64,000 nucleotides of DNA from Candidatus Marinacidobacterium sp. (GTDB taxonomy: Bacteria; Acidobacteriota; Vicinamibacteria; Marinacidobacterales; Marinacidobacteraceae), in the NCBI GenBank assembly GCA_965220965.1, contig OZ244852.1, positions 896,001 through 960,000 on the forward strand, written 5' to 3'. Shown here in pieces: positions 1 to 64,000 of the stretch. Under the pieces are notes generated by a model. The model was not told where the DNA came from. It saw only the letters and a list, made by a program, of their open reading frames with translations, and made no database searches. Position 1 is the stretch's first letter; every line of letters begins with the position of its first letter. Position numbers and translations under genes: made by a program.

Positions 1-70
1 CCGGCCGGCCCGGCGGGCCGACTCCCGATCCATCGGGCGCGGCCCGCGGGCCGCTCCCCGGTCGGTCGCC

Positions 71-1054
71 CTACCGGCCGCCCTCGTCGCTCGTCTCGTC
101 GGGGGCGGCATAGTAGCCCTTGCGGGTGCGGGCGATGAGGTCGTCGCGGTCCCGGATCCGGACCTCGATGGAGCGCCAGCCGCCTTCCTTGCGGTCGCGC
201 GAGGGGAGGTACGCGAGCTGGTACTGCCGGTGGAGCTCGTGCTGGATCTGCCGGAAGTGGCGGGAGAGATCCTCGATCTCCTCGGGATAGAACGACCGCC
301 CGCCGCTCTGCTCCGCCACCGCGTCGAGGAACGGCCGGTTCAGCTTCCCGCCGCCCTCCGGACTCCAGCCGGTGTAGCCGACGGTGTAGATGGCGCCTTC
401 CGAGAGCCGCGCGCCTTCGAGCGCCTGCTCGCGGGTGCTGACGCTGCCCTTGGCGTCGGGCCCCGAGTCCTCGCCGTCGGACACCAGGATCAGCGCCTTG
501 CGCTCCTCGACCCGGGAGAGCTCCTGCAGCCCGGTCAGGATCGCGTCGTAGAGCGCGGTCCGGCCGAAGGGCCGCATGGCCCGGATCATGGACACCTGGT
601 CCCAGATCTCCTGGTCGTAGGGCGGGCCGAAGCGGACGCCCTCGCTGAACGTGGCGACCCGGCCCTTGTCGTCGCTGGCCATGTTCCGCAGGAAGAGGTA
701 GGCGGCGGTCTGGATCGCCGAGAGGCTGGAGCGCACCGAGGCCGAGGAGTCGAGCAGCAGCAGGCTGGTCACCGGCGTCAGCTCGGCGGTGAAGTAGCGG
801 ATGTCCTGCTCGACGCCGTCCTCGAGGATCTGGAAGTCGGCCTGCTCGAGCCCGGTCACGAAGCGGCCCCGGCGGTCCTCGACGACGACGTCCAGCGTGA
901 CGCTCGGGACCCGCACCATGAAACTGAACCGGTCGCCCAGGGTGGCTTCCCGGGCGGTCTGGCCCTCGGGGGGCTGCGGCGGCTGCGCGGCGAGGGCGGT
1001 CTTCGCCCACACTCCGGGCGGGACGAGGAACAGGAGGAGAAGGGCGAAACGCAT
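71..1054 (-). CDS. VWA domain protein (Acidobacterial VWFA-related type), exported
   Basis: ATG at 1054 gives MRFALLLLFL signal peptide; V-x-V-x-D-x-x-G-x-F-V-T-G-L N-terminus, MIDAS DSSAS, TALYDAI, LVSDGED, C-terminal RTRKGYYA. Confidence 0.85.
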   Translation of the reverse strand: MRFALLLLFLVPPGVWAKTALAAQPPQPPEGQTAREATLGDRFSFMVRVPSVTLDVVVEDRRGRFVTGLEQADFQILEDGVEQDIRYFTAELTPVTSLLLLDSSASVRSSLSAIQTAAYLFLRNMASDDKGRVATFSEGVRFGPPYDQEIWDQVSMIRAMRPFGRTALYDAILTGLQELSRVEERKALILVSDGEDSGPDAKGSVSTREQALEGARLSEGAIYTVGYTGWSPEGGGKLNRPFLDAVAEQSGGRSFYPEEIEDLSRHFRQIQHELHRQYQLAYLPSRDRKEGGWRSIEVRIRDRDDLIARTRKGYYAAPDETSDEGGR

Positions 1055-1231
1055 GGAGAACCGCTGTTCCGGGAGTCTAGGTTTCCGCGGCGCGCTCCGT
1101 CGAACGCGTTTCCCTCGTTCGGGGATGCGCCTCGACCGCCCCGGGTGTTCGGCGGCCGGGCAATGCGTTACGCTCGCCTCTCCGGGGTCGGGCCCCTTCG
1201 GGTGGCGTCCGCCCCGCCAGGAGGTTGTCCC

Positions 1232-1702
1232 ATGAGCCACCGCGTCCGTCTCAAGGTGAACGGCGAGACCCGGGAAGTCGATGCCGAACCCCGGCTGCTG
1301 CTCTGTCACGTGCTGCGCGACGAGCTGGGCCTCACGGGCACGAACATCGGCTGCGACACGTCGCAGTGCGGGTCCTGCACGGTCCTGCTCGACGGCAAGG
1401 CGGTGAAGTCGTGCACCGTGCTCGGGGTCCAGGCGGACGGCTGCGAGGTGACGACGATCGAGGGCCTCGCCGGCGATAACGGCCTCCATCCGATCCAGCA
1501 GGCCTTCTGGGACAACCACGGCCTCCAGTGCGGGTTCTGCACGCCGGGGATGATCCTGACCGCGGTGGAGATCCTCGACCGGAATCCGGAGGCCAGTGAC
1601 GCCGAGGTCCGCCACGGCCTCGAGGGGAACATGTGCCGGTGCACCGGCTACGAGAACATCGTGAAGTCGATCGTCGCGGCGGGGGCCCGCGAGGGGGCCT
1701 GA
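1232..1702 (+). CDS. coxS: [2Fe-2S] small subunit of molybdenum hydroxylase (CoxS-like)
   Basis: GCDTSQCGSCTV and QCGFCTPG...CRCTGY motifs; AGGAGG RBS at 1219-1224. Confidence 0.93.
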   Translation: MSHRVRLKVNGETREVDAEPRLLLCHVLRDELGLTGTNIGCDTSQCGSCTVLLDGKAVKSCTVLGVQADGCEVTTIEGLAGDNGLHPIQQAFWDNHGLQCGFCTPGMILTAVEILDRNPEASDAEVRHGLEGNMCRCTGYENIVKSIVAAGAREGA

Positions 1703-1772
1703 CCCGCCGGGCGAGGCCGCAGAACGGGGAGCATCCGGACCGGGATTACGAGGGAGCACGAGGAGAACGAAG

Positions 1773-4136
1773 ATGGGCCGTTATGTAGGGAACTCGGTGA
1801 AGCGGCGGGAGGACCCCCGCTTCATCCAGGGCAAGGGCCGCTACGTGGCCAACCTCCAGATGCCGGGCATGGTTCACGTCGCGGTGAAGCGGAGCCCGCA
1901 CCCGCACGCCCGGATCACCGGGATCGATGCTTCGGCGGCGCTCGCGATGCACGGGGTGCTCGCCGTCTTCACCGGAGCGGACTTCAAGGAAGGCGGCTGT
2001 GGGGCGCTGCCCTGCGGCTGGCAGGTGCCGGGCACGAAGGTTCCCGAGCGCCTGGTGGTCGTCACCGACCGCGTGATGCACGTGGGCGACTCGGTGGCGG
2101 TCGTCGTGGCCGAGGACCCCTACGTGGCGACCGATGCGGTCGAGGCGATCGAGGTGGGCTACGAGCCGCTCCCGGCGGTCGTGGACGCCCGCGGAACGAC
2201 CGCTGCCGATGCGCCCCGGCTCTTCGGGGAGATCGACGCGAACACCTCGTACGACTGGGAGCTCGGCGACCGCGAAGCCTGTGACCAGGCGTTCGCCGAG
2301 GCCGACGAGACCGTCGAGCTCGAACTGGTGAACCAGCGGCTCATCCCGACGGCGATGGAGCCGCGCGCGGCCGCCGCGCAGTGGGACGCCGCCTCGGAAG
2401 AGATGACGGTCTGGACGACGAGCCAGAACCCGCACCCGATCCGCCTGCTGCTCTCCGCCTTCACGCTCGGCATCCCCGAGAGCAAGCTCCGGGTCATCTC
2501 TCCGGACGTGGGCGGCGGCTTCGGGAGCAAGATCTTCCACTACCCGGAAGAGGTCATCGTCCCCTGGGTCGCCCGGAAGCTCGGGCGTCCGGCGAAGTGG
2601 GTCGCGACGCGCACCGAGAGCCAGATGACCGACTCGCACGGGCGCGACCACGTGACCGTGGCCCGGCTGGCGATGAAGAGCGACGGGACCTTCACCGGGC
2701 TGGATGTCGAGACCTGGGCCAACCAGGGCGCTTACCTCTCGACCTTCGCGCCGCTCATCCCGACGGCGCTCTACATCACCTTGCTCGCCGGCAACTACCG
2801 CGCGAAGGGGGTCTACGGCAAGGTCCACGGCACGCTCACCAACACCGTCCCGGTGGACGCCTACCGGGGGGCCGGACGGCCGGAGGCCGCCTACCTGATC
2901 GAGCGGCTGGTGGATCTGGCCGCCGCCCGGCTGGGGCGCGATCCGCTCGACCTGCGCCGCCAGAACGCCATCCGCAAGGAGGAGTTCCCGTACCAGACGC
3001 CGGTGGCGTTCTGCTACGACAGCGGCGACTACGAGCGGCTCATGGCGAAGGCGGCCGACAACGCCGGATACGACGCGATGCGGAAGGCGCAGGCGGAAGC
3101 CCGCGCCGAGGGCCGGCTCCGCGGCGTCGGGGTCGTGTGCTGCATCGAGGCGAGCGGCCCCGCGCCCTCCGCGGTCGCCGGCTCGCTAGGCTCGGCCGTC
3201 GGGTTCTGGGAGAGCGGCGAGGTCCGCGTCCATCCGAGCGGGCAGGTGAGCGTCTTCACCGGGTCCCACACCCACGGGCAGGGGCACGAGACGACCCTCG
3301 CGCAGGTGGTGGCCGATGAACTCGGGGTCCCGCTGGAGAGCGTCGAGGTCGTCCACGGCGACACCGGCCGCATCAACTTCGGGATGGGCACCTACGGCAG
3401 CCGGAGCGCCTGCGTCGGCGGTTCGGCGCTCGTCCGGAGCGCCGAGAAGGTCCGCGCCAAGGTCCTGAAGATCGGCGCCCATCTCCTCGAGGCGGCGGAA
3501 GAGGATGTGGTCTACGACCGGGACACCGGCCGCGTCCACGTCCGCGGTTCGGAGGAGCGGGGCAAGGACTTCGGGGAGATCGCGTTCGCGGCCTACACCG
3601 CGCACAACATGCCGGAGGGCGTCGAGCCGGGGCTCGACTTCACGAGCTTCTATGACCCGTCCAACTTCACCTTCCCGGCGAGCTCGCACATCTGCGAGGT
3701 CGAGGTCTGCCCCGACACCTGGGAGGTGAAGATCCTCCGCTACGTGGCGGTGGACGATGTGGGCAAGGTGATCAACCCGATGATCGTCGAGGGCCAGATC
3801 CAAGGCGGCGTCGTCCAGGGCGTGGGCCAGGCGCTCACCGAAACCGGGGTCTACTCCGACGACGGAGGTCTCCTGTCCGGGACGCTTCTCGAATACGCCG
3901 TGCCGCGGGCCGACCTGCTGCCCGGCATCGAGGTCGACCGGATCGAGACCCCCTCGCCGCACAACCCGCTCGGCGTCAAGGGCGCCGGCGAGATGGGCAC
4001 GATCGCGGCCACCCCGGTGGTCGCGAACGCCGTCATGGACGCGCTGCGGCCCCTCGGAGTGGACCATCTGGAGCTGCCGCTGACGCCGGAGCGCATCTGG
4101 CGCGCGGTGCGGGAGGCGAGAGCCCGGGCCGCCTGA
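1773..4136 (+). CDS. coxL: Molybdopterin-binding large subunit, xanthine dehydrogenase / form II CoxL family
   Basis: VGGGFGSK, AYRGAGRPEA (form II loop), HGQGHET, GTYGSRS, KGAGE. Confidence 0.92.
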   Translation: MGRYVGNSVKRREDPRFIQGKGRYVANLQMPGMVHVAVKRSPHPHARITGIDASAALAMHGVLAVFTGADFKEGGCGALPCGWQVPGTKVPERLVVVTDRVMHVGDSVAVVVAEDPYVATDAVEAIEVGYEPLPAVVDARGTTAADAPRLFGEIDANTSYDWELGDREACDQAFAEADETVELELVNQRLIPTAMEPRAAAAQWDAASEEMTVWTTSQNPHPIRLLLSAFTLGIPESKLRVISPDVGGGFGSKIFHYPEEVIVPWVARKLGRPAKWVATRTESQMTDSHGRDHVTVARLAMKSDGTFTGLDVETWANQGAYLSTFAPLIPTALYITLLAGNYRAKGVYGKVHGTLTNTVPVDAYRGAGRPEAAYLIERLVDLAAARLGRDPLDLRRQNAIRKEEFPYQTPVAFCYDSGDYERLMAKAADNAGYDAMRKAQAEARAEGRLRGVGVVCCIEASGPAPSAVAGSLGSAVGFWESGEVRVHPSGQVSVFTGSHTHGQGHETTLAQVVADELGVPLESVEVVHGDTGRINFGMGTYGSRSACVGGSALVRSAEKVRAKVLKIGAHLLEAAEEDVVYDRDTGRVHVRGSEERGKDFGEIAFAAYTAHNMPEGVEPGLDFTSFYDPSNFTFPASSHICEVEVCPDTWEVKILRYVAVDDVGKVINPMIVEGQIQGGVVQGVGQALTETGVYSDDGGLLSGTLLEYAVPRADLLPGIEVDRIETPSPHNPLGVKGAGEMGTIAATPVVANAVMDALRPLGVDHLELPLTPERIWRAVREARARAA

Positions 4137-4185
4137 GCCGGAGACCGGAGCAACACGAGCCAGAGACGAGACCAGGGAGAACCCG

Positions 4186-5040
4186 ATGTATCCGAGCCGA
4201 TTCGATTACCACCGCGCCGCCACCCTCGAGGAAGCCATCGAGCTCCTCGGCTCGATCGACGGCGCGAAGCTCGTGTCCGGCGGGCACAGCCTGATCCCGG
4301 CGATGAAGCTCCGGGTGGCGCAGCCGGCGGCGCTCGTGGACATCGGGCGGATCGCGGGCCTGTCGGGCATCCGCTCCGGCGATGGACAGCTCGTCATCGG
4401 CGCGCTGACCACCCACAGCGAAGTCGCGGGCTCTCAGGCGGTGCGCGATGCCTGTCCCGGTCTCGCGGAGGCGGCGGGCGCCATCGGCGATATCCAGGTG
4501 CGGAACCGCGGGACCATCGGCGGCAGCCTCGCCCACAACGACCCGGGCGCCGACTACCCGGCGACCATGCTCGCGCTCGGCGCCGAGGTCACCGCCGTCG
4601 GGAAGAACGGATCCCGCACGATCGCGGCGTCGGACCTGTTCGTGGATCTGTTCACGACATCGCTCGACGATTCGGAAGTCCTCACCGAGGTCCGGATCCC
4701 GGCCGCTGCGGGCTCGGCCTACGAGAAGCACCGTCATCCGGCGTCCAGCTACGCGGTGGTCGGAGTCGCCGCCCGCGTCGCCACCGCAGGCGGCCAGGTC
4801 ACCGATTGCGCGGTGGGCGTGAACGGCGTGACCGGCTGCGCGGTGCTGGCCGGCGGGGTGTCCGGGGCGCTGATGGGCGGCCCGGCTTCGGAAGAGCGGA
4901 TCCGCGCGGCCGCGGCCCGGGTCGGAGAGAGCCTCGGGGGCGCGGTCGGCGACCTCTACGCCTCGGCCGAGTTCCGGGTCCATCTCGCCGAGGTCCACGT
5001 GCGCCGCGCGCTCGCGCGGGCGGCGGGACGCGCCGGCTGA
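4186..5040 (+). CDS. coxM: FAD-binding medium subunit (CoxM-like)
   Basis: MYPSRFDYHRA start, GGHSLIPAMKLR, QVRNRGTIGGSLAHNDP. Confidence 0.92.
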   Translation: MYPSRFDYHRAATLEEAIELLGSIDGAKLVSGGHSLIPAMKLRVAQPAALVDIGRIAGLSGIRSGDGQLVIGALTTHSEVAGSQAVRDACPGLAEAAGAIGDIQVRNRGTIGGSLAHNDPGADYPATMLALGAEVTAVGKNGSRTIAASDLFVDLFTTSLDDSEVLTEVRIPAAAGSAYEKHRHPASSYAVVGVAARVATAGGQVTDCAVGVNGVTGCAVLAGGVSGALMGGPASEERIRAAAARVGESLGGAVGDLYASAEFRVHLAEVHVRRALARAAGRAG

Positions 5041-5079
5041 TCCTGCCGACTGTCCGCATCGTCCCTGTCTGACGCCGTC

Positions 5080-6000
5080 TTGACCGCTCCGGGCCGTCGG
5101 TCCGGGGTCGGGCCCGCCTCCGCGCCGGAGCTTGCCGAGGCGCTCGCCCGCCACGGGTACATCGCCGACGCCGGGCTGGCGACCTCGCTCTTTCTGGCGC
5201 TGCGGCTCGAGCGGCCGCTCTTTCTCGAAGGCGAGGCCGGGGTGGGGAAGACCGAGCTCGCCAAGACCGTCGCCGCGGCGCTCGACGCCCCGCTCATCCG
5301 GCTGCAGTGCTACGAGGGCATCGACATCGCCCAGGCCGCCTACGACTGGAACTATGCGCGGCAGATGCTCGCCATCCGGCTCGCGGAGAGCCGCGGCGAG
5401 GCGCTCGGCGAGCGGGATCTCTTCGGACCGGAGTTCCTGCTGCGCCGGCCGCTGCTCGAGGCGCTCGAGGGGTCGTCGGCGGAGTCCCGTCCGGTCCTCC
5501 TGCTCGACGAGGTGGACCGCAGCGACGAGGAGTTTGAGGCCTACCTTTTGGAGGTGCTCTCCGAGTTCCAGATCACGATCCCCGAGATCGGGCCGATCCG
5601 CGCCGCCGCGCCGCCGGTGGTCGTGCTCACCTCGAACCGGACCCGCGAGGTGCACGACGCGCTGAAGCGGCGCTGCCTCTACCACTGGATCCCCTATCCC
5701 GACTACGAGCGCGAGCTCGAGATCGTGCGCGAGCGGGTTCCCGATGCGGCTGCCGGGCTCGCCGCCGAGGCGACGCGGTTCGCGCAGGAGCTGCGGCGGA
5801 TGGACCTCTTCAAGCGTCCCGGGGTCTCGGAGACGCTCGACTGGACGACGGCGCTGGCCGCGCTCGGCCGCACGGCGCTCGATGAAGCGGTCGTGGACCG
5901 GACGCTGGGGGTGCTGCTCAAGTACCGCGACGATCTGGAGAACGTGCGGGGCGAGCGCGCGCAGTCGGTCCTCGCCCGGGTCGCGGCGTCGACGCCGTGA
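5080..6000 (+). CDS. coxD: MoxR-family AAA+ ATPase (CoxD-like)
   Basis: Walker A GEAGVGKT, RLQCYEG, Walker B LLLDEVD, TSNRTREVHDALKRRC. Confidence 0.9.
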   Translation: MTAPGRRSGVGPASAPELAEALARHGYIADAGLATSLFLALRLERPLFLEGEAGVGKTELAKTVAAALDAPLIRLQCYEGIDIAQAAYDWNYARQMLAIRLAESRGEALGERDLFGPEFLLRRPLLEALEGSSAESRPVLLLDEVDRSDEEFEAYLLEVLSEFQITIPEIGPIRAAAPPVVVLTSNRTREVHDALKRRCLYHWIPYPDYERELEIVRERVPDAAAGLAAEATRFAQELRRMDLFKRPGVSETLDWTTALAALGRTALDEAVVDRTLGVLLKYRDDLENVRGERAQSVLARVAASTP

Positions 6001-7253
6001 GTCCGGCGCCCCGGTCGGCGCCGGATGCGCGTTCGACGGTTCCGCCGCTGCTGCGGAACCTGACCCTCTTCGGACGCCTTCTCCGGGGCCTCGGCCTTCC
6101 GGTGTCGCACGCCCGGATGCTGGACCTCGCGGAGGCGCTCACCCTCGTGGACATCTTCCGGCGCGAGCAGTTCCACGCCGCGGCGCGCGCGCTGCTCGTC
6201 CACCGGCGGGAGGACCTGGCGCTCTTCGACGCCGCCTTCGCGCTGTTCTGGGAGACGCCGCCCGAGCGCTGGTCGCGGGCGCGGCTGCCGGGCATGGTCC
6301 TGCGGCGCCGGGTTCCGAAGGTGACGCCGGCGACGTTCCGGCCGCTCTCGGGATCGCCCGACGCCGGAAAGGAAGACACCCCGCCGCGTCCGCTGGCGCG
6401 CCGGGTGTGGAGCGACCGCGAGGCGCTCGCCCGGCGCGACTTCTCCGACCTCGACGAGGACGAGCTCCGCGAGGTCCAGGCGCTGATCCGGGAGGCTGGC
6501 TGGGAGGCGGCCCGCCGGCGGGTCGTGCGCTACCGGCCGGGAGGAAGGAAATCGCTCGACTTCCGCCGGACGCTGCGGCGGGGGGTGCGCACCGGCGGAG
6601 AGTGGCTTCGGCTCGAACGCCGCCGCCGGCGCGAAAAGCCCCGCCCGATCATCGTGCTCGCCGACGTGAGCGGTTCGATGGAACAGACCGCGCGCGTGCT
6701 GCTCCACTTCCTCTACGGCCTCTCCCACGGCGCGCCCGGGCGGGTGGAGGCGTTCGCGTTCGCGACGAGGCTGACGCGGCTCACCCGGAAGCTGGCCGAT
6801 CGCCGGGTGGACCGGGCGCTGGCCGAGGCCTCGGAAGCGGTGCGCGACTGGTCCGGCGGCACCCGGATCGGCGACGCGCTCCGCCGGTTCAATCGCGACT
6901 GGGCGCGCCGGCTCCCGACCTCCTCGGCGGTGTTCCTGCTGGTCAGCGACGGGTGGGACCGCGGCGATCCGGCGCTCGTCGCCGCCGAGATGGAGCGGCT
7001 CCGGGGGCTGGCGTGGCGGATCGTCTGGCTGAACCCGCTGCTCGCGGACCCGGGCTACGAGCCGCTGACGCGGGGGATGACCGCGGCGTTGCCCCACGTC
7101 CACGACTTCCTGCCGGTGAACAATCTCGAGAGCGTTCACAGCCTCGCCGAGCATCTCCGGCTGCTGAACCCGGTGCGGAGCCGTTCCGGTCGGCTCCCGG
7201 CGCCAAGCTGGACGCCGGCAACCGAAGCGGCGGAGGCCCACGTCCATGCATGA
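5997..7253 (+). CDS. coxE: CoxE-like VWA domain protein
   Basis: DVSGSM MIDAS, FAFATRLT, WSGGTRIG, SDGWDRG, WLNPL; GTGA overlap with coxD. Confidence 0.9.
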   Translation: MSPAPRSAPDARSTVPPLLRNLTLFGRLLRGLGLPVSHARMLDLAEALTLVDIFRREQFHAAARALLVHRREDLALFDAAFALFWETPPERWSRARLPGMVLRRRVPKVTPATFRPLSGSPDAGKEDTPPRPLARRVWSDREALARRDFSDLDEDELREVQALIREAGWEAARRRVVRYRPGGRKSLDFRRTLRRGVRTGGEWLRLERRRRREKPRPIIVLADVSGSMEQTARVLLHFLYGLSHGAPGRVEAFAFATRLTRLTRKLADRRVDRALAEASEAVRDWSGGTRIGDALRRFNRDWARRLPTSSAVFLLVSDGWDRGDPALVAAEMERLRGLAWRIVWLNPLLADPGYEPLTRGMTAALPHVHDFLPVNNLESVHSLAEHLRLLNPVRSRSGRLPAPSWTPATEAAEAHVHA

Positions 7254-8265
7254 CATCGCGCCTGTCCTCGACCGGTGGCTCGCCGGCGGAGGACCGCTCG
7301 CGCTCTCCACGGTCGTCGAGACCTGGGGCTCGGGGCCGCGTCGGCCGGGGGCGCGGATGACAGTGGACCCGGAGGGAGCGATCGCCGGGTCGGTCAGCGG
7401 GGGGTGCGTCGAGGGGGCGGTGGTCCGGACCGCGCGCGAGGTGATCCGCACCGGAGAGCCGCAGTTGCTCCGGTTCGCGGTGGCCGACGAGACCGCCTGG
7501 GAGGTCGGGCTCTCCTGCGGCGGCGCGATCTCGGTGTTCGTGGAGCGACCCGACGATGCGTCGATGCGCGCCGTTCGCGAAGCGATGGCGGCGCGGATTC
7601 CGGTGAGCCTCGCGGTTGTCGTCGAGGGTTCCGGCCTCGGGGAGCGCGCGGTCGTGACCGGGGAGGCGGCGAGCGGGGAGGAGTCGCTGGTGGCCGTCGG
7701 CCGCGAGGCGCTCGCGGCCGGGCGCCCCCAGGTCCGGGAGACGCCAGGCGGCCGGGTGTTCGCCGACCTGATCCTTCCGCCGGACTCGCTCGTCATCGTG
7801 GGCGGGGTCCACATCGCCCAGACGCTCTCGCTGCTGGCGCGCGCGGTGGGCTACCGGGTGGCGATCTGCGATCCGCGTCCGGTGTTCGGTTCGCCGGAGA
7901 GGTTCCCGGGGGTGGAGCTCGTCAACGACTGGCCGGAAGAGGGGTTCCGGCGGATCGGGCTCGACGCCGGGACCGCGGTCGCGACGCTGACCCACGATCC
8001 GAAGCTGGATGACCCGGCGCTCGCCGCGGCGCTCGCCAGCCCGGCGTTCTACGTGGGGGCGCTGGGGAGCCGCCGGACGCACGCCCGCCGGCTCGAGCGG
8101 CTCCGTCGGCGGGGGGTCGCGGAGGCCGATCTGGCGCGCATCGCCGCGCCCATCGGTCTGCCGATCGGGGCCCGCACGCCCGACCAGATCGCGCTGGCCG
8201 TCCTCGCGCAGGTGGTGGCCGCCCGCAACCAGGCGGGCGGTTCCACTGCGCCGGGCGCCGGATAA
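7246..8265 (+). CDS. XdhC/CoxF family molybdenum cofactor maturation protein
   Basis: TWGSGPRRPG, GSVSGGCVEG, GLSCGG, THDPKLDD, YVGALGSRRT, APIGL. Confidence 0.9.
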   Translation: MHDIAPVLDRWLAGGGPLALSTVVETWGSGPRRPGARMTVDPEGAIAGSVSGGCVEGAVVRTAREVIRTGEPQLLRFAVADETAWEVGLSCGGAISVFVERPDDASMRAVREAMAARIPVSLAVVVEGSGLGERAVVTGEAASGEESLVAVGREALAAGRPQVRETPGGRVFADLILPPDSLVIVGGVHIAQTLSLLARAVGYRVAICDPRPVFGSPERFPGVELVNDWPEEGFRRIGLDAGTAVATLTHDPKLDDPALAAALASPAFYVGALGSRRTHARRLERLRRRGVAEADLARIAAPIGLPIGARTPDQIALAVLAQVVAARNQAGGSTAPGAG

Positions 8266-8311
8266 AATCGGCGTCCGCTTCGATCACGCTCCGTCAGGAG
8301 GAGAAACGCCG

Positions 8312-9103
8312 ATGCAGGGAATCATGGACGGCCTCCAGTTCATCATCCGCTGGCTCCACGTCTTCGTGGGGATCCTGTGGATCGGCCATCTCTATTTCTT
8401 CAACTTCGTGAACGGCCAGACGATGGCCCAACTCACCGGCGGAGCGCGGCGGGAGGTCGTCCCCGAGCTCATGCCGCGGGCGCTCTACTGGTTCCGGTGG
8501 GGTGCCGCCTGGACCTGGATCTCCGGCGTGGTGCTGCTCCTCCTGATCTTCTACCACGGCGGCCTGACGCTCGACCTCGGCATGAGCTGGGGGCTCGGCG
8601 CGATCCTCATGATCGCGGTCACCTTCTTCGGCGTCTTCGTCTACGACGCGCTCTGGAGCAGCGGCCTGAAGTCGAACATGCGCGCGGCGACGATCGTCTC
8701 GTTCCTGCTCCTCGCGGTGGTCGTCTGGGCGTTCGTGAACATCGGCGGGTTCCAGCCGCGGGCCGTCCTGATCCACACCGGCGCGCTCTTCGGGACGATG
8801 ATGGCCTTCAACGTCTGGTTCCGGATCTGGCCCGCCCAGCAGCGGATCATCGCGGCGGTGAAGGCCGGACAGGCGCCCGCCGCCGCCGATCCTGCGCTCG
8901 CCGGGCTCCGTTCGAAGCACAACACCTACATGTCGCTTCCGCTGCTGTGGGCGATGGCGAACGAGCACGCCACCCCCTTCTTCGGCGGCAACTTCGGGAT
9001 CCCCGGCGACTACTACTGGGTGGCCTGGCTCGTCGTGATCGCGATCGCCTGGCACGTCGTGTTCCAGTGCTACCGGATCGCCGGCCGCCTGAAGGGGATG
9101 TAG
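8312..9103 (+). CDS. Urate hydroxylase PuuD-like membrane protein (no cytochrome c domain)
   Basis: RWLHV..GI.WIG..YFFN, FRWGAAWTWISG, NVWFRIWPAQQRI, RSKHNTY; AGGAGG RBS; about 8 TM helices; no CxxCH. Confidence 0.75.
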   Translation: MQGIMDGLQFIIRWLHVFVGILWIGHLYFFNFVNGQTMAQLTGGARREVVPELMPRALYWFRWGAAWTWISGVVLLLLIFYHGGLTLDLGMSWGLGAILMIAVTFFGVFVYDALWSSGLKSNMRAATIVSFLLLAVVVWAFVNIGGFQPRAVLIHTGALFGTMMAFNVWFRIWPAQQRIIAAVKAGQAPAAADPALAGLRSKHNTYMSLPLLWAMANEHATPFFGGNFGIPGDYYWVAWLVVIAIAWHVVFQCYRIAGRLKGM

Positions 9104-9167
9104 AAGGCGCGACGCGCCAACCGGGACGGTCGGGGCGGCGTCCGATCGGCGCCGCCTCGGCCGGGAG

Positions 9168-10631
9168 TTAACCCGGTGTCCGCCGGCCCCGGTTCCCGAG
9201 CAGCGAGCCGCCGACCGCCACTGCGGCGTTCAGCAGCGCGCCCAGCAGGCCGGCGTGAAGACCGGCGATCCGGCCCATCCCGGCGAGGGTGAGGCCTCCG
9301 GCGAGGAGCGTTCCGAGGACGACGCCGGCCAGCGCCGCCCGGGAGTTCAGGCCGCGCCACGCGATGCCGAGCACGAAGACCGGGGCCGCCTGCGCCAGCA
9401 GCTCCATCTTGAGTTCCAGCAGGCCCCAGAGGCTGATCCGGGGCGTCACCGCGATGGCGACCAGCACCGCCATGATGGCCAGCGAGATGCGTTTCCCGAT
9501 CCGGGTCACGCGCTCTTCGGGCACGGCCGCTGACGCCCGTCGCCGCAGCGCCGGGGCGACGAAGTCCTTCGCCACCATCGAGGAGAGCGTCAGGAGCACC
9601 GAGTCCGCTGTCGACATGATCGCCGCGACCACGCCCACCACGGTGATGACCGAGAGCCCGAACATCCACGCCGATTCGTCGGCCCAGCCCCGCACCAGCG
9701 CCGGCAGCACCTGGTCGGCGGCGATCCCTTCGAGGCCGGCGAGCCGGGGCAGGGCGAGGATGCCGACCAGAAGCACCGGGAGCGTGGTGAGAAACGGCAG
9801 GAACGCCATGACCGACAGCGCCCGCCGCAGCGAGCGGGTCGAGCGCGCCGCGAAGATCCGCTGGATCGCGTGCGGGTAGACGGCCCCGGCGAACCCGATC
9901 AGGAGCACGGTGCTGGCCCAGCCGGCCTGCACCTCGCCGGACGGCCGGAGGGCCTTGGCCGGTTCGTTCTCGAGGATCCACCGGGTGGCGGCGCCGAGGT
10001 CGTCGCCGGTGAGGAAGGTGGCGGCCAGCAGGCCGATCAGCCCGACCGCGAGGAGGCCGCCCTGAAGGCAGTCCGTCCACGCCACCGCCCGCAGGCCGCC
10101 GAGGAGCTCATAGGCGAGGATGGCGGCGGCGAGGACGAGCACGCCGGCGGCGTAGGGGACCGCGCCCTCGGAGAGCCCGGAGACCACGTGGCCCATCGCC
10201 ATGAGCTGCGCGAGCAGGTAGTTCGCGATGGCCGCCGCCATGATGACGTTCGTGACCCGCGTCAGCCACGGATCCCCGAAGCGGTAATCCAGCCAGTCGG
10301 CCGGCGTCACGAAACCGCGCCGGTTCGCGTCGCGCCGCAGTCCGGGCGCGATCAGCAGGTAGACGACGACCACCGCGAGCATGAAGCCCACGCTCATGAC
10401 CCACGGGAAGCCCACCCGGTAGGCCTCCCCCGGATAGCCGACGAGCGTGTTCCCGCTGTACTGGGTCGCGTAGAGCGTGAACAGCAGGACGACCCCGCCG
10501 AGGCCGCGCCCCGCCAGATAGAAGTCGGCGAGCGACCCCGAAGCGCGCGCGGCGCGGGCGCGGAACCCGAGGAAGGCGAGGACGCCGATGTAGGCGGCGA
10601 GGCCGGCGATGACGGCGGCCGGGAAGCTCAT
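9168..10631 (-). CDS. Sodium:solute symporter (SSS) family transporter
   Basis: DFYLAGRGLG, ATQYSGNT, GGLRAVAWTD, AAIMSTADS; about 13 TM helices. Confidence 0.9.
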   Translation of the reverse strand: MSFPAAVIAGLAAYIGVLAFLGFRARAARASGSLADFYLAGRGLGGVVLLFTLYATQYSGNTLVGYPGEAYRVGFPWVMSVGFMLAVVVVYLLIAPGLRRDANRRGFVTPADWLDYRFGDPWLTRVTNVIMAAAIANYLLAQLMAMGHVVSGLSEGAVPYAAGVLVLAAAILAYELLGGLRAVAWTDCLQGGLLAVGLIGLLAATFLTGDDLGAATRWILENEPAKALRPSGEVQAGWASTVLLIGFAGAVYPHAIQRIFAARSTRSLRRALSVMAFLPFLTTLPVLLVGILALPRLAGLEGIAADQVLPALVRGWADESAWMFGLSVITVVGVVAAIMSTADSVLLTLSSMVAKDFVAPALRRRASAAVPEERVTRIGKRISLAIMAVLVAIAVTPRISLWGLLELKMELLAQAAPVFVLGIAWRGLNSRAALAGVVLGTLLAGGLTLAGMGRIAGLHAGLLGALLNAAVAVGGSLLGNRGRRTPG

Positions 10632-10879
10632 CGCGAGTCCGGGGACGACGGGTCGACGTCGTCCTCCAGGTCGTCATCGTCCCAGCGATGGAGGACGGCG
10701 AACGCGGTGAGGCAGCTCACGCCGAGGGTGGCGGCGAGGGCGATCACCGCCCACAGCGGCATCCCGAGGACGATGTCCGGACGTCCCGAACCCGCCCACC
10801 ACGGAATCGAGACGATGTAGAGCCCCGCTATGGCAAGAAGCAGCCACGGGTGGTCGAGTGGTTGGCGGCCGCCGGGCAC
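10628..10879 (-). CDS. Small two-TM membrane protein, probable SSS accessory subunit (DUF3311/DUF997-like)
   Basis: SIPWW...LGMPLW two-helix pattern, ATGA overlap with SSS gene; GTG start 6 nt after TATTGT. Confidence 0.65.
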   Translation of the reverse strand: MPGGRQPLDHPWLLLAIAGLYIVSIPWWAGSGRPDIVLGMPLWAVIALAATLGVSCLTAFAVLHRWDDDDLEDDVDPSSPDSR

Positions 10880-10969
10880 CCGGCGACAATATGCGAACCG
10901 GGCGCATCGCGGTCCGGGAGCGCCGCGCCCCGCGCGGCTTCGACGACGATCCGGGAGGTGACGCTCGCC

Positions 10970-12244
10970 ATGGGACATGACGACAGTCTGAGAGAGACAG
11001 GGAAACCGGCCGCTTCGCCGCGGATCGGGGCGCTCGTTCTGGCGGTCGCGGCGTCCGGCGCGGGAGTCGGAGCGGCCGCCGCCCAGGAAGTCGAGCTGGC
11101 GCTCACCGGCGGCTCGGTTCTGGATGTGCGCGCCGGGACGTTCTCCGAGGCGAATGTCCTCGTGGGCGGAGGACGGATCCTCGCGGTGGGATCCGACCCG
11201 GCGCCGGCGGGCGCCGAGGTCGTGGATGTGAGCGGGAAGTTCGTTCTCCCGGGCTTCATCGACGCCCACACCCACGCCGACGAACTCTCCCAGGTCCGCC
11301 GTGCGCTCGAGTCCGGGGTCACCACGATGCGAAGCGCGAGTGTGGGCTCCTACCGCGACGTGGCGATCGGGCGCATGGTGAGCGAAGGACACCTCGCCGG
11401 CCCGGACTATCTGGGGGCCGGGATCTTCGTGACGCCGAACATCGGGGAGGGACGCCTCGCCTCAGAGAGCCTGTTCGGGATGACCGGAGATCTCGCCAGC
11501 GAGGAGGACCTCCGGATGCTGGTGCGGGTGAACGCCGAGAACGGGGTCCGGGCGGTGAAGACCCGGGCCACCGAGCGGGCGGGGCTGCCCGACACCGATC
11601 CGAGGAAGCAGGTCTTCACCGAAGGCCAGTTGCGCGCCATCGTCGAGGAAGCGGCGGCGCTCGGCCTTCCGGTGCTGTGCCACGCGCACGGCGACGAAGG
11701 GGCCCGGGCCGCGGTTCTGGCCGGGGTCGCGAGCATCGAGCACGGGACGTTCCTGACCCGCGAGACGCTCCAGCTAATGGCCGAGCGGGGGACGGCGCTC
11801 GTTCCCACCTACACCACGCTGATCGACCTCGACGAGCCGGGGGGCGACTACGACCATCCGGTGCTGACGCTGCGCGCCGACTTCATGGTCCCGAGGATGG
11901 AGGAGACGATCCGCATGGCGCTCGAGCTCGGAGTCCGCATCATCGCCGGCAGCGACACGAGTTACGGGCCCGAGAGCGTGAGCCGGGTCGGCGTCGAGGT
12001 GGCCAACTTCGTGAAGCTGGGGATGTCCGCGGAGGAGGCGATCCGGGGAGGCACGGTCTACACGGCGGAGCTGCTGCGGGTGGAGGACGAGACCGGAACG
12101 ATCGAGGTCGGCAAGGAGGCCGATCTCATGGTCCTGGCGGAGAACCCGCTCGAGAGCATCGACGCGATCCAGGATGTCGTCGCGGTCGTGAGCAACGGGA
12201 TCCTCGCGGTCAACCGGCTGCCCTTCGCGATCCCGGAGGAGTGA
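10970..12244 (+). CDS. Exported metal-dependent amidohydrolase
   Basis: PGFIDAHTH, CHAHG, SIEHG, AGSD, GKEADL; signal peptide; GGAGGT RBS. Confidence 0.88.
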   Translation: MGHDDSLRETGKPAASPRIGALVLAVAASGAGVGAAAAQEVELALTGGSVLDVRAGTFSEANVLVGGGRILAVGSDPAPAGAEVVDVSGKFVLPGFIDAHTHADELSQVRRALESGVTTMRSASVGSYRDVAIGRMVSEGHLAGPDYLGAGIFVTPNIGEGRLASESLFGMTGDLASEEDLRMLVRVNAENGVRAVKTRATERAGLPDTDPRKQVFTEGQLRAIVEEAAALGLPVLCHAHGDEGARAAVLAGVASIEHGTFLTRETLQLMAERGTALVPTYTTLIDLDEPGGDYDHPVLTLRADFMVPRMEETIRMALELGVRIIAGSDTSYGPESVSRVGVEVANFVKLGMSAEEAIRGGTVYTAELLRVEDETGTIEVGKEADLMVLAENPLESIDAIQDVVAVVSNGILAVNRLPFAIPEE

Positions 12245-12286
12245 TCCGCCAGGCTCGTCCGGTCCGCGAAAACTAGAATCGCGGCG

Positions 12287-13453
12287 TTGTCCGAAAACGG
12301 TTCCATTCCGGCGCGGGACACCGGCGCCCAGGCCGAGATCCGCCGCGCCATCCGCGAATTCGCCGCCACCGAGGTTCTCCCTCACGCCGCGCGCTGGGAC
12401 GAGGAGGAGAGCTTTCCCCGGGACGCCGTCCGGCAGTTGGGCGAGCTGGGCTTCCTCGGGCCGATCTTCCCCAAGCGCTACGGCGGCGCCGGGCTCCGCT
12501 ATGCGGAATACGCCGTCCTGATCGAGGAGCTCGCCCGCGCCGACGCCTCGCTCGCCATCACCGTCGCCGCGCACGTATCGCTCGCCGCGAACCACATCTA
12601 CGAGCAGGGGACCGAGGCGCAGCGCCAGAAGTTCCTGGTTCCGCTCGCCCGGGGAACCGCGCTCGGCGCGTGGAGCCTGACCGAGCCGGGGGCCGGCAGC
12701 GACGCCGGCGGAACCCGGACGACCGCGGTGCGCGACGGGGACTCGTGGGTCCTGAACGGGAGCAAGACGTTCACCACGAACGGTTCCGAGGCCGACATCG
12801 CGATCTGCATGGCCTCCACCGACCCGGAGGCGCGGACCCGGGGGATTTCGGCGTTCATCGTCGAGCGGGGGACCCCGGGGTTCCGTCCCGGCCGCAAGGA
12901 GAAAAAGCTCGGACATCGCGCTTCCGACACCTCGGAAATGGTGTTCGAGGACTGCCGGGTGCCGGCGGACAACCTTCTCGGCGAGTTGGGCGCGGGTTTC
13001 CCCGGCGCCATGAAGATCCTCGACGGGGGCCGGATCAGCATCGCGGCGCTCTCGCTCGGGATCGCCGAGGCCGCCTTCGAGTGCGCGGTGGACTACGCCG
13101 GGAAGCGGCGCCAGTTCAACCGCCCGATCGGCGACTTCCAGGGCGTGAGCTTCCCGATCGCCGACTCGAAAGTCGAGATCGAGGCCTCCCGGCTGCTGAT
13201 CCAGCGCGCCGCCGCGCTCAAGGACGGGGGGCGGACCACGACGTCGGAGTCGGCGATGGCCAAGCTCTACGCCAGCGAGACCGCGGTGCGGGTCACCGAC
13301 CGGGCGCTCCAGGTCCTGGGCGGCTACGGATACACCCGGTCCTACCCGGTCGAGCGGTACTTCCGGGACGCCCGGCTCATGCCCATCGGGGAGGGCACCT
13401 CGGAGGTCCAGCGACTCATCATCGGCCGGGCGCTCCTCGGTGGGAACGGCTGA
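12287..13453 (+). CDS. Acyl-CoA dehydrogenase
   Basis: [55 protein letters not shown]. Confidence 0.95.
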
Positions 13454-13478
13454 CCCTGCCGGACCGGCGGGGGGTGGC

Positions 13479-14774
13479 GTGACTCGGTCTCCGGGTTCCG
13501 CCGGTGGCGAAGCGGGACTTCCCGACGGCGTTCGCGCCGGCGACCCGCGGGCGCTCGCACGGGCCATCACCGCGGTGGAGCGCGGCGAGCCCGGGATCCT
13601 CGAGGCGCTGCGCCGGGAAGCGTGGCCGGAGGCGGCCCGGGTCGTGGCGCTCACCGGGCCTCCCGGCGTCGGCAAGAGCGTCCTCGCGAACGCGCTGGGA
13701 CGCGAGCTGGCGGCGGGGGCGGATCCCGGGGCCGTCGGCATCGTGGCGGTCGACCCGACGAGTCCGCGCAGCGGGGGCGCCCTTCTCGGCGACCGGGTAC
13801 GGGTCCTTGGCGACGACGGAAGCCTGTTCTTCCGCAGTATGGCGGCCCGCGGGGCCGACGGCGGCCTCGCCCCCGGCCTCGAGGCGGTGCTCCACCTGGT
13901 GGCGCTCTCCGGTCGGAAGCGGATCCTGGTCGAGACGGTGGGCGCGGGGCAGGGAGAGCACGCGGTGACCCGGCTCGCGGATCTGACGGTGGCGGTGCTG
14001 GCGCCGGGGCTGGGGGACGCCGTTCAGGCGGCGAAAGCGGGGCTCTTCGAGGTCTCCGACCTCGTCGTGGTGAACCAGGCGGACCGGCCCGGCGCCGAGG
14101 CCACGGCGGCGCTGTGGCGGGCGACCCGCGGGGCCGGGGAGGGGCCGGTTCTCCTGGTGTCCGGGAAAGAGGGGACCGGGGTGGCGGACCTGGCGGCGGA
14201 GATCGACCGCGGTCTTGCCGACCGAAGCGGGGCGGACCGGAGTCGGGCCGACCGCGACCGGCCGGGTGGTCCTCAGGGTGCTCCTTCGGACGAGGATCGA
14301 TCCCGGCTGGATCGCCTCCGTGAGGCGCTGGGCGCGACCCGGCTCGACCACGTCGGGATCGCGGTGCGCGACGGCGACGCCTCGGCCGAGCTCTGGCGTT
14401 CGCTTCTCGGTCTCAGGGAGGTCTCGCGTCACCGCGTCGACGAGTTCGGCGTCCTCGCGCTCTTCCTGCGCCCGGGCGGTCCTGCCGGGGCGCCCGCCAG
14501 CGGTCTCCTCGAGCTCGTGCAGCCCACCGCGCCGGGGACCGTCACCCGCTTCCTCGAGCGGCGGGGAGAAGGGCTCCATCACGTCTGTTTCGAGGTTCCG
14601 GATATCCACGCAGCGCTCGCCGGCCTCGCCGCCGCCGGAGTCCGGCTGGTGGACGAGACGCCGCGACGGGGCGCCGGGGACCATCTGGTGGCCTTCGTCC
14701 ATCCGGCCTCCACCGGGGGCGTGCTGCTCGAGCTGAAACAGGCCGAGCCGGTCGCCGCCCCGAATGGGGGGTAG
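13479..14774 (+). CDS. MeaB/ArgK GTPase fused to methylmalonyl-CoA epimerase (VOC fold)
   Basis: N-half: TGPPGVGKS, VDPTSPRSGGALLGDRVR, FFRSMAARG, ETVGAGQ. C-half: LDHVGIAV, GLHHVCFEV, FVHPASTGGVLLEL. Start uncertain (13440 or 13479). Confidence 0.85.
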   Translation: MTRSPGSAGGEAGLPDGVRAGDPRALARAITAVERGEPGILEALRREAWPEAARVVALTGPPGVGKSVLANALGRELAAGADPGAVGIVAVDPTSPRSGGALLGDRVRVLGDDGSLFFRSMAARGADGGLAPGLEAVLHLVALSGRKRILVETVGAGQGEHAVTRLADLTVAVLAPGLGDAVQAAKAGLFEVSDLVVVNQADRPGAEATAALWRATRGAGEGPVLLVSGKEGTGVADLAAEIDRGLADRSGADRSRADRDRPGGPQGAPSDEDRSRLDRLREALGATRLDHVGIAVRDGDASAELWRSLLGLREVSRHRVDEFGVLALFLRPGGPAGAPASGLLELVQPTAPGTVTRFLERRGEGLHHVCFEVPDIHAALAGLAAAGVRLVDETPRRGAGDHLVAFVHPASTGGVLLELKQAEPVAAPNGG

Positions 14775-14784
14775 TCTCACTGCG

Positions 14785-15507
14785 ATGACGGTTCGGGTTC
14801 TGGTCGCCTCGGTGGCGGGCGGCTACGGCGTCGGGCTGGGGCTGGCCGCGCTCGGCGCGCCGGGCGCGATGGGGATCCTCCCGGCGCTGCTGGTCGTTCC
14901 GGCGGTGTGGCTGCTGTGGACCCGACTCGCGGCCGGCGACCGGACGGGGGCGGTTCGCTGGATGCTCGGCTGGGCGGCGTCGCTCGCCGCGCTCGGCCCG
15001 GTGGCGATGGCGCTCGCGCCCGAGGCCGCCGCGGCCGCGGTGTTTCAGGGGGTCGAGTACCGGGACGCGATGCTGGCGTGGATTGCGACCGGGGAGGGAG
15101 CGGAAGGCGACATTCGCCAGTTCCTCCCGGTGCATCTCCAGCGGGTGGCGCTCTTCATCCCGCTCTCGCTGGCGAGCGGCGGCGCGCTGGGTCTGCTCAT
15201 GGGCGCGGTCCTGCTGAACTTCATGGACTTCTTCGTGGCGTCCTTCGCCATGGCGTCCTCCGGCGTCCCGGCGGCGCTCGCGTGGTTCCCGTGGTCGCTG
15301 CTCCGGGTGGCGGCCTTTGCGATCCTCGGGGTGGTCACCGCGGAACCGCTGGCGCGCCGGCTGATGAAGGCGTCGGGCCCGGTTCCGCCGGGACGCGGAC
15401 GCCTGATCGGCATCGCCGCCGGACTGCTCGCCGCCGATGTGGCGCTCAAGGCCGCGCTGGCCCCGATGTGGGGGCGCTTTCTGGCCGGCTATCTCATTCC
15501 GGCCTGA
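14785..15507 (+). CDS. Hypothetical multi-pass membrane protein
   Basis: About 7 hydrophobic segments, follows the operon; start 14764 or 14785. Confidence 0.6.
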   Translation: MTVRVLVASVAGGYGVGLGLAALGAPGAMGILPALLVVPAVWLLWTRLAAGDRTGAVRWMLGWAASLAALGPVAMALAPEAAAAAVFQGVEYRDAMLAWIATGEGAEGDIRQFLPVHLQRVALFIPLSLASGGALGLLMGAVLLNFMDFFVASFAMASSGVPAALAWFPWSLLRVAAFAILGVVTAEPLARRLMKASGPVPPGRGRLIGIAAGLLAADVALKAALAPMWGRFLAGYLIPA

Positions 15508-15527
15508 GGGCTGCGAACCCGGCGCGG

Positions 15528-15602
15528 TGGTGGGCGATGCAGGATTTGAACCTGCGACTTCTACCGTGTGAAGGTAGCACTCTGCCGCTGAGTTAATCGC
15601 CC
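15528..15602 (-). tRNA. tRNA-Val(CAC) with encoded CCA
   Basis: Reverse complement GGGCGATTAACTCAGCGGCAGAGTGCTACCTTCACACGGTAGAAGTCGCAGGTTCAAATCCTGCATCGCCCACCA folds as a cloverleaf; anticodon CAC; TAGAAT box upstream. Confidence 0.97.
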
Positions 15603-15685
15603 GTTCGCCGGGCGGCGGATTCTATCGGCGCGCCCGGGACATCGCGCCAGACAGCGCAGGCTTCGCCGGTGGGCGCCCGTCCGGT

Positions 15686-17101
15686 TCAGGCGACCTCGAT
15701 CTTCATCATGTTCGTGGCGCCGCTGAGCTGCACCGTCCCGCACACCAGGACGACGCGGTCGCCAGCCTGGATCCGGCCTTCCTTCCGGAGCGTGTCGAGC
15801 GAGGCGCTCAGCATGGCGTCCGTAGTCCGGAATCGCCGGCCGCGCATGGGTCGAACGCCCCACCGCAGCGCGAGGCGCCGGTAGACCGCGTCCGAAGGGG
15901 TGAACCCGAAGATCCCGCAGGGCGGGCGGAGGCGGCTCACCTGGCGGACGGTGGCGCCCGAGTCGGTGAACGCGACGATGTGGGAGGCCTGGATCGTGGC
16001 CGCCGCCTGCCGGGCGGCCGCCGCCACCGCGTGCTCCACCCGGCTGGTGTCGATGAGCGCCTCCATCCCGGTCGGGTCCGGGAAGGCGGCGTTCCGTTCG
16101 GTGAAGGAGACGATCCTCTCCATCGTCTGCACCGCTTCCATCGGGTAACTCCCCACCGAGGTCTCGCCGGACAGCATCACCGCGTCGCTGCCGTCGAGCA
16201 CCGCGTTCGCCACATCGGACGCCTCGGCGCGGGTGGGGAGCGGATGGTGGATCATCGACTCGAGCATCTGCGTCGCGGTGATCGCGATCCGGCCCCGCTG
16301 GTTCGCCTCCCGGATCACCTGCTTCTGGATGACCGGGACCCGCTCGGCGGAGGTCTCGACTCCCAGATCCCCGCGGGCCACCATGACGCCGTCGGCGGTC
16401 TGCAGGATGCCGGTCAGATCGTCGAGCGCCTCGGGCCGCTCCAGTTTGGCGATGACCGGAAGGTCGCCGCGGCCAAGCTCGCGCAGGACGGTCCGCACCC
16501 GTTCGATGTCCTTCCGGTCGCGCACGAACGAGACGGCCAGGAAGTCCACGCCGGCCGCCACCGAGGCCTCCAGGTCGGCGCGGTCCTTGTCGGTGAAGGA
16601 AGGGCCCGAAAGCGGCACGCCGGGAAGGTTGAGTCCCTTGCGCGACTTGAGAAGCCCCCCGACTACGACTTCGGTCTCGACGTCCTCGCCACGGAGTCCG
16701 ACGACGCGCAGCCCGAGCAGGCCGTCGTCGATGAGGATCGAGTCGCCCGGGCGAACGTCCTGCGCCAGCCGGGCGTAGGTCGTGGAAACCCGCCCGGGAC
16801 CGCCTTCGATCTCCTCCGGGGTCAGGACGAGGGTCTGCCCTGGCGTCAGCTCGACGCCCTCTCCCGGCACGATCCCGGTGCGCATCTTGGGACCGGCCAG
16901 ATCGGCCACGGTGGCGACGGCCCGGCCCTGCTTGCGGGAGGCGCGGCGCACCGCGCGGACCCGGGCCGCCAGCGAGGCGGCGCTCTCGTGGGCGCAGTTC
17001 AGCCGGGCGGCGTCCATTCCGGCGGCGACCAGATGTTCGACCCGCTCCGCGGTCCGGGTGGCGGGACCGAGGGTGGCGATGATCTTGGCCCGGCGCGTCA
17101 T
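15686..17101 (-). CDS. pyk: Pyruvate kinase
   Basis: KIIATLGP, DLAGPKMR, IAKLE, VMVARGDLGVE, ATQMLESM, PTRAE, MLSGET. Confidence 0.97.
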   Translation of the reverse strand: MTRRAKIIATLGPATRTAERVEHLVAAGMDAARLNCAHESAASLAARVRAVRRASRKQGRAVATVADLAGPKMRTGIVPGEGVELTPGQTLVLTPEEIEGGPGRVSTTYARLAQDVRPGDSILIDDGLLGLRVVGLRGEDVETEVVVGGLLKSRKGLNLPGVPLSGPSFTDKDRADLEASVAAGVDFLAVSFVRDRKDIERVRTVLRELGRGDLPVIAKLERPEALDDLTGILQTADGVMVARGDLGVETSAERVPVIQKQVIREANQRGRIAITATQMLESMIHHPLPTRAEASDVANAVLDGSDAVMLSGETSVGSYPMEAVQTMERIVSFTERNAAFPDPTGMEALIDTSRVEHAVAAAARQAAATIQASHIVAFTDSGATVRQVSRLRPPCGIFGFTPSDAVYRRLALRWGVRPMRGRRFRTTDAMLSASLDTLRKEGRIQAGDRVVLVCGTVQLSGATNMMKIEVA

Positions 17102-17886
17102 GCGGCCTCTCCGGCGCCAGCGGGACCGTCTCCAGCCTTCCGCGCGCGTGCGGGCAGCGCCGGATGGAACACCGTCGCGAGGATCTTCACGCTGGCCAGG
17201 AACGACCCCGCGAACGTGCCGGAGACCTTCGAGCGTCCCTCGACCCGCTTCCGGCAGGTGACCGCCACCTCGGCGGACCGAACGCCCTGCGAGGCGGCCC
17301 GGACCTGCATCTCGGCGGTCCAGCCGAAGTCCGGATCCCGCATCCCCAGCGCGCCGAGCGTGTCCCACCGGACCGCGCGGAACGGTCCGAGGTCGGTGAA
17401 GCGGTATCCGCTCCGCACACGGATGACGAAGGCGGCGAACCGGCTCCCGAGGCGCGCGTGGAGCGGCCAGGCGCCCGGCTCGGCGCGGCCGCGGACCCGG
17501 GAGCCGATGGACAGGTCCGCGTCCCCGGCCCGGATCGGCGCGAGCAGGCGGGGCAGCTCCGCCGGGTCCGAACTGCCATCGGCGTCGAGGAAAACGACGG
17601 CGTCGGGGGCATCGTCCGCGGGCCGCCGGGTCAGATGGGCGATGCCCGCGAGACAGGCGCGCCCATAGCCGCGGCGCGGCTCGGCGACCACGGTGGCGCC
17701 ATGGTCCCGGGCGACATCCGCAGTCCCGTCGCGCGAGCCGTTGTCCACGACGACGACTTCGTGGATGGCGCCGGCGGACGAACCGGCGAGCGAGGAGAGA
17801 ACGGCGCCGATCGCGCCTTCCTCATCCCGAGCCGGCAGGACCGCGGCCGCGGTGAACCGCTCCGCGCCTTCGGGTTCCCCGCGCAC
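17098..17886 (-). CDS. Glycosyltransferase family 2
   Basis: VLPARDEE, VVDNGSRDGT, GYGRAC, FLDADG, TDLGPFRA, GWTAEMQ. Confidence 0.9.
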   Translation of the reverse strand: MRGEPEGAERFTAAAVLPARDEEGAIGAVLSSLAGSSAGAIHEVVVVDNGSRDGTADVARDHGATVVAEPRRGYGRACLAGIAHLTRRPADDAPDAVVFLDADGSSDPAELPRLLAPIRAGDADLSIGSRVRGRAEPGAWPLHARLGSRFAAFVIRVRSGYRFTDLGPFRAVRWDTLGALGMRDPDFGWTAEMQVRAASQGVRSAEVAVTCRKRVEGRSKVSGTFAGSFLASVKILATVFHPALPARARKAGDGPAGAGEAA

Positions 17887-17975
17887 GGGAAAGCAGTATA
17901 GGCCCCCCGCGGGATGCCCCGGGTCGCGGGCGATAATGGAGGCTGCGCGGCCGCGACCGGCGGCCCCTCACCATC

Positions 17976-19544
17976 GTGACTGCGGAACCAGCGAACGCCG
18001 GGCGGCGGAGGCTGCCGATCGGCATCCAGACCTTCCGCGAGATCCGCGAAGACGGGCACTATTACGTTGACAAGACCCCGTTCATCGAACGGCTGGTCGG
18101 TGGCGGGAAGCACTACTTCCTCTCGCGTCCCCGCCGTTTCGGCAAGAGCCTGCTCCTCGACACGATCAAGGAGCTGTTCGAGGGGAACGAACCGCTCTTC
18201 CGGGGGCTGGCCATCCACGACCGTTGGGACTGGTCCACGCCGTATCCGGTGGTCCGGCTGAGCTTCGGAGCCGGTCACTTCCGGGTTCCTGAACGACTTG
18301 AGGCCAGGACCGGGGAGCAACTCGCGGCGCTCCAGGCCGCCTGGGGCGTCTCGTTCTCGGGCGCCACCGCTGAGGGCGCTCTAACTCACCTCCTGGAGTC
18401 GCTGCATTCGGCGACCGGCCGGAGGGTCGTCGTGCTGGTGGACGAGTACGACAAGCCGATCCTCGATGCGCTTCGGGATCCGGAGGTTGCGCGGGCGAAC
18501 CGGGACTTCCTGCGGGGGCTCTATGGAGTCATCAAGGATTCGGACGCCCACATCCGCTTCACCCTGCTCACCGGGGTGAGCAAGTTCTCGAAGGTGAACC
18601 TGTTCTCCGGACTGAACAACCTGCTGGACATCACGCTCGAGCCGGAGTTCTCGTCGATCTGCGGCTACACCGAGGCCGATCTGGACGCCGTGTTCGCCCC
18701 GGAGCTGCCGGGGCTCGGCCGCGAAGCGATCCGGGACTGGTACAACGGCTACAACTGGCTCGGCCACGAGAGCGTGTACAACCCGTTTGGCGTGCTGCTG
18801 CTGTTCCGGCGACGCAGGTTCGCGGCGTACTGGTTCGAGACCGCGACGCCGAGGTTTCTGGTGGACACGCTGATGGAGCGCGGGGCGCCGGCCTTCCGGC
18901 TCGACGGGCTGGTGGCGAGCGAGGCGCTCCTTTCATCGTTCGAGGTGGAGGACATCGCCCCGGAGGCGCTGCTCTTCCAGGCCGGGTACCTGACGATCCG
19001 CGAAGCGGAGGACCTCGAGGGGGAGATGTCCTACCGGCTGGGATTCCCCAACCGGGAGGTGCGGCAGAGTCTGAACCGCTGGCTGCTGGGCCGGCTGGCG
19101 AGCGATTCCGCGGGGTGGCCGAAGCGGCGCCCGAGGCTGATGGAGTCGCTCCGGAAGGGCGACTTCGCCGGCCTGGAGCGCGAGTTCCGGTCGCTCTTCG
19201 CGGGCATACCGACCGAGTGGCATACCCGGAACGAGATCGCCCGCTATGAGGGGTATTACGCCAGTGTCTTCTACGCGTGTCTGGCGGCGCTCGGGATGGA
19301 TGTCCGGGTGGAGGACAGCTCGGCGGCGGGCCGGCTGGACCTGGCGCTGCTCCACGGCGGCCAGGTCGTCCTGTTCGAGTTCAAGGTCGTCGAACGCGCC
19401 GGCGACGGCGCCGCGCTTCGTCAGCTTCAGGAGCGGGGGTATGCGGAGAAGTACCGGGCGCGGGGAGAGCCGATCCACCTCGTGGGGGTGGAGTTCAGCG
19501 AGAAGACGCGGAACCTGAGCGGGTTCGACGTGGCGACCGGCTGA
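17976..19544 (+). CDS. AAA-ATPase-like protein with C-terminal PD-(D/E)XK nuclease domain
   Basis: LPIGIQTF..IRE..YYVDKT, RPRRFGKS, VLVDEYDKP, YNPF, YWFET, GFPNREV; nuclease GRLDL...FEFK. Confidence 0.9.
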   Translation: MTAEPANAGRRRLPIGIQTFREIREDGHYYVDKTPFIERLVGGGKHYFLSRPRRFGKSLLLDTIKELFEGNEPLFRGLAIHDRWDWSTPYPVVRLSFGAGHFRVPERLEARTGEQLAALQAAWGVSFSGATAEGALTHLLESLHSATGRRVVVLVDEYDKPILDALRDPEVARANRDFLRGLYGVIKDSDAHIRFTLLTGVSKFSKVNLFSGLNNLLDITLEPEFSSICGYTEADLDAVFAPELPGLGREAIRDWYNGYNWLGHESVYNPFGVLLLFRRRRFAAYWFETATPRFLVDTLMERGAPAFRLDGLVASEALLSSFEVEDIAPEALLFQAGYLTIREAEDLEGEMSYRLGFPNREVRQSLNRWLLGRLASDSAGWPKRRPRLMESLRKGDFAGLEREFRSLFAGIPTEWHTRNEIARYEGYYASVFYACLAALGMDVRVEDSSAAGRLDLALLHGGQVVLFEFKVVERAGDGAALRQLQERGYAEKYRARGEPIHLVGVEFSEKTRNLSGFDVATG

Positions 19545-19638
19545 GCCGGATCTCGGTAGCCGGTTCTCCATAACGGGCGGCGGGGGCCGCCCGCCGACTG
19601 CCTGAGGCGCAGGGAGCCCCCGGTATGCTTCCGCCCGC

Positions 19639-21309
19639 ATGGAGTCCGCGGGAGTCGGCCGGCCGCGGCGCTCGGGAGACGCCGCGCTCTGGTGGGCGGC
19701 GTTGGCGCTGCTCGCCGTCGGGGGCTGCTCGGAGGTTCCTTCTCCGTCCGGCGAAACGGACGCCGCGGTGTTCTTCCGCGGGGGCCAGGTTCTCGACGGT
19801 ACCGGCAACCCCTGGTACGCGGCCGATGTGCTCGTGATCGGGGACCGGATCGAGCGCGTCGGAGTCGTGCCCGCCGAGGCCGTTCCCCAGGCCGCCCGGG
19901 AGGTGGATGTAACCGGGCTCACGGTGATGCCCGGCTTCATCGATCCCCATTCCCATGCGGGGCCGGGGCTCGCGAACCCCGAACTTCGGGCCGGCGTTCC
20001 CATCGTCCACCAGGGGATCACGACGGTCCTCGTGAACCCCGACGGCGGCGGCGAAGTGGACCTCGCGGCGCAGCGGGCGGCGCTCGAGAGCGGCGGGATC
20101 GGCGTCAACGTGGCGCTCATGATCGGCCACGGATCGGTTCGTCGCGAGGTCATGGGAATGGAGGACCGCCCGCCCACCGAGGAGGAGATGGACCTGATGG
20201 CGGGGCTCGTCCGCGCCGGGATGGAGGCCGGGGCCTTCGGGATGAGCGGGGGGCTCTACTACGCGCCCGGCAGCTACGCCGCGAACGACGAAGTCGTACG
20301 ACTGGCGGCCGAGATCGCCCCCTGGGGCTCGTTCGTCAGCCACATCCGCGACGAGAGCGACTACAACATCGGGCTGGTCGCCGCGGTGGAGGAGGTCATC
20401 GAGGTCGCGGAGGCGCAGCGGATCCGGGGTGTGGTGACCCACTTCAAGGCGCTGGGGCCGACGGTCTGGGGCCTCAGCCGCGAGGCCACGGCGGCGATCG
20501 ACCGGGCCCGCGCCCGGGGCGTCGAGGTCTTCGCCGACCAGTACCCCTACGAGGCCTCCGGCACCAGCATCGTCGGCGCGCTCGTGCCGCGATGGGCGCT
20601 CGCCGGCGAGGCCATGCCGGGGATGCCCTCCCCGCTCCAGGAGCGGCTCGGGAACCCCGCGGAGCGCGCGCGGCTGCGGGCCGACATGCTCGTGGCCCTC
20701 GAGCGCCGCGGCGGCGCGGAGACCCTCCTGCTGTCCCGGCATCAGGCCGACACCTCGCTCGAGGGGCGCTATCTGAGCGATCTCGCCCGGGAGTGGGAGC
20801 TCGAACCGATCGACGCCGCGCTCCGGCTGCTCGAGGACGGGGGAGCGGGCCTCGTCTCCTTCAACATGGCGGAGGACGACATCGCCCACATCATGACCCG
20901 CGAATGGACCATGGCCTCGTCCGACGGCGGTCTCGTTCCGTCGGATCAGGGCAGGCCGCATCCGCGCTTCTACGGGGCGTTCCCCCGGCGGATCTCGCGC
21001 TACGTGCGGGAGCGCGGCGTGCTGACCCTGGCGCAGTCGGTCCGGGGCATGACGAGCCTGCCCGCGACCGTGCTGCGCATGCCCGATCGGGGCCTGCTGG
21101 CGGCGGGCCGCATCGCCGACCTGATCGTGGTGGACGCCGAGCGATTCGGGGACGCCGCGACCTATCAGGAGCCCCACGCGCTGGCCGAGGGGATCGAGTA
21201 CGTCCTGGTGAACGGCGTCTTCGCGCTCGATGGCGGCGAGGCCACCGGCGCGCTCGCCGGCCGGGTGCTCACGCCCCACTGGCTGGACCAGGACGGCGAA
21301 GCGCGGTGA
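19639..21309 (+). CDS. N-acyl-D-amino-acid deacylase family amidohydrolase, probable lipoprotein
   Basis: PGFIDPHSH, SHIRDE, DQYPY, SSDG, HPRFYG; lipobox-like LAVGGC. Confidence 0.88.
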   Translation: MESAGVGRPRRSGDAALWWAALALLAVGGCSEVPSPSGETDAAVFFRGGQVLDGTGNPWYAADVLVIGDRIERVGVVPAEAVPQAAREVDVTGLTVMPGFIDPHSHAGPGLANPELRAGVPIVHQGITTVLVNPDGGGEVDLAAQRAALESGGIGVNVALMIGHGSVRREVMGMEDRPPTEEEMDLMAGLVRAGMEAGAFGMSGGLYYAPGSYAANDEVVRLAAEIAPWGSFVSHIRDESDYNIGLVAAVEEVIEVAEAQRIRGVVTHFKALGPTVWGLSREATAAIDRARARGVEVFADQYPYEASGTSIVGALVPRWALAGEAMPGMPSPLQERLGNPAERARLRADMLVALERRGGAETLLLSRHQADTSLEGRYLSDLAREWELEPIDAALRLLEDGGAGLVSFNMAEDDIAHIMTREWTMASSDGGLVPSDQGRPHPRFYGAFPRRISRYVRERGVLTLAQSVRGMTSLPATVLRMPDRGLLAAGRIADLIVVDAERFGDAATYQEPHALAEGIEYVLVNGVFALDGGEATGALAGRVLTPHWLDQDGEAR

Positions 21310-22706
21310 CCGAGGTCCGGCCCGACAGCCGCGGCGCGATCGCCGCGACGATCCTGGAGACGGTCGGCGACACCCCCCTCGTCGGGCTCCGCCGGATCGG
21401 TCGGGGACTCCCCGGCCGGGTGGCCGTCAAGATGGAGTCGTTCAATCCGGGAGGCTCGGTCAAGGACCGGATCGCGATCTCGATCATCGAGGACGCGGAG
21501 CGCCGCGGCGAGCTTCAGCCGGGCGGCACGATCGTCGAGGCCACCTCGGGGAACACCGGGATGGGGCTGGCGCTCGTCGCCGCCGTCCGGGGCTATCGCT
21601 CGATCTTCGTCATGCCCGACAAGATGAGCGACGAGAAGATCCGGGCGCTCCGGGCGCTCGGCGCGGAGGTCGTGGTCACTCCGACCGCGGTCGAACCCGA
21701 AGACCCGCGCAGCTACTACATGGTCGCGCGCCGCCTCGTCGAGGAGACCGGGGCCTTCTACGCGAACCAGTACCACAATCCGGTGAACCCCGAGACCCAC
21801 TACCGCTTGACCGGGCCCGAGCTCTGGGGGCAGGTGGGACCCGAACTGCACACCCTGGTGTGCGGTCTGGGAACCGGGGGCACGATCTCGGGGACCGGCC
21901 GTTACCTCAAGGAGCGCAATCCGGCGATCCGGATCGTAGGGGCGGACCCCTTCGGCTCGCTCTACGACGAGTACTTCCGGACCGGGAAGCTGGGCGAAGC
22001 CACCAGCTACAAGGTCGAGGGCATCGGCGAGGACTTCATCCCGTCCACGATCGACTTCAGCGTGGTGGACGAGGTCATCCAGGTGAGCGACCGGGACTCG
22101 TTTCTCATGACCCGGCGCCTCGCCCGCGAAGAGGGCCTGTTCGTCGGGGGTTCCGCGGGAACGGCGATGGTGGCCGGCCTGCAGGTCGCCGGACAGGTCC
22201 CTGAGGGGGCGCTGGTGGTCGTGCTCGCGCCGGATTCCGGCAGCCGCTACCTCTCGAAGATCTTCAGCGACGACTGGATGCGCCAGAACGGCTTCCTCGA
22301 CACCGGCTTCGAGGGGGCCCGGGTGGCTGACGTGCTCGCCGCCAAGGGCGGGGAGGAAGTGCTCAGCCTCCCCGAGACCGCCGGAGTGCGCGATGCGGTG
22401 GCGCTCATGCGGGACCACGATGTCTCCCAGCTTCCGGTGCGGAGCGGCGACGGCTTCATCGGGGTGGTGACCGAGGCCTCGCTGCTCGAGGGGATGCTGG
22501 CGGGGGGGCCGGCGAGGGGCGACGACCCGGTCCGCTCGTTCGTGCGGGCCGACTCGGTCGCGACGGTGGAGGCGGATCGCCCGCTCGAGGACCTGGCGCT
22601 GATCTTCGCCCGCGGCCGGATTGCGGTGGTGACCGACGAGGGTCGGGTGGTGGGCCTGCTCACCCCAATCGACCTGCTCGACTACCTCTCGCGCGAGAGG
22701 TCCTGA
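21306..22706 (+). CDS. cbs: Cystathionine beta-synthase with C-terminal CBS domains
   Basis: KMESFNPGGSVKDR, EATSGNTG, GLGTGGT, YKVEGIG, RYLSKIF, CBS pair; GTGA overlap. Confidence 0.9.
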   Translation: MTEVRPDSRGAIAATILETVGDTPLVGLRRIGRGLPGRVAVKMESFNPGGSVKDRIAISIIEDAERRGELQPGGTIVEATSGNTGMGLALVAAVRGYRSIFVMPDKMSDEKIRALRALGAEVVVTPTAVEPEDPRSYYMVARRLVEETGAFYANQYHNPVNPETHYRLTGPELWGQVGPELHTLVCGLGTGGTISGTGRYLKERNPAIRIVGADPFGSLYDEYFRTGKLGEATSYKVEGIGEDFIPSTIDFSVVDEVIQVSDRDSFLMTRRLAREEGLFVGGSAGTAMVAGLQVAGQVPEGALVVVLAPDSGSRYLSKIFSDDWMRQNGFLDTGFEGARVADVLAAKGGEEVLSLPETAGVRDAVALMRDHDVSQLPVRSGDGFIGVVTEASLLEGMLAGGPARGDDPVRSFVRADSVATVEADRPLEDLALIFARGRIAVVTDEGRVVGLLTPIDLLDYLSRERS

Positions 22707-22734
22707 GCGGCGTCGGGCGCGAAGTCCCAGCGAG

Positions 22735-24345
22735 CTACATCCGGCGGTAGCGGGGGCCCGCGCCTCCCTCCCGGGGGGTCCAGCGGGGGCCGAAGACATC
22801 GGCGGCCCGGCAGTCCACGCAGTTCGACTGGTTCACGGTGACCGTCTCGCCGCGAACCTCGTAGACCCCGGCCGGGCAGATCCGCTCCCAGAGGCGCGCC
22901 GCATCGGCGGGGACCGGGTCGGGAAGCTTCAGGTGGGGCGGATGGTCGTCGCGGGTGTTGTTTCCGGAGAGGAAGACGCCGTCGAGCTTGGTGAACGGCG
23001 GAGGCTCCGGCGGCGGTCCCGCAGGAGCCCGGAGGTGATCGGCGTCATCCACCACCGGAAGATCGCCCCGGGGGAGGGCGCCGCCGGTCAGGGTGGCCAG
23101 TCCGGACACCAGAGCGCCCCGCCAGAACCCCCGGGCGAAGGCGGGCCGGAAGTTTCGGGTGCGGCGCAGATCCCGAAGGATCGCGCTGTCCTCAAGCGAG
23201 GCGTCGTAGAACGAGAGCGGCACGCCCGCCCGCAAGTGGCTCACGACCGCGTCGGCGGCGAGGATCCCGGACAGCATCGCGTAGTGGATCCCCTTGAGCG
23301 AGGGGACATCCACGAACCCGGCGGCGTCGCCCAGCACGACCACACCGTCGCCCGAGAGCCGCCCGGGCAGGGCCGCCGGCCCCCCCTCGGGGATCAGCCG
23401 CGCGCCCCACTCGAGGCATTCGCCTCCGTCGAGGTGCGGCCGTACGAGAGGGTGCTCCTTGAGCCGCTGGAGCGCGGCGTGGGCGTCGAGCGCCGGGGTG
23501 GGCGCGTCGAGGCCCACGACGATCCCGAGCGCGGCGAGTCCCTCTCCCATGGGATAGAAGAAGCTGCCGCCGAACGCGTCCCGCGGCAGGGGGTAACCGA
23601 GCGTGTGGATCACCCGTTCCGGAGGCCGCTCCGAGCGCCAGAGCTCCTTCACGCCGAGCGCATACACCGCCGGAGACGAGGCGCGGACCCCCGAGCGCTC
23701 CATCCACGCCGCAGTCAGCGGGCCCCGGGCGCCCTCGGCGAGAACGACGACGCGGGCTGCGATGTCGGTCGGCGGCTCGTAGCCGGCGCCGGGGGAGCCG
23801 TCGCGGCTCAGCCCGGAAGGCGTGGTCTCTACGCCGACGACCCGCCCCTCGCGCCGGAGCAGGCGACCCACCGGGAATCCGGGGAACACCTCGACGCCGA
23901 GCCCCTCGGCGCGCGCCGCCAGCCACCGGACCATCTCGGAGAGCGAGGCGGTGTAGAAGCCTCGGTTCCGCATCGTCGGCGGCGTCGGGAGCCGGAAGGA
24001 GCGCTCTTCGGTGAGGAAGAAGACGCTCTCCCCGGTGACCGGGAGGCGGAAAGGAAACTCCGCCTCCGGCGTGTCCGGGAAGAGCTCGCGGAAGGCGACC
24101 GGATTCACCACCGCGCCCGAGAGCGAGTGTCCGCCCGGCTCGGCCGCCTTCTCGAACACCGCGACCGAGATCTCCTCCCCCGCGGCCCTCGCGGTCTGCG
24201 CGATCCGGATCGCCGCCGCGAGCCCGGCGGGACCGCCGCCCACGACCGCGACGTCGAAGGGCAGGGCGTCGCCCGCCGGCGCCCGCTCGGCCACCAGCCG
24301 GTCGACCGGCAGCGGCGGGCGGTGATCGGCGAGGCGGATGCTCAT
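22735..24345 (-). CDS. Electron transfer flavoprotein:quinone oxidoreductase (ETF-QO/FixC-X type)
   Basis: VVGGGPAGLAAA, HSLSGAV, LGVKELW, IPEGG, GDAAGF, KGIHYAM, CPAGVY, NCVDC, GGAGPRY. Confidence 0.9.
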   Translation of the reverse strand: MSIRLADHRPPLPVDRLVAERAPAGDALPFDVAVVGGGPAGLAAAIRIAQTARAAGEEISVAVFEKAAEPGGHSLSGAVVNPVAFRELFPDTPEAEFPFRLPVTGESVFFLTEERSFRLPTPPTMRNRGFYTASLSEMVRWLAARAEGLGVEVFPGFPVGRLLRREGRVVGVETTPSGLSRDGSPGAGYEPPTDIAARVVVLAEGARGPLTAAWMERSGVRASSPAVYALGVKELWRSERPPERVIHTLGYPLPRDAFGGSFFYPMGEGLAALGIVVGLDAPTPALDAHAALQRLKEHPLVRPHLDGGECLEWGARLIPEGGPAALPGRLSGDGVVVLGDAAGFVDVPSLKGIHYAMLSGILAADAVVSHLRAGVPLSFYDASLEDSAILRDLRRTRNFRPAFARGFWRGALVSGLATLTGGALPRGDLPVVDDADHLRAPAGPPPEPPPFTKLDGVFLSGNNTRDDHPPHLKLPDPVPADAARLWERICPAGVYEVRGETVTVNQSNCVDCRAADVFGPRWTPREGGAGPRYRRM

Positions 24346-26360
24346 CCGCCGAAGCGCTCCGGATCCCAGACGAGACCGAGTTCGGAAGGGGGGCCGATGT
24401 ACCCGAGGAGCGCCGAGGAGGCCACCACCGCCGGGCTCGCGAGGAAGCCCTCGCCGCCCCGTCCCATCCGGTTCGCCCAGTTCCGGTTGAACGAGGTGAT
24501 CGCGCGCATGCCCGGCTGGAGCGCGTCTTCGCCCTGGCCGAAACAGGGGCCGCACCAGGACTTGCGAATCGCCCCGCCCACGGAACGGAACACATCGGCG
24601 ATCGGCTCGCCGCCCAGCCGCGGCTCGGCTTCCTCGATCCGGTTCCGGACGCCCCCCGAGCCCGGAAAGATGACGAACTTGCGCCGGGCCTCGGCGGCGG
24701 CGCCGTCGCGCGCCGCCTGCACCACGCGCGCGGCGGAGAGCAGATCCTCGTAGCTGCCGTTCGTGCAGGAGCCGATGTAGGCGCAGTCGAACCGGATCCG
24801 TTCCTTCGCCACGTCGCGCGCCGGATGGGTGTTTCCCGGCGACGGGGGGAACGCGACGAGCGGCTCGACCTCCGCCAGATCGAAGACCTCCTCCGCCTCG
24901 AAGCGGGCCGCCGGTCCGGCGGCGGTCGGGGCGTAGGGAAGATCCCGGAAGCCCTGCTCCCGGTACCAGCCAGCGGTCACCTCGTCGAACGGGAAGATGC
25001 CGTTCCAGGCCTCGGCCTCCGCCATCATGTTCGCAACGGTGTTCCGCCAGGTCATCGGAAGGACGCCCCCGGGGTCCGAGAACTCCACGGACATCCCGGC
25101 GGCCGCCCCGTTCCACCGGGTGATGAGCTGGAGCACCACGTCCTTGCCCGAGGACCACTCGGGAAGCGCCCCGGTGAACACCACCCGCCGCGCCGCCGCC
25201 GGCGTCAGGAACACCGCGCCGGTCGCCCAGCCGAAGCCCAGCGCGGTCGAGCCAACGCCGACCCCGAGCGCTCCATAGGCGCCGTAGGCGCGACTGTGGC
25301 TGTCGGCGCCCGGGACGACGGCGCCGGGGACGACCAGCCCCTGTTCGGGGAAATAGAAGTGGAAGATCCCGTCGCCCGGAGCGGCGAACCACGGGGGCCG
25401 CAGGTCCTCGGCGGCGGCGAACGCCCGGCTGATGCCGGTCTGCCGGTCGTCGCGCTCGCGGCCGGTGAACACGAAGTGGTCGGCGGCGATGGCGGCCTGG
25501 CGCGGGTGGATCGCGCCGCCGGTGATCTCGCGGAAGGTGTGGATGGCGAACGGGGCGGTGCCGTCCGAGGCCGGGAGCAGGTCGGCCGCCACCAGCAGCG
25601 TCTCGCCGGGGACCACCCGGGTCTTCCGGTCCACCCGGTGGGCGTGGAGGATCTGCTCGGTTGCGGTGAGGCGGGCGGCGGTCTTCCGGCCGGGGAAACG
25701 CACCTCGAGCTCCCGGTCGAGCGAGGCGTGGAATTCGCGGCGGCCGGCGGTGACGATGCCCCCGGCGCGCCGCAACTGCTCCTCGCGCGCCGTCAGCGGC
25801 TTGGGTTCGTAGTCGCGGCCCAGGGTGAGGTTCGTGAGCCGGCGGGTTCGCGGCTCGAAGGAGAAACGGTGCCCGTCATCGGCGTCGGCGACCGCCGCCG
25901 GGCACTCGAGCACGTGAAGGCCCAGGTTCAGCGCGTTTCGCCGGAAGATGTCCCCCACGGCTTCGCCGAGGACCAGCACGAGGGTCAGTCCCGCATCGTT
26001 CGCGACGCCGAGAAGGCCCGCCGGGCTCATCTCGCGGGAGGACCCCACCGCGAACCGGTCGCCGGCCACCAGGAAGTTCTGTCCGGCGCGCACCCGGGCC
26101 GCGAAGTCGGGCATCAGGTAGCGGAAGGCCCCCTCCTTCCAGCGCCGGTCGAGCGAGTCGAGGCTCTCGGAGACGCACCAGGCCGAGGGCGTGATCTGGT
26201 CGGTGTCGATCGCGTCCCGTTTGCGCTCGGGGCGCTCCGGGTCCCGGAAGATCAGCGCCTCGCCGGTGACCGGGGCGTCGTCCGCCGGGGATGCTTCGGG
26301 CCCCGCCTCGAGCGGCGGCAACGGGACGCCCGGTTTGCGGCGGGGCGGCGGGAGAGGCAC
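24342..26360 (-). CDS. Aconitase-family dehydratase: LeuD-like swivel domain fused N-terminally to LeuC-like large domain
   Basis: IDTDQITP, GSSRE, IFRRNALNLG (swivel); GADSHS, IGSCTNG, CGPCFG, SFNRNW, LASP (large). GTG 26360 lies 7 nt after TATACT; the ORF extends to 26432. Confidence 0.85.
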   Translation of the reverse strand: MPLPPPRRKPGVPLPPLEAGPEASPADDAPVTGEALIFRDPERPERKRDAIDTDQITPSAWCVSESLDSLDRRWKEGAFRYLMPDFAARVRAGQNFLVAGDRFAVGSSREMSPAGLLGVANDAGLTLVLVLGEAVGDIFRRNALNLGLHVLECPAAVADADDGHRFSFEPRTRRLTNLTLGRDYEPKPLTAREEQLRRAGGIVTAGRREFHASLDRELEVRFPGRKTAARLTATEQILHAHRVDRKTRVVPGETLLVAADLLPASDGTAPFAIHTFREITGGAIHPRQAAIAADHFVFTGRERDDRQTGISRAFAAAEDLRPPWFAAPGDGIFHFYFPEQGLVVPGAVVPGADSHSRAYGAYGALGVGVGSTALGFGWATGAVFLTPAAARRVVFTGALPEWSSGKDVVLQLITRWNGAAAGMSVEFSDPGGVLPMTWRNTVANMMAEAEAWNGIFPFDEVTAGWYREQGFRDLPYAPTAAGPAARFEAEEVFDLAEVEPLVAFPPSPGNTHPARDVAKERIRFDCAYIGSCTNGSYEDLLSAARVVQAARDGAAAEARRKFVIFPGSGGVRNRIEEAEPRLGGEPIADVFRSVGGAIRKSWCGPCFGQGEDALQPGMRAITSFNRNWANRMGRGGEGFLASPAVVASSALLGYIGPPSELGLVWDPERFGG

Positions 26361-26463
26361 CGGCCGGAGTATAGAGAGCGGTCGGGCGCCCTCCTCGTCG
26401 CCTGGCGGGCCGGCGAGACATCCGGCCTTCACTAGAATTCCCGCTCTGCCCGGCCCGAGTTTC

Positions 26464-27666
26464 TTGCGTTTCGTCTCTTCCGCGGTGCTCGTGGCGTTCG
26501 TCGCCGGTACGGGAACCGCCGAAGCGGCCGGCCAGTTTCCGACGCCGCCGGCGTGGGAGATCGAGGCCCCCGCCGCGGCCGACCCGATCTTCCTGCTGAC
26601 GATGGGCCCGGATCACGACGAGGTGTTCCGGGAGTGGGGCCACGCGGCGCTGTGCGTTGGCGAGCGCTGCTTCAACTACGGCGTCACCGATTTCTCGCGG
26701 CCGGTGGGGCTGCTGGTCGACGTGTTGCGCGGGGACGCGCTGTTCTGGGTCGCGGTCACTCCCTACGAGAGGACGGTCGCCACCTACTTCGGCCACGACC
26801 GCAGCGTCTTTCGCCAGGACCTCGACCTGACGCCGGAAGCCCGCTCCGCGCTGCTGGGGAAGCTCGCGGCTGATCTGGTGCCCGGGGCGAGCGAGTACCT
26901 CTACAACCACTTCGAGGACAACTGCACGACGCGGATCCGCGACTACCTCGACGAGGCGTCCGGAGGGGCGCTGCGCGACGCCGCCGCGGGTTTCCCGCCG
27001 TCGGTGGGGCGGGGGGGCGGCCCCGGGAGTTTTCGCACCCAGATCCGGCGCGGCCTGACCGAGCGGCCGCTCTTCCTGTGGGCCTCCGATGTCGGGGTGG
27101 GATCCGCCGTGGACCAGCCGATCAGCGGCTTCCAGACGATGTTCCTCCCCGAGGCGCTCCGCGCCGGAGTCGAGGCCGCCTTCGACGCGCCGCCCCGGCA
27201 ACTTCGCTCCGGCCGCGATGGCGACACACTGCCCGGCGACCCGGGAAGCGGCGGCTACGTGCCGGCGCTGCTGCTGGTGGCGGGTGGCCTCGCGTTGCTC
27301 GTCCTCCGGGGAGGACGGCTCCGCCGGCTGGCGACGGGCGTGAGCGTCGCCGCCCTCACGCTGCTCGGGACGATCGGTCTCTTCCTGGTTGTCGTGAGCC
27401 CGCTTCCCGAGTTCCATTCGAGCCTGCTGTTCGCCGCGGTTCCGGTCACCGACGCGCTCCTCGGAACCCGGCTGCGGCGCTGGTACGCTCCGCTGCGGCT
27501 CGCGTTCGGACTGGGCTTCCTGGCGGCGCTCCTGATCGGGTTCTTCCCGCAGCCGCTCGAGTGGATGCTGTTCGCCGCCCTCCTGCCGGTCGCGGCGATC
27601 TGGTGGCGGGACCGGCGGCCGCGCGACCCGGGCGCTGAGGGCGGGTCGCGGACGGACCGGCCGTGA
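26464..27666 (+). CDS. DUF4105 / Lnb-like membrane protein
   Basis: LLTMGP, WGHAAL, FNYG, YLYNHFEDNCTTRIRD, MFLP, C-terminal TM helices; start uncertain (26446-26485). Confidence 0.75.
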   Translation: MRFVSSAVLVAFVAGTGTAEAAGQFPTPPAWEIEAPAAADPIFLLTMGPDHDEVFREWGHAALCVGERCFNYGVTDFSRPVGLLVDVLRGDALFWVAVTPYERTVATYFGHDRSVFRQDLDLTPEARSALLGKLAADLVPGASEYLYNHFEDNCTTRIRDYLDEASGGALRDAAAGFPPSVGRGGGPGSFRTQIRRGLTERPLFLWASDVGVGSAVDQPISGFQTMFLPEALRAGVEAAFDAPPRQLRSGRDGDTLPGDPGSGGYVPALLLVAGGLALLVLRGGRLRRLATGVSVAALTLLGTIGLFLVVVSPLPEFHSSLLFAAVPVTDALLGTRLRRWYAPLRLAFGLGFLAALLIGFFPQPLEWMLFAALLPVAAIWWRDRRPRDPGAEGGSRTDRP

Positions 27667-29057
27667 CCGGGCCCGGTCCGGCGCCCTCTCCGGGCGAGGA
27701 AGGGGCCGCGGTCTCCGAACGGATCGGGTCGCTGCTTCGCCGGCGGTCCATGCCGGAGGAGTTCATCCGGGCGTTCCTCGCCGCCCGGGACTCGGCGATT
27801 CGCGGTTCCTGCTGGCTGCGCGAGGAGGAGATCGAGCCCGTCGAGGATCTCGCCCGCCTTCCCGAGGACGGCCTCGAGGCCACCCCGGAGGAGCGCGCCC
27901 GCACCGTCGCGATCACGCTGAATGGCGGGCTGGGGACCACGATGGGCATGAAGGCGCCCAAGGGCCTGCTTCAGGCCGCCGCCGGCATGACGTTCCTGGA
28001 GCTGACCCTCCGGCAGTCCGAGGGGGTGGCAGTCCGTCCGCTCCTGATGAACAGCTTCGCCACCGACGAGTCGGTGCGGGAGGCGCTCTCCCGAAGGAAC
28101 GGGCGAGGTCGGGTGGAGAGTTTCCGGCAGCACCTCGCTCCCAAGCTGAGCCCTGGCCGGCTCGAGCCCGTCCGGTCCCGGGACCGTCCCGAACTGGACT
28201 GGTGTCCGCCAGGGCACGGGGACGTCTACACCGCGCTGGGATCGAGAGGCGCGCTCCGCCGGCTCCTCGAGGACGGTTACCGGTACGCCTTCATCTCGAA
28301 CGTGGACAACCTCGGTGGCTGGCCGGATCCGGCGCTTCTGGCGTTCTTCGTCCGCTCGGGCGCTCCGTTCCTGATGGAGGTGGTGCGGCGGACCGAAGCG
28401 GACTGGAAGGGCGGACACCTCGCGCGGAGGCGCCGCGACGGACAGCTCGTGCTGCGCGAGACCGCCCAGTGCGCCCCGGAAGACCGGGAAGCCTTCGGTG
28501 ACGCGAACCGCTACCGGTACTTCAACGCCAACAACCTGTGGGTGCGCCTCGACGCGCTCCAGGAAGAGCTGGCTCGCCGCGGCGGGTTCCTGCCGCTGCC
28601 GGTGATCGTGAACCCAAAGACCCTGGATCCCCGGGATCCGGAGTCCACGCCCTGCGTTCACCTCGAGCAGGCGGCGGGATCGGCGATTTCGGTGCTCCCC
28701 GGGGCGATGGCGGTCGAAGCGCCCCGCCGCCGCTTCGCCCCGGTCAAGACGACCGAGAACCTGCTCCTCCTGCGCTCCGACATCTACCAGGTCCGAAGCG
28801 ACGGCCGGGTCGAGCCGCGCCGGGATCCGCCGCTGGTCGAGCTCGACGCGAGCCGCTACCGCTTCGTCAGCGACTTCGAGGAGCGGTTTCCCCACGGACC
28901 CCCCTCGCTCCTCGGGTGCGACCGGCTCCGGGTGGAGGGCGATGTCCGCTTCGGCAAGGGAGTCGTCTGCGAGGGGGCCGTCACCGTCGCCGCCGCGCCC
29001 GGCTGTCCCGCCGCCGTTCCGGACGGCGCGCGCCTCGCCGGAGTCGTCCGCGTCTGA
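27663..29057 (+). CDS. UTP--glucose-1-phosphate uridylyltransferase, eukaryote-like UDPGP family
   Basis: LNGGLGTTMG, WCPPGHGD, FISNVDNLG, KGGHL, LRETAQ, FNANNLW, RFAPVKT. Confidence 0.9.
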   Translation: MTGPGPAPSPGEEGAAVSERIGSLLRRRSMPEEFIRAFLAARDSAIRGSCWLREEEIEPVEDLARLPEDGLEATPEERARTVAITLNGGLGTTMGMKAPKGLLQAAAGMTFLELTLRQSEGVAVRPLLMNSFATDESVREALSRRNGRGRVESFRQHLAPKLSPGRLEPVRSRDRPELDWCPPGHGDVYTALGSRGALRRLLEDGYRYAFISNVDNLGGWPDPALLAFFVRSGAPFLMEVVRRTEADWKGGHLARRRRDGQLVLRETAQCAPEDREAFGDANRYRYFNANNLWVRLDALQEELARRGGFLPLPVIVNPKTLDPRDPESTPCVHLEQAAGSAISVLPGAMAVEAPRRRFAPVKTTENLLLLRSDIYQVRSDGRVEPRRDPPLVELDASRYRFVSDFEERFPHGPPSLLGCDRLRVEGDVRFGKGVVCEGAVTVAAAPGCPAAVPDGARLAGVVRV

Positions 29058-29096
29058 GACGAATGCCGCCGGCGCCTCCACCGGCCCGGAACGGAC

Positions 29097-29780
29097 TCAG
29101 AGCAGGCCGAAGCGTGCGAGCGCGGCGGCGGTCCGGGGGGGACGGGCCTCGCCGGGGAGCTGATCCAGGGTTCGGGCGAGGAGCCTCAGATCCGCGGCGC
29201 GGTCCACGTCGCGGTGTGCGGGCAGGGTGATCAGTCTCAGTCCGGCGGCGGAGGCGGCGCTCCGGGTAGCGGCGGCGACCGCTTCGGAGCCCCACGGGAT
29301 GGAGGCGAAGAGCGGGTCATGGCGTCCGGTGAGCGACGGGGCGGTGGCGAGCGCGAGCAGAACGTAACCTCCATCCGCCGCCGGCGAGAGGGCGCAGTCG
29401 GCGCGCCCGAGCGCGGCGAACGCCGACTCGATGAGGCTGGCGGGAAGCAGCGGAGCGTCGGCGCCGATCAGGGCGAGCCGCGGGACCCGGTCCCGGCCGG
29501 CGTCCCGCGTCGCCCGGCGGAGGCGGGCGCCGAGATCCCCCGGCCCCTGAGCGACGATCCGCCACGGACGCGGAACCTCGAGGGGAGAACGCTCTCCGGA
29601 CTCCGGGTCGTCGGTGAGGCGGAGTTCGAGGTCGGTCGTGGAAGCGAACTCCACCGCCAGGCGCTCGAGAAGGTCTTCCGCCATGGCGCGCTGCAGCGAG
29701 GCGGCCTGCTCGTGGGAGAGCGGAGGCACGAGGCGCGTCTTCGTCGCGCCCGGGACCGGTCGGCGGGTGAAGAGCGCCAT
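29097..29780 (-). CDS. DUF2064 / TIGR04282-type transferase
   Basis: P.PG.TKTRL.P, QGPGDLGARL, IGADAP, PAADGGYVL, DVD..DL. Confidence 0.85.
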   Translation of the reverse strand: MALFTRRPVPGATKTRLVPPLSHEQAASLQRAMAEDLLERLAVEFASTTDLELRLTDDPESGERSPLEVPRPWRIVAQGPGDLGARLRRATRDAGRDRVPRLALIGADAPLLPASLIESAFAALGRADCALSPAADGGYVLLALATAPSLTGRHDPLFASIPWGSEAVAAATRSAASAAGLRLITLPAHRDVDRAADLRLLARTLDQLPGEARPPRTAAALARFGLL

Positions 29781-29809
29781 GCGGCGCTCCGGAGGGGAGT
29801 CCGGCGGAA

Positions 29810-32005
29810 TCAGCTTCCGACCGGGGCCTCGAGGGTCGAGGTGTTGCCCTGGTCGTCCTCCACCGCCACCACGACCGACCTGACGCCGGAAACTCCGGGG
29901 AGGGTCGTGTCGAAGTCCTCGCTGACCGAGTCGTTCATCCCGTCCACCGGGAGAACCACGATCGCTTCGCCGCCGTCGAGGCTCGCGGTGGCGCGCTGGA
30001 GGGGGCTGCTTGCGTCACTGGCGCGAAAGCGGATCCGTCCGTCGGCGGTCACCGTCAGATCGGAGATCGTGGGGGGCGTGTTGTCCACCGTGAACGGGCG
30101 ACTGACCCGCTCGCCGCTCAGCGCGCCGTCGGGAGGGTTGTCCGGCGTGTCCCGCGCCTCGACGCGGAGCTCGTACCGCCCGTCGGGCATGGTCCGCGTG
30201 TCCCAGGCGACGATCGGCTCGCGGAGGTCGTCCCGAAGCGTCCGCCAGGTGACATCCGCGACCCTCCTCCAGGAGACCCGGTAGCGGAGCCGATCCCGGT
30301 TCGGATCCTGCGCCTGGAACGTCGCGGTGCGGATTCCCTGGCGGTAGAGCTGGCGGCCGGTCCCCACCGGAAAGCTCCCGCGCGATGCGCCGTTTCGGGC
30401 CGCCTGGGTGGTCTCCGGCCGGTGCGGCATCCCCTGGAGCTGGGGGCTCTGCGGCGAGAGCATCTCCTCGTAGGCCACGCCCGGCGGGTGGAGGGTGATC
30501 CCGGTCACCCGGGGGGCGAGATTCCCCGGCCGGTAGGCCGCTTCGAGGGAGATCAGTTCGGGGGACGAGCCGCCGTCGGAGCGCAGCACCGCGCGCCACT
30601 GCAGGAACCGGGCGCCCGGGCTCGGAATCGCCGCCCCGGACTCGGCGGCGCGCCAGTCGCTCCAGGTGTCGTCCGGCTCCGTCGTGTTTCCGCTGCGGGT
30701 CTCCACCGTGAGAGCGGCGCCGGGCGGGACGCGGGCGTCCCAGGCGATGCGGCCGAAGGCGGCGGCGCCCCCAGCGTCGAGCGCGGGGGAGACGTAGGCG
30801 CCCTCGGTGCGGGGAGCGTCCGCCAGCCGAAGCACCCGGCCGGGGTTCGAGGCGCCGAGGAGGACGCCGTCTTCGCCGCGCGCCGCGGCGGTGACCTGTT
30901 CCGAATCCACCTGAAGCAGGAGCGTGACCCGGCCGTCGCGGGTGAGGCGAAGCACGCGGCCGCGATCTCCGGTCCCGAGGAGCAGCCGCTCGTCCCGTAA
31001 CAGCGTCAGCGCGAGCGGCCGCTCCTCCGCGGACTCCCAGATGGCTTCCGCCGCCCCGTTGGGTCCGATCCGGTAGAGCGCGTTCGTGACGCCTCCGGCG
31101 CTCGCCCCCGAAGGCGTCGGGGTGGTGGCGACGGTCGTAACCGCGCGGAACGTGGCGGTGGCCGAGACGGAGGCGACCGGCGTCTGGCCGGCGCCGGGAG
31201 ACGGCGACGCAACCGCCGTCGGGGCTGATTCGACCGCGGCGGAAGCGGTTGCGGCGACGGCGGCGGCGAAGACCTCTCCGGCGGTGGTGACCGCCAGCGC
31301 GCGGATCTCCTGCTGCGGACTGTCGTAGAGCGCCATCGCGTCGCCGTCCGCGGCGATCCGGAACACGATGCCCGAAGGCGATGTCCCCACATGGATCGTC
31401 CCGTCCGCTCCCCGGTGGAGCGCGGTGATGTTCTCGTCCCGGGCGGTGAAGAGCGTCTCGCTGCCGCCCGCGGGCTGGATCCGGAGGAGCTGCGCCGGCA
31501 TGCCGGTCGCGGCGAGCACGCTTCCCCCCGGCTCCGCGATCAGCGACCAGACGTAACGGGCGCCGGTATCGCCGAGGACGCCGCGCTCACCACCCGGCGC
31601 GATCCGGTGGACCACGCCCCCCGGCGAACTGGCGTAGTAGACCGTCCCGTCGCTTCCGACGGCCACCGCCTGGACGCCGGCGTCCCCGGTCTCGACCAGG
31701 GCCTCCGGCTCTCCGGGTCCGATCCGGGTGAGGGCGCCGGGCGCGCCTCCGGCCGAGATCGTCGCCCCGGAGGCTCCGGTGGCGAGGGCCCAGACGAAGG
31801 GATGCCCGGCCTCGTGCAGGCTCTGCAGAACCGGCGAAAGCCGCACCTGCCCGTCGGGGCCGATGCTGACCCCCTCGCTCTCTCCGGGAAAGAAGTCGGA
31901 CGCGGTCTCGAAGCGGAAGAAGTCGCGGGTGCTCGCGCCGGCGAGCGAGATCACGAGGAGGCCCGCTCCCGCCGCCAGGAGCAGGAGGCGCGGGGATCGC
32001 GTCAT
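29810..32005 (-). CDS. Exported beta-propeller (WD40-like) protein with C-terminal Ig/FN3-like domains
   Basis: Signal peptide; repeated hydrophobic-D/G-x-x-G-x-hydrophobic blades; TRSGNT.EPDDTWSDW, WDT..MPDGRY, VDNTPP; ATGA overlap with S55 gene. Confidence 0.75.
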   Translation of the reverse strand: MTRSPRLLLLAAGAGLLVISLAGASTRDFFRFETASDFFPGESEGVSIGPDGQVRLSPVLQSLHEAGHPFVWALATGASGATISAGGAPGALTRIGPGEPEALVETGDAGVQAVAVGSDGTVYYASSPGGVVHRIAPGGERGVLGDTGARYVWSLIAEPGGSVLAATGMPAQLLRIQPAGGSETLFTARDENITALHRGADGTIHVGTSPSGIVFRIAADGDAMALYDSPQQEIRALAVTTAGEVFAAAVAATASAAVESAPTAVASPSPGAGQTPVASVSATATFRAVTTVATTPTPSGASAGGVTNALYRIGPNGAAEAIWESAEERPLALTLLRDERLLLGTGDRGRVLRLTRDGRVTLLLQVDSEQVTAAARGEDGVLLGASNPGRVLRLADAPRTEGAYVSPALDAGGAAAFGRIAWDARVPPGAALTVETRSGNTTEPDDTWSDWRAAESGAAIPSPGARFLQWRAVLRSDGGSSPELISLEAAYRPGNLAPRVTGITLHPPGVAYEEMLSPQSPQLQGMPHRPETTQAARNGASRGSFPVGTGRQLYRQGIRTATFQAQDPNRDRLRYRVSWRRVADVTWRTLRDDLREPIVAWDTRTMPDGRYELRVEARDTPDNPPDGALSGERVSRPFTVDNTPPTISDLTVTADGRIRFRASDASSPLQRATASLDGGEAIVVLPVDGMNDSVSEDFDTTLPGVSGVRSVVVAVEDDQGNTSTLEAPVGS

Positions 32006-33870
32006 CGGGACTCCACCTGGAAGGTCACCTGCTGGAAGCCGCTCACCGCGGCGTCGAAGTCGAGGTGGCCCTCCCAGAGCACCGAACTCGCGACCGGGCG
32101 CGCGATGCCGCCGGAGGTGTCGCGGGACATCACCGACCGGACGCTCGGCGGCAGCGACGGCAGGTACTCCCCCGCCACCACCGCGGCCGAGCCGCCGCCG
32201 CCCACGAGCCGGACATAGAGGCGGCTCTGCTGGCGGCGGCGACCGATCGCGCGGTAGATCTGCTCGAGGCGCGAGGGCGTGCGGTTCACTCCCATGCGCT
32301 GATCCTGAAGCGACGCGCCGAGCGCGTCGGCCACCACGAGCTGCAGTCGCCGCCCGGCGGCGTTCGCCGGGATCGGCGCCTCGATCTCGCGCACCCGCTC
32401 CGAACCGCGATAGTCGCGCGTCGCGACGCGGAGCGTGGCGGTCTCCCCGGCGCGGACGCGCGACGACTGGAGCCAGGCGCGGGTTAGCGTCGCGGTGCGG
32501 GCGCGTTCGCTGGCGGTGACCTCGACTTCGATGCTCCGGACCGGAACGCGCTCCACCGGATTCGAGAGAAGCAGCGCCAGCGGGGCGGCGACCAGGGCGG
32601 CCGCCGAAAGCGCGACGCCGCCGGTTCCGGACGCGAAGACATCGCCCACCGGCAACGTGCGGCCCTCGGGGATCCCGATCCGGGCGCGGAGGTCGAGCGT
32701 TTGCGCTCCCGCCGGCCGCTCCTCCTGGGACAGGATGGAGATGAGTCCGGAGTAGGCGAGCAGCGGGGTGTAGAGCTCGTGGTCCACGAGCTCGAGGTCG
32801 TAGCGGCGCCGACCGCCCCGGCTGCCGGTCACCTCGACCGAGAGCGGGATCGTCCGCGCCCGGAGTCCGAGTCGACCCCGGATCCCGGTTTCGCGGTCCT
32901 GTCGCCAGACGCCGATGGCGGGTCCGGCGCTCGTCATCCGGAAGGAGTTGGAAAGCGACGCCACCGACGCCTCCACCCGCGCCGCCTGCATCGGGATCGA
33001 CATCGTTCCGAGGCCGGTGAACGGGTGCCCGAAAGCGAAGACCTCGCCGGTGAGCTCGTCCACGTGGGTGACGGTGCCGCCCGCCATCAGCACGAGGTCG
33101 CCCCCGATGAGGGTGGCCCCGACCGGACTCCCCGGAGCCAGAGGCTGGCTCCCCTCTTCCGCGAGCGCGGAGGAGGGGCCCTGGGGGAAGGGGAGGCTGG
33201 TGTTCCCGAGCTGCATGCCGAGCTGGCGGAACAGCGGGGCGAGGGTGGCGTGGGCTTCGGGGCTCAGGCCGCTCGCGGCGACCGGAGTGAGGATCGGAAC
33301 GAGCTGGCTGGAGGCGGCGGCGAGGTCGGGTGGCGCGGCGTCGGCGAGCGTCCCCGGCGGGGCCGGATCGAATGAGGGCGCCCCGCGTTCGTCGAAGTGG
33401 AGCCGCGGCGTTGACGCGACCCCCACCAGGCCGCCAGAACCCGCCGGCGTCCCGGCGCTGCCGAGCGGTTCTTCGGTGAACCGGACCATCTCCTCGAACG
33501 GCGTGATTCCGGCGATCGCGTCCTTGGCGAAGGGGAAGGCGTAGGCGACCGCGCCGAGGAGGCGGCCGTCGACGTACACCGGGCTGCCGCTCATTCCCTG
33601 CATGACGCCGGTGTGGGCGAGGGGGCCTCCGGACAGGCTCGCCAGGATGATGCTGCGGCCCGCCATCGCGCCCTCGAGCACGCCGAGGATCTCGACCTCG
33701 AAGGTCTCGATCGTCTCGCCGTGGAAGGCGGTGCGGCCCTCGCCGACCATGCCCGGCTCGACATCGTCGACGCTCAGGAAATCGGTCTGGCCGGCGGCGG
33801 GCGCGGCCAGGGCCAGGAGGGCGCAAAGGAGCCAGCTCCGGAGGGCGCCGGGCGGCGGGGTCGGTCGCAA
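32002..33870 (-). CDS. SpoIVB peptidase S55 domain protein
   Basis: GMVGEGRT, GVMQGMSGSPVYVDGRLLGAVAY, AGGTVT, AFGHPF. Confidence 0.88.
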   Translation of the reverse strand: MRPTPPPGALRSWLLCALLALAAPAAGQTDFLSVDDVEPGMVGEGRTAFHGETIETFEVEILGVLEGAMAGRSIILASLSGGPLAHTGVMQGMSGSPVYVDGRLLGAVAYAFPFAKDAIAGITPFEEMVRFTEEPLGSAGTPAGSGGLVGVASTPRLHFDERGAPSFDPAPPGTLADAAPPDLAAASSQLVPILTPVAASGLSPEAHATLAPLFRQLGMQLGNTSLPFPQGPSSALAEEGSQPLAPGSPVGATLIGGDLVLMAGGTVTHVDELTGEVFAFGHPFTGLGTMSIPMQAARVEASVASLSNSFRMTSAGPAIGVWRQDRETGIRGRLGLRARTIPLSVEVTGSRGGRRRYDLELVDHELYTPLLAYSGLISILSQEERPAGAQTLDLRARIGIPEGRTLPVGDVFASGTGGVALSAAALVAAPLALLLSNPVERVPVRSIEVEVTASERARTATLTRAWLQSSRVRAGETATLRVATRDYRGSERVREIEAPIPANAAGRRLQLVVADALGASLQDQRMGVNRTPSRLEQIYRAIGRRRQQSRLYVRLVGGGGSAAVVAGEYLPSLPPSVRSVMSRDTSGGIARPVASSVLWEGHLDFDAAVSGFQQVTFQVESR

Positions 33871-33997
33871 GATCGGTTCGGGAGGCCCGGCGAATGCTAC
33901 CCCCCTGGGGGCCTGCTACCGGAACAGGGGCGCGTCGGGAGCGCGCGCCGGGTCGGGGCGGGGTCGGACCGGTCGCGCGAACTTAGACTCCGCGGCG

Positions 33998-35050
33998 ATG
34001 GAACCCGAGACCGGCGGACGCTATTCCCGGCAGACCCTGTTCGCCGGGATCGGCGAAGACGGACAGGCGCGTATCGGGGCGGCGCGGGTCCTCGTGGTGG
34101 GGGCGGGAGCGCTCGGGTCGGTGTCGCTCGACATGCTGGTGCGGGCCGGTGTCGGAACGGTGCGGTTCGTGGATCGCGACACGGTGGAGCTCTCGAACCT
34201 GCAGCGGCAGACGCTCTACGGGGAAGAGGACGCCGCAGAGGGGGCCCCCAAGGTGGAGAGCGCGCGGCGGCGCCTGGCGGCGGTGAACCGCGAGGTCGCG
34301 CTCGAACCGCTGGCGCTCGACTTCCACGCGGGGAACGCCGCCGAGGTGACCGAGGGCGTGGATCTGATCCTCGACGCCACGGACAACTTCGAGACCCGCT
34401 ACCTGATCAACGACGCCGCGCTCTGGCGCGGCGTCCCGTGGGTCTACGCCGCGGTGGTGGGGAGCTACGGGATGACCTTCACCGTGTCGCCCGGCCGGAC
34501 CGGGTGCCTGCGGTGCGTGATTCCCGACCTGCCCCCGCCGGGATCCTCTCCGACCTGCGACACCGCCGGAGTCATCGCGCCGGCGGTGGCGGTGGTGGCG
34601 GGATACGCGGTTGCCGAGGCGCTGAAGGTGCTCTCGGGCCGGATCGAGGATGTCGCCGCCGGGATCTGGCACCTCGACGTGTGGGAGCGCAGCGCCTACC
34701 GGATGGAGATCGGAGGCCCGGACCCGGATTGCCCGGCCTGCGGCCGCCGCGAGTTCCCTTTTCTGCGCGGGGACTCCGGGGGGGACACGGTGACGCTTTG
34801 TGGGCGGAACGCGGTCCAGGTGCGCCCGACGCCCCCCCCGGATCGCGGCGGGCGCTTCCTCGAGGATCTCTCACTCCGGCTGCGGAATCTCCCCGGAATC
34901 GGGGTTTCCGTCCGCAGCTCTCCTTATCTTCTGCAGTTCGAGGCCGATGGCCGTCGTCTCGTGGTGTTTCCTGACGGGCGCACGATCGTCCACGGCAGCG
35001 GCGATGCGGCCGAGGCCCGCACCCTCGTGTCCCGCTACATCGGGAACTGA
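33998..35050 (+). CDS. ThiF/MoeB family adenylyltransferase
   Basis: RYSRQ, VVGAGALG, DRDTVELSNLQRQ, DATDNF, CLRC, CDTAG, CPAC, LCGRNAVQ. Confidence 0.92.
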   Translation: MEPETGGRYSRQTLFAGIGEDGQARIGAARVLVVGAGALGSVSLDMLVRAGVGTVRFVDRDTVELSNLQRQTLYGEEDAAEGAPKVESARRRLAAVNREVALEPLALDFHAGNAAEVTEGVDLILDATDNFETRYLINDAALWRGVPWVYAAVVGSYGMTFTVSPGRTGCLRCVIPDLPPPGSSPTCDTAGVIAPAVAVVAGYAVAEALKVLSGRIEDVAAGIWHLDVWERSAYRMEIGGPDPDCPACGRREFPFLRGDSGGDTVTLCGRNAVQVRPTPPPDRGGRFLEDLSLRLRNLPGIGVSVRSSPYLLQFEADGRRLVVFPDGRTIVHGSGDAAEARTLVSRYIGN

Positions 35051-35058
35051 ACGAAACC

Positions 35059-37008
35059 GTGGCGAGCCAGCCCGCGCCGGACACCGATCCGCTGCTCCGC
35101 GCCCCCGCCGGCGCCGGGATCCTCACCGGCGGCGATGCGCGCCGCCGTCGCCTGGTGGAGGCGAAGGCGGCTGCGGTGTTCGGCGAGTGGGGCTACGAGG
35201 AGGTCCTCCTCCCCCTGTTCGACCACGCCGAGGTCTTCGCCCGGGGCGGCGGTCGGTGGTCGGAACGCTCCAGCTACCGGTTCACCGAGGGCGGAGACCT
35301 GCTGGCGCTCCGGGCCGACTTCACGACGCTCGTCGCGCGGGCCGCCGCCACCCGGCTTCCGGACGATGTCGCGCGGCTGTTCTACCGCGGAGAGCTGGTC
35401 CGGCGCCCGGCCCCCGGTTTCGGGCCGTCGCTGCTCCGCGAAGTCGGGCTCGAGCGCTTCGCCGGTGGCGTTCCCGCCGATGTCGAGGTCCTGCTGGTGG
35501 CGTTCCGGGCGCTCGAGGAGATGGGCGTTCGTGGAGCGCTCTTCACGCTCGGACACGCCGGCTTCCCGCTCGGGCTGCTGGACGCGGCGCTGGAATCCGA
35601 CGGAAGCGGCGGCGGGACGCGGCGGGCCGAGGCGCTCCGGGGGCTGTGGCGCCGGGACCGGGGCAGGATCCGGCGCGCCCTGGGAGACGGCGCCGCGCCG
35701 CTCGCCGGGGCGCTGGATTTCGTGGGGGGAGTCGAGGTTCTGGACGCCGCCGGGCGACGGTCCTTGCCGGATCGGGCGCGGAAGGCCCTCGAAAGGCTGC
35801 AGGCGATCGCCGCCGCGCTGGGCGATCTGGGGCTCGGCGACCGGTTTCGCTTCGACCTGGCGGAACTCCGCGGGTTCGACTACTACACCGGTCTCATCTT
35901 CGAGATCCACGCCGAGGGCGCCGGGCGGGAAATCGGGGGAGGCGGTCGGTACGACGACCTGCTGGCGCGCTTCGGAGACGCCCGGCCGGCTGTCGGGTTC
36001 TCGCTCTCGGTGGATCGGATCGCCGGGATCCTTCCGGATCCCGCCCCATCGGTCGCCGTCCCCGGGACAACGGGAGCCCCCCGGGAGACTCTGGAGGGAG
36101 TCGCCGGGCGCTTCCGCGCCGGGCGCGTGGCGGTCCGGAGCGCCGGCGCCGCGGCCAACGTCAACGGCCGCATCCTTCCGGCGGACGCTCCGGTCGTCAG
36201 CGCGCTCGACCACGGGTTCTTCCACGGCCTCGCGGTCTACGAGAACCTCCGGACCTACGACGGAGTCCCCCTCCTGTTCGACGATCACCTCGAACGGCTC
36301 CGCGGGTCCGCGGCCGTGTTCGGCATTCCGGTGGCGCCGTCGAACCGGGAGATCACCGACCGGCTCCACGCCACGCGGCGCGCCGCCGGCGGGGAAGGGG
36401 ACTCCTCGCTGAGGATCACGCTCACCGCCGGGCCCGACGGGGGCGAGCCGTCGCTCGTGATCCTGGTGCGGCCGCTGCCGCCGCTCCCGGTGGACCCGGA
36501 GCGCGAAGGGGTTGGCGTTCTTCTCACCGAGCGGGTCCGGGCCGTTCCCGGGGGGTTGCCACCCGAGGTCAAGACCACGAACCTGGCGGGAGCATGGCTC
36601 GCCGTACGGGACGCGCGCGCGGTGGGAGCGCACGAAGCGCTCGTCCGCAACGCCGCGGGCGAGATCACCGAGGGCGCCACCTCGAACGTGTTCTGGGTCC
36701 GTGACGGGACCGTGGTCACAGCGCCGCTGGCTGGCGGGCTGCTTCCCGGAATCACCCGCGCGCTCCTCTTCGAGGCGCTCGACGAAGCCGGGATTCCGCG
36801 GCGCGAGGAGCGCATGCCGATGGGCCGGTTCGTCGAGGCGGACGAAGCGTTCCTGACGAGTTCCTCGAGAGAGGTGCTTCCGATCACCTGGGTCGTCGAC
36901 CTCGAGGGGCGTCGCAGCGATATCGGCAGTGGAAGCCCGGGTCCGGTGACGGGTGCGGCGCTGGCCGCCTACCGCAAGGTGGCGGCGCGCCGGATCGAGC
37001 GCGGCTGA
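35059..37008 (+). CDS. hisZ: HisZ (ATP-PRT regulatory subunit) fused to PLP fold-type IV aminotransferase / ADC lyase
   Basis: WGYEEV, LRADFT..VAR, RLFYRG, FDYYTG..F, GGGRYDDL, AVGFS; then HLERL, VKTTN, EGATSNVF, LLPGITR, EAFLTSS. Confidence 0.85.
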   Translation: MASQPAPDTDPLLRAPAGAGILTGGDARRRRLVEAKAAAVFGEWGYEEVLLPLFDHAEVFARGGGRWSERSSYRFTEGGDLLALRADFTTLVARAAATRLPDDVARLFYRGELVRRPAPGFGPSLLREVGLERFAGGVPADVEVLLVAFRALEEMGVRGALFTLGHAGFPLGLLDAALESDGSGGGTRRAEALRGLWRRDRGRIRRALGDGAAPLAGALDFVGGVEVLDAAGRRSLPDRARKALERLQAIAAALGDLGLGDRFRFDLAELRGFDYYTGLIFEIHAEGAGREIGGGGRYDDLLARFGDARPAVGFSLSVDRIAGILPDPAPSVAVPGTTGAPRETLEGVAGRFRAGRVAVRSAGAAANVNGRILPADAPVVSALDHGFFHGLAVYENLRTYDGVPLLFDDHLERLRGSAAVFGIPVAPSNREITDRLHATRRAAGGEGDSSLRITLTAGPDGGEPSLVILVRPLPPLPVDPEREGVGVLLTERVRAVPGGLPPEVKTTNLAGAWLAVRDARAVGAHEALVRNAAGEITEGATSNVFWVRDGTVVTAPLAGGLLPGITRALLFEALDEAGIPRREERMPMGRFVEADEAFLTSSSREVLPITWVVDLEGRRSDIGSGSPGPVTGAALAAYRKVAARRIERG

Positions 37009-37059
37009 TCCGCCGGATCCGGGGCGGGAAACCGGCCTCGGTGTGGTACGTTCGGCCCG

Positions 37060-39363
37060 ATGCACGCGGCTTGGCCCTTCGTGCGCCGCGCGGGTCGGGC
37101 CGTTTCCGAGGGAGCCCGAAGGCGACCCCTCGCTTGCGTCGCGTTGCTGGCGGTCCTGTTTCCCTCCGGGCTCCTCGCCGCCCAGCCCCCGGTGGATTTC
37201 GAGACCGCGCGGCTGGATCGTCGTCTGATCGCGACGCGCGCCGCGGGCCAGGTCGTCCTCGACGGGGTCGTGGACGACGCCGAGTGGGCGGAAGCCCCGG
37301 TCGCGCGGTCGTTCACCCAGGGAAACCCGTTCGAGGGGATGCCTTCGACCTTCGAGACCGAGGTGCGCGTGCTCTATGACGACGAGTTCCTCTACATCGG
37401 GGCCAAGGCGTTCGACGACGATCCGGGCGCGTTCATCGTGAACGACCTGTCGCGCGATTTCTCGACCCGCACCGGAGACATTTTCGGCGTCGTCGTTGAC
37501 ACCTTCCACGACCGGCGGAACGGCTACATGTTCGAGACGAACCAGGAGGGCGCGAAGTTCGACGGCCAGCTCTTCAACGACGGGCGCGAGTTCAACCGCG
37601 ACTGGGACGGCGTCTGGTTCGTCGAAACCCGGACGACCGCGGAAGGGTGGGAGATCGAGATGGCGATTCCCTTCCGGACGCTCCGGTTCCGGGAGAGTCC
37701 GGAGCAGGTCTGGGGGATCAACTTTCTCCGCCGGGTCCGCCGCCTGAACGAGGACTCGTTCTGGGCGCCGATTCCGCGGTTCTTCAACTTCGCCCGCATC
37801 TCCTACGCCGGGACGCTCGAGGGGCTTACCGGACTCCGTTCCGGAGGTCGGGTCAAGGTCACGCCGTATGTTTCGGCGGACGCCCGGACGGGTGCAGGCG
37901 AGGACGATGGCGTCCTCGGCGGCTTCACCGGCGGCGTGGACGCCAAGGTGCTCGTCGGGACCGGCCTGAACCTGGATCTCACCGCGAACACCGACTTCTC
38001 GCAGGTGGAGGCCGATGTCCAGCAGGTCAACCTGACCCGGTTCAACCTGTTCTTTCCGGAGAAGCGGGATTTCTTCATCGAGAACTCGGGCATCTTCCGG
38101 TTCGGCGCGCCCTCGGACTCGCGCCTGGGCCAGTTCCGGGCGGATTTCGGCCAGGCCTTCAACCCGTCGGTGATGCGCGCCACCCAGAGCCGGGGAGAGG
38201 ATCTCTATCTGTTCTTCAGTCGGCGGATCGGCCTCTCGGAGGACGGGGTTCCGATCCCGGTCCTCGGGGGCGGGCGGCTCACCGGACGGGCGGGCGCCTA
38301 CGAGCTGGGGGTGATGAGCCTTCAGACCGGCGAACACGAAGCGACGCCCGGCGAGAACTTCTCCGCCGTGCGGGTGCGGCGGAACGTCGGCGCCAACTCG
38401 GATGTGGGAGCGATCTTCCTGAACCGGGAGTCGGGTTCCGGCAGCGACCACTTCAACCGCTCGATGGGCGCCGACGCGAACTTCCGGATCACCCCCGAGC
38501 TGGAGGTGAACTCCTACTGGGCGCGGACCATGAGCCCCGGCCGCACCGGGGACCAGAACGCCGGGCGTCTGTCAGCGAACTACAACGGGCGGCTCTGGCA
38601 GCTCGAGGCCGGATGGTCCCGGCTTGGCGAGGACTTCAATCCGGAGATGGGTTTCGCACCGCGTCTGGGTGTCCGTCGGCTCGTTGCGTATGTCGGGTAC
38701 CACTACCGGCCGGAGTGGTGGAGCGACTTTCTGCGCGAGTTCAATCCCCACTTCGAGTTCAACGATTACGTGGATGCGCAGGGAAACCTGGTCAGCCGCT
38801 ATACGAACGCCCACTTCGCCTTCCGTCATCAAAGCGGGGCCTTTCTGGAGTTCGGTTACAACCACAGCATCGAAAACACCAGCGCCGCCTTCGACCTCCA
38901 TCCGTCGACCCGGATTCTTGCTGGGGAGTACCGCCACGAGGAAGGGTTCGTCATGTTCTTCTCGGACCCGAGCCGGCCGGTTTCGCTGAATGGCCGCTAT
39001 GACTGGGGACCGTTGTACGGAGGGGATCGCCGGGCGCTGAACCTGAGCACGATCATCCGCATCGCGCCGCGGTTCACGACCTATGCGGCATGGACCCGCA
39101 ACGACATCGACCTTCCCGGCGGCGCGTTCGTCGCCGACCTGCTTACGGTTCGGGTCACCCATACCTTCAGCACGAGGATGTTCCTGGGGGCGCTGATTCA
39201 GTACAACAGCATCACCGAGGAGTGGGATACGAACATCCGGTTCAACCTGATCCACCGGCCGCTCTCCGACTTCTTCATCGTGCTGAATGACCGCCGCCAC
39301 GTTCTCGGCGGCCCGAACGACAGGGCGTTAATCGCCAAGTTCACGACCCTGCTGGACTTTTAG
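37060..39363 (+). CDS. DUF5916 protein with N-terminal CBM9-like sugar-binding domain, probable outer-membrane barrel
   Basis: LDGVVDDAEW, LYIGA, GWEIEMAIPFRTLRF, NTDFSQVEAD..QVNLTRF.LFFPEKRDFF, FFSRRIGL; C-terminal Phe. Confidence 0.85.
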   Translation: MHAAWPFVRRAGRAVSEGARRRPLACVALLAVLFPSGLLAAQPPVDFETARLDRRLIATRAAGQVVLDGVVDDAEWAEAPVARSFTQGNPFEGMPSTFETEVRVLYDDEFLYIGAKAFDDDPGAFIVNDLSRDFSTRTGDIFGVVVDTFHDRRNGYMFETNQEGAKFDGQLFNDGREFNRDWDGVWFVETRTTAEGWEIEMAIPFRTLRFRESPEQVWGINFLRRVRRLNEDSFWAPIPRFFNFARISYAGTLEGLTGLRSGGRVKVTPYVSADARTGAGEDDGVLGGFTGGVDAKVLVGTGLNLDLTANTDFSQVEADVQQVNLTRFNLFFPEKRDFFIENSGIFRFGAPSDSRLGQFRADFGQAFNPSVMRATQSRGEDLYLFFSRRIGLSEDGVPIPVLGGGRLTGRAGAYELGVMSLQTGEHEATPGENFSAVRVRRNVGANSDVGAIFLNRESGSGSDHFNRSMGADANFRITPELEVNSYWARTMSPGRTGDQNAGRLSANYNGRLWQLEAGWSRLGEDFNPEMGFAPRLGVRRLVAYVGYHYRPEWWSDFLREFNPHFEFNDYVDAQGNLVSRYTNAHFAFRHQSGAFLEFGYNHSIENTSAAFDLHPSTRILAGEYRHEEGFVMFFSDPSRPVSLNGRYDWGPLYGGDRRALNLSTIIRIAPRFTTYAAWTRNDIDLPGGAFVADLLTVRVTHTFSTRMFLGALIQYNSITEEWDTNIRFNLIHRPLSDFFIVLNDRRHVLGGPNDRALIAKFTTLLDF

Positions 39364-39398
39364 CTGACCCCCGTGCACAACGGGGAAGGAGAAACACA

Positions 39399-39803
39399 AT
39401 GCAGACCATGCTGTCCCAGCACAAGGACACGGCCTATGCGCTTCTGCGCATCGTCGCCGGGTTCCTCTTCCTTTGCCACGGCGCGCAGAAGATTTTCGGC
39501 GTTATGGGCGGAACACAGCGCGAGCTGTTCAGCCTCATGGGGCTGGCGGGAATCATCGAGCTCGTCGGCGGACTCCTGATCATGGTCGGGTTCATGACCG
39601 GGATCGCAGCGTTTATCTCGAGCGGCCAGATGGCCGTGGCCTACTTCATGGCGCACCAGTTCCGCGCCGGCGAAGACGGGATGATGCTTGGCTGGTGGCC
39701 GATCGAGAACCGGGGCGAACTGGCGGTGCTCTACTGCTTCCTGTTCCTGTTTGTCGCCATGAAGGGCGCCGGACAGTGGAGCGTGGACAACCGCGGATCC
39801 TGA
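39399..39803 (+). CDS. DoxX family membrane protein
   Basis: LLRIVAGFLF..HG.QKIFG, GIIELVGG, SGQMAVAYFMAH, N.GELAVLYC; AAGGAG RBS. Confidence 0.92.
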   Translation: MQTMLSQHKDTAYALLRIVAGFLFLCHGAQKIFGVMGGTQRELFSLMGLAGIIELVGGLLIMVGFMTGIAAFISSGQMAVAYFMAHQFRAGEDGMMLGWWPIENRGELAVLYCFLFLFVAMKGAGQWSVDNRGS

Positions 39804-39821
39804 CGGATCGGTCGTTCTGAT

Positions 39822-40058
39822 GGACCGGGCGCGTCTCAGCGCGCCCGGTTCCTCCGGGGGAGGCGGCGGTAGCTCTCCCCGGCGCCCTGTGCGGGTCGCG
39901 GGGCTAATGCCGCCACAGGAGCTCCGCGGCTACCGACTTCAGGGGAGGAGGTCAGTCCTCCCGGTGGGAGCCCGGGAGGGGAAACGCCCTCCCACAACGT
40001 GTGACTCTGAATCGGAACCTGGCGAAGCAAGTTCCGATTCGCTGGCCCGAAGGCTAGC
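39822..40058. ncRNA. Candidate structured RNA / hairpin cluster between convergent genes
   Basis: At least six stems visible by eye, e.g. ACCGGGCGCG/CGCGCCCGGT, CGGTAGC/GCTACCG, GGGAGGA/TCCTCCC, GGGAGGG/CCCTCCC, GAATCGGAAC/GTTCCGATTC; no family recognised. Confidence 0.35.
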
Positions 40059-40071
40059 TACCGGCGCCCGG

Positions 40072-40488
40072 CTATCGGCGACGACGGCGGCGGGGGATGA
40101 CGTCGATCTGGTCCGAATCGGTGGCCCGGATGAAGAGCGTCTCTCCCTCCTGGCTGAGCTCGCCCCGCACCCGCAGGTTGCGGCCCTGGGCGTAGCGCTT
40201 CTCCGGATCGGCGCCCCAATTCCCGATGTGCTCGTTGGCGATGACGACCTGAAAGCCGGTGGCGGTGTCGGCGTCGAGGAAGATCTGGATCCCGGCGCGC
40301 GACTTGCTGATCCGGTAGACCCGGGACTCCACGACGATGTCCTGACCCACATGGTCCTCGGTGAGGTCGGCGGGACGAAGCGCCGCCTCCTCCTCCGCGT
40401 CCTGCGCCAGGGCGGAGGGAGCGACGAACGCCGCGACCGCGAAAGCGAACAGGGCGAGGCGAACGCCCCGGAAACGATGGGCCTGCAT
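40072..40488 (-). CDS. Exported OB-fold protein
   Basis: Signal peptide ending ALA-Q; VG..I.V...V, F.VVI, GR.LRVRGEL pattern; poly-Arg tail; GGAGG RBS. Confidence 0.7.
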   Translation of the reverse strand: MQAHRFRGVRLALFAFAVAAFVAPSALAQDAEEEAALRPADLTEDHVGQDIVVESRVYRISKSRAGIQIFLDADTATGFQVVIANEHIGNWGADPEKRYAQGRNLRVRGELSQEGETLFIRATDSDQIDVIPRRRRRR

Positions 40489-40564
40489 CAGGTTTGCCTC
40501 CCGACGGGCCCGACCTCGAGGGCGGAGTTGCCCCGGAGCCGCCGGGCCCCGATCTCCACCGCCT

Positions 40565-40594
40565 GTTGTAACAAAGCCCGCTTCCCCGAGTCAA
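40565..40594 (-). promoter_or_regulatory. Candidate sigma70 promoter for the OB-fold gene
   Basis: Minus strand TTGACT-N18-TACAAC with TG extension; overlaps near-palindrome TTGTAACAA. Confidence 0.35.
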
Positions 40595-40616
40595 AAGGGG
40601 GGGCGGGGGAGCGAGT

Positions 40617-41165
40617 TCAGCTTCCGGGGGTCGAGCCTCCGAACAGGCGGAGCACCGCGAAGCACCGGTCGATCCAGCCCTCGTACTGCGCAGCCTGGGA
40701 GGGGGTCTCGTTTCCTGACGCCGCCCAGGCGGATTCGCCTCCGGTCTGGAGCAGCCGCCACGACCGATGGTGGACATCGCAACTGTCCACCAGCGCCTGC
40801 GAATCGAGGCCCTCGAGCATCTCCCGGACCCCGGCGAGGCCGTCCGCGGTCGAATCGCCCTGGACCATCGCGACCGAGACGAAGACCGTCAGGACCTCCA
40901 TGCAGGCGGCGTAGGCGCTGGCCGCGGTGGAGGACGCCAGCTCGTTGCGGAGCTGGATCGGGAGCTGCCGCACACCGAAATCGGCCTGCTCCCGGCAGTG
41001 CAGTTCCACCGGCATGGTCCCGCCGGGAAGCGCCATGAGCTCGGCCTGCGCCTGCTCCGGCGTGATGCCGGCGCCACCGCTGGCGCATCCGGCGCCCAGT
41101 CCGAGGAGCAGCGCCCCCGCGGCGCGCCCCATGCGGCGGGTGATCGTCCACAGTGTCCGGCCCAT
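40617..41165 (-). CDS. Hypothetical lipoprotein
   Basis: Lipobox LGAGC after hydrophobic stretch; four further Cys; start 41165 or 41132. Confidence 0.55.
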   Translation of the reverse strand: MGRTLWTITRRMGRAAGALLLGLGAGCASGGAGITPEQAQAELMALPGGTMPVELHCREQADFGVRQLPIQLRNELASSTAASAYAACMEVLTVFVSVAMVQGDSTADGLAGVREMLEGLDSQALVDSCDVHHRSWRLLQTGGESAWAASGNETPSQAAQYEGWIDRCFAVLRLFGGSTPGS

Positions 41166-41195
41166 CGGCAGAGTGTCCTTCCGTTGAGAGTGGCA

Positions 41196-41211
41196 AGCAA
41201 GCGCCGCACCA
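41196..41211 (-). promoter_or_regulatory. Candidate sigma54 (-24/-12) promoter
   Basis: Minus strand TGGTGCGGCGCTTGCT versus consensus TGGCACGNNNNTTGCW with correct GG-N10-GC spacing, 30 nt upstream of ATG 41165. Confidence 0.45.
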
Positions 41212-41280
41212 CGGACCCGCGCCAGTCCGCGCCGCTTCGAGCGGTGTGTCGGTGGCGACGCTTCTAGACTTCGGCGCGCC

Positions 41281-41907
41281 ATGGAGCCGCCCCTCGTCGC
41301 CGTCCTGCCGACCGGACGACTGCTGAAGGCGGCGCGAGGCCTCCTGGAGAGCGCCGGGCTTCCGCTGCCGGAGCGGGGCGCCGCGGACCGGAGACTGCGC
41401 CTTCGTCGTGACGGGCTCGAAGCCGTCTTCGCGAAGGATCGCGACGTGCCGGTCTACGTGGAGCACGGGGTGGGGGACTTCGGGGTCGCTGGCCGGGACA
41501 TCCTGGAGGAGGCGCCCTCGCGGGTCTACGAACCGCTGGATCTCGAAGTCGGGCGCTGCCGCATGGTGCTGGCGCGTCCCGAGGACCGTCCGTTGCCGAC
41601 GCCGCCGTTTCGGGTGGCCACGAAATACCCCCGGGTCGCGCGCAGGTTCTTCGCGGAGCGCGGGTTCCCGGTGGAGCTGCTTCGCCTCTCCGGGGCGATC
41701 GAGCTCGCGCCGGCGCTGGATCTTGCGGACGCCATCGTGGATCTGGTGGAGACCGGGGCGACGCTTCGGGAGAACGGACTCGTGGAGGAGCAGACCATCT
41801 TCGAGAGTTCCGCCCGCGTCATCGTGAACCGGGCGTCTTTCCGCCTGCGCGAGCATCGGCTGCGGGAGGTGCTGGCGCGCCTCGAGGGCGCGGTGGGCCG
41901 CTCGTGA
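41281..41907 (+). CDS. hisG: ATP phosphoribosyltransferase, short form
   Basis: LPTGRL, DVPVYVEHG..DFGVAG.D, ATKYP, GAIELAP..LADAIVDLVETGATLRENGL; 208 aa. Confidence 0.95.
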   Translation: MEPPLVAVLPTGRLLKAARGLLESAGLPLPERGAADRRLRLRRDGLEAVFAKDRDVPVYVEHGVGDFGVAGRDILEEAPSRVYEPLDLEVGRCRMVLARPEDRPLPTPPFRVATKYPRVARRFFAERGFPVELLRLSGAIELAPALDLADAIVDLVETGATLRENGLVEEQTIFESSARVIVNRASFRLREHRLREVLARLEGAVGRS

Positions 41908-43268
41908 GCCGGGACGCCGGGATCCGTCTTGGGGTCTTCGAAGGGATTGCGGCGTGGCGGGACGATCCCCGCCGCCGCGCCGCCCCCGGGGAGGACGCGG
42001 CGAGCGTCGACGGCATCACCGCGTCGATCCTCGACCGGGTCCGGAGGGACGGCGACCAGGCGCTGGTGGAGCTCGCCCGGGAGTTCGACCGCGTCGAGCT
42101 CGATCCCGCGTCCCTGAGGGTCTCCCCGGAGGAGCTGGAGACGCTCGCGGCGGCGGCCAGTCCGGCGGACCGCGATCTGCTGCGCCGCGCCCGCGACCGG
42201 ATCGCCGCCTACCACGAGCCGCAGCGGGAGCGCTCCTACACGCGGGACGTCGGCGATGGCTCCCGACTCGAGTGGCGCGTCCTCCCGCTCAGGGCGGCCG
42301 GGGTCTATGTCCCCGGTGGAGCGGCGGTGTATCCGTCCACCGTGCTGATGAACTCGATTCCGGCGCGGGTGGCGGGCGTGCCGCGGGTGGCGCTCGCGAC
42401 GCCCCCCGGCGCGCTCGAGCGGAGCCCGGCGCTCGCGGCCGCGGTTCAGGCGGCGGGAGTCGACGAGGTCTTCCGCATCGGCGGCGCCCAGGCGATCGCC
42501 GCCTTCGCCTTCGGGACCGGGACCGTGCGACCGGTGGATGTCGTGGTCGGGCCGGGGAACGCCTTCGTCGCCGAAGCCAAGCGTCAGGTGGCCCCCTTCG
42601 TGAGAACCGACGCCTTCGCAGGGCCTTCCGAGGTCGTGGTCGTCGCCGATGCGAGCGCCGAGGCGGATCCCCAGCCGGCCTGGATCGCCGCCGACCTGCT
42701 CGCGCAGGCCGAGCACGGCTCGGGCGAAGAGCGGGCGATCCTCATCACCACGTCCCGGGTCGTGGCGCAGCGGGTGGCCTCCGAGGTCGCGCGCCAGGCC
42801 CGGGACCAGCCGAATCGGGAGACCATCGCCCGAGCGCTCGCCCGACACGGCGCCGCGGTCGTGGTCCGGGCCCTCGCGGAGGCGGTGGATTTCGCTGGCG
42901 AACTGGCGCCGGAGCACCTCGAGGTCTTCACCGCCGACCCGGAGAGCCTCGCGAGCAGGTTCCCGACCGCCGGGGCGGTTCTTCTGGGCCCCCATTCGCC
43001 GGTCGCCATCGGGGACTACGGCGCCGGGCCGAACCACGTGTTGCCGACCGGGGGCGCCGGCCGCTTCGCGTCGCCGCTGTCGGTCGGGGATTTCCTGAAG
43101 CGCCAGAGCCTGATCCGCTACACCCGGAGCACGCTCGAAGCCCAGCGCGAGGACTTCGAGCGCTTCGCGCGGATGGAGGGCTTCGAGGCCCATGCGCGCT
43201 CGATCTCGGTGCGATTCGCCGAAGGTTTGGAGCAGTCGCCCCGCGAGCCCGATCCGGCGGGCGGCTGA
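41904..43268 (+). CDS. hisD: Histidinol dehydrogenase
   Basis: GVYVPGG, GGAQAIAA, GPGNAFV, AGPSEV, AQAEH, APEHL, GDYGAGPNHVLPT. Confidence 0.96.
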   Translation: MSRDAGIRLGVFEGIAAWRDDPRRRAAPGEDAASVDGITASILDRVRRDGDQALVELAREFDRVELDPASLRVSPEELETLAAAASPADRDLLRRARDRIAAYHEPQRERSYTRDVGDGSRLEWRVLPLRAAGVYVPGGAAVYPSTVLMNSIPARVAGVPRVALATPPGALERSPALAAAVQAAGVDEVFRIGGAQAIAAFAFGTGTVRPVDVVVGPGNAFVAEAKRQVAPFVRTDAFAGPSEVVVVADASAEADPQPAWIAADLLAQAEHGSGEERAILITTSRVVAQRVASEVARQARDQPNRETIARALARHGAAVVVRALAEAVDFAGELAPEHLEVFTADPESLASRFPTAGAVLLGPHSPVAIGDYGAGPNHVLPTGGAGRFASPLSVGDFLKRQSLIRYTRSTLEAQREDFERFARMEGFEAHARSISVRFAEGLEQSPREPDPAGG

Positions 43269-43300
43269 GCGCATCGCTTCGCTACCATCCCCCGACTCTC

Positions 43301-44428
43301 ATGAAACCCGTCCCCCTCGAGGTCGTCCGCCCCGAAGTCATGGAGTTGGCGCCCGATGTGGGCTCCCGCCCCGACGTGCCGATCCACCTCGACTGGAACG
43401 AGAGCCGCTGGCCGCTTCCGGCCGATCTGCTGGAGGAGATGGCGGAGGCGACGTCGGGCGCCGACCCCCGACCCTATCCGGACCGCGGCTATCCGGCGGT
43501 CCGCGAGGCGATCGCCGGGCTCAGCGGTTGGGATCCCGAGGGCGTCGTGTTCGGCAATGGCGGCGACGACATGCTGCAGTTGTCGGGGCTCGCGCTCACC
43601 GGGCCGGGCCGCTCGGCGCTCTACCCGTCGCCCGGTTTCTCCATGTACCCGTGGGCGCTCCGGCTGGCCGGGGCCGAAGCGCGGCCCGTCGCGCTGGGGG
43701 AGGGTCTGGGGTACGACCTGAGCGAACTCCATCGCCGGATCGCCGAGGAACGGCCGGCGCTGGTCTTCGTCACCGCGCCGCATAACCCCACCGGCGAGCT
43801 GCTCCCCCTCGAGGCGCTGCGGCGTCTCGCCGAGGCCGCTCCCGGGTTCCTCCTGATCGATGAGGCCTACCACGAGTTCGCCGCCTGGAACGCCCGCTCG
43901 CTGCTCGACGATTTCGGCAACGTCCTGATCCTCCGCACGTTCTCCAAGGCGATGGCGATGGCGGGGGCGCGGCTGGGCTACCTGCTCGCGCGCCCGGAGG
44001 CGGCGCACGCGATGCGGCGGGCGCAACCGCCGTTCCCGGTCGGGGTCTACACCTGCCGGGCGGCGGCGGCGGCGATGCGGCGCCGGAGTCTGCTCCTCGA
44101 TCTGACCCGGCGCATCACCGCCGAGCGCGACTGGCTGTCGGGGCGGCTGTCGGCGATCTCCGATGTGGAGGTCTGGCCCTCGCAGACCAATTTCCTGCTG
44201 TTCCGCACTCCGATGGACAGCCCGGCGCTCCGTCGCCGACTCCTGGGACACGGGGTGTCGCTGCGCGACTTCTCCGCGCACCCGCGCCTCGCCGGCACCC
44301 TCCGGGTCACGGTTGGAGTCCGCGAGGAGAATCTCGTCTTCCTGAAGGGCCTCGAGGAGAGCCTCGCCACTCCGCTGAGCGCCGCCGAACGGGATGCGGT
44401 GGCCGCGCCCGAGTCGCCGGTCGCCTGA
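43301..44428 (+). CDS. hisC: Histidinol-phosphate aminotransferase
   Basis: LDWNE, YPD, GNGGDD, PHNPTG, DEAY, RTFSKA..MAGARLGY; operon position. Confidence 0.93.
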   Translation: MKPVPLEVVRPEVMELAPDVGSRPDVPIHLDWNESRWPLPADLLEEMAEATSGADPRPYPDRGYPAVREAIAGLSGWDPEGVVFGNGGDDMLQLSGLALTGPGRSALYPSPGFSMYPWALRLAGAEARPVALGEGLGYDLSELHRRIAEERPALVFVTAPHNPTGELLPLEALRRLAEAAPGFLLIDEAYHEFAAWNARSLLDDFGNVLILRTFSKAMAMAGARLGYLLARPEAAHAMRRAQPPFPVGVYTCRAAAAAMRRRSLLLDLTRRITAERDWLSGRLSAISDVEVWPSQTNFLLFRTPMDSPALRRRLLGHGVSLRDFSAHPRLAGTLRVTVGVREENLVFLKGLEESLATPLSAAERDAVAAPESPVA

Positions 44429-44435
44429 GGCCGCC

Positions 44436-45041
44436 TTGTCCGAGTCCAGCCGGCCCCGCCGGGCGACGCGCTCCCGCGCGACCCGCGAGACCCGCATCGC
44501 GGTCACGGTGGATCTCGATCCGGTCGCGCCCTCCTCGCGCATCGCGACCGGCATCGGCTTCTTCGATCACATGCTGGAGGCGTTCGCCCGCCACGCGGGA
44601 ATCGACCTCACGGTGGACGCAGAGGGCGATCTCCACGTGGATCCCCACCACACGATGGAGGATGTCGGGCTGACGCTCGGCGACTGCCTCGCCGAGGCGC
44701 TCGGCGATCTGGGCGGGGTGCGGCGCTTCGGGTCGGCGCTGATCCCGCTGGACGAGGCGCTCTCGCGCGTGGTCGTGGATCTGTGCGGCCGGCCGTTTCT
44801 CGCCTGGCGGGTCCGGTTTCCGGCGGCGCGGGTGGGCGAGGCTCCGACCGAGCTCTTCGAGGACTTCTTTCGCGCGCTGACCGACCGCGCCCGGATGACG
44901 GTCCACGTCGACGGGTTGACGGGTCGCAACAGCCATCACATCGCCGAGACGGTGTTCAAGGCGTTTGCCCGGGCGTTCGCCGAGGCGAAGGGCGTGGTCG
45001 GGTCGGAGGTCCCCTCGACCAAGGGGACCCTTTCTGTCTGA
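44436..45041 (+). CDS. hisB: Imidazoleglycerol-phosphate dehydratase
   Basis: RATRET, TGIGFFDHML, GDLHVDPHHTMEDVG, NSHHIAE, PSTKG. Confidence 0.96.
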   Translation: MSESSRPRRATRSRATRETRIAVTVDLDPVAPSSRIATGIGFFDHMLEAFARHAGIDLTVDAEGDLHVDPHHTMEDVGLTLGDCLAEALGDLGGVRRFGSALIPLDEALSRVVVDLCGRPFLAWRVRFPAARVGEAPTELFEDFFRALTDRARMTVHVDGLTGRNSHHIAETVFKAFARAFAEAKGVVGSEVPSTKGTLSV

Positions 45042-45663
45042 TCGGCCGGCTGACGGGTCGGCGGTCGTCGTGGTGGACCACGGCGCCGGAAACCTCGCCA
45101 GCGTGACGCGGGCGCTTCGCCGCGAGGGGGCGGAGGCGGACCTGACATCGGACCCGGAACGGGTGGCGGCGGCCCGCCGGCTCGTCCTTCCCGGCGACGG
45201 GCACTTCGGCGAGGCGATGCTCTCGCTGCGCCGACGCTCCCTCGAGGAGCCGGTCCGGCGGGCGGTTGCGGCGGGGGCGCGGCTGCTCGGGATCTGCGTG
45301 GGTCTCCAGATGCTCTTTCCGGAGAGCGATGAAGCTCCGGGCGTTCCCGGGCTCGGGCTGCTTCCCGGGAGGGTGCGCCGGTTCCGGGGGGCTCAGCGAG
45401 TGCCCCACATCGGCTGGAACCAGCTCAAGGACCTCGACGGCCACCCGCTCTTCCGTGGAGTCGGGGAGGGGAGCTACGCCTACTTCCTCCATTCGTTCCA
45501 CGCGGACCCGGCGGAGGCGAACGACCGCCTCGCGGTGACGGACTACGGGGTCCGGTTCGCGTCGGCCGCCGGCCGGGGCCGGGTGCTCGGCATCCAGTTC
45601 CACCCGGAGAAGAGCGCCCGCCTGGGCGCCCGGGTCCTGCGGAACTTCCTGGCGTTGGCGTGA
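45034..45663 (+). CDS. hisH: Imidazole glycerol phosphate synthase, glutaminase subunit
   Basis: DHGAGNL.SV, LPGDG, GICVGLQ, PHIGWN, YFLHSF, QFHPEKS; start probably CTG 45034. Confidence 0.93.
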   Translation: MSDRPADGSAVVVVDHGAGNLASVTRALRREGAEADLTSDPERVAAARRLVLPGDGHFGEAMLSLRRRSLEEPVRRAVAAGARLLGICVGLQMLFPESDEAPGVPGLGLLPGRVRRFRGAQRVPHIGWNQLKDLDGHPLFRGVGEGSYAYFLHSFHADPAEANDRLAVTDYGVRFASAAGRGRVLGIQFHPEKSARLGARVLRNFLALA

Positions 45664-46436
45664 GCCCCGAGCCTCCCCGGATCGAACCGATCCCGGCGGT
45701 GGATCTCTCCGCCGGTCGGGTCGTGCGGCTCCTCCGGGGCGAGCGGGATCAGGAAACCGTCTACGGCGACGACCCCCTGGAGGCGGCGGAGGGCTTCGCC
45801 GCCGAGGGCGCGCGCTGGCTTCACGTGGTGGACCTCGACGCCGCGTTTGGCGACGGAGGCAACCGGAAAGCCATCCGCCGGCTGCTGCGGCGCTCCCGGC
45901 TCCGGGTCCAGGTCGCCGGGGGAGTCCGGAGCGTCGAGGCCTACCGGGAGCTGCGGGACGCGGGCGCGGCGCGGGTCGTGTTCGGCACGGTCGCGGTCGA
46001 GACCCCGGAGGTCGTGGAAGAGGCGATTCGGCGCGACGCCGAGGGGGTCGCGGTGGCGCTCGACGTGCGGGGCGGGAGGCTTCAGACCCGGGGCTGGGTC
46101 GATGGCCCGGCGGATGGCGCAGCGTCCGACGTCCGCGAGAGCCCGGAGGACGCCGCCCGGCGCTGGGGGGCGCGCGGGGCGGGGGCGCTCATCCACACCG
46201 GCATCGAGCGGGACGGGACGATGGATGGACCCGACATCGATGCGGCGTTCCGGCTCGCCCTCGCGTCGGGGCTCCCGACGATCATCGCCGGCGGGGTGGG
46301 AAGCGCGGCGCACCTCGAGGCGATCCGGGCCAGAAGCGCCGAAGAGCCTCGGGCCCGCCTCGCCGGAGTCATCCTCGGGCGGGCGCTCTACGAGGGGCGG
46401 CTGAGACTCGGGGACGCGTTCGCGGCGCTCGGCTGA
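45660..46436 (+). CDS. hisA: ProFAR isomerase
   Basis: IPAVDL..GRVVRL..G, LHVVDLDAA, GGVRS, DGTMDGPD, GRALYEG. Confidence 0.95.
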   Translation: MSPEPPRIEPIPAVDLSAGRVVRLLRGERDQETVYGDDPLEAAEGFAAEGARWLHVVDLDAAFGDGGNRKAIRRLLRRSRLRVQVAGGVRSVEAYRELRDAGAARVVFGTVAVETPEVVEEAIRRDAEGVAVALDVRGGRLQTRGWVDGPADGAASDVRESPEDAARRWGARGAGALIHTGIERDGTMDGPDIDAAFRLALASGLPTIIAGGVGSAAHLEAIRARSAEEPRARLAGVILGRALYEGRLRLGDAFAALG

Positions 46437-47089
46437 GACGCCGCCCCGGTATCCGGGGGAAAGCGCCGGCGCAGTTCGGCCGCCACCCGGGTCGGGGGAA
46501 CGCCCCGGCTCTGGAACAGCACGAGGAGGTGGTAGAGCAGATCCGCCGCCTCGGCGACCAGCTCCCCTTCGTCGCCGGCGACGCCGGCGAGCGCAACCTC
46601 GACGCCTTCCTCCCCCACTTTCTGGGCGATGCGCGACGCCCCGGCGCTCAGGAGCCGCGCGGTGTAGGAGCTGTCGGGAGGGGCGTCGGCCCGGCGGGCG
46701 ACGATTTCCGCGAGCGCGTCCAGCACCCCATCCAGGCCGGGGGCGCTGTCGCCGCCGCCCTCCCGGTCGAAGCAGGAGATCTCGCCGGTGTGGCAAGTCG
46801 GGCCGGCGGGTCGGGCGCGGACCAGGAGCGCATCTGCGTCGCAGTCGAGGTCGAGGGAGACGAGGTGGAGGTGATTGCCCGATGTCTCGCCCTTCAGCCA
46901 GAGCCGGTTCCGGCTGCGCGAAAAGAAGTGGACCCGTCCGGCCTCCATCGTTTGTTCGAGCGCCTCCCGGTTCATCCATCCCAGCATGAGGACCCGGCCG
47001 GTGGAGGCGTTCTGGATGATGGCCGGCGCCAGCCCGGCCTCGTTCCAGCGGACCTGGTCGGCCAGCGGGCCTTCGGTGGAAGGGTTCAT
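46388..47089 (-). CDS. hisIE: Bifunctional phosphoribosyl-AMP cyclohydrolase / phosphoribosyl-ATP pyrophosphatase
   Basis: [58 protein letters not shown]. Confidence 0.95.
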
Positions 47090-47874
47090 GCGGCCGCGAG
47101 TCCGTTTTCGTCTTCCGGCGGACGAACGGGAATGCCGCGCTTCGCGAGGTAGCGCTTCGTCTCGACGATCGTGTGGATGCTCCGGTGGTAGATCGAGGCG
47201 GCGAGCGCCGCGCTCGCGCCGGTCTGCTCGAACACGTCGGCGATGTGCGAGAGCGCGCCGACTCCTCCCGAGGCGATGACCGGAACCTGGACCGCGTCGG
47301 CCGCCTGCCGCACCTGATCGAGGTCGTACCCCTGCCGGGTGCCGTCCCGGTCCATGCTCGTGAGCAAAACCTCTCCCGCCCCCAGTTCCTCGCCGCGCCG
47401 GATCCACTCGATCGCGTCCAGCCCGGTCGGCTGTCTTCCACCCGCGGTGTAGACCTCGAAACCGCCGTCTCCGGTGCGGCGGGCGTCCACCGCGAGGACC
47501 AGACACTGCGACCCGAACTGGCGGGACGCCTCCCGCAGGAGTTCCGGCCGGCGGACCGCCGCGCTGTTCACCGAAACCTTGTCGGCGCCGGCGCGCAGCA
47601 GCGAGTCCATGTCGCCCACGCTGCGGACCCCGCCGCCGACGGTGAAGGGGATCGTGAGCGCCTCCGCGACGGCGCGCACCGTGCGGAGCGCGGTGCCGCG
47701 CTCCTCCCAGGTGGCGGTGATGTCCAGCAGGCAGAGCTCGTCGGCCTGTCCGGCGTCGTAGGCCACGGCGCTCGTAACCGGATCCCCCTCATCGGTGAGA
47801 TCCACGAAGCGCACCCCCTTGACGACCCGGCCGTCCTTGACGTCGAGGCAGGGGATGATCCGCCGCGCCAGCAC
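47086..47874 (-). CDS. hisF: Imidazole glycerol phosphate synthase, cyclase subunit
   Basis: [54 protein letters not shown]. Confidence 0.97.
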
Positions 47875-47947
47875 GGCGGCAGTGTACGCCTCGGCAGCGG
47901 CCTGACGGAAAGCTCCGGACGCCGCCTACCTCGAGGTGTCAGAACCC

Positions 47948-48025
47948 GGGGGAGGGTTTGGGAGGGGCCGCGAGCAAGGGTGGGGGTGGTGCGCTGTGGG
48001 TCGTCAAAGCGGCCCCCCCCCCCCC
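47948..48025. repeat. G-run cluster and C13 homopolymer upstream of hisF
   Basis: GGGGGAGGGTTTGGGAGGGG at 47948-47967; 13 consecutive C at 48013-48025. Confidence 0.7.
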
Positions 48026-48041
48026 GCACAGCGCGTGACGC

Positions 48042-49616
48042 TTAGCGTCGCGCGCCACGGCGCGGCAGGAGGTCGTCCGCCATGGCCGCATGCCACACGA
48101 ACGAGGCCATGATGACCGCGTTCTTCTTGAGATCCTCGATGGGAAGGGTGTCGTAGAAGTCCAGGTTCGTGTGGCCTCCGGTTCCCCCGACGCGCGCCTG
48201 CAGGAACTGGAACGCCGGGAGCCCGACGTCGTCGAACGGCACATGGTCGGTGCTGCCGACGCCGCGGGGCGCCAGGGTCGTCATCCCGAAGTCCTCGAAC
48301 GGCGCCATCCACGCGGCGAAGATCGGGCGCACCCGTTCGTTGTGCTGGAGCCAGACGCCCCGGTAGAGGCCCGGCCCGTAGTCCTGGTTGAAGTACACCG
48401 AGAGGTTGTCGTAGTCGGGACCCTTGCCCACTCCGGGGTCCGACGGATCCCCGAAGTGCTTCGCCACGTAGGCGCGGGATCCGTAGAGGCCCTGCTCCTC
48501 GCCCGACCAGAGCGCGATCCGGATCGTGCGCCGGGGCTCGGCCCCGAGCGCCTTCAGGATCCGCATCGCCTCGAGCATCACCGCGACCCCGGAGGTGTTG
48601 TCGCTGGCGTTCGGGCTGGCGTGCCAGGTGTCGAAGTGGGCGCCAAGCATCACGAGTTCGTGCGCCAGATCGGACCCGGGGATCTCCCCGAGCACGTTGT
48701 GGGCCTCGGTCCGGGCGTCTCCGTGCCGGTTCCGCACCTCGACTTCGATCCGGACCGGGATGCCCCGGCGGAGCACCCGGTACATCCGGTTGTAGTGCTC
48801 CGGGGTCACCGCGAGGATGGGCGCCGAACCGAGCGTCGCCTCCCGGTCCCACAGGTCCACCTTCGCGCCCGGGCGGGCGAAACCGCGGACCGCGCCCGGC
48901 CAGCCGCTGCGCGACTCGAGGACGACAGCCACGCCTTCCTCGAGATAGAAGGCGAGCCGCTCCTCGGGGGTCACCAGCTCCGGGTTCGGGATCCTCGCGG
49001 TCTGAGCCGGGGTGAACGGGGGATCGTCGGAAGGCCGGTCGGGAACCACATCCTCAGCCAGCCGGCGCATCTCCTCGTCGCTCCGGCGCGGCGTTCCGGT
49101 CGCGAACCGGGTCCGGTCGATCACCGGCGGCGGCGTCGAAAGCACCGCGGCGCCCCGCAGCGAGCCCCGGAGCGCGTGGAGCTCGCCCCGCGACCGGGCG
49201 TCGGCGAGGACCACCGGAAGCTCGAGGCGTCCGCCGGTCCCCGGAGTGTGGGCGATGGGATACCCGGTCATGCGTTCGTAGACCGGGGCGGTCATGTGGA
49301 GCGAGAAGAACTCGTTGTCCCAGCTCACGCCGTAGTCCATGAAGGGCTCGCGGACGATCCGGGACAGGCCGATGCGCTCCATTTCGGCGACGACCCATTG
49401 CTGGGCCCGGACCATCGCCTCGGAGTTCGTGAGCCGTCCGCCGATGACGTCCGTCATGTAGGAGAGCGTTTCGGGAAGCTCCGATCGAAGGAGTCCCTCT
49501 CCGCGGATCTTCGCCACCATCTCCCGGTCCACCGCCGGATTCGTCTGCGCGGCCGCGGGGGAAAACGGCGCGAGGAAGGTCGCGGCGAGCATCGCCAGAA
49601 GGCCCGAACGGTTCAT
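48042..49616 (-). CDS. M28 family metallopeptidase (carboxypeptidase Q-like), exported
   Basis: Signal peptide; DVIGGRLTNS, GAHFDTW, ASDN.SG, GEEQGLYGS, STDH, HTNLD. Confidence 0.9.
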   Translation of the reverse strand: MNRSGLLAMLAATFLAPFSPAAAQTNPAVDREMVAKIRGEGLLRSELPETLSYMTDVIGGRLTNSEAMVRAQQWVVAEMERIGLSRIVREPFMDYGVSWDNEFFSLHMTAPVYERMTGYPIAHTPGTGGRLELPVVLADARSRGELHALRGSLRGAAVLSTPPPVIDRTRFATGTPRRSDEEMRRLAEDVVPDRPSDDPPFTPAQTARIPNPELVTPEERLAFYLEEGVAVVLESRSGWPGAVRGFARPGAKVDLWDREATLGSAPILAVTPEHYNRMYRVLRRGIPVRIEVEVRNRHGDARTEAHNVLGEIPGSDLAHELVMLGAHFDTWHASPNASDNTSGVAVMLEAMRILKALGAEPRRTIRIALWSGEEQGLYGSRAYVAKHFGDPSDPGVGKGPDYDNLSVYFNQDYGPGLYRGVWLQHNERVRPIFAAWMAPFEDFGMTTLAPRGVGSTDHVPFDDVGLPAFQFLQARVGGTGGHTNLDFYDTLPIEDLKKNAVIMASFVWHAAMADDLLPRRGARR

Positions 49617-49707
49617 TCGCCCGAGCGTAGCAAAGAGGTCCGCAAGCGCCAGCCCGGCGTCTCGCTGGTCCGAAGTCGCTCCCGGTTCGCCGCCCCGGCG
49701 GCCGTGG

Positions 49708-50154
49708 TCACCCAGGCGTCGATTGCGGCGTCGGTGGATCGGCGGGCGGCTCGTCGACGCACTCCGGGCAGTCCCCGGTCCGGCAGATCCGGGCGGTCCA
49801 GACCAGAGCGCCGGCGAGGGTCAGACTGCCGGCGGCGGAGGAGAAGTTCTCCGGTAGCGGTTCGAGCCAGCCGGCGAGGGAGGCGGCCCAAAGCGCCGCT
49901 CCCCCCAGGAAGGTGAGGACCAGGGCCGCGTTCCTGCGAGCCGGGCCCAGGCCGAGCGTCACCGCGCCGAGAAGGACGGTTCCGGCCCAGACGGCCTGCT
50001 CGACGCCTTCGGAAAGCGCGAGCGCTGGCGCCGCCAGGACCAGCAGGGGCGTGACCGCACAGTGGACGCCGCACCAGATGGCGGCGCCGGCCGCCAGGCG
50101 CGACCCGGACACCAGATACGCGTTCGGGGGATTGATTGCGAGAGATTTGTTCAC
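49708..50154 (-). CDS. MerC-domain membrane protein (heavy-metal binding / transport)
   Basis: CGVHC..TPLL in first TM, four TM helices, C-terminal CRTGDCPEC. Confidence 0.7.
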   Translation of the reverse strand: MNKSLAINPPNAYLVSGSRLAAGAAIWCGVHCAVTPLLVLAAPALALSEGVEQAVWAGTVLLGAVTLGLGPARRNAALVLTFLGGAALWAASLAGWLEPLPENFSSAAGSLTLAGALVWTARICRTGDCPECVDEPPADPPTPQSTPG

Positions 50155-50212
50155 TACAGCCGTACCTGCCCCGGCGTCCCGATGGATCTCCGGGGGCGGG
50201 GCGAGTCGTCCG

Positions 50213-50236
50213 GCGCCGGAGTGCGGACTCCGGCGC
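50213..50236 (-). promoter_or_regulatory. Perfect 10-bp stem-loop between the RAPP leader and the merC-like gene
   Basis: GCGCCGGAGT-GCGG-ACTCCGGCGC. Confidence 0.5.
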
Positions 50237-50291
50237 AGCCGTCGCGCCCGATGAAAGTGACCCGGTGGCTCGCGCTGCGGCCGGCCCGGGA

Positions 50292-50660
50292 CTATGCCAG
50301 CGAGAGCGACTGAGCCGGCGGCGCCCGGGGCCGGATCCCGAACCGGGCGTCTGCGGCGGTGTGACCGGAGGTCGCCCGCAGCTCTACACGAATCGCCCGG
50401 AGCGCCGGTGGCTGATCGAGGGCCGAGCGCTTCAGGGTGGCGGCGGGGGCGGCTCCCTGAGCGCAGAGGACGCACACCGCGTGGGCGTACTCGACCCCTC
50501 CGGAGTGGTCCTCGCCGTAGCCGGGCCGCTGGACGGCGCTCTGGTCGAGGTGTTCGTGGGTCGCCTCGACAAAGGACAGCGCAGAGGTCGCCACGAGCTG
50601 CATCAGGAGCGAAGCAGAGGCTCCTCTCCGGATCCAGCGGGGACTCCTCCAGCGGGCCAT
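50292..50660 (-). CDS. DUF2946-like (CutF/CruR-type) leader protein with CxxC and RAPP arrest motif
   Basis: N-terminal basic/hydrophobic signal, His-rich middle, HAVCVLC, C-terminal RPRAPP; ATG 7 nt after TATCCT. Confidence 0.7.
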   Translation of the reverse strand: MARWRSPRWIRRGASASLLMQLVATSALSFVEATHEHLDQSAVQRPGYGEDHSGGVEYAHAVCVLCAQGAAPAATLKRSALDQPPALRAIRVELRATSGHTAADARFGIRPRAPPAQSLSLA

Positions 50661-50756
50661 CGCAGGCAGGATACCAGCGGGGGCGCCCGGTCAGGAGGAC
50701 GGAACGAGGTCCCGCCGGCATGGAGAGAGGGGCCTCGCGCCCTAGACTCCGGCGCG

Positions 50757-51497
50757 ATGAGCGAGCTTCCGCTGCACCCGGGCGCGGGCGCGCCTCCGGC
50801 GGGGCCGGGTCAGGAGCTGCGCGCCCGACGGGACCGGCTGGTGGCCCGGATCGGGCAGGCCCGGTTCGACGCCGGCGCTCTCGCGCTTCGGGTCGAGGCC
50901 GCCTGCGCCACGATGGAACTCACCGGGGCGTCCCCGCCCGAGGACGAGGTCGCCCGGGCGCGAAGCGGGGACATTCGGGGCGCGCCGTCGCTCGCCGCCC
51001 CCCTCGGGGCGATCGCGCGGATGTCGCAGGCGGCGCCCGGACGGGACCCGGATGCCCGGCTGCTCGGCGAGATCCACCAGATCGCCACCGGGTCAGCCGA
51101 GGAGTCGGGTTTCCGCTCCACCCAGATCGACGCGCAGTTCGACGGCGCCAGCCTGTCGCCGCCGCAGACGATCCCCATCCGGCTGGGCGACCTCCTCGGC
51201 TGGATCGGGGGGCAGAGCGGCCGGGATCTGGAAACGGCGCCGCGCGCAGCGCTGTTCTTCGCCCGGTTTCTGGAAATCTCGCCGTTTGCGCGAGCCAACT
51301 TCCGGGTGGCGCACCTGATGCTCACGTTCTTCGCCCTTGCCGACGGACAGCCGCCGATCTGGTTCGAGGTCGGGGACGCCACCGGGATCCGGTCGGATGT
51401 CTCGCGGGCGTTCCGGTTCGACACCGCGCCGCTGACCGCCCGGATCGAGGCGGCCCTCGCGCGGTCGCTGGATCGGGTGGCCAGCGCGGACGAGTAG
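50757..51497 (+). CDS. Degenerate Fic/Fido-fold protein
   Basis: ATMELTG helix, EIHQIA...GFRS, FLEISPFARANFRVAH in place of HPFxxGNGRxxR. Confidence 0.6.
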   Translation: MSELPLHPGAGAPPAGPGQELRARRDRLVARIGQARFDAGALALRVEAACATMELTGASPPEDEVARARSGDIRGAPSLAAPLGAIARMSQAAPGRDPDARLLGEIHQIATGSAEESGFRSTQIDAQFDGASLSPPQTIPIRLGDLLGWIGGQSGRDLETAPRAALFFARFLEISPFARANFRVAHLMLTFFALADGQPPIWFEVGDATGIRSDVSRAFRFDTAPLTARIEAALARSLDRVASADE

Positions 51498-51560
51498 GGC
51501 CGAAAGCCCTACAATCCGGGCGGAACGCGCGTCACGCGCCGCGTCCACCCGGAACTCCCC

Positions 51561-51806
51561 ATGCTCCCGCTCCTCCTGCTCCAGCAGTCGAAGGCCGTCG
51601 AGTTCTTCACCCTTCCCGATCCCGAGCCGCCGCGCGGAATCCTCTGGCTCATCATGGAGTCGTTCGCGTTCGTGGGCGCGGCGCTTCTCTCGACCGTCGT
51701 GCTCGGCATCGGATTCGGTCTGTTCCGGCTCTGGCTGCTGAAGCGCTATCCGGACAACAGCTTCAACGGGCGGGGCAGGGATCCGGTGAGGATCGATCTG
51801 AGCTGA
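51561..51806 (+). CDS. Small single-TM hypothetical protein
   Basis: 81 aa with one long hydrophobic helix; TACAAT box upstream. Confidence 0.55.
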   Translation: MLPLLLLQQSKAVEFFTLPDPEPPRGILWLIMESFAFVGAALLSTVVLGIGFGLFRLWLLKRYPDNSFNGRGRDPVRIDLS

Positions 51807-52222
51807 AGGCGACGCCCGTCCTCGTTTACGACGGGGGCTGCGGGATCTGCACCCGCCTGGTGCGCGCCGCCGCTCGTTTCGCCGGCGACCGCGAGGTCCG
51901 CTATCTGGCCTACCAAACGCTGCCCGACGAGGACTTCGCGCGGCTGGGCGTGACCCGCGCCGAGTGCGAGGCCCGGCTGCGCTTCCGCAACCGGCGCGGC
52001 CGCTGGTTCGGGGGCGCCTTCGCGGTGAACCGGTTCCTGTGGTTCGCCGCCCCGCCAGGCCTCCGGGGAGCGCCGGCGAGGACGCTGGTTCTAGCCTTCT
52101 ATCTGCTGCCGCCGCTCCTGCTGCTCGAGGTGATCGGTTACGCGCTGGTGGCGCGGAACCGCGGGTGCGACGCCTCCGGGAGCGCGGTTTCCGGCCAGTC
52201 AGCCGGACCGACATCCTGTTAG
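51803..52222 (+). CDS. DCC1-like thiol-disulfide oxidoreductase (DUF393)
   Basis: VLVYDGGCGIC, YQ, GAFAV, Y.LVARNR; apparent CTG start overlapping the upstream TGA. Confidence 0.8.
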   Translation: MKATPVLVYDGGCGICTRLVRAAARFAGDREVRYLAYQTLPDEDFARLGVTRAECEARLRFRNRRGRWFGGAFAVNRFLWFAAPPGLRGAPARTLVLAFYLLPPLLLLEVIGYALVARNRGCDASGSAVSGQSAGPTSC

Positions 52223-52251
52223 TCTGCGCACCCTCGCCAGGAGGCTCCGCC

Positions 52252-53121
52252 ATGCTTCGATCCGCTCTGTTCCTCGCCGCCCTGCTGCTCGCCGCCGCGT
52301 GCGCGGCGCCTCCCGCCGAGGAACCCGCCGGGCCGATGCCGGTCGCCGTTGCGGATCAGCCGGCGGGCGAGTACGTCCGCTTCGCGGATGCGGCGGGGAC
52401 CGCGGCCTGGGGCCGGATCGAAGGGGACGGAATCGCGGAGCTCCACGCTGCGCCCTGGAGCGGCGGCGCCCCGACCGGGCGGGTCGTCCCGAGGGACTCG
52501 GCGACGCTCCTCGCCCCGGCGACCCCCGGGAAGGTCATCGCGATCGGCCTGAACTACGCCTCGCACCTCGGGGGGCGTGAGCCGGCGGCCTATCCGGGCG
52601 TCTTCGCCAAGCTGCCGACAAGCATCGTCGGGCCAGGCGACGCGATCGAGATGACCGAGGACGCCGGGAATGTCCATTACGAGGGCGAACTCGTCATCGT
52701 CATCGGAACGGAGGCCCGCGACGTTCCGGTGGAGAGCGCCCAGGACGCCATCTTCGGGGTGACCGCCGGCAACGACGTGAGCGAGCGCGACTGGCAGGGC
52801 GCGGATCTTCAGTGGTTCCGGGCCAAGGCCTCGGACACCTATGGACCCATCGGCCCGGTGATCTCCCGGGGCGTGAACTACGACGACCTGCTGCTGACGA
52901 CCCGGCTGAACGGGGAAGTCGTCCAGGAGCAGCGGACCAGTGACCTCATCTTCGACACGAGCACGATCGTGAGCTACGTGAGCCGCTACGTCACGCTCAT
53001 GCCGGGTGACGTGATCTTCACCGGAACGCCGGGGACCACCCAGGCCATGAACGAGGGAGACATGGTCTCCGTCGAGGTCGAGACGGTCGGTCTGCTCGAG
53101 AACCCCGTCGCCCGCCGCTGA
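52252..53121 (+). CDS. Fumarylacetoacetate hydrolase family protein with lipoprotein signal
   Basis: KVIAIGLNYASH, VHYEGEL, NDVSERDWQ, RAKASDTYGPIGP, PGDVIFTGTP; LLLAAAC lipobox; AGGAGG RBS. Confidence 0.92.
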   Translation: MLRSALFLAALLLAAACAAPPAEEPAGPMPVAVADQPAGEYVRFADAAGTAAWGRIEGDGIAELHAAPWSGGAPTGRVVPRDSATLLAPATPGKVIAIGLNYASHLGGREPAAYPGVFAKLPTSIVGPGDAIEMTEDAGNVHYEGELVIVIGTEARDVPVESAQDAIFGVTAGNDVSERDWQGADLQWFRAKASDTYGPIGPVISRGVNYDDLLLTTRLNGEVVQEQRTSDLIFDTSTIVSYVSRYVTLMPGDVIFTGTPGTTQAMNEGDMVSVEVETVGLLENPVARR

Positions 53122-53141
53122 GGCGACCCGGGCGACCGCGT

Positions 53142-53245
53142 TTGTGGGTCACTCTCGCCGAAGAGTGATCCACAAACGGATTTGTGGTTCATTCGTTAAC
53201 CACAAATGGATTTGCGTCTCACTTTTCGCCGAGAGTGAGACGCAG
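53142..53245 (+). repeat. Triple-hairpin direct repeat, copy 1
   Basis: Near-identical to 54464-54568; hairpins at about 53141-53176, 53180-53207, 53213-53244. Confidence 0.92.
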
Positions 53246-53297
53246 GAGGTAGGATCGGTCGTCCCGTGGCGCTCGTGGTGGCGCGCCGGTGGTCCCC

Positions 53298-54431
53298 ATG
53301 AGCCCTCCCCGCTACTCCCCGGAGCGGTTTCCTCCGTCCTCTCCTGATTGGGCCGGCCTTCTGCCGTGGCTCGGCCGCGCCCACCGGGCCATCGCACAGT
53401 ATGAGGGCGTCCTCGCTGGCGTTCCGAACCCGCAGATCCTCCTCTCGCCGCTCGCCGGCCAGGAGGCGGTCGTGTCGAGCCGGATCGAGGGGACCCGTTC
53501 ATCGCTGAGGGAGGTCCTGGCTCTGGACTCCACGGGGAGTGGTGATATCGGCCCGGATCGGGCGCCGCCGGATGTCCAGGAAGTCCTGAACTACCGGCTC
53601 GCGCTCCTGACCGCGGAGGGCATGCTCGAGAAACTGCCGCTCTCCCAGCGCGTGATCCGGCGCGCTCACGCCGTCCTGATGAAGGGGGTGCGGGGTGACA
53701 CGGCCGCGCCGGGGGAGTACCGGAGGATCCAGAACTGGATCGGAGCGCCCAACTCCACGGAGGCGACGGCGACTTTCGTGCCCTGTCCCCCCCAGCACAT
53801 TCCGGAGGCCATGGACGCCTGGGAGCGCTATCTCCACTCGGATACACCGGACGAGCTCTTCCAGTTGGCGGTCCTCCATGTCTGGTTCGAAGCCATCCAC
53901 CCGTTCCTGGACGGAAACGGCCGACTCGGACGCCTCATGATGCCGCTGTTCCTGGTCGCGAGGGGGATGCTGGTCCGGCCGAACCTCTACCTCAGCGAGT
54001 ATCTGGAGCGTTATCGGAGCGAGTACTACCGGCGCCTGCTGTTGGCGCAGAGCGGCGGCGACTGGCGCCCCTGGATGCGCTACTTCCTGACAGGGATCGA
54101 GCAGCAGGCCAACGCCAATGCGGAGAAGGCCCGCAACATCATGGAACTCCATGAGGAGGGTAAGACACGGGTCTCGCGGCTCCTGCGCTCGCAGTACGCG
54201 TCCGCGGCGCTGGACATGCTCTTCCGCAGCCCGGTGTTCCGCAGTTCGGACTTCCGCAGACACTCGGGAGCGCCTCGGCCGACGGCGATGCGGTTCCTGC
54301 GCGTGCTGCGGCGGGAGGGGATGCTCGAGGAACTCGTTGCCCCACGAGGCAACCGACCGGCCCTCCTGTGGTTCCCGGAGCTGATCGAGATCGCGCAACG
54401 CCCCTCGGACTTCGGACCGGTTCCTCCCTGA
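53298..54431 (+). CDS. Fic family protein (class II, N-terminal inhibitory helix, C-terminal wHTH-like region)
   Basis: Catalytic HPFLDGNGRLGR; inhibitory SSRIEGT; PGEYRRIQNWIG. Confidence 0.95.
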   Translation: MSPPRYSPERFPPSSPDWAGLLPWLGRAHRAIAQYEGVLAGVPNPQILLSPLAGQEAVVSSRIEGTRSSLREVLALDSTGSGDIGPDRAPPDVQEVLNYRLALLTAEGMLEKLPLSQRVIRRAHAVLMKGVRGDTAAPGEYRRIQNWIGAPNSTEATATFVPCPPQHIPEAMDAWERYLHSDTPDELFQLAVLHVWFEAIHPFLDGNGRLGRLMMPLFLVARGMLVRPNLYLSEYLERYRSEYYRRLLLAQSGGDWRPWMRYFLTGIEQQANANAEKARNIMELHEEGKTRVSRLLRSQYASAALDMLFRSPVFRSSDFRRHSGAPRPTAMRFLRVLRREGMLEELVAPRGNRPALLWFPELIEIAQRPSDFGPVPP

Positions 54432-54463
54432 TGGGTCACCCCTGGCGCGTCGGATCCAGGCCC

Positions 54464-54568
54464 TTGTGGATCACTCTCGGGCAGCAAGTGATCCACAAAC
54501 GGATTTGTGGTTCATTCATTGACCGCAAATGGATTTGCGTCTCACTTTTCGCCGAGAGTGAGACGCAG
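54464..54568 (+). repeat. Triple-hairpin direct repeat, copy 2
   Basis: Same orientation as copy 1; third hairpin identical. Confidence 0.92.
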
Positions 54569-54606
54569 AAGGGAAGCAGGCGGGCCGGCCGGGTCCCGGA
54601 GTAGCC

Positions 54607-55044
54607 GTGCGTCTCTGGTCGCTTCATCCCCGGGCCCTTGACCGGCAGGGCCTCATCGCGCTGTGGCGCGAGGGCCTGCTGGCGCGGAAGGTGTTGGCCG
54701 GAGAGACGCGCGGCTACCGGCATCACCCGCAACTCGAGCGCTTCCGGGCTCACTCCGAGCCGCAGGTGGCGATCGCCGCCTATCTGCACGCGGTCGCTGA
54801 CGAGGCCGACCGCAGGGGTTACCGCTTCGACCGGTCCCGGATTGGCGCTGCGGCCCGCGAGACGACGCCTATTCCGGTGAGCGACGGACAGCTCGCCTTC
54901 GAGGCCGGACACCTGGCCGCGAAGCTCGAGCGCCGGTCGCCGGAGGTCCTCGCGCAAGGGGATCCGCGAAAGAGCCCGGCGCCCCATCCGCTCTTCCGGG
55001 TCGTTCCCGGGCCGATCGCCTCCTGGGAGCGGCCGGACGGCTGA
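54607..55044 (+). CDS. Pyrimidine dimer DNA glycosylase / T4 endonuclease V-like protein
   Basis: MRLWSLHP..LD..GL.ALWREGLLA.KVL.G.T.GY.HHPQL.RFR, RGY.FD, GQL.FE..HL..KL. Confidence 0.88.
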   Translation: MRLWSLHPRALDRQGLIALWREGLLARKVLAGETRGYRHHPQLERFRAHSEPQVAIAAYLHAVADEADRRGYRFDRSRIGAAARETTPIPVSDGQLAFEAGHLAAKLERRSPEVLAQGDPRKSPAPHPLFRVVPGPIASWERPDG

Positions 55045-55059
55045 AACGACGGCCCGGCG

Positions 55060-55449
55060 CTACGCGTCGCCGCCGACCACCGCCTCCGCCTCGATCTCCA
55101 CGAGGTACTCCTCCCCGACGAGGTGGGCGAAGACCAGCGTGCAGGCGGGACGGGCGCTGGCGAACACTTCGCCGTGGACTCCGGCCACCGCCTCCCAGTC
55201 GGCCCCCGGCTTCACGTAGATGCGGGTGCGGACGACATCCTCCATGGAGCCGCCCAGCGCGGTGACCGCCGTGCGGACCTTGTCGAGGGCGTAGCGGGCC
55301 TGCGCTTCGGGATCGCCGAGGTGGACCGGACCGTCCGGGCCGGTCGCGGTCGTGCCGGAGACGAGGATCCGGTTCCCGACGCGCACCGCGCGGGAATACC
55401 CGAATTCGTCCTCCCACGGGACGCCGCTGGTGACGCGTCGGATCGTCAT
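55060..55449 (-). CDS. RidA/YjgF family protein
   Basis: SG.PWE...GYSRAVRVG, VSGTT, DVVRTR, RPACT, LVEIEAEA; GGAAGG RBS. Confidence 0.92.
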   Translation of the reverse strand: MTIRRVTSGVPWEDEFGYSRAVRVGNRILVSGTTATGPDGPVHLGDPEAQARYALDKVRTAVTALGGSMEDVVRTRIYVKPGADWEAVAGVHGEVFASARPACTLVFAHLVGEEYLVEIEAEAVVGGDA

Positions 55450-55453
55450 GGGT

Positions 55454-56889
55454 TCAGTTTCCTTCCTGTTGTGCGGGTGGGCGGGCATCCGCTTCGACCC
55501 GCACCCGGCCGAACTCCCCGTCGAGCTCCGGTTCGACCCGCAGCGATGGAGACACCGCGGGCAGCCGCGCGGCGCAGGCCCGGAGGACGGCCTTCTCATC
55601 CTCGGGGTCGCGGATCGCCACCCGGAGGGTCGTGAGGTCCGTAAGCGAACCGCCCAGCGAGAGGAGAGCGCCCTCGATGCGGTCGAGGTGGAAGTGGGTC
55701 TCGGCCGCCGCGTCGTCGCCGCCGATGCGGCGGCCGCGGTGGAGGGGGGCCTGGGCGGAAAGCCGGATGCGGTCCGCCTCCCGGACCGCGAGCGGAGTTC
55801 CCCCGGAGGAGAGCACGGCCTCCTCCTCCGTCCGGTAAGGGGCGGGGAAGGAGGAGATGTGGTGGCTCAGGTCGCCGGAAGCCGTCAGGTAGGGAGCGCG
55901 GCGATACTCGTCCCCGCAGTCCCCGGGGATCGGATCCAGCTCGCGGGCGGCCGCGTCGAGCTCGCGGAGCGCATCCCGGTCGAGCGTCAGGTCCATCACG
56001 CGCCGGTTGTCTTCGAGGTGGTCGGACGCCCCGGGGCGGGCGCCCACGATGATTCCGGCCACCGCTGGCTGATCCAGCACGAAGCGGGCGGCCACGTTCG
56101 CGAGCGAGGCGCCCGAGCGGCGGCCCACGCGGTCCGCCGTCTCGAGGAGCGCCTGGAAGCGCTCCCACCCGCCCGCGGTCCGGAGGAAGCGTAGGTACTT
56201 CTGCTGCGACCAGGTCAGCGAGTCGTCGCCGACCGCTGGCTCCGGGGCGCCAACCCAGCGTTCGCTCAGCAGGCCCCCGGCGAGCGTCCCGTAGGCGAGC
56301 AGGCGCACGTCGTGAGCGCGGCAGACCGCGGTGAGCGCGCCGGCGGCGCGGCGGTCGAAGAGCGAATAGGAAACCTGGTTCGAAACGACGGGAAAGCCGC
56401 TCCGGAGCGCGAGGTCGAGGTGGGGAGCGTCGAAGTTCGTGACGCCGAGCTGACCGATCAGCCCCTCCTCCCGCAGCTCCGCAAGATGCTCCATGCAGTC
56501 GAGCCACGCCGGGTCGGCGTAGCGCCAGGCGTGGAACTGGAGCATGTCGAGACGGTCCACGCCGATCCGGTCGAGCGACCGCCGGACCGCCGCGCGGACC
56601 GCGTCGCGCGAGCCCACGCCAGGCTCGGCGACCCACTTCGTGAGGACCCGGACCTCGGGACGGCGTCGCCGGATCGTCCCGGCGATGATCTCGGCGGTCC
56701 CGTAGTGGTCGGCGACATCGAACGTCGTGAAGCCAGCCTCCACCATCGGCTCGAGCGCATCGGCCGCCCGCTCCGGATCCAGGCGAGCGCCGTCCCTTTC
56801 CTGATCGGCGACCTGCAGAGCCCGGTGAGAACGCGGGCGACCGGCAGCTCCGGCGCGAGGCGCGTCGAAGGGACCGGGACCGGACTCAC
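55454..56889 (-). pseudogene. Aldo/keto reductase with C-terminal Rid-like domain; 1-nt frameshift near 56816 (pseudogene or assembly error)
   Basis: GTG 56889 reads ...RVLTGL, then TG (instead of TGG), then QVADQERDG... in the frame of TFDVADHYG, LQFHAW, GVTNFD, SNQV, YGTLAGG. Confidence 0.8.
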
Positions 56890-58388
56890 CCGGGCGGCAG
56901 GGTGGCGAACAGACGGCGGGTGTCGACTTCCTGGCGCAGCCGGCGGAACTTGACGAAGAAGATCAGCGAGGCGACCCCCATCACCAGGAGCCAGATCCAG
57001 GTGGAGTGGAAGTACCAGGCGGGGACATCGGAGTTCAGGTCCCGGGCGGTATGGAGGATCAGGAAGAGGCCGAGGAAGGCGGCGCCCACCGCGCCGGTGA
57101 GCCGCCGGAGCCCGGGAGAGAGAAGCGTCATCGCTCCGGCGAGCTCGGGATTGCGCCGCGGCAGCCACAGGACCGAAAGGCACATCAGGCCGAAGTTCAC
57201 CAGCATCGAGGTCACCAGGATGTCGATGCCGAGGAAGAAGTCGCCCGCGAGATGGCTCCCCAGGATCCCGACGGTGGCCATGAGGCCGCTCGCCACGATG
57301 GCGACGGACGGCGTCCGGAAGCGGGGATGGACCGACGCCGCCCGCCGGGGGAAGACGCCGTCCTCGGCCCAGGCGAACATGAGCCGCGAGACCGCGAGCA
57401 GCATCGCCGGGAGATCGTTGATCAGCGCGACCGCCGCGCCCCCGAGAATGGCCGCGGTGGCCGCCGCCGGGAGCAGGTATCCGAGAAGGCCCGGCGCCGT
57501 CAGGTCCCGCACCTGCGCCTCGGCCTCCACGAATTGCCACGGGACCGCGTGGAACACCGCCGCGGTGAAGAGCAGATAGAAGCCGCCGACCGCCCCGACC
57601 GCGATGCCGATGGCGAGCGGGAGGTTCCGCCGGGGGTTTTTCGCCTCGCCCCCCGCCTGGGCGATGGAATCGAAGCCGATGAAGGTGGCGAACAGCAGGA
57701 CGGAGGCGGCGAGCAGCGGGACGAGCCGGAGCGGCGCGTCGGGCGCCGGGGGAACCGGGCGGCCTTCGGCGCTCAGCAGCGCGGCGGCGAAGTCGCCGTG
57801 ATCGAACGAGAAACCGGCCACGATGACGACGCCGCCCAGCACGAACATGAGCGCCATCATCGGCAACAGCGTGCGCTCGTAGAGCTTGAGCCCGCGGACA
57901 TTCACTCCGACGAACGTCCAGAGGAAGGCGAGCGCGATCCCCACCCGGGCCGGACCGGTCTCGAGGAGTTCCGCGAGGCCGGCGGCGCCCAGCGTCGAGG
58001 CGATGTCGCGGAGGAAGGGAACGATCAGATAGGAGACGACGCCGATCGCGATGGAGAGCCCGAACCACTGCGAGAAACTCGCGGCGAAACCCCAGTAGGG
58101 GCTCAGCGAGCGGCTGGCGTAGACGTAGCTGCCCCCGGCGCGCGGCATCGCCGAACCCAGGGTGGCGTAGGCCAGCGCGGCGAGAATTGCCGGGACCGCC
58201 GCCAGCAAGTACGCGCCCAGCACGTGCGGACCGATTCCGGGCACGCTGCGCGCCAGCGTGAACGGCATCACGTTGATCGCGGCGCCGAGCATCGAGCAGA
58301 TGCCGGTCGCCGCGAGGCCGGCGAGCCCCAGTCTGCGGGTCAGGCCCGAGGTTCGCTCAGCCTCGTTCTGCGAGGGGGGAGTCGTCAT
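56886..58388 (-). CDS. APC family amino acid permease
   Basis: SMLGAAI, AMPRAGGSYVY, FIGFDSIAQAGGEAKNP, SRLMFAWAEDG, HPRFRTP; about 12 TM helices. Confidence 0.92.
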   Translation of the reverse strand: MTTPPSQNEAERTSGLTRRLGLAGLAATGICSMLGAAINVMPFTLARSVPGIGPHVLGAYLLAAVPAILAALAYATLGSAMPRAGGSYVYASRSLSPYWGFAASFSQWFGLSIAIGVVSYLIVPFLRDIASTLGAAGLAELLETGPARVGIALAFLWTFVGVNVRGLKLYERTLLPMMALMFVLGGVVIVAGFSFDHGDFAAALLSAEGRPVPPAPDAPLRLVPLLAASVLLFATFIGFDSIAQAGGEAKNPRRNLPLAIGIAVGAVGGFYLLFTAAVFHAVPWQFVEAEAQVRDLTAPGLLGYLLPAAATAAILGGAAVALINDLPAMLLAVSRLMFAWAEDGVFPRRAASVHPRFRTPSVAIVASGLMATVGILGSHLAGDFFLGIDILVTSMLVNFGLMCLSVLWLPRRNPELAGAMTLLSPGLRRLTGAVGAAFLGLFLILHTARDLNSDVPAWYFHSTWIWLLVMGVASLIFFVKFRRLRQEVDTRRLFATLPPG

Positions 58389-58433
58389 CGGGGCTCGGGA
58401 AAGGGGTCCAGTGCGGACCTCCGGTTCTCCAGT

Positions 58434-58742
58434 TCAGCTCCCGGCGGCCCGGGCGAGCCGCCGCCCGAGGTGTTCCTCGACGGCCGAGCAGGGGACGAAC
58501 AGCGGTTTCGCCTCGAGTTCGATCCGGACCGAACAGCCGCCGTCGGCGGTCTCCACGACCTCATAGCTGCCAGCGAAGTCCCCGAGGGGCGTGGGCAGCG
58601 AGAACTCCCCGAAACCGGGCGCGCCCCCGTCGCTATGGGCCCCGCTGATCGTTCCCCCGAACCGCGCGAAGTCGTCCTGAAGGGCGGGGAGCAACCGGTC
58701 GGGACCGACCGGAAGCTGGAAGTCGAACTCGCAGGCGGCCAT
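58434..58742 (-). CDS. Hypothetical protein
   Basis: 102-aa ORF between M20 peptidase and permease with good codon pattern; KP.FVPCS motif. Confidence 0.6.
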   Translation of the reverse strand: MAACEFDFQLPVGPDRLLPALQDDFARFGGTISGAHSDGGAPGFGEFSLPTPLGDFAGSYEVVETADGGCSVRIELEAKPLFVPCSAVEEHLGRRLARAAGS

Positions 58743-58749
58743 GCAGGCT

Positions 58750-60084
58750 TCAGGGGGCCTGCGGCTCGAAGCCGGCCTCGGCGAGCACCAGGAGGATCGC
58801 CTTCTGGATGCCGAGATGGCCGTCCCGGTTCGCCCACCATTCGTGGAGCGAATGGGCCCCGAACCCCTCGCCGCCGCTGCCGATCGTGGTCGCGGGGATG
58901 CCGAGCGAGATCGCGACGTTCGAGTCGGTGGAGCCCATGCTGAGTTCGGGCTCCTCGCCCACCGCCCGGGTGGCGGCGAGCGCGCGCTGGATGAGCGGCG
59001 TATCGAGGGGGACGATCCCCGAGGGCCGGTTGCCGATCATCTCGATGTCCACGGTGAGTTCCTCGCCGTCCCGGCGAAGCTCGTTCTGCTCGGCGAGGGC
59101 GTCCCGCATCGCCGTCTGGAAGATGGCGTCGATCTCCTGGAGTCGGCCCGGCTCCATCGAGCGCATGTCGACTTCCATCCAGTTTTCGAAGGGGATGGAG
59201 TTGATCGAGGTGCCGCCGCCGATCCGGCCGATGTTGTAGGTGGTCTTCGCCCCGGAAGTCACATACTCCCCGGCGCGGTCGTCAAAGAGCTTGATGGCGC
59301 GGGCCATCGCGTGCGCCGGGTTTCCGAGGCCGAAGGCGCCCCACGAATGGCCGCCGGGGCCCAGGAAACGGACCCGGTAGCGGTGGGAGCCGATGGCGTG
59401 GTTCAGAACCCGGGTGTTGTCGGTGCCATCGATCGCGATGAAGGCGTGGATCTCCGGGCCGCCCTCGCGGAACAGGTGCTTCACGCCGCGGAGGTCGCCG
59501 ATGCCCTCCTCGCCGACCGACCCCACGAACAGGATGTCGTCGCGGGTCCCGAGCCCGCGCCGGTCGATGAGCTCCATTAGCGTCAGCATCGTGACGAGCC
59601 CGCGGGTGTCGTCGGCGATTCCTGGCGCCATGAGCTTGTCGCCCTCGCGTCGCACGGTCACATCGGTTCCCTTGGGGAACACCGTGTCCAGGTGGGCCAC
59701 GACCGCCACTGTGCGGTCGCCCTCCGAGCCGGCCACCCGGGCGAGGACGTTCCCGATGCCGTCCAGTTCGGCGTCGAGGCCGAGCCCACGGATCATGCCG
59801 AGATAGTGGGCGGCGCGCTCTTCCTCCATGAACGGAGGCGCCTCGATTTCGGTCAGCTCGATGAGGCGGCGCTCGTTCTCCTCCTCCATCGCCAGGACAT
59901 CGTCCATGGCGGCCGCGACCCGTGGATCGCTTCGGATCGCGTTCAGCTCCCCGGCGTACTCCGGGAGAACCTCGAACTCCTGCGCCGAAGCCGCTCCGAC
60001 GGCCAGGAGCAGGAGGGCCGGCAGGAGCCTGGCCCCCGAGGAAAGAAACGCAGGAGAACGGAACCCGGTGAGGCGGTGGTGCAT
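58750..60084 (-). CDS. M20/M25/M40 family metallo-hydrolase, exported
   Basis: AHLDTVFP, PGIADD, GEEG.GDLRG, GGHSW, GGGTSINSIP, STDSN, HSL.E. Confidence 0.9.
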   Translation of the reverse strand: MHHRLTGFRSPAFLSSGARLLPALLLLAVGAASAQEFEVLPEYAGELNAIRSDPRVAAAMDDVLAMEEENERRLIELTEIEAPPFMEEERAAHYLGMIRGLGLDAELDGIGNVLARVAGSEGDRTVAVVAHLDTVFPKGTDVTVRREGDKLMAPGIADDTRGLVTMLTLMELIDRRGLGTRDDILFVGSVGEEGIGDLRGVKHLFREGGPEIHAFIAIDGTDNTRVLNHAIGSHRYRVRFLGPGGHSWGAFGLGNPAHAMARAIKLFDDRAGEYVTSGAKTTYNIGRIGGGTSINSIPFENWMEVDMRSMEPGRLQEIDAIFQTAMRDALAEQNELRRDGEELTVDIEMIGNRPSGIVPLDTPLIQRALAATRAVGEEPELSMGSTDSNVAISLGIPATTIGSGGEGFGAHSLHEWWANRDGHLGIQKAILLVLAEAGFEPQAP

Positions 60085-60153
60085 CGGTGGGAAATGCTAC
60101 CCGAGGGGCCTGGCGGCGCCGCGGGGATCGCACCGCGGTACCCTCCGGCCCGG

Positions 60154-62277
60154 ATGCGGCGAGCGGTCTTGCCCGGTTTGCTCGGGGCGCTGCTCCTTCC
60201 CGGGGTCGTGGAGGCGCAGGCGCCCGAGGCCTCCGGCGATCCCACTGTGGTCCTGGGCTTCGACGGTCTGGACCCGGACACGGTCACGTCGATGATCGCG
60301 GACGGGGAGCTCCCGAACCTGGCCCGGATGGCCGCAGGCGGAACGCTCGCCCCCCTCGGGACCACGAGGCCTTCCGAGTCGCCGGTGGCCTGGGCCACCT
60401 TCGCCACCGGAATGAACCCGGGGCGGACCCGGATCTTCGATTTCCTGGAGAGGCGTCCCGGCGGATATGCGCCGCAGATCGCTCTCGTGCGACAGGACGT
60501 CTGGAGGCTCCCCGGACCGGTCTTCCGCGCGTTCCTGGCGCTGTTTCTGGCCGCGACGCTCGCCGCGCTCGCGGCGCGGTTGGTCAGACCCGCCTTCCGC
60601 CTGCGCGTCTTCGCCGTCGCGCTCGGCGTCGTGACCGGTGGCCTGTTGCCGGTGGCGATGCTGCTTCCCGAAACGGCGCCGCGAGCGCTCCGCGCCCGGC
60701 AGGGCGCCTCGTTCTGGGCCCTCGCCGGGTCCGCAGGCGTCCCCTCGGTCGCGCTGATGGCGCCCATGGAGTTTCCGGTCACCGAGTCGCCCGGCGCCCG
60801 GATTCTCGCCGGGTTCGGCACGCCCGACGTGAGGAAGTCGTTCGGGCTCTGGTCGGTCTACACGACCGATCTGCTCGAGGAGGAATCCACCGAGACCGGG
60901 GGCACGCGATATCCCATCCGCTTCGAAGCGGGGGAGGCCGTGAGCGTCGTGCGGGGACCGCGGGACTTCACCGAGGCGCCGCTCGAGCGCGACCAGCCGG
61001 AAGTGGAGATCCCGCTGACCTTCCGGCGGCTCGGGGACCGTCTCGGGATCGAGGTCGGCGAGGCGTCGCTCGATCTCGCGCCGGGAGACTGGTCCGACTT
61101 CGTCGAGGTCGAGTTTCCCCTGAATCCGCTCGTGCGGCTCCGCGGACTGACCCGGTTCCGGGTCGTCTCGCTGGAGCCGAACGTGACGGTCTACATGGAG
61201 CCGATCAACTTCGATCCGGAGCGGCTGCCTCCCATCGTCAACCTCTCCTGGCCGCGGGACTTCGCCGCGGAACTCGCGGAGCGCTCGGGCCCCTTCGAGA
61301 CCATCGGGTGGAAGATCGTCACGAACCCGCTGCGCGACGGCGAGCTGGACTTCGACGCGTTCCTGGAGGACGCCCGGTTCGCCCGCGAGACGAACGAACG
61401 GCTCCTGATGGACATGCTCGGGGCGGACGACTGGCGGCTGCTGGTTGCGGTGTTCCTGTTCCCGGACCGGATCCAGCACATGTTCTACCGGTTCGACGAC
61501 CACGATCACCCGAACCACGATGAGGAGCTGGCGCGCCACTACGGCGGAGAGATCGCCGAGGCGTACCGACAGGCCGACGAAATCGTGGGCAGGGCGGTCG
61601 CCGCCGCCCCGGCGAACGCCCGGTTCCTGATCGTCTCCGACCACGGGTTCCACTCGTTTCGCAAGCAGTTCAACGTGAACACCTGGCTCGCGGAGCACGG
61701 CTACCTGCGCCCTCCGGAGGACGCCGCGGAAGATCGTCGACTCGAGGACCTCTTCGACCCCGGCGCGTTGTTCTTTCCGGGCGTCGACTGGGGACGAAGC
61801 GAAGCGTTCGGCCTCGGCCTCTCCGGGATCTACTTCAATCAGCGGGGCAGGGAGCCCGAAGGCGTCGTCGCGCCCGGTCCGGAGCGGGAAGCGCTGGCGG
61901 AGCGACTGATCCGGGATCTGCTGGCGTTCCGGGATCCGGAGACCGGCGAGCCGGTCGTCCGCGCGGTCCACCGGCGGGAGGACATCTACCAGGGACCCTT
62001 CGTGGAGGAGGCGCCCGACCTGATCCTGGGCCTCGAGCCCGGTTACCGCATCGGATGGCAGAGCACGCTCGGCGGCTTTCCCGAGGCTTCGATCACGCCC
62101 AATCTGGACGACTGGAGCGGGGACCACTGCTCGATGGAGGACACCGACGGCGTCGTCATCTCCGACCTCGCGCTGTCCGACGGCGCCTCGCTACGGGACA
62201 TCGCGCCCACGGTCCTTGAACTGTTGGGGGTCGAGCCCCCGTCGGACATGGACGGCGTCAGCCTCCTCGAGCGCTAG
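60154..62277 (+). CDS. Alkaline phosphatase superfamily (NPP/phosphodiesterase-type) protein with inserted TM hairpin
   Basis: VLGFDGLD, PSESPVAWATFATG.NPG, PDRIQHMF, IVSDHGF, WSGDH, DIAPTVL. Confidence 0.88.
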   Translation: MRRAVLPGLLGALLLPGVVEAQAPEASGDPTVVLGFDGLDPDTVTSMIADGELPNLARMAAGGTLAPLGTTRPSESPVAWATFATGMNPGRTRIFDFLERRPGGYAPQIALVRQDVWRLPGPVFRAFLALFLAATLAALAARLVRPAFRLRVFAVALGVVTGGLLPVAMLLPETAPRALRARQGASFWALAGSAGVPSVALMAPMEFPVTESPGARILAGFGTPDVRKSFGLWSVYTTDLLEEESTETGGTRYPIRFEAGEAVSVVRGPRDFTEAPLERDQPEVEIPLTFRRLGDRLGIEVGEASLDLAPGDWSDFVEVEFPLNPLVRLRGLTRFRVVSLEPNVTVYMEPINFDPERLPPIVNLSWPRDFAAELAERSGPFETIGWKIVTNPLRDGELDFDAFLEDARFARETNERLLMDMLGADDWRLLVAVFLFPDRIQHMFYRFDDHDHPNHDEELARHYGGEIAEAYRQADEIVGRAVAAAPANARFLIVSDHGFHSFRKQFNVNTWLAEHGYLRPPEDAAEDRRLEDLFDPGALFFPGVDWGRSEAFGLGLSGIYFNQRGREPEGVVAPGPEREALAERLIRDLLAFRDPETGEPVVRAVHRREDIYQGPFVEEAPDLILGLEPGYRIGWQSTLGGFPEASITPNLDDWSGDHCSMEDTDGVVISDLALSDGASLRDIAPTVLELLGVEPPSDMDGVSLLER

Positions 62278-62286
62278 CAGTCCGCC

Positions 62287-64000
62287 TCAGGCCGGATCCC
62301 GGCGCAGGCCGCGGCGGACCCAGACGACCGCCGCGATCGCGATCGCCGCGACGACGACCGTCCCCGCGTTCAGCGCGCCCGAGGTCGGGAACCACAGGAT
62401 CGCGTAGCCGAGGGCGCCCGGGAGCAGGGCGTAGTAGACGAACGGGACGAGCGTGCGGCGGATGACCGCGCCTTCCCGGCCGATCAGGCCCACGACCGCG
62501 GAGGCCGCGACCACGTTGTGGACGCAGATCATGTTCCCGGCGGCCCCGCCGACCGCCTGCAGCGCGACGACCCACCCGGGATCGACGCCGAGCCGTTCGC
62601 CCACGCCGAACTGGAACAGCGAGAACATCATGTTGCTCACGGTGTTGCTGCCGGCGACGAAGGCGCCGAGTCCGCCGATGAAGGGGGCGAAGAAAGGCCA
62701 GGCCGAACCCGCCAGCGACGCCGCGCCCTCCGCGAGGGCGATCGGCATCGAGGCGAACCCGGCGGTTCCGTCGGCGGTGTTCAGGAACACCTGGACCATG
62801 GGAACCGTGAACACCAGTGCGACCGAGGCGAGTCCGGTGCTGCGCAGGGAATGGGAGACGGCCTGCCCGAACTGACGCGAACTCATCCGGTGGTAGGCGA
62901 ACGCGAACAGCGACGCGGCGATGAACACCGTTCCGGGAAGGAAGAGGGGGGAGGCGCTGGCGCTGATCCCGCTGCCGAGGATGTCGGACCAGCCGACCAC
63001 CACCCCGGAAAGCCAACTGCGCAGCGGCAAGGCGGGCAGGCGGGTCAGGACGAGGAGAACGCCGACCAGGGCGTAGGGAACCCAGGCGGCGACCGGCGAG
63101 ATCCGGTGGACCGGCTGGCCGTCGGTAGCGGTGGATTCGCGATCCGCGGTCCATTCGGCGCCCCAGGACGAGCGCGGCGGGAACTCGAACCGCTCCTCCG
63201 GAGGCGGAACGAAGAGGCCCCGGCGCGCAGCCGTCACGACGATCCCGAGCCCGACGAGGCCCCCGACAAGCGCTGGGAACTCGGGGCCCAGCAGCCACGC
63301 CACCAGCAGGTAGGGGATCGTCATCGAGACCGCGGCGAACAGCGCAAAGCGCCAGACGGCGAGCCCCTCCCGGAAGCTGCGCCGCTCCCCGAAGAACCGG
63401 GTCATGGTGGCGACCACGATGAGCGGCACGAGCGTGCCCGCGACGGTATGGAGAACGGCCACCCGGAGGCCGATGAACTGGAGGAACGCGGTCCAGTCGG
63501 CGTACCCGAGGCTGGCGGCGTAGGCGGTGACCGCGTCCGCGCCGGTCAGGCCGGAGCTGACGCCCACCAGGATCGGCGTCCCGGCGGCGCCGAAGGACAC
63601 CGGCGTGCTCTGGATCAGCATCCCGGCGACCACCGCCGCCAGCGGCGGAAATCCGAGACCCACGAGGAGCGGGACGCAGACCGCCGCGGGAGTCCCGAAA
63701 CCCGCCGATCCCTCGATGAACGCGCCGAAGAGCCAGGCGATGAGCAGCACCTGGATCCGCCGGTCCGGCGTGATCCCGATGAAGCCCTGCCGGATGACCG
63801 CCAGCGCCCCGCTCTCGCGCAGAGTGTGCAGGAGCAGAAGGGCGCCGAAGATGATGTAGAGCAGCGTCGCGGCGACCCAGAGGCCGTTGATCGAGGCGGC
63901 GGCGATGCGCGTCCCGGTGACGCCCCACACCGCCCACGCCAGCAGCGCGGCGGCGAGCCAGCTCAGCGGCATGGCCCGCGAGGCGGGCCACCGAAGTCCC
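62287..64000 (-). CDS. lctP: L-lactate permease (5' end beyond the window)
   Basis: [56 protein letters not shown]. Confidence 0.92.

Follow-up and report, generated by a model that had tools for sequence, protein, structure and literature searches.

The window analysed here is a stretch of 64,000 nucleotides from the genome of a Candidatus Marinacidobacterium species (G000; 3.25 Mb, 94% complete). It contains a fic gene, which is exactly the one gene lying between two direct repeats (Table 1). The repeats are 91% identical over the whole element (BLAST, E 1.1e-36), and a repeat search of the window aligned an 86-nt core, 95% identical, and a head of 16 nt. They have a GC content of 0.49 and 0.495, the window as a whole one of 0.717. 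The first-pass annotation of this DNA had described near-identical direct repeats, AT-richer than their surroundings, which bracket a single gene and consist of three palindromes each with short joiners. This description holds in all its parts; the palindromes have been placed exactly, and the spacers between them are ACGGAT and ATGGAT.

The repeats are confined to this locus. A BLAST search of the 3.25 Mb genome finds two copies only, the remaining matches being the element's own reverse strand and two chance matches of 14-19 nt at E 4.14. The sequence TGATCCACAAA, allowing at most one mismatch, occurs six times in the window, always within the repeats, against 0.11 expected.

Table 1. Features of the fic locus; positions are those of the window.
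Feature	Position	Strand	Remarks
Fumarylacetoacetate-hydrolase family gene	51964..53121	+	Pfam FAA_hydrolase E 2.5e-59; conserved, borders the variable region on the left
Variable region	53122..58432		Array, SoFic, array, glycosylase, RidA-like gene, aldo-keto reductase, amino-acid permease (blastn synteny, Pfam)
Array copy 1 (A-B-A)	53142..53245		Ends 52 nt 5' of the fic ATG
Copy 1, A palindrome	53142..53175		Half-sites 53142-53152 and 53165-53175
Copy 1, B palindrome	53182..53205		
Copy 1, A palindrome	53212..53245		
fic, predicted SoFic-family class II Fic gene	53298..54431	+	377 aa; Pfam Fic and Fic_N
Array copy 2 (A-B-A)	54464..54568		32 nt past the fic stop; 38 nt before the GTG of the next gene
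Copy 2, A palindrome	54464..54498		
Copy 2, B palindrome	54505..54528		
Copy 2, A palindrome	54535..54568		
Pyrimidine-dimer DNA glycosylase gene	54607..55044	+	Pfam Pyr_excise E 6.4e-24

The hydrolase gene has orthologues at 80-87% identity in all five relatives searched. In the relative G007, where the variable region is absent, it adjoins sequence matching window position 58433 (blastn synteny). The fic reading frame stays open as far upstream as a GTG at 53289, and the ATG in Table 1 was taken as the start, which puts the last palindrome of copy 1 at -86 to -53. A sigma-70 promoter scan of 52900-54800 found none, and a fic promoter is not recognisable there by eye either. The GC skew has no turn within the window.

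Architecture of the array

The array is built from an 11-bp half-site, TTGYGNNTCAC, arranged in inverted pairs. Two kinds of palindrome alternate, A with a gap of 12 nt between its half-sites and B with a gap of 2 nt, separated by spacers of 6 nt. The full spacing is thus 11-12-11, 6, 11-2-11, 6, which gives a period of 70 bp, and each repeat in G000 amounts to 1.5 units. This period is not a multiple of 3, which rules out a coding sequence for a repeated peptide. Strict half-sites number only 5+3 genome-wide, and four of these lie inside the arrays.

The half-site spacing is constant, without drift, in 21 array regions from 14 genomes, and 24 elements with this spacing were aligned (copies 1 and 2, plus 22 homologous elements of 12 other genomes). 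In relatives the array is at one locus per genome. The number of repeats varies from 1.5 to 9 units, with up to 18 palindromes; in the congener G001, 9.0 units (70 bp, 84% match) stand 5' of the fic orthologue. The outer half-site positions TTG and TCAC are near-invariant, and the central stem positions are mostly unpaired. The central dinucleotides of the A palindrome vary by taxon (TC, GA, GC, CA, TA), both arms changing together. The repeats are a genuine, selected and structured element, as had been supposed from the window.

Another explanation would be that the palindromes are mere terminator or insulator hairpins, duplicated by chance and with no specific partner, which shield a toxic gene from read-through. 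Copy 1 does start 20 nt past the stop codon of the upstream gene, its first palindrome was scored as terminator-like, and G007 has a lone A palindrome 3' of a gene stop. However, most array copies have no T-run, and the mismatches at the stem centres persist. The 11-bp sequence and exact spacings are kept in array-bearing contigs with GC from 0.37 to 0.70, which a terminator does not need. We consider this explanation highly unlikely.

It had also been proposed that the top strand is selected to fold, as the A/G differences between the stems of the two copies retain top-strand G-T pairs. This is true of these two copies, but it is not a general rule. In 86 palindromes of relatives there are 23 top-strand G-T pairs against 56 A-C pairs, which are the wobble pairs of the other strand, together with 135 true mismatches concentrated at stem centres; in a wider cross-taxon set the G-T and A-C pairs number 33 and 33. 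Of the 24 elements, 15 have the more stable predicted fold on the bottom strand and 8 on the top strand, with one tie. The stems are therefore without strand bias and a top-strand fold is unsupported. The lack of bias points to duplex DNA, and the strict spacing and the conservation of sequence over pairing favour the same reading. Columns 6-30 are unpaired in 17 of the 24 elements and columns 48-59 in 19, and overall pairing is 80.6% of cells against 79.1% in shuffles. Double-sided pair changes are in excess (14 versus 8.1 in shuffles); a hairpin or cruciform would explain this too, and it counts against the duplex reading.

The encoded protein and the distribution of the array

From profile and structure-database matches, the fic product is assigned to the SoFic family of defence toxins, and is predicted to be a class II Fic protein with a C-terminal winged-helix (wHTH) domain. 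The PADLOC SoFic profile PDLC03963 matches at E 2.7e-105, aligning residues 4-367 with positions 7-359 of its 361. SoFic chains in the PDB match at E about 1e-34 over residues 28-362, the alignment running through the C-terminal wHTH, and Pfam SoFic-like_C gives a weak match under its cut-off (E 0.0041). The N-terminal inhibitory motif has the consensus [ST]xxxE[GN]. The alignment identifies SSRIEG as the inhibitory motif here, and HPFLDGNGR as the active-site motif. The published active-site consensus is HPFx[D/E]GN[G/K]R (PMC2686095), and inhibitory motifs are exemplified in two relatives, CccR (PMC9755527) and SoFic (bioRxiv 10.64898/2026.07.09.737422).

The array travels with one branch of SoFic genes, and does so in several phyla. 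Within the family, the relevant Fic clade has 100/100 support and all eight of its members have an array upstream, as does a frameshifted fic copy in G021 that was left out of the tree. The array-fic-array layout recurs in five genomes of the sister genus and in metagenome contigs (L186/L187, which are one contig, L235 and L244), and L234 has three palindromes 5' of fic and one 3'. It occupies two unrelated contexts, between hydrolase and glycosylase genes in G000 and between geneX and nqrA in the sister genus. GeneX was considered as the array binder and rejected for G000, as it was not found in this genus with the query used.

Loci were also picked in two independent ways. When picked by Fic protein only (n=80, an array being at least three half-sites), an array was present in 8, which are 8 of the 11 rows nearest the query and include one of 59% best-segment identity, further down the table. 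When picked by DNA pattern only, arrays were present in 52 of 79 loci, and 30 of these 52 have a SoFic homologue of 35-64% identity within the fetched DNA. Of these 30 loci, 25 have the array from -1 to 149 nt past the end of the fic match (24 of them within 80 nt), four have it on both sides, and one has it mainly upstream. One SoFic homologue, L090, belongs to the cultured Prosthecomicrobium hirschii and has an A-B array some 45 nt past the end of its gene match.

In other phyla the array is thus usually 3' of the fic stop, and it is found inside type I R-M or BREX operons. The SoFic gene and its array fill a slot between hsdS and hsdR, or between pglZ and brxL, with the array often 0-25 nt before the hsdR start codon or about 54 nt before brxL. 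PrrC-type abortive-infection genes are embedded in type I R-M operons in a comparable slot. That comparison concerns gene context in other phyla rather than the element, and the module in the window is outside any R-M or BREX operon. Only a few cases of other cargo were seen (L207, L232, L210), and no multi-cassette array of different genes was found. L232 has an Abi_C gene in place of the SoFic gene of L177, the type I R-M operon being otherwise 92-95% identical, and L207 has two arrays around a SatD-family gene pair. Intact arrays are present in four genomes that have no Fic homologue at E 1e-30 or better (G012, G014, G022, G023). Plasmids and E. coli genomes gave no match to a low-GC version of the array. 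In a literature search, the four half-site strings turned up only in unrelated primers and one unrelated TetR-family site, and such an array is described in no title or abstract found on Fic/winged-helix operators or on SoFic with R-M or BREX.

An array placed just before the hsdR start codon is probably transcribed. It could act as RNA, either as a multi-hairpin restraint of SoFic resembling a type III antitoxin, or in intercistronic control of mRNA stability or translation (of hsdR and brxL). In ToxI/ToxN systems, tandem repeats in variable number lie directly 5' of the toxin gene on the same strand, and the upstream arrays here, with 1.5 to 9 units, are alike. The predicted folds are strong, at -26 to -61 kcal/mol per 104 nt, and the A palindromes have compensatory changes across taxa. 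On the other hand, wobble pairs are unbiased in the wide set and biased in the wrong direction in the family, most B palindromes have 2-3 true mismatches at their centre, and Rfam has no matching family at E up to 1. The toxin also differs: it is a Fic AMP-transferase rather than a ToxN/AbiQ-type endoRNase, so that processing of the ToxIN type would be unexpected. Unlike ToxI, the units are palindromic without strand bias, and arrays are found 3' of the gene and outlast it. A point in favour is that the antidote of SoFic in E. coli is encoded directly 3' of the toxin gene (PMC12249575), the downstream position that many arrays occupy. Overall a role as RNA appears unlikely.

A possible docking site for SoFic

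On the basis of these observations, we hypothesise that the arrays are cis-acting double-stranded DNA modules of inverted half-sites, belonging to one SoFic branch, and that SoFic dimers dock on them through their own C-terminal winged-helix domain. At the upstream array of G000 and its family, binding would repress or tune transcription of the toxic fic gene; the second copy in G000 would correspond to the downstream position usual in other phyla. Because the two array copies are direct repeats, recombination between them could delete fic and leave one hybrid array. We put the probability of this combined reading, docking like that published for CccR and SoFic plus gene loss, at roughly one half. 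The anatomy and conservation of the array, its link with SoFic in different phyla, the absence of strand bias and the hybrid empty site are direct observations. We infer that SoFic is the binding protein, that binding has the effect proposed, and that the arrays recombine by homology and not through a site-specific enzyme.

The closest precedents are CccR and SoFic. CccR, a Fic-HTH protein of Yersinia pseudotuberculosis, binds as a dimer to a pair of 10-bp inverted repeats in its own promoter, with 26 bp between them, and represses that promoter (PMC9755527). SoFic dimers bind specifically to the 100 bp 5' of their own start codon (bioRxiv 10.64898/2026.07.09.737422). SoFic is described as toxic and hard to clone (PMC12249575), and for this reason tight control of it would be expected. 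Given that these homologues bind their own promoters, and that the wHTH is present here, SoFic is the most natural candidate for the binder. The common ground is a class II Fic protein with a C-terminal (w)HTH and inverted repeats that adjoin its own toxin gene, dimer binding being known for CccR and SoFic and predicted here. The differences are in the site: the CccR operator is 10-26-10 whereas the arrays are 11-12-11 and 11-2-11, the half-site sequence is not the same, and the arrays are multiplied in a phased 70-bp register, are mostly downstream, and bracket the gene where a second copy is present.

Three further observations count in favour of docking by SoFic. First, the central dinucleotide of the A palindromes goes in part with the recognition-helix residue that follows 'PTA' (GA or GC with K, CA with Q, TC with T/A/S), with exceptions in L090 (T with GA) and L235 (H with TC) and a correlation that is confounded by relatedness. 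Second, long upstream inverted repeats with a score of at least 11 are present in 12 of 73 SoFic-like loci, compared with 2 in a coding control; inverted repeats lie near the gene's own start codon in G000, the eight clade members and the frameshifted G021 copy. The third is the hybrid array of G023, described below.

Other observations count against it. The array is mostly 3' of fic, an unexpected place for an autoregulatory operator. Arrays persist in the four genomes without Fic, and lie beside other cargo. The distances between half-site centres are 23, 13 and 17 bp, compared with 36 bp in CccR.

SoFic has only recently been recognised as an anti-phage system consisting of a single gene, and a defined half-site and spacing would provide a concrete and cheap test of how the wHTH recognises its target and of toxin restraint by DNA or RNA. 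The array would also explain the presence or absence of the defence gene fic between close relatives, and it marks the edge of the R-M/BREX operon slot in which embedded toxins are swapped.

Gene loss and possible mobility

Empty-site alleles had been suggested as a check, and one is found in G023. This genome has a clean empty site with one array, the left part of which derives from the upstream array of G019 and the right part from the downstream array, the crossover falling inside one 25-bp palindrome. This is the only clean occupied/empty pair found. Contigs from four sequencing runs covering 52600-55100 have no deletion or circle joint, and their unitigs break at the repeats.

The same hybrid is compatible with the arrays being cassette-like recombination sites, where defence genes would be inserted, excised and swapped at the A/B modules by a recombinase whose gene is elsewhere. 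The R-6-L units share the layout 11-6-11 with tyrosine-recombinase core sites, and with Xer sites such as the pdif of Acinetobacter. The bracket occurs in two unrelated contexts and also in the 40-42% GC contigs L234 and L235, L207 has non-fic cargo between two arrays, the SoFic/Abi_C swap is 5' of the array in one R-M operon, and arrays lie at rearrangement junctions in G009, G014 and G042. However, there is no linked recombinase. G000 has five tyrosine recombinase genes (PF00589), all of them outside the window; the closest, at C1:1124440, is some 175 kb distant. The cargo is overwhelmingly of one family, and most fic genes have a one-sided array and are coupled translationally to the operon gene upstream, as in L177 and L188. 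In L233 fic was lost through internal decay rather than excision, and arrays of up to 18 palindromes fit unequal homologous exchange better. We therefore regard cassette exchange at these sites as unlikely. It is also unlikely that the A/B module is the recombination site of a so far undescribed cassette system that spans phyla and carries defence genes, served by a trans-acting recombinase, with mostly SoFic but also Abi_C and SatD-type cargo, both in free-standing loci and in R-M/BREX operons. Were the cassette reading true, it would mean a new mobility mechanism for defence genes; were the RNA reading true, it would mean a new antidote mechanism.

The known systems suggested for the repeats were compared directly. 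Like integron attC sites and pdif, the arrays are imperfect palindromes around a single gene, with an empty-site allele; unlike them, they have no linked integrase, their cargo is almost always SoFic, and sequence is conserved rather than structure only. The attC core motifs are absent (by eye, against the consensus). Integron cassettes are of many kinds, each with one site at its 3' end; in other phyla the array is 3' of fic in 25 of 30 loci, and SoFic is the cargo in 30 of the 52 array loci. The distance to the nearest tyrosine recombinase, and the one-sided element of most fic homologues, speak against attC. A dif/Xer site was rejected, since the single dif-like candidate (G000:C1:1191100, found with the E. 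coli dif motif) is unlike the R-6-L units.

BIMEs consist of alternating palindromic units with fixed short linkers in intergenic or intra-operon positions, as the arrays do. REP and BIME elements, however, have tens to hundreds of dispersed copies, while here two copies lie at one locus and are tied to one gene family. A search for RAYT transposase genes (PF01797) gave no match in G000, with a positive control in 6 of 14 genomes. With two copies only in 3.25 Mb and no PF01797, REP/REPIN elements are ruled out. What survives of the first-pass interpretation is the structured element, the empty site and the recurring bracket; the REP/REPIN and attC likenesses, the top-strand fold and the short cassette array with the repair gene do not.

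Two other candidates were set aside despite the likeness of their sites to the half-site. A DnaA-box cluster is excluded as there is no cluster near dnaA (C1:2394662-2396281), and parS because the sole parS-like 16-mer, at C1:2400057 near dnaA, is contiguous, unlike the arrays.

The glycosylase gene after copy 2 had been suggested as a second member of a short cassette array. There is no third repeat copy beyond it, and it is a mere neighbour, outside the array-SoFic module; in G002 it is found at a distance of 13 kb, in inverted orientation and with no array adjoining it.

Repeat pair and half-site architecture

In a repeat search, the two elements on either side of the SoFic-family fic gene have in common a core of 86 nt (95% identity) and a 16-nt head. 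With GC contents of 0.49 and 0.495, both lie below the window as a whole (0.717). The first-pass annotation described near-identical, AT-rich direct repeats of three palindromes each, enclosing one gene and followed by a DNA-repair gene, and this description holds. An 11-mer of the element, allowing up to one mismatch, occurs six times in the window (0.11 expected), always within the repeats, and BLAST found no third copy of the element in the genome (3.25 Mb, two contigs, 94% complete). The copies are 91% identical over the whole element (BLAST), yet at most 78% like any other array, so that, to judge from these identities, the pair is the product of a recent duplication or gene conversion.

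Features of the fic locus in the window, and the array-adjoining gene geneX on three sister-genus contigs
Feature	Coordinates	Strand	Remarks
Array copy 1	53142-53245		Direct repeat of copy 2; A-B-A
Array copy 2	54464-54568		Direct repeat of copy 1; A-B-A
fic gene	53298-54431	+	Sole gene between repeats; Fic_N and Fic domains
Fumarylacetoacetate-hydrolase family gene			5' of copy 1
Pyrimidine-dimer glycosylase gene	54607-55044		3' of copy 2
geneX	L035:7170-8582	-	~470 aa, adjoins array
geneX	L036:7903-9363	+	~470 aa, adjoins array
geneX	L040:7837-9246	+	~470 aa, adjoins array

Set beside the arrays of relatives, the three hairpins prove to be 1.5 units of an array with a strict period. It is assembled from one half-site of 11 bp, termed L (TTGYGNNTCAC) in one orientation and R (GTGANNCRCAA) in the inverse. 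A unit consists of palindrome A (L-12-R, the number being the gap in nt), a 6-nt spacer, palindrome B (L-2-R) and a second 6-nt spacer, giving a period of 70 bp. The congener G001 has 9.0 units (84% match; contig L056, 5171-5799) directly upstream of its fic ortholog, and a second relative, G002, has about 3.5; BLAST missed both arrays. In another genus (G006) there are two A palindromes, the last ending 13 nt before the fic ATG. In the G001 array the L half-sites are almost invariant (TTGCGTCTCAC) and the R half-sites have drifted.

G007 lacks the interval 53122-58432 (5.3 kb), its hydrolase gene directly adjoining sequence that matches window position 58433; G005 and G006 have different DNA in its place. 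About 13 kb separate the hydrolase and glycosylase genes in G002, in which the glycosylase gene alone is inverted (window 54607-55044 versus L057:17860-18204), with breakpoints at the gene edges and no array adjoining.

It had been proposed that the top strand is selected to fold. Wobble counts, comparison with shuffled alignments and predicted fold stabilities give no sign of selection on one strand. The family set of 45 A and 41 B palindromes has 23 top-strand G-T pairs and 56 A-C pairs, and the distinct palindromes of a wider set have 33 of each. Over 24 aligned A-B-A elements, 80.6% of cells are paired compared with 79.1% in shuffles; both-side changes affect 14 pairs against 8.1 in shuffles, and at several central positions of the stems pairing is lost in 14-19 of the 24 rows. 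The top strand has the more stable predicted fold in 8 elements and the bottom in 15, with one tie (RNA parameters); with DNA parameters the count is 14 against 10. Outer stem positions are paired because both arms match the consensus, and stem positions 5-7 frequently carry true mismatches (54 in A, 81 in B, family set). The symmetry fits duplex DNA under a symmetric protein, or a cruciform. Action of the array as RNA is quite unlikely; no Rfam family matches the array.

Distribution in the family and an empty site

By BLAST the element is present in 12 of 13 sister-genus genomes, at one locus each, although the relatives share ancestry and such counts therefore overstate the support. The layout is geneX, array, optionally fic and a further array, then the nqrA operon or, at some loci, an SNF2 helicase gene instead of nqrA. 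Both fic and two arrays are present in five genomes (G009, G018, G019, G021, G024), and a single array without fic in another five (G012, G014, G017, G022, G023); in G012, G014, G022 and G023 no Fic homolog at E 1e-30 or better was found genome-wide. Genes in the relatives were called by homology together with a simple heuristic based on ORFs and GC3. The fic copy of G021 (L041:9572-10694) is frameshifted, matching in three tblastn pieces, and is probably a pseudogene. Of 55 genomes from the order, 17 contain the strict A pattern, with array-belonging matches confined to the family; with zero mismatches, too strict for variants elsewhere, it was found in none of a sample of 400 further genomes across the phylum.

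No Pfam family matches geneX above cut-off, and there is a weak match to an Xre/MbcA/ParS C-terminal domain (E 0.003-0.08). The gene is fast-evolving (47-61% identity between most species), and in G021 and G024 it carries a frameshift or is cut. The nqr operon opens with about 250 bp (L035:1-250 versus L037, L038, L043 and L044) that are 85-90% identical between species, the neighbouring intergenic DNA not being conserved in the same species; this stretch upstream of nqrA may be a leader or regulatory element.

An empty-site allele was looked for and is present in G023, whose flanks are nearly identical to those of the occupied G019. Its single array is a hybrid, joining the left part of the upstream G019 array to the right part of the downstream one, with the switch point inside a shared 25-bp B palindrome. 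This one pair fits an exchange between direct repeats, homologous or site-specific alike. No junctions were seen in contigs over the locus, which is uninformative either way. An array serving as a cassette or recombination site, as the exchange might suggest, is an unlikely reading. The supposed likeness to integron attC sites was rejected, no linked integrase having been found, and that to REP/REPIN elements fell with only two copies and no RAYT gene in the genome.

Arrays beyond the family

Metagenome contigs were scanned with a pattern of B, spacer and L, and clusters of at least four half-sites, taken as arrays, are present in 52 of the 79 loci so selected, at GC 0.37 to 0.70. A SoFic homolog (35-64% identity) occurs in 30 of the 52. 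The array starts -1 to 149 nt past the end of the fic match in 25 of these 30 (within 80 nt in 24). Four others have it on both sides of fic, two of them being the same contig, and one has it mainly upstream. To judge from neighbouring genes, many of these loci are within defence operons (hsdS - SoFic - array - hsdR; pglZ - SoFic - array - brxL), and the array may stop as little as 0-25 nt short of the hsdR start codon. A plain terminator is highly improbable for arrays of such fixed spacing.

A fic match is lacking at 22 array loci, several of which are cut contigs or duplicates of contigs that do bear fic. Locus L233 has a decayed fic with its first and last codons kept. L232 and L177 share a type I operon with flanks 92-95% identical, L232 having an Abi_C gene in the slot and the array kept, and in L207 a SatD-family gene pair lies between two arrays. 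A MITE-like two-hairpin insertion (L232:3065-3215) splits off the third palindrome of the array upstream of hsdR. In L191 (2700-3200, reverse strand) a second tandem repeat, with a unit of about 26 nt (CAAACCTTYGGGGTTCAGACGT...) and unrelated to the A/B array, adjoins that array in the interval from a DUF5655 gene to hsdR.

Among 80 loci chosen by Fic protein alone, arrays are present in eight, which are eight of the 11 closest to the query; they include a cultured Prosthecomicrobium and one MAG each from an alphaproteobacterium, Bryobacterales and Binatia. The motif is absent from the more distant SoFic homologs in this selection. Other long inverted repeats lie upstream in 12 of 73 SoFic-like loci at a score of at least 11, against two in a coding control. 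A Bryobacterales locus (L094:3486-4660) has three tandem copies (83-86% identity) of a unit of about 478 bp, made up of the final ~115 bp of fic, then the array and a further ~290 bp; a tRNA gene, judged from ORF translation, is probable about 0.5 kb beyond.

SoFic as the putative ligand

Along its full length the Fic protein fits the PADLOC SoFic profile (E 2.7e-105), and its match to SoFic chains of solved structure extends through the winged-helix domain at the C terminus (E about 1e-34); it has the HPFLDGNGR and SSRIEG motifs. In an 18-sequence tree the eight array-associated proteins of the family form one clade (100/100 support); a paralog in the genome of the window (G000) falls outside it and has no array. 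SoFic is described as an anti-phage toxin (PMC12249575; bioRxiv 10.1101/2022.05.11.491447) that is difficult to clone and is countered in E. coli by a small protein encoded just downstream (PMC12249575). Two further reports describe a dimer of CccR, a Fic-HTH relative, repressing its own promoter through 10-bp inverted repeats 26 bp apart (PMC9755527), and SoFic dimers binding the 100 bp that precede the start codon of their own gene (bioRxiv 10.64898/2026.07.09.737422).

We hypothesise, at a probability of about one half, that the array is a putative duplex binding module for a dimer of the SoFic winged helix-turn-helix. This is suggested by the tight and specific linkage to one branch of a protein with a sequence-specific DNA-binding domain, the own-promoter binding published for two relatives, the fixed spacings with conserved outer half-site positions, and the lack of strand bias in the palindromes. 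Against it count the location of the array downstream of fic in most taxa, the survival of arrays where fic is gone and the few other cargoes, and these are what keep the three alternatives alive. From taxon to taxon the A palindrome differs in its central dinucleotide, both arms shifting together, and the recognition-helix residue after 'PTA' partly tracks that dinucleotide, with exceptions.

Readings of the array as dif, parS or a DnaA-box cluster were all ruled out. Elsewhere in the genome, a lone dif-like 28-mer whose XerD arm is good lies at G000:C1:1191100 and one parS-like 16-mer at G000:C1:2400057, about 4 kb from dnaA; the two are likely markers of the chromosome's terminus and origin.
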